A DNA stretch of 4,019 nt. Origin: a virus. Its lineage: Duplodnaviria > Heunggongvirae > Uroviricota > Caudoviricetes. The translations under genes were made by a program, and so were the position numbers. Shown here one piece after another: positions 1 through 4,019 of this stretch. The notes under the pieces are model-generated. The model did not search any database, was not told the origin of the DNA, and was given only the letters and a program-made list of their open reading frames with translations. The stretch's first letter is position 1; every line of letters begins with the position of its first letter. The stretch lies in the IMG/VR virus record IMGVR_UViG_2703718782_000019. One strand, written 5' to 3'.

Positions 1-2943
<2,943 letters not shown>

Positions 2944-3046
2944 ACAGCCTTCCCCTGAATAAATTAACCGCCACTTGCCATTCCGTACAGAAGTCGGATA
3001 TCCTTCGCCCGAAAAGCATGAAACACATTTCTGCCATGCTAAAGAG

Positions 3047-3082
3047 AAACCCCGGTATCAGCAGATACCGGGGTTTTCTTTC
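3047..3082. terminator. Bidirectional Rho-independent terminator hairpin
   Basis: Perfect 13-bp inverted repeat AAACCCCGGTATC (3047-3059) / GATACCGGGGTTT (3064-3076) around a 4-nt loop AGCA. The GC-rich core CCCCGGTATC/GATACCGGGG is followed by TTTTCTTTC on the plus strand and by TTTCTCTTT on the minus strand. Confidence 0.55.
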
Positions 3083-3148
3083 ATGCCCACCGATAATCCT
3101 GTTGGTTAAAACCGGTAATGGCATAAAAATTCTGAATATCTTCACATT

Positions 3149-3176
3149 TTCACACACTGACTGTGGCGCTTATAAT
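3149..3176 (+). promoter_or_regulatory. Sigma70-type promoter, -35 TTCACA (3149-3154), 16-bp spacer, -10 TATAAT (3171-3176)
   Basis: Perfect -10 hexamer and a 5/6 match to the -35 consensus at 16-bp spacing. An AT-rich tract lies upstream (GCATAAAAATTCTGAATATC), and a second TTCACA copy sits at 3141-3146. Predicted transcription start is about 3183-3185. It points away from J and towards the 3' end of I. Confidence 0.5.
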
Positions 3177-3182
3177 TTCGCT

Positions 3183-3280
3183 GCGTTAGTGTTTTTTTGC
3201 CCGAGTAACAAAAACAACTCCTTAACATTGATCTTCATTTGTCTGTCCCCGCAGCTCCGCGATCACTGCGGGATTTTTTT
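3183..3280 (+). ncRNA. Candidate small RNA of about 98 nt (promoter to intrinsic terminator), convergent with I
   Basis: Bounded by the TTCACA-16-TATAAT promoter and the terminator at 3247-3280. There is no ATG in the transcript and no plausible ORF. The layout is a 5' region with a CA-rich single-stranded stretch (UAACAAAAACAACUCCUUAACA), an AU-rich stretch (CAUUUGUCUGU), then a GC hairpin and U7 tail, which is typical of Hfq-dependent sRNAs. Confidence 0.35.
3247..3280 (+). terminator. Rho-independent terminator: GC-rich stem plus T7 tract
   Basis: Stem CCCGCAG (3248-3254) / CTGCGGG (3266-3272), loop CTCCGCGATCA, followed by A then TTTTTTT (3274-3280). On the minus strand the hairpin is preceded by an A-run rather than followed by U's, so it is plus-strand specific. 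It ends 6 nt from the I stop codon. Confidence 0.6.
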
Positions 3281-3285
3281 ATGTT

Positions 3286-3966
3286 TTATCCCTGTCGCCC
3301 GACAACCACGACCGTTCCGCCCCCGCCTTCATCACGGGTGCTGATGTCCTGGGATATACGGCGGGAGCCAACCAGCATTTCCCCGTAAGGCACCGGCATC
3401 GGGTTCCCCTGGGCAATCATGTTATCCAGCGAGGAAAAGTACGTGTTCTGTCTGCCGTTATCCGTTGCGCGGTAATCCGGTGTTTTTGCCTTCGGGGCCA
3501 GCATCTGGGCCACACCGCCCAGAATCATGCTGGCTCCAAGTGAAAACAGCATTGTGGTGGCAGAAAAACCACCGGCTGCCAGGGCTGAACCCCATAACGC
3601 CATTGATGCCCCGGCAGTGAAGAAAGAGCCCACGATGGCTGCCGCCCCCAGCACAATCTGCAGTCCACCCTTTCCGGCCCCGGCCAGTCGCGGCACAATA
3701 TGGATGACCGTTCCCTCACCCAGCTGTTCGTGAAGACGGGCGTACACCGCCTCCGGTGCCGTGTCATAACCGGCAATACGTATCTGGTACCAGCCTTCGT
3801 TCATCTGACGGCGAAAGCCCGGCACCTGTAACGACAGCGCCCGGATGGCTTCCGCTGCCGTGTTCACATACAGGCTGAGGCGGCGGCCAAATCGTTGTAA
3901 ATCCCCGTGAAGGCAGATGCGTGCCAGTGGCGGTGACGCCAGACAGAATGCGTTCGTCGTTGCCAT
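3286..3966 (-). CDS. I: Tail assembly protein I
   Basis: 226-aa ORF MATTNAFCLASPPLARICLHGDLQRFGRRLSLYVNTAAEAIRAL...GASMILGGVAQMLAPKAKTPDYRATDNGRQNTYFSSLDNMIAQGN...YGEMLVGSRRISQDISTRDEGGGG, collinear with and highly similar to lambda gpI, which I recall as about 223 aa. ATG at 3966-3964 with GGGAGAGG upstream; stop TAA at 3288-3286. Confidence 0.9.
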   Translation of the reverse strand: MATTNAFCLASPPLARICLHGDLQRFGRRLSLYVNTAAEAIRALSLQVPGFRRQMNEGWYQIRIAGYDTAPEAVYARLHEQLGEGTVIHIVPRLAGAGKGGLQIVLGAAAIVGSFFTAGASMALWGSALAAGGFSATTMLFSLGASMILGGVAQMLAPKAKTPDYRATDNGRQNTYFSSLDNMIAQGNPMPVPYGEMLVGSRRISQDISTRDEGGGGTVVVVGRQG

Positions 3967-4019
3967 TTTTCGGAATACCTCTCCCGTTTACTCAGTTGTT
4001 CAGGCAGATGGTGAAGCAG
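3864..4019 (-). CDS. K: Tail assembly protein K, C-terminal end (partial; 5' part lies beyond window end)
   Basis: Minus-strand frame with codon tops at 4019, 4016 ... reads LLHHLPEQLSKRERYSEKWQRRTHSVWRHRHWHASAFTGIYNDLAAASACM*, matching the C-terminus of lambda gpK as I recall it (...GELLHHIPEQLSKRERYTDKWQRRTHSLWRHRAWRASAFTGIYNDL...). Stop TGA at 3866-3864. It overlaps the I start by 103 nt, the same K/I overlap length I recall for lambda. Confidence 0.85.
   Translation of the reverse strand: MLHHLPEQLSKRERYSEKWQRRTHSVWRHRHWHASAFTGIYNDLAAASACM

Follow-up and report, generated by a model that had tools for sequence, protein, structure and literature searches.

The I–J tail-gene junction of a lambdoid prophage carries a pasB small-RNA gene beside a separate hairpin segment

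PasB (E2348CN_0006) is a small RNA of enteropathogenic Escherichia coli (EPEC) O127:H6 E2348/69 that was described by Pearl Mizrahi et al. in 2021 (PMC8550237). It was listed as an 83-nt transcript of prophage PP6, encoded between E2348C_1436 and E2348C_1437 (NC_011601 1466343..1466261, minus strand), with its directionality given as '(> <) >' (Table S6, PMC8550237). PasB was detected on Northern blots at the size predicted by RNA-seq, was more abundant in non-activating (non-virulence-inducing) growth, and showed log2 fold changes of -6.8 and -2.4 by RNA-seq in an hfq mutant (PMC8550237). RIL-seq assigned it 37 interactions, placing it 15th among the sRNAs, and its partners under activating conditions included bfpB, bfpI, ftsZ, galE, ler, perB and rplX among others (PMC8550237). 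A preprint survey subsequently reported 1,158 PasB hits, often representing the only Pas gene of a genome, and described PasB as embedded in a phage structural-gene operon, with a 3′ stem-loop followed by poly-U and with pasB copies lying at least 28 kb apart; the seed is proposed there to immediately precede the terminator (bioRxiv 10.64898/2026.05.13.724894). In O157:H7 Sakai, Hfq-CRAC identified the orphan Hfq-bound RNAs EcOnc22, EcOnc23 and EcOnc24 (Tree et al. 2014, PMC4104026, Table S2), which gave a Northern band of ~85 nt and were destabilised in the absence of Hfq (PMC4104026).

The window, by which we mean the whole 4,019-nt stretch of viral DNA analysed, contains family-supported long ORFs on the minus strand only, among them the lambda-type tail genes I and J (Table 1). 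The assignment of gene I is also supported by how RefSeq annotates the identical locus of strain E2865, and its start in RefSeq relatives is the equivalent of 3867, versus 3966 for the longest ORF. The N-terminal 602 residues of J comprise FNIII-A_GpJ and Phage-tail_3 domains, with the GpJ domains detected by Pfam over 1138-2943. A first-pass annotation, made from the sequence alone, had taken the gap between the two genes for an insertion longer than the roughly 60-bp spacer of lambda and AT-richer than its neighbours. Its coordinates for the 342-bp gap are exact and the 60 bp of lambda (15445-15504) are confirmed; furthermore, the GC content is 0.415-0.425 across 3001-3300, compared to 0.55-0.65 in the flanking genes.

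Two observations concern J itself. Judged against the intact J of E2865 and PPompW, the J ORF ends at 1135 following a replacement of 127 bp by 'AA' at 1137-1138, a net 125-bp deletion relative to the near-identical J of O26:H11 strains; since this deletion shifts the reading frame, the prophage is probably unable to produce a working tail tip. A contiguous match to the deletion junction was found in none of 5,426 complete E. coli genomes. In addition, a promoter-like sequence, TTCACA-16-AATAAT, was scored at 691-718 on the plus strand (10/12), antisense inside J, and is probably a chance match.

Table 1. Coordinates of the features at the I–J junction (positions in the window).
Feature	Position	Strand	Basis or remark
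Gene J (tail tip / host specificity), 5′ part, 602 codons	1135..2943	-	ORF list; Pfam PF24801 and PF13550
I–J intergenic region, 342 bp, two modules	2944..3285		ORF coordinates, GC, gap alignment
J-proximal module, 176 bp	2944..3119		Lineage-specific, near-invariant; holds J ribosome-binding site GGGGAAGG
Weak promoter-like sequence TTGCCA-18-TATCCT	2975..3004	+	Scan, 9/12
Palindromic GC hairpin; core 3047-3059 / 3064-3076, loop AGCA, A tract and T tract on either side	3041..3082		Folding
Conserved 20-mer TTCTGAATATCTTCACATTT	3130..3149	+	Upstream of and overlapping -35; common to all PasB-like cassettes
PasB promoter: -35 TTCACA 3149-3154, 16-nt spacer, -10 TATAAT 3171-3176	3149..3176	+	Scan, 11/12
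PasB small RNA (most likely PasB-2 variant), 83 nt as published	3198..3280	+	82/83 identity, exact probe
Unpaired conserved PasB core: AACUCCUU 3216-3223 and UUGAUCUUC 3228-3236	3216..3236	+	38-allele motif counts, alignment, predicted fold
PasB intrinsic terminator: CCCGCAG 3248-3254 / CUGCGGG 3266-3272, then A and U7 (3274-3280)	3248..3280	+	Scan and fold
Tail assembly gene I	3286..3966	-	Longest ORF; Pfam PF06805 Lambda_tail_I, E=2e-16, over 3289-3966

By sequence identity, the I–J gap carries a pasB gene. The plus strand at 3198-3280 differs from PasB of the E2348/69 prophage PP6 (NC_011601 1466343..1466261, minus strand) at a single base, and the complement of the published Northern probe, AATCCCGCAGTGATCGCGGAGCT, maps exactly to 3253-3275. 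Moreover, the PP6 interval that holds PasB is itself an I–J gap, with the RNA encoded on the strand opposite to the tail genes. The sole mismatch lies at position 27 of the RNA, where C in E2348/69 is replaced by A here (3224). Because position 27 also distinguishes PasB-2 from PasB in the preprint survey (Zhu, Shabalina and Storz, bioRxiv 10.64898/2026.05.13.724894), the variant is most likely PasB-2. The expression, the Hfq stabilisation and the RIL-seq chimeras described above were recorded for the E2348/69 copy, which is one base different from this allele.

The BLAST and Rfam searches that the first-pass annotation had proposed gave plentiful matches and no match, respectively. The whole 342 bases were recovered at 100% identity in 'PPompW' prophages, and the 342-base query matched 1,612 of the 5,426 complete E. 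coli genomes, with nothing annotated there; numerous further lambdoid and Stx phages, VT1-Sakai among them, contain only the I-proximal half (query 177-342), which is ~74-99% identical there. Searching all 4,227 Rfam families against both strands of the window at E-values up to 1 yielded no match, PasB having no family in Rfam, and AgvB, AsxR, IsrG and STnc100 were discarded as identities, as their covariance models matched nowhere in the stretch; AgvB and AsxR are, in addition, located at the PR′ site, outside the tail operon. The first-pass prediction of a moron-like, autonomously transcribed element with an RNA cargo was right, in that the I-proximal half is the PasB gene with its own promoter and terminator. 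PasB itself is not new: the RNA was described in 2021 and surveyed in 2026, and relatives of it were seen in 2014.

The anatomy of the gene was then read against its family, for which 38 of ~50 distinct PasB-like alleles, collected from viral contigs through the conserved 20-mer, were compared. The near-consensus promoter that had been proposed on the strand opposite to the tail genes was recovered by the scan, and the same site was found in E2348/69; three promoter-like matches lie in 2900-3330, compared to 0.4 +/- 0.6 in shuffles. The 20-mer that overlaps its -35 element is present in all eight PasB-bearing gaps aligned, except for two variable positions, and has no counterpart in lambda. 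An exact search with these two positions left free located it in at least 120 viral contigs, in which the sequence just downstream is variable. It is possible that the 20-mer is a regulator-binding or UP-type site, which could explain the condition-dependent expression of PasB. The predicted start of transcription at ~3183 lies 15 nt upstream of the published 5′ end at 3198, which falls inside a U7 run; given this offset, the 83-nt form probably reflects processing, or incomplete coverage, of a primary transcript of ~98 nt.

At the other end of the gene, the scan called a terminator at 3256-3272 followed by T7, one of two hairpin/T-tract terminators anticipated by the first-pass annotation; the other, with its core at 3047-3076, was recovered by folding. 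The number of terminator-like matches over the whole window equals the shuffle expectation. A hairpin followed by a U tract is the usual Hfq-binding 3′ module, and this arrangement is retained in every one of the 38 alleles, each folded separately, including the allele L133 (CCCACAG / CUGUGGG) and the paralogous cassettes, where the stem is altered on both arms and still folds. The elements conserved across alleles are the 20-mer in the form TTCTGAANNTCTTCACATTT, the -10 element (TATAAT, AATAAT, GATAAT or TATCAT), GCGTTA at the predicted start, the U run, AACUCCUU or close variants of it, UUAAUCUUC and the terminator; promoter, core and terminator are conserved even across alleles that are ~74% identical. 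RNAalifold returned no consensus structure from a MAFFT alignment of the 38 alleles, in which the 5′ arm of the terminator was probably misaligned. In the predicted fold, the middle of PasB is unpaired, and the stability of the RNA as a whole is unremarkable (z about -0.8). The CUCCUU part of AACUCCUU is complementary to a Shine-Dalgarno sequence, and position 27 is immediately 3′ of this motif; from its conservation and its predicted single-strandedness, we infer that the core at 3216-3236 is a candidate seed.

The same architecture appears in O157:H7 Sakai. We converted the published EcOnc coordinates to NC_002695.2 with AsxR and AgvB1 as reference points, at which the shift is +136 to +143, and this placed EcOnc22, EcOnc23 and EcOnc24 in the I–J gaps of Sp15, Sp14 and Sp11, respectively, on the strand opposite to the tail genes. 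The shift-corrected peaks coincide with PasB-like RNAs (L205:1137-1227, equivalent to NC_002695.2 2902836-2902926, and likewise L206 and L207), and EcOnc22-24 consequently appear to be relatives of PasB, a link that is absent from both PMC8550237 and bioRxiv 10.64898/2026.05.13.724894. EcOnc42 and EcOnc54, also considered as tail-junction RNAs, are located elsewhere.

Other prophages place further cargo at this junction. In Sakai Sp10, it is occupied by sodC, encoding Cu,Zn superoxide dismutase, antisense to the tail genes (L210:17485-18335), followed by a PasB-like body and terminator lacking the PasB promoter; this PasB-like RNA may be a read-through product of sodC or a remnant. In addition, tandem PasB-like cassettes occur within one gap of some viral contigs, two in L128, L165 and L178 (179 bp apart) and three in L154, each cassette with the 20-mer, a core motif and its own terminator; in the three contigs with two cassettes, the one nearer to J showed no -10 element recognisable by eye. 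Given the minimum spacing of 28 kb reported for pasB copies, these tandem paralogues seem to be undescribed. Collectively, EcOnc22-24, the Sp10 sodC gene and the tandem cassettes show that insertions of antisense cargo recur at the I–J junction.

The first-pass annotation had treated the gap as one insertion bearing both terminators. The DNA is indeed extra and the terminator at 3248-3280 is that of PasB, but the gap is composite: the PasB cassette accounts for only ~165 bp, and the remaining 176 bp form a separate segment to which the second hairpin belongs. This became evident from the junction comparison that the annotation had suggested, in which nine aligned I–J gaps resolved into the PasB cassette and an exchangeable J-proximal segment. 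Lambda has a short spacer with a hairpin only, whereas E2348/69, VT1-Sakai and five other prophage gaps carry a J-proximal segment of ~75 bp followed by the PasB cassette, for a total of 240-254 bp. In the window, the PasB cassette (~3120-3285) is kept, and the J-proximal module is unrelated to the ~75-bp hairpin segment whose place it takes. The module is linked to several PasB alleles, with a recombination boundary inside the PasB promoter region.

The J-proximal module is both common and nearly invariant. It is present in 1,446 of the 5,426 complete E. coli genomes, about a quarter, and of the 1,451 records that match it, 1,442 do so with an identity of 99% or more; among phage records, it occurs in 13 only, all 100% identical, and no diverged relatives were found in the phage records or in the 5,426 genomes. 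It was absent from the stretches examined of Sakai Sp6, Sp10, Sp11, Sp14 and Sp15. Species representatives with the module are limited to Escherichia albertii and a probable contaminant, a 3.4-kb contig labelled 'Streptomyces flavalbus' (L126, NZ_JBHTEB010000006.1) that holds both the module and a PasB cassette and is almost certainly contamination. Two viral contigs have the module abutting unrelated DNA, with the break near 3107 (L018) or inside the PasB promoter (L073); these junctions resemble the product of an insertion sequence or of a rearrangement. An apparent second place for the module in the phage, returned by BLAST, was discarded as the palindrome matching its own opposite strand.

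Folding of the module yielded a hairpin at 3041-3082 with a stability of -27 to -32 kcal/mol and z values of -6.6 on the plus strand and -8.4 on the minus strand, and none of 200 shuffles was as stable. The terminator scan did not flag this second hairpin because the flanking A and T tracts pair with each other and extend the stem; judged by the predicted fold, its architecture is that of a bidirectional terminator. On the plus strand, the fold of 3005-3082 places a stem-loop (3015-3020 / 3035-3040) ahead of it. The scan calls the hairpin in the ~75-bp segment of E2348/69 as a terminator of tail sense, and in lambda, too, a hairpin stands at this position before J. Consistent with this positional likeness, our best guess, held with low confidence, is that the J-proximal module is a functional analogue of the pre-J hairpin of other phages, and as a separate, interchangeable segment, it would most likely serve as a terminator or insulator together with the 5′ leader of J. 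No published function or transcript was found for the module in the literature.

A different reading of the same 176 bp would make it a second plus-strand small-RNA gene, running for ~70 nt from the promoter at 2975-3004 to the end of the hairpin at 3082. The promoter-like site scores 9/12 and has the same orientation as PasB, and the RNA would fold into a 5′ stem-loop, an A-rich linker and the strong hairpin ending in UUUUCUUUC (z -6.6). Moreover, the gap of other prophages accommodates RNA cassettes in pairs or triplets, and the module hardly varies among the 1,446 genomes that carry it. Nevertheless, the TATCCT -10 element is poor, the module has no sequence similarity to the PasB cassette, there are no diverged copies in which conservation or covariation could be read, and no transcript has been found in print. 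Furthermore, T tracts on both strands, together with a position at which other phages have a tail-sense hairpin, make a terminator role sufficient. We accordingly regard a second RNA gene as a possible but doubtful interpretation. A similarly tentative standing is given to a broader proposal that the I–J junction is a dedicated small-RNA slot, holding one to three PasB-like genes with a shared 20-mer and an anti-Shine-Dalgarno core, in which the J-proximal module is a further RNA gene or a bidirectional terminator and PasB also acts in cis. If this were true, the bidirectional terminator at 3041-3082 would set J expression and insulate PasB.

For PasB, we favour a role in trans. The I-proximal 165 bp would be transcribed from its own sigma-70 promoter into an RNA of ~83-98 nt, antisense to the tail genes and ending at the intrinsic terminator just before the stop codon of gene I. 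PasB would then act by Hfq-dependent base pairing with target mRNAs, with the unpaired core, AACUCCUU ... UUGAUCUUC, contacting the targets and its CUCCUU suited to masking ribosome-binding sites. Given that CUCCUU is complementary to the Shine-Dalgarno sequence, Hfq-assisted pairing with translation-initiation regions or with other mRNA sites would be the most economical mechanism.

An alternative is that PasB acts mainly in cis, as an antisense control of the tail operon in which RNase III cleavage or transcriptional interference affects J of its own prophage or of a related superinfecting phage, the RIL-seq partners being incidental. PasB is fully complementary to the I–J spacer of the late tail mRNA, the whole gene is enclosed by the tail operon and converges on I, this position is kept in all alleles and in the cassette arrays, and a tail-sense hairpin before J is kept in all I–J gaps. 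However, Hfq dependence and chimeras with unlinked mRNAs are typical of trans-acting RNAs, PasB is made in lysogens, in which the late operon is not transcribed, and perfect pairing in cis would not require the unpaired core that is conserved even in divergent paralogues. We consider it unlikely that cis control is the principal role. Roles in cis and in trans are not mutually exclusive, and it is possible that both exist, with a cis role being unnecessary to explain the data.

That the gap encodes a small protein, namely a 141-aa ORF at 2919-3344 (+), a 77-aa ORF at 2924-3157 (-) or a shorter one, is very improbable. The first-pass annotation had seen no protein-sized ORF; mechanically, the 141-aa and 77-aa ORFs do cross the gap, and a hypothetical protein is annotated beneath the match in one phage record, but none is supported as coding. 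The 141-aa, 77-aa and 44-aa ORFs have no Pfam or PHROG match, and the two longest run through both strong hairpins. The 141-aa ORF is shortened to 93 and 95 aa in other alleles, so that a conserved coding ORF, the case that the annotation had held against its own reading, was not borne out. Furthermore, the region is unannotated in RefSeq, and no good ribosome-binding site was visible by eye. Least credible of all is an inert or ancestral spacer with chance promoter and hairpins: consensus scans alone are weak and the terminator-like matches are at shuffle expectation, yet an RNA was shown experimentally by Northern blotting and RIL-seq from a locus one base different, promoter, core and terminator are conserved at ~74% identity, and the segment is absent from lambda.

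As a whole, the gap is highly probably explained as an 'RNA moron' slot that carries PasB-2 together with a separate J-proximal hairpin segment, situated within the tail genes' operon of a PPompW / O26:H11-type lambdoid prophage. The RNA encoded here is a documented Hfq-dependent small RNA that contacts the mRNAs of virulence regulators (ler, perB, bfp) in EPEC. The sequence-only reading had rightly predicted an RNA-cargo moron; to this, our analysis adds the link to EcOnc22-24, the recurrent use of the I–J slot, the 15-nt discrepancy at the 5′ end and the common, near-invariant hairpin module next to J.

Compared to known systems, the element works like a moron but lies outside the classical, protein-coding definition. 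It is extra DNA between neighbouring genes, with 342 bp versus 60 bp in lambda and 240-254 bp in other prophages, and its GC content is distinct. Its own promoter and terminator, predicted from the sequence, are conserved across alleles. The cargo is an RNA, as no ORF in the gap is supported, in place of the protein of the classical definition. The classical lambdoid morons (Juhala et al. 2000) share with it the insertion of extra DNA where lambda has two neighbouring genes, an own promoter and terminator, a lower GC content and the opposite orientation. The sodC moron of Sakai Sp10 occupies the identical junction and differs in carrying a protein rather than a small RNA. The EHEC anti-sRNAs AgvB and AsxR (RF02702, RF02703) are likewise prophage-encoded, Hfq-binding, short and convergent on phage genes; they differ in occupying the PR′ moron site, beside Q and stx and outside the tail operon, in having no sequence similarity to PasB and in being known as sponges for core sRNAs. 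EcOnc22-24 share the cassette architecture and the conserved motifs of PasB, and differ in being ~74% identical over the cassette, with a AACUCCAU core and an AATAAT -10 element. The closest counterpart is PasB of PP6, which has the same I–J slot, the same antisense orientation converging on I, and an identical promoter and terminator, and which differs in being preceded on the J side by a ~75-bp segment, where the window carries the unrelated segment of 176 bp.

Follow-up and report, generated by a model that had tools for sequence, protein, structure and literature searches.

What does a perfect palindrome do in the spacer between two co-directional phage tail genes, upstream of an antisense small RNA gene? 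The question is raised by a 4,019-nt stretch of DNA from a virus of the Caudoviricetes (IMG/VR record IMGVR_UViG_2703718782_000019), hereafter called the window, in which such a palindrome separates the tail genes I and J. The original prediction, made from the letters and their open reading frames, saw in it a bidirectional terminator that might act as a checkpoint on J expression and insulates a candidate sRNA unit from J. Our analysis leads to a somewhat different picture, in which the hairpin is probably a Rho-independent terminator competent on both strands, situated at the edge of a cargo ('moron') region that is inserted between I and J and also carries the sRNA gene pasB.

The hairpin between genes I and J

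Both tail genes lie on the minus strand, and 342 nt separate them in the window. The features needed to place the hairpin are the following.

3286-3966, minus strand: tail assembly gene I (Pfam Lambda_tail_I)
1135-2943, minus strand: J (tail tip/host specificity), first 602 codons (Pfam FNIII-A_GpJ and Phage-tail_3)
3047-3076: hairpin found by repeat search, with arms 3047-3059 (AAACCCCGGTATC) and 3064-3076 (GATACCGGGGTTT) and loop 3060-3063 (AGCA)
3041-3082: longer near-palindrome (about 20 bp, one bulge), whose A-rich and T-rich flanks supply the U-tract of each strand

The arms of the hairpin are 13 nt long and 100% complementary across a loop of 4 nt, and 10 bp of this perfect stem (3050-3059/3064-3073) form a GC-rich core. 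The J start codon occupies 2943-2941 on the minus strand, 104 nt downstream of the foot of the hairpin, close to the distance of about 100 nt first given. In the whole window, only one inverted repeat pairs perfectly over 13 bp or more around a loop of 3-8 nt, against a mean of 0.0 in shuffled sequences (n=200). The plus strand folds between 3040 and 3090 with an energy of -26.0 kcal/mol (z = -7.4) and the minus strand between 3033 and 3085 with -29.8 kcal/mol (z = -7.6); on either strand, none of 200 dinucleotide shuffles matched the observed value. In RNA folding, the core hairpin alone accounts for -18.5 and -19.1 kcal/mol. Repeat search, folding and shuffles therefore agree on the 13-bp perfect inverted repeat with a GC-rich core and T-rich sequence on both sides from which the original prediction had started.

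The stable GC-rich stem-loop is followed directly, on its 3' side, by a U-rich tract, as in intrinsic terminators, and this holds for both strands of the same palindrome. On the plus strand the core is followed by TTTTCTTTC at 3074-3082 (RNA UUUUCUUUC), and on the minus strand by TTTCTCTTT, the complement of 3041-3049 (RNA UUUCUCUUU); seven of the nine positions are U in each tail. An approximate terminator score was positive on both strands (+33 and +22). This score, of the d'Aubenton-Carafa (1990) type and not recalibrated, combines hairpin energy per nucleotide with a weighted T-tract. Applied to the trp attenuator and to lambda tR2, the same score gave +36 and +25, values similar to those of the hairpin. 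The list returned by a simple consensus terminator scan does not include the hairpin, because its rule counts the A/T pairs and one G-T pair as part of the stem, which leaves fewer than five T for the tail window; the omission reflects the rule and is no evidence against the hairpin. The A-tract upstream of the stem can pair with the U-tract and may thereby lower the efficiency of termination.

The J reading frame is broken near 1135-1148, and its remainder continues in another frame to the edge of the window. When an intact J of 1157 residues is aligned with the window, residues 1-602 are found in one frame (2943-1138) and residues 640-1048 in another (1148-3), which therefore indicates a deletion or a frameshift in J. 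Judging from this alignment, J of this prophage is probably a pseudogene, like that of Sakai Sp12 (ECs_2233-2235).

The neighbouring sRNA gene is pasB

On the I side of the hairpin, the plus strand carries a complete small transcription unit, antisense to I and J.

3128-3149, plus strand: CRP-like site AATTCTGAATATCTTCACATTT (one mismatch to AAWTGTGA-N6-TCACAWTT, 0.01 expected by chance)
3149-3176, plus strand: pasB promoter TTCACA-16-TATAAT (promoter scan, 11/12 matches)
3198-3280, plus strand: PasB sRNA (published 83-nt extent, transferred from E2348/69 by alignment)
3248-3254/3266-3272, plus strand: stem of the PasB terminator, followed by T7 at 3274-3280 (terminator scan and folding)

The published Northern probe for PasB, AATCCCGCAGTGATCGCGGAGCT (PMC8550237, table S6), is identical to the reverse complement of 3253-3275, and the E2348/69 locus aligns without gaps from about position 3123 to the end of I. 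The candidate sRNA unit of the original prediction is therefore real, and corresponds to PasB. In EPEC E2348/69, PasB is an 83-nt Hfq-dependent sRNA validated by Northern blotting and RIL-seq (Pearl Mizrahi 2021, PMC8550237), and it has been described as embedded, in antisense orientation, in a phage structural-gene operon (Zhu, Shabalina and Storz 2026, preprint). The sRNAs EcOnc22, EcOnc23 and EcOnc24 of EHEC Sakai (about 85 nt, Hfq-dependent; Tree 2014, PMC4104026) are homologues of PasB; in Sakai Sp11 and Sp15, their probe is complementary to the PasB-like body. The PasB locus is present in roughly 30% of complete E. coli genomes. The hairpin itself is outside the PasB RNA, whose promoter-proximal end lies over 100 nt further downstream.

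PasB is reported to reach higher levels in LB than in DMEM (PMC8550237); catabolite control via the CRP-like site would be consistent with this. The site is centred about 44.5 nt before the start that the TATAAT box predicts, a spacing that is not canonical. The 5' end predicted from the promoter, near 3183, would give an RNA of about 98 nt, and the published sizes of PasB and EcOnc22 are 83-85 nt. The PasB start near 3198 falls just after a conserved GCGTTA-N2-3-T6-7 motif; mature PasB may be processed at the U-rich stretch 3183-3198.

Several other assignments of published small RNA signals to this spacer were considered. Read directly in NC_002695.2, the Hfq peaks of EcOnc22-24 fall on the hairpin of module B, an unrelated block that takes the place of the present one in other prophages (see below). 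This assignment was rejected, the 2014 coordinates being shifted by about 135 nt: the shift was checked with the AgvB1 probe, and the corrected peaks land on the PasB body. The EcOnc coordinates in Table S2 of PMC4104026 are offset by about +135 nt in NC_002695.2, at least around 1.94-2.9 Mb. With this correction, there is therefore no published Hfq or 3'-end signal at the hairpin. AgvB was ruled out as the sRNA of the I-J spacer by its position downstream of pR', and HnrS (EcOnc10-12) belongs to a different locus. In the RIL-seq supplements, the I-J spacer of E2348/69 contains no feature besides PasB, and an Rfam scan of the whole window at E <= 1 matched no family, AgvB and AsxR included. 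Predicted pairing between PasB and the J leader was not above that of shuffled controls.

The hairpin belongs to a near-invariant block

The hairpin resides in an orphan non-coding block that we call module A.

2944-3122: module A, 179 bp, from the J start codon to the pasB promoter region

Module A contains both the hairpin and the ribosome-binding site of J. In Sakai Sp12, the hairpin is located at 2217493-2217524 of NC_002695.2. It is found in 1446 of the 5426 complete E. coli genomes, including O157:H7 (Sakai Sp12), O145, O111 and ST131 strains, with an identity of at least 95% in all 1451 matching E. coli records and of at least 99% in 1442 of them. Three segregating sites were counted in the 179 nt, for a nucleotide diversity of 0.0007 (47 distinct haplotypes), compared with 0.071 and 0.051 at the third codon positions of J and I, respectively, and 0.12 in the PasB body. 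Diversity climbs within 50-100 nt on either side of the block, the immediate flanks being 30-100 times more diverse, and module A is found next to several versions of pasB and J. Searches of E. coli genomes and of phage and plasmid collections turned up neither a diverged relative nor a source sequence. The near-invariance of the block amid variable flanks hints at recent spread or strong constraint: it could be the product either of a single recent origin combined with recombination in the conserved flanks, or of strong constraint throughout.

The position of the hairpin is fixed. All the occurrences examined in viral contigs (80 of the 112 found) are in the module A context, and all E. coli genome matches cover the full module, with the exception of one deletion derivative. 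A dispersed palindromic repeat of the REP/ERIC type, or the end of a mobile element, could be ruled out on the grounds that the palindrome is confined to this context. One IMG/VR contig (L112), which looked like an exception, carries an IS3-family insertion (OrfA/OrfB) inside module A, on the pasB side and 12 nt from the hairpin, which separates pasB from the hairpin and J. The natural variants of the hairpin comprise one-base indels in the A/T flanks (in the Sakai form the stem measures 14 bp and the sense-strand tail reads UUUUCUUUA), one G-to-A mismatch in the stem and one 47-nt deletion that removes the hairpin altogether (contig L039). Module A varies so little that no covariation test is possible for its hairpin.

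Unrelated sequences place a putative terminator at the same position

We compared the I-J junction of E2348/69, Sakai, GenBank phages and 80 IMG/VR contigs anchored on gene I. The pasB promoter region is shared, and beyond the CRP-like site the sequence up to the J start codon exists in unrelated versions. The CRP-like site, which abuts the -35 element of pasB and is kept in every pasB variant seen, even very diverged ones, is the conserved boundary common to modules A and B. Among the 80 viral contigs, 58 carry module A, about 16 module B and three a sodC insert.

Module B, about 75 bp long, is not homologous to module A and occupies the equivalent position, with the pasB promoter on one side and J on the other. 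It is present in E2348/69, in Sakai Sp11 and Sp15 and in Stx1a and Stx2c phages, and was found in 888 genomes, often in several copies, with 60-100% identity. It also contains a GC-rich hairpin, here of 9-10 bp (for example ACAGGCACCC-UCCG-GGGUGCCUGU) and followed by (U/C)GUUUUU. The 134 copies that we analysed reduce to 29 distinct sequences, and hairpin and U-tract are present in all of them. Only the I/J sense strand has the U-tract; seen on the pasB strand, the hairpin is preceded by an A-tract and its antisense tail has U at two of nine positions, so that terminator features are seen on the sense strand alone. The 35-50 nt between this U-tract and the J start codon exist in at least four unrelated versions.

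At one pair of the module B stem, seven distinct variants have C-G, three have U-A and one has U.G; two further pairs vary through G.U only. Paired bases fill 97.5% of the cells of the stem, versus 36-48% when the partner is slid by one to three columns. Nevertheless, the observed covariation score was reached by 30 of 500 shuffles, and in view of this weak control we treat the covariation as suggestive only. The stronger argument lies in the comparison of the two modules, in which two non-homologous sequences put a strong hairpin and a sense-strand U-tract at the same spot. In this respect, module B supports the presence of a putative terminator just before J on the sense strand.

In a third arrangement, a sodC-like gene is inserted in antisense orientation between pasB and J, and its terminator is located directly upstream of the pasB promoter, that is, at the position of the hairpin. 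A sense-strand terminator before J is absent from this arrangement; such a terminator is therefore not obligatory and its function is dispensable. In more distant relatives, I and J are adjacent, with a spacer of about 50 nt.

Four contigs with an I-J spacer of 850-900 nt (L087, L091, L092 and L102) carry the antisense sodC-like (Cu,Zn superoxide dismutase) gene. The insertion has taken the place of the pasB promoter in L087, L092 and L102, where the PasB body is found just downstream of the sodC terminator; in these three, PasB might be made from, or lost to, the sodC transcript. Two other contigs, from Pseudocitrobacter and Enterobacter (L096 and L098), have a spacer of about 630 nt with a sense-oriented lipoprotein-like gene of about 150 codons, followed by a terminator-like hairpin (AACCCAGCTCATGCTGGGTT plus a T-run) about 10 nt before the J region.

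Since pasB, sodC-like and lipoprotein genes have all been found there, the I-J junction can be regarded as a recurrent cargo site, in which each cargo unit ends in a terminator-like hairpin. As expected for the boundary of a moron, the hairpin of the window lies in a spacer with independently transcribed cargo that is absent from related phages.

A probable two-way terminator at the edge of a cargo region

We consider it probable that the hairpin works as a terminator in both directions. On the late-operon (minus) strand, a polymerase lacking Q would cross pasB in antisense orientation and release its RNA at UUUCUCUUU, about 100 nt before J. In the lysogen, stray transcription, including leakage from the strong pasB promoter region, would in this way be kept off J and the genes beyond. 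On the pasB (plus) strand, transcripts antisense to J would end some 50 nt short of the CRP-like site and the pasB promoter, and would be kept from occluding that promoter. The minus strand could be supplied with polymerase by the late operon, and the plus strand only by a weak promoter-like match at 2975-3004 or by antisense transcription through J. No minus-strand promoter feeding the hairpin passed the promoter scan, and inspection by hand yielded only weak candidates.

It is well established in lambda that the Q-modified polymerase passes intrinsic terminators. During lytic growth it should likewise pass the hairpin, which would therefore act on unmodified polymerase only, as an insulator and not as a checkpoint. 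The regulatory checkpoint on J expression proposed at the outset is thus not supported, whereas the terminator itself is supported in part: the anatomy of an intrinsic terminator is present on both strands, and the unrelated hairpin of module B, with its 29 variants and one compensatory pair, favours a role on the sense strand. The role on the plus strand is less sharply defined; the hairpin may shield the pasB promoter, form the end of a short unrecognized RNA or be the relic of a lost cargo gene.

The second of these possibilities is based on an additional feature of module A.

2975-3004, plus strand: sigma-70-like match TTGCCA-18-TATCCT (9/12 matches, about 2.3 expected by chance in the window)

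This match would place a start near 3011, and the hairpin could then mainly terminate a short plus-strand RNA of module A, about 72 nt long (roughly 3011-3084), transcribed in tandem upstream of pasB and possibly an sRNA of the Hfq type. Folding predicts for this RNA a 5' stem-loop, an A-rich linker AAAGAGAAA and a strong terminator with the tail UUUUCUUUC, and a 5' stem-loop, an A-rich linker and a U-tailed terminator are the layout typical of Hfq-binding sRNAs. The near-invariance of the 179 nt would also fit an RNA constrained in sequence, but a single recent origin explains it equally well. The promoter match is weak, with 9 of 12 positions, an 18-nt spacer and some 2.3 such matches expected by chance, the predicted RNA is without an Rfam match, and no Hfq (EcOnc) peak is listed in the I-J spacer of Sakai Sp12, which carries module A. 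Altogether, we regard this short RNA as a tentative and rather unlikely main function of the hairpin.

A bolder version, somewhat less likely still, sees module A as a young regulatory cassette of 179 nt under positive selection, whose sweep would have reached about one in four E. coli genomes. The hairpin would then be the 3' end of a functional RNA, either a plus-strand sRNA in tandem with PasB or a sense RNA that carries the full PasB complement as a sponge or antisense partner, and that would tie the activity of PasB to transcription of the tail operon.

Alternatively, the hairpin could be the terminator of a deleted antisense cargo gene that once stood between J and pasB, retained since as harmless. 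The sodC arrangement, in which the terminator of an antisense cargo gene is located directly upstream of the pasB promoter, provides a model for such an ancestor; in module A, hardly any sequence separates the promoter-like site from the terminator, and the hairpin has been lost once in nature (contig L039). Yet no version of module A split by a gene was found in the E. coli genomes, phages or plasmids searched. Module A is found more often than any other arrangement, in 1446 genomes and combined with several versions of pasB and J. The retention by module B of a terminator at the same spot argues in turn that a terminator is useful there. These observations make a relic doubtful in our opinion.

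The hairpin could also act within the late mRNA that reads through it, as a processing site for RNase III or as a 3' stabilizer uncoupling the decay of the upstream tail mRNA from that of J. Intercistronic hairpins play a comparable role in the processing or stability of other phage late transcripts, and the present one likewise separates two cistrons of a long polycistronic late mRNA. RNase III needs a stem of about 20 bp, a length that the extended stem approaches (about 20 bp). The late mRNA moreover contains the full complement of PasB just upstream, and a PasB-mRNA duplex would be a possible second substrate. However, this remains a structural inference, PasB pairs with the J leader no better than expected by chance, and the stems of module B, with 9-10 bp, are too short for RNase III, while position and U-tract fit termination better. 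A role of this kind appears improbable.

Finally, it is most improbable that the palindrome is incidental to a small protein gene, since the 66-codon ORF concerned (3124-2924, minus strand; hypothetical in phage ASU11), although it spans exactly module A and encodes a hydrophobic stretch between basic residues, is broken by frame-shifting one-base indels beside the hairpin in natural variants, including that of O157:H7 Sakai Sp12, has no Pfam or PHROG family and no Shine-Dalgarno sequence, crosses a hairpin of -26 kcal/mol and overlaps the J start.

If the two-way terminator operates as predicted, it would show how prophages wall off an antisense sRNA gene in a tail operon: the lysogen could express the sRNA while J and the downstream cargo stay silent, and the lytic programme would be unaffected because the Q-modified polymerase ignores the stop. 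This should be useful for annotation of the PasB locus and for the interpretation of prophage transcriptomes in EHEC, EPEC and ExPEC. More intriguing than the hairpin itself is the near-invariance of a 179-bp block amid variable flanks.

Comparison with known systems

The hairpin is best regarded as a conventional element of a known class, and it is not described in the literature that we searched. Our search found no 3'-end (Term-seq, 3'-RACE), Northern or reporter results at the hairpin, and a search by locus tag returned nothing relevant. The papers on PasB and EcOnc22-24 deal with the same locus; they describe the sRNA and not the hairpin, and the prophages concerned, in E2348/69 and Sakai Sp11/Sp15, have module B.

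Within the lambdoid late unit, a first point of comparison is tR', the terminator located just downstream of the late promoter pR' and passed by Q, whose terminated product is the sRNA StxS (Sy 2020, PMC7547250). In both cases an intrinsic terminator is placed in the late unit and its effect depends, or in the case of the hairpin would depend, on whether the polymerase carries Q. The example of tR' also shows that the by-products of termination can be functional RNAs. In contrast to the hairpin, tR' is promoter-proximal and fed by a constitutively active promoter; upstream of the hairpin, no promoter of this kind is evident on the sense strand.

Bidirectional terminators of E. coli, which usually separate convergent genes, are symmetric hairpins flanked by an A-tract and, on the opposite side, a U-tract. 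The hairpin of module A has the same perfect palindromic stem with mirrored A-rich 5' and U-rich 3' flanks. Its setting is different, as I and J are co-directional and the sole opposing unit is an sRNA gene that starts, rather than ends, beside the hairpin.

A further parallel may be drawn with the terminators that bound morons in lambdoid late operons. A moron, a concept credited to Juhala/Hendrix in 2000 and mentioned in PMC4104026, is an additional transcription unit that has a promoter and a factor-independent terminator of its own. Like the terminators that bound morons, the hairpin combines a GC-rich stem-loop with a U-tract in a late-operon spacer that has repeatedly accepted cargo, and the Q-modified polymerase is expected to pass it. 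It differs from them in that its cargo, pasB, is antisense to the operon and has a separate terminator of its own, whereas the hairpin stands upstream of the cargo promoter and faces both ways.

Follow-up and report, generated by a model that had tools for sequence, protein, structure and literature searches.

The closest described system to the locus studied here is PasB (pathogenicity-associated sRNA B), encoded by prophage PP6 of EPEC O127:H6 E2348/69 (Pearl Mizrahi et al. 2021, PMC8550237). In this strain, PasB is an 83-nt RNA from the minus strand of NC_011601.1 (1466343..1466261; Table S6, PMC8550237), and its experimental support includes a northern blot, Hfq dependence, and many RIL-seq partners (PMC8550237). 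The distribution of PasB was surveyed in 2026 (Zhu, Shabalina and Storz 2026, bioRxiv 10.64898/2026.05.13.724894; below, Zhu et al. 2026), in a study that describes PasB as embedded in the structural operon and in which PasB and PasB-2 differ at position 27. In EHEC O157:H7 Sakai, three further sRNAs, EcOnc22, EcOnc23 and EcOnc24, come from prophages Sp15, Sp14 and Sp11, respectively (Tree et al. 2014, PMC4104026; Waters et al. 2017, PMC5286369). They give Hfq-CRAC peaks and a northern band of ~85 nt, and they are destabilised in an hfq deletion (PMC4104026). RNase E-CLASH hybrids were recovered for them with 1-2 reads each (PMC5286369).

We analysed a 4,019-nt stretch of Caudoviricetes DNA (IMG/VR record IMGVR_UViG_2703718782_000019; the window), in which an initial annotation had flagged an sRNA gene. 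The sRNA call is right, yet it is not a new sRNA, as PasB was found and experimentally confirmed in 2021 (PMC8550237).

PasB in the spacer between tail genes I and J

We assign the flagged unit, with high confidence, to the gene for PasB, an Hfq-dependent sRNA of E. coli lambda-like prophages, and this confidence covers both the identity and the Hfq-dependent base-pairing mode. Alignment to the E2348/69 locus places the mature 83-nt sRNA at 3198-3280 on the plus strand, with 82 of the 83 RNA bases and the promoter region identical. In addition, the sequence of the published northern probe for PasB, AATCCCGCAGTGATCGCGGAGCT, reads exactly as the reverse complement of positions 3253-3275. The single differing base lies at position 27 of the RNA (3224, plus strand), which is A in the window and C in E2348/69. 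Judging from this base, the A27 allele of the window is probably the PasB-2 of Zhu et al. 2026. Because of the A rather than C at this position, the partner set of the window's RNA could differ slightly. The initial annotation had proposed an sRNA gene with a host-type promoter that is expressed in lysogens; this gene is PasB, whose expression has been shown for the E2348/69 copy, one base different. It had also proposed an RNA of ~98 nt starting at 3183. The terminator-ending unit stands, and its length and start give way to the mapped RNA of 83 nt at 3198-3280.

The sRNA unit is located inside a 342-bp spacer between the tail genes I and J, both on the minus strand, and is convergent with I. 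According to the ORF list and the annotation of identical DNA, tail assembly gene I occupies 3286-3966 on the minus strand, and its stop codon is 5 nt from the PasB 3' end; gene J starts at 2943, also on the minus strand. PasB of E2348/69 shares this locus, the I-J spacer on the opposite strand. The J-proximal part of the spacer differs: the window carries a 186-nt 'type L' module and E2348/69 an 84-nt 'type S' module. From folds and locus comparison, the type L module (2944-3127) lies outside PasB and holds a strong hairpin at 3048-3078. Position and strand agree with the published description of PasB, since the unit sits between I and J inside the structural operon and on the opposite strand.

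The unit is confirmed, with a layout and recurrence far in excess of chance. Of 5426 complete E. coli genomes, 1612 (~30%) carry the spacer at an identity of ~85% or higher, and more than 46 sequence variants keep the arrangement of promoter, body and terminator. At nearly all loci, J is upstream and I downstream of the sRNA unit. A pattern scan of the E. coli representative genome gave no match. The species scan beyond E. coli returned matches in E. albertii; its other hits were two very small contigs from assemblies of unrelated organisms, which probably reflect contamination, and 9 matches due to chance. RefSeq leaves the I-J spacer unannotated in the matching genomes listed. Rfam likewise has no model for the PasB family, as all 4227 models were run over the whole window at E up to 1; this check, proposed in the initial annotation, yielded zero matches. 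A small-ORF reading was considered and rejected: the RNA has no AUG, and the one ORF that overlaps it, with 49 codons and a TTG start, runs antisense to gene I.

The position of PasB raises the question of whether it acts in cis, as an antisense RNA to the late tail mRNA that would lead to RNase III cleavage or would alter the expression of J and the downstream cargo after induction. The entire PasB gene falls within the I-J spacer that the late operon transcribes from the other strand, and the RNA is thus perfectly complementary to the late mRNA; the position of the gene between J and I is conserved, and late-strand terminator-like hairpins accompany it. However, ~250 nt separate the end of PasB from the J ribosome-binding site, and the two do not overlap. 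In uninduced lysogens, whose late operon is silent, PasB is also plentiful and contacts many RNAs in trans. Furthermore, complementarity in cis persists through any sequence change, so the variability of the body and seed speaks for trans targets that change. We therefore regard cis-antisense action as unlikely, and favor PasB as a trans-acting sRNA.

Promoters, 5' end and a CRP-like site

As the initial annotation stated, a sigma70-like TTCACA-16-TATAAT promoter, P1, faces away from the late operon; the motif scan locates it at 3149-3176 on the plus strand with an 11/12 match. Between 2800 and 3500, the scan finds 3 promoter-like sites against 1.0 expected. In the -10 element of P1, A2 and T6 are kept in 54 of 55 variants, while the -35 TTCACA is kept in only 34. 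By its geometry, P1 would start transcription at 3183, which would add a 5' extension, GCGUUAGUGUUUUUU (3183-3197, plus strand). This extension would be transcribed only when P1 is used and is absent from the mapped RNA. In EPEC, the mapped 5' end corresponds to ~3198 of the window, at the end of a U run (PMC8550237), and EHEC CLASH fragments begin at GCCUG.

Since the mapped 5' end is at ~3198 and not 3183, the RNA is either processed or started from a second promoter. A candidate second -10 element, P2, reads TAGTGT (TAnnnT; 3187-3192, plus strand) and is put forward from its conservation: the TAnnnT is kept in all 55 variants, including a divergent paralogue without a good P1 -10. Its predicted start, ~G3199, coincides with the mapped 5' ends. 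P2 is therefore a candidate for the start of PasB. The GCGTTA motif is also nearly invariant across the variants.

A more radical form of processing would make PasB a processed part or by-product of another transcript, or would reduce its motifs to insulators (terminators) between I and J. The mapped 5' end is 22 nt from a strong -10, so some processing is possible, and 16 loci keep the body and terminator without the promoter module. Nevertheless, the promoter region directly upstream, with its fixed spacing, CRP-like site and two -10-like elements, is conserved, and the E2348/69 RNA is Hfq-dependent and forms a discrete northern band of ~83 nt (PMC8550237). In addition, the plus strand further upstream is the antisense of J and carries the strong terminator at 3048-3078, which would stop read-through. 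A by-product or insulator origin is thus very improbable, and we retain PasB as a gene with its own promoter.

Upstream of P1 and reaching into its first base, we found a CRP-like site, AATTCTGA-ATATCT-TCACATTT (3128-3149, plus strand), from its consensus match and its conservation. It has 2 mismatches to AAATGTGA-N6-TCACATTT, matching at 14 of the 16 defined positions, and is the sole match in the window with at most 3 mismatches, where 0.01 is expected. When units were retrieved via the terminator alone, the exact CRP-like block was present in 103 of 127, and 8 of the 24 listed non-matching units keep its half-sites by reading. The N6 spacer varies while the half-sites stay conserved, and in 54 of 55 variants the site keeps a constant 36-nt distance from the GCGTTA anchor downstream. 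This conserved site is an addition of the present analysis to the knowledge of PasB.

The centre of the CRP-like site, 3138.5, is at -44.5 when counted from the P1 start (3183), at about -60.5 for a P2 start (3199), and at -59.5 for the mapped 5' end (3198). Textbook centres of CRP sites are -41.5 in class II and, in class I, -61.5, -71.5 and further such positions. The centres of the present site relative to P1 and P2 both miss -41.5 and -61.5. P1 is also near consensus, so that an activator should be unnecessary.

In E2348/69, overnight static LB cultures contain more PasB than cultures grown under virulence-inducing conditions, and in the hfq mutant its log2 fold change is -6.8 and -2.4 (PMC8550237). 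The expression pattern is opposite to that of CRP-repressed Spot 42, in a comparison of growth conditions that differ in far more than cAMP. The conserved CRP-like site with its fixed spacing suggests carbon-source control, which fits this published pattern. We put the prospect that cAMP-CRP at 3128-3149 helps PasB transcription at slightly short of even, as judged from the site and its conservation.

RNA body, seed and partners

The unit ends, as the initial annotation claimed, in a strong intrinsic terminator. It consists of CCCGCAG (3248-3254) and CTGCGGG (3266-3272) around an 11-nt loop, followed by an A and U7 (3274-3280), 5 bases from the I stop codon; the whole element spans 3248-3280 on the plus strand according to scan and fold. 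The terminator scan itself gives a stem at 3256-3272, and the full stem is 3248-3254 / 3266-3272. A CLASH chimera shows the 3' end after the U7 run. Across the family, no structure other than the terminator is conserved; one variant has a compensatory G:C to A:U change in its stem. No conserved secondary structure is present in the 5' part: every variant folds differently, with the terminator alone in common, and the RNA body is largely unpaired in the predicted folds.

Near the 5' end, sequence reading identifies an A-rich tract, AAC AAA AAC AAC (3207-3218, plus strand), whose four A-R-N triplets make it a candidate site for the distal face of Hfq. ARN motifs have been reported as Hfq sites (Tree et al. 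2014, PMC4104026). By reading, every variant has such an A-rich tract, of roughly 3-4 A-R-N triplets, whereas its CA content is not kept, and several family members have a tract without any cytosine inside. The initial annotation described this segment as a CA-rich unstructured stretch. That description does not fit the predicted fold of the 98-nt form, in which the tract pairs with U7, and fits that of the 83-nt form, in which it is in a loop or unpaired.

From this stretch, it was further suggested that the RNA could be an AgvB-like sponge or anti-sRNA, whose CA-rich tract would mimic the R1 targets of GcvB and titrate GcvB. Anti-sRNAs are indeed known from prophages of such hosts (Tree et al. 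2014, PMC4104026), the predicted fold of the mature RNA leaves the tract unpaired, and AACAAAAACAAC of the window could provide an uninterrupted run of 6 Watson-Crick pairs with GcvB R1 (AACAAC:GUUGUU). Full-length RNAduplex runs gave long, meaningless duplexes, so the comparison used R1-only energies and the count of contiguous pairs against background. The window RNA reaches 6-8 contiguous pairs (Watson-Crick maximum 6) compared with 12-14 for AgvB (Watson-Crick 12), and runs of 6 or more occur in ~15% of background 64-nt windows. Its duplex energy with R1, -18.2, compares with a background mean of -19.7. The GcvB target consensus CACAACA (PMC4104026) is absent from the window RNA, and the tract's cytosines are missing in several relatives. 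Both EPEC RIL-seq sheets open with blocks of sRNA-sRNA pairs, and these contain gcvB::sroC but no gcvB::pasB. With complementarity at background level, a GcvB sponge is very improbable.

The probable seed is GAUCUUCAUUUGUCUGUCC (3230-3248, plus strand), a single-stranded segment directly 5' of the terminator that is unpaired in the predicted folds. Within the part of the EPEC RIL-seq data considered here, pasA.E2348C_0689.IGR::pasB is represented by 774 chimeras in 3 libraries and pasC.E2348C_1247.IGR::pasB by 54 chimeras (PMC8550237). Both partner regions hold one common element complementary to PasB 3230-3248: in our modeling, the PP2 and PP5 prophage RNAs each present UGACAGACAGUGACGGAUG, with which the segment forms a duplex of -18.0 kcal/mol. 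The body-versus-target duplex energy is -34.3, compared with a shuffle mean of -23.9 (sd 3.6). Zhu et al. 2026 (bioRxiv 10.64898/2026.05.13.724894) proposed the same region as the seed. From the modeled pairing and folds, we consider 3230-3248 to be the seed with moderate confidence.

The PP2 partner RNA is located between an esterase gene and a holin gene and ends at plus-strand terminators. In that part of the RIL-seq data, the main partner of PasB is a non-coding prophage RNA directly upstream of the holin gene. The predicted pairing of PasB with the holin leader places UGUCUGUC against GACAGACA. We also scanned the phage that carries the sRNA itself, the complete phage PPompW_132418 with the exact window sRNA. 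Among its 49 translation-initiation regions, no target stood out, with a top duplex of -22.7 compared with an average of -24.9 for the best duplexes of shuffled sRNAs.

As a separate observation, the top partner of PasB is itself non-coding, and action on another regulatory RNA is conceivable.

Taken together, the unit is best explained as the gene for PasB, a trans-acting, Hfq-dependent base-pairing sRNA. This gene is a small self-contained 'moron', with its own promoter and terminator, inserted between I and J and opposite to the late operon; cAMP-CRP bound at 3128-3149 may aid its transcription. The U7 tail and the (A-R-N)4 tract would bind Hfq. The seed would pair with the conserved GACAGACAGUGA of a non-coding RNA or leader, and with other mRNAs; the GACAGACAGUGA-bearing RNA or leader would end at terminators just upstream of the holin gene in co-resident lambdoid prophages.

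Comparison with other prophage sRNAs

EcOnc22-24 of EHEC are diverged homologues, ~73% identical by BLAST over the 145-nt region of the initial finding, with which they align along its whole length. The likeness extends to the I-J spacer, the strand, the CRP-like site and its 36-nt spacing, and, within the unit, to GCRTTA plus the U run, the A-rich tract, AACUCC, AAUCUUCA, and the CCCGCAG/CTGCGGG terminator with U7. Like PasB, they bind Hfq and show northern bands of about 85 nt. In contrast, they have a 6-nt deletion in the A-rich tract, a weaker P1 (TCCGGC / AATAAT), and a different sequence in the seed region, UCAUCGUUCUCUCC against UCAUUUGUCUGUCC. The coordinates of Tree et al. need an offset of +121 to +147 on NC_002695.2, as given by the landmarks AsxR, AgvB1 and StxS. 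Uncorrected, they put EcOnc22 beside the J start, a placement that we rejected; CLASH reads give an offset of +135 at EcOnc22, and the read GCCTGAAAAATAACTCCATAACGTTAATCTTCA settles its placement. The PasB entry of Table S6 (PMC8550237) has no EHEC-homologue remark, and those for PasA and PasD1 do; 'EcOnc' is absent from the main text of Zhu et al. 2026 (bioRxiv 10.64898/2026.05.13.724894). From their sequences, PasB and EcOnc22-24 appear to belong to a single family in which the scaffold is conserved and the body and seed vary strongly; this family is a further addition of the present analysis.

A broader reading would make PasB and EcOnc22-24 one fast-diversifying, CRP-controlled family, whose variable seeds target the holin or lysis leaders of other resident prophages. 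We consider this full reading rather unlikely, but if it were true, one prophage would tune the lysis and late-gene expression of its neighbours by the carbon status of the host. Such an inter-prophage link has not been described previously. As a discovery, PasB itself carries little weight here: it was described from EPEC in 2021 and surveyed for its distribution in 2026, and homologues in EHEC had been seen in 2014. Its annotation is still useful because RefSeq is blank in the listed genomes, Rfam has no model, and the locus occurs in ~30% of complete E. coli genomes. For studies of PasB function, the helpful points are the single family, the CRP-like site, and a holin-upstream partner that is complementary to the seed of Zhu et al.

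HnrS (EcOnc10/11/12) is a multicopy prophage sRNA that represses hha; its copy number tracks prophage number, and it builds up in early stationary phase (Poudyal et al. 2026, PMC13502914). Unlike PasB, it has a validated target. HnrS was rejected as the identity of the window's unit on locus and size: it is 66 nt long, and its Sp10 copy is ~5 kb from AgvB1, outside the I-J spacer. The relation to AgvB that the initial annotation had considered did not hold up either. AgvB occupies the PR' moron site and not the tail region, its Sakai sequence is visibly different, and the Rfam models for AgvB and AsxR have no match in the window. AgvB, AsxR and EcOnc03 have a conserved 42-nt 3' region in common, and the 3' region of the Sakai AgvB and AsxR differs from that of PasB. 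These sRNAs, of 51-60 nt, come from the PR' moron site near the lysis genes, which holds a convergent sRNA pair. What they share with PasB is a general design: they are prophage-encoded, Hfq-binding, short and lysogen-expressed, carry ARN motifs, and combine a conserved terminator-proximal part with a variable pairing region (PMC4104026).

PasB and its EHEC relatives

The plus-strand unit at 3141-3285 is PasB, an Hfq-dependent prophage sRNA that has already been described and confirmed by experiment. In EPEC E2348/69, PasB is assigned to NC_011601.1, minus strand, 1466343-1466261 (83 nt, prophage PP6), and was detected with the northern probe AATCCCGCAGTGATCGCGGAGCT (Table S6, Pearl Mizrahi et al. 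2021, PMC8550237). Reverse-complemented, this probe reads as window 3253-3275. In E2348/69 the locus sits between a tail assembly gene and gpJ, and between the upstream site and the end of the terminator its sequence departs from that of the window at a single base, A/C at 3224. This is PasB position 27, at which PasB and PasB-2 differ (Zhu, Shabalina and Storz 2026, bioRxiv 10.64898/2026.05.13.724894). The probe match and the near-identical locus therefore identify the unit, for which an Rfam search of the window gave no match. The initial annotation, which proposed a prophage sRNA expressed in lysogens, was correct at its core; the RNA is the known PasB, with EcOnc22-24 as its EHEC relatives.

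EcOnc22, EcOnc23 and EcOnc24 are three homologous Hfq-CRAC peaks in the Sakai prophages Sp15, Sp14 and Sp11 (Table S2, Tree et al. 2014, PMC4104026), with a northern band of ~85 nt and destabilization in an hfq deletion (PMC4104026). The coordinates of Tree et al. do not coincide with those of the current Sakai record, and the offset was calibrated on AsxR (+135 to +140), AgvB1 (+137 to +147), and StxS (+121 to +128), chosen for their recognizable sequences. All three peaks map to I-J spacers, each in an orientation opposite to I and J. Their fragment in the RNase E-CLASH table has the read sequence GCCTGAAAAATAACTCCATAACGTTAATCTTCA (Waters et al., PMC5286369), which is 2139-2171 of L002, the body of the Sakai homologue. 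Judged by sequence, PasB and EcOnc22-24 are two members of one family. This connection is absent from both PasB papers: the PasB entry of Table S6 has no EHEC-homologue note, unlike those of PasA and PasD1 (PMC8550237), and 'EcOnc' does not occur in the main text of Zhu et al. (bioRxiv 10.64898/2026.05.13.724894). In Supplementary file 4 of PMC5286369, EcOnc22 is named 'asxR2', apparently through a find-and-replace step (EcOnc2 to asxR), so that anyone who mines this file could be misled.

Promoter, 5′ end and family layout

The promoter reported earlier, TTCACA-16-TATAAT, is present at 3149-3176 with an 11/12 match (P1), as is the plus-strand terminator, whose stem CCCGCAG (3248-3254)/CTGCGGG (3266-3272) is followed by U7 at 3274-3280, ending 5 nt before the stop codon of gene I. 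An RNA of ~98 nt from 3183 had been expected, and this is what P1 predicts, but the mapped RNA begins at 3198 and is 83 nt long. The 99-nt stretch has an ordinary fold energy (z = -1.3) because the terminator is its sole stable structure. The CA-rich stretch, described as unstructured, is paired with the U run in the predicted fold of the 98-nt form, and is in a loop only in that of the 83-nt form.

Two pattern scans of IMG/VR yielded more than 150 loci, in which the promoter-plus-RNA stretch takes 55 different forms and the RNA itself 46. In all variants eleven elements follow one another in constant order: the upstream TCTGA-N6-TCACATTT block, a variable interval of 36 nt, GCGTTA, a U run, a short G+C-rich patch, an A-rich tract, AAYUCY, a highly variable segment of 8-10 nt, AAUCUUC, a second variable segment, and the CCCGCAG...CTGCGGG-U7 terminator. 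RNAalifold keeps the terminator alone, with one G:C to A:U compensatory change, and the fold of the 5′ body changes from variant to variant. Some phages carry two-unit tandems, 179 nt apart (L009, 9820-10147; L064; L084; also L050 and L060), each unit with its own CRP-like site and terminator; one tandem unit is a divergent paralogue whose terminator differs (CCCGTTAAT…ATTGCGGGAG). Among species-representative genomes the family occurs in E. albertii only, two probable contaminant contigs aside. These two, of 460 bp from a Parendozoicomonas haliclonae assembly and of 3.4 kb from a Streptomyces flavalbus assembly (L161/L164), carry typical E. coli EcOnc22/PasB-type loci and are most likely E. 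coli DNA contamination.

The mapped start, 3198, is the last U of a U7 run; the most 5′ RIL-seq read begins one base before it, and the EHEC CLASH fragments all begin at the equivalent GCCUG. The P1 transcript may be processed to this end, and the P1 -10 element is well conserved, with A2 and T6 in 54 of 55 variants. Alternatively, the RNA may start from a candidate second promoter, P2, whose TAnnnT hexamer begins within the invariant TTA of GCGTTA (here TAGTGT, 3187-3192). The hexamer is present in all 55 variants, including the divergent paralogue with a decayed P1 -10, and a G or C stands at the observed 5′ end, ~6 nt past it.

Upstream lies a CRP-like site, AATTCTGA-ATATCT-TCACATTT (3128-3149), which shares 14 of the 16 defined positions with the CRP consensus and is the only match in the window with at most three mismatches (0.01 expected). 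Among 127 units retrieved via the terminator alone, 103 have the exact block; of the others, eight keep the half-sites with a point change, as judged by reading, and sixteen are without the whole promoter module, having lost it by recombination. The N6 spacer varies while the half-sites are constant, and 54 of 55 variants place GCGTTA 36 nt away. Since the centre of the site is at -44.5 from P1 and at ~-60.5 from P2, a class I arrangement with P2 would fit better than class II with P1. The higher PasB level in overnight LB is consistent with CRP activation, without proving it. In the sixteen IMG/VR loci without the promoter module (L129-L142, L154-L156), the PasB-like body and terminator are kept and the CRP-like site and promoter are swapped for unrelated sequence, which ends in its own plus-strand terminator (GGTAAGGGGCGGGCCCCTTACC-TTTATT), with the breakpoint between CTCTG and AGTTAATG. 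Such copies may be silent or otherwise expressed.

The I-J spacer

The minus strand of the window is the end of a lambda-like tail operon, in which the tail assembly gene I (ORF, 3966..3286) and gene J (ORF, starting at 2943) are separated by a spacer of 342 bp (3285..2944). Many STEC/EPEC chromosomes have this spacer at 100% identity, between neighbours annotated 'tail assembly protein' and 'gpJ', and non-O157 STEC share 3141-3285, also at 100% identity, in their PPompW prophages, a lambdoid element of the dicA/dicC type with paa, espO, nleG, and espM. Of 5426 complete E. coli genomes, 1612 have a spacer match of ~85% identity or more; in the best 30 of the 1612, no annotated feature lies under the match. 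The J frame (1135-1190, minus strand) runs into a stop at 1135 (…IVDNG-stop), and J reads on in another frame. In this copy J thus appears to have suffered a frameshift or an internal deletion, which suggests that the prophage is defective.

Near J, within 2944-3127, a very stable 10-bp hairpin CCCCGGTATC/GATACCGGGG (3048-3078), with an A run on one side and a T run on the other, resembles an intrinsic terminator whichever strand is transcribed, according to folding predictions (z = -8.2 and -8.4). It belongs to the 186-nt type L module, the longer of two J-proximal modules, found in about one third of loci; in locus L105 precisely this hairpin is deleted. Upstream of the hairpin is a weak plus-strand site that resembles a promoter (TTGCCA-18-TATCCT, 2975-3004), from which a second short plus-strand RNA, antisense to the J leader, could conceivably be transcribed. 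The shorter type S module has a hairpin CAGGCAYCC-N4-GGRTGCCTG (2030-2051 of L002, with equivalents in most family loci) with compensatory C:G to T:A changes between variants. As the hairpin is followed by UUGUUUUU on the late (minus) strand, it resembles a terminator of that strand, placed shortly before the J ribosome-binding site.

Partner RNAs, probable seed and comparison with AgvB

PasB was confirmed by northern blot, with Hfq-dependent stability and higher levels in the non-activating condition, overnight static LB (PMC8550237); it is down by log2 6.8 and 2.4 in the hfq mutant relative to wild type, and ranks 15th by number of RIL-seq interactions (PMC8550237). The non-activating RIL-seq sheet has one outstanding partner of PasB, 'pasA.E2348C_0689.IGR' (plus strand, 743482-743611), with 774 chimeras and presence in all three libraries, followed by 'pasC.E2348C_1247.IGR' with 54 (PMC8550237). 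Neither PasB nor EcOnc22-24 has a validated target, and a 2021 review gives those of EcOnc22 as 'unknown'. The PP2 partner region lies between the SASA esterase and holin genes and ends at plus-strand terminators 50-120 nt ahead of the holin start; the PP5 partner is a near-identical copy. The main partner (L175 2683-2860, NC_011601.1 743482-743660; L176, 1290834-1291070) is a conserved plus-strand RNA of ~130-180 nt between SASA esterase and holin, an IS element following instead in PP5. It has two plus-strand terminators at its end, overlaps the PasA 5′ end head to head, and has no Rfam family.

Both partners contain UGACAGACAGUGACGGAUG, which is predicted to pair with PasB GAUCUUCAUUUGUCUGUCC (3230-3248) at -18.0 kcal/mol, and the whole-body duplex reaches -34.3 kcal/mol versus -23.9 (sd 3.6) for shuffled PasB bodies. 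The 3230-3248 segment is single-stranded in predicted folds and unchanged in the window allele, and a seed in the same region was proposed on conservation grounds (Zhu et al., bioRxiv 10.64898/2026.05.13.724894). In a scan of a complete PPompW phage, none of its 49 translation-initiation regions gave a pairing above shuffled controls. PasB is also fully complementary to the late mRNA spacer, and could act on that mRNA as a cis-antisense RNA; this is improbable, as it leaves unexplained both the variable seed and the abundant trans partners in uninduced cells.

The initial annotation had suggested a GcvB sponge of the AgvB type, which our data do not support. With GcvB R1 of MG1655, the window RNA forms 6 contiguous Watson-Crick pairs, or 8 with G-U, as against 12 and 14 for AgvB. 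Background 64-nt windows average 4.8 and 9.5, and ~15% reach at least 6 Watson-Crick pairs. The R1 duplex energy is likewise at background (-18.2 versus a mean of -19.7), and both RIL-seq sheets list gcvB::sroC and no gcvB::pasB in their sRNA-sRNA blocks (PMC8550237). The A-rich tract at 3207-3218 consists of four A-R-N triplets, AAC AAA AAC AAC; relatives keep ~3-4 such triplets and often lose the cytosines, e.g. UAUAAGAAUAAU, so that an Hfq distal-face site, as in Tree et al. (PMC4104026), would fit this tract better than a GcvB decoy. AgvB carries CACAACA and sits at the PR' moron site (Tree et al. 2014, PMC4104026), there in a convergent sRNA pair, and Sakai AgvB is visibly different from PasB in sequence.
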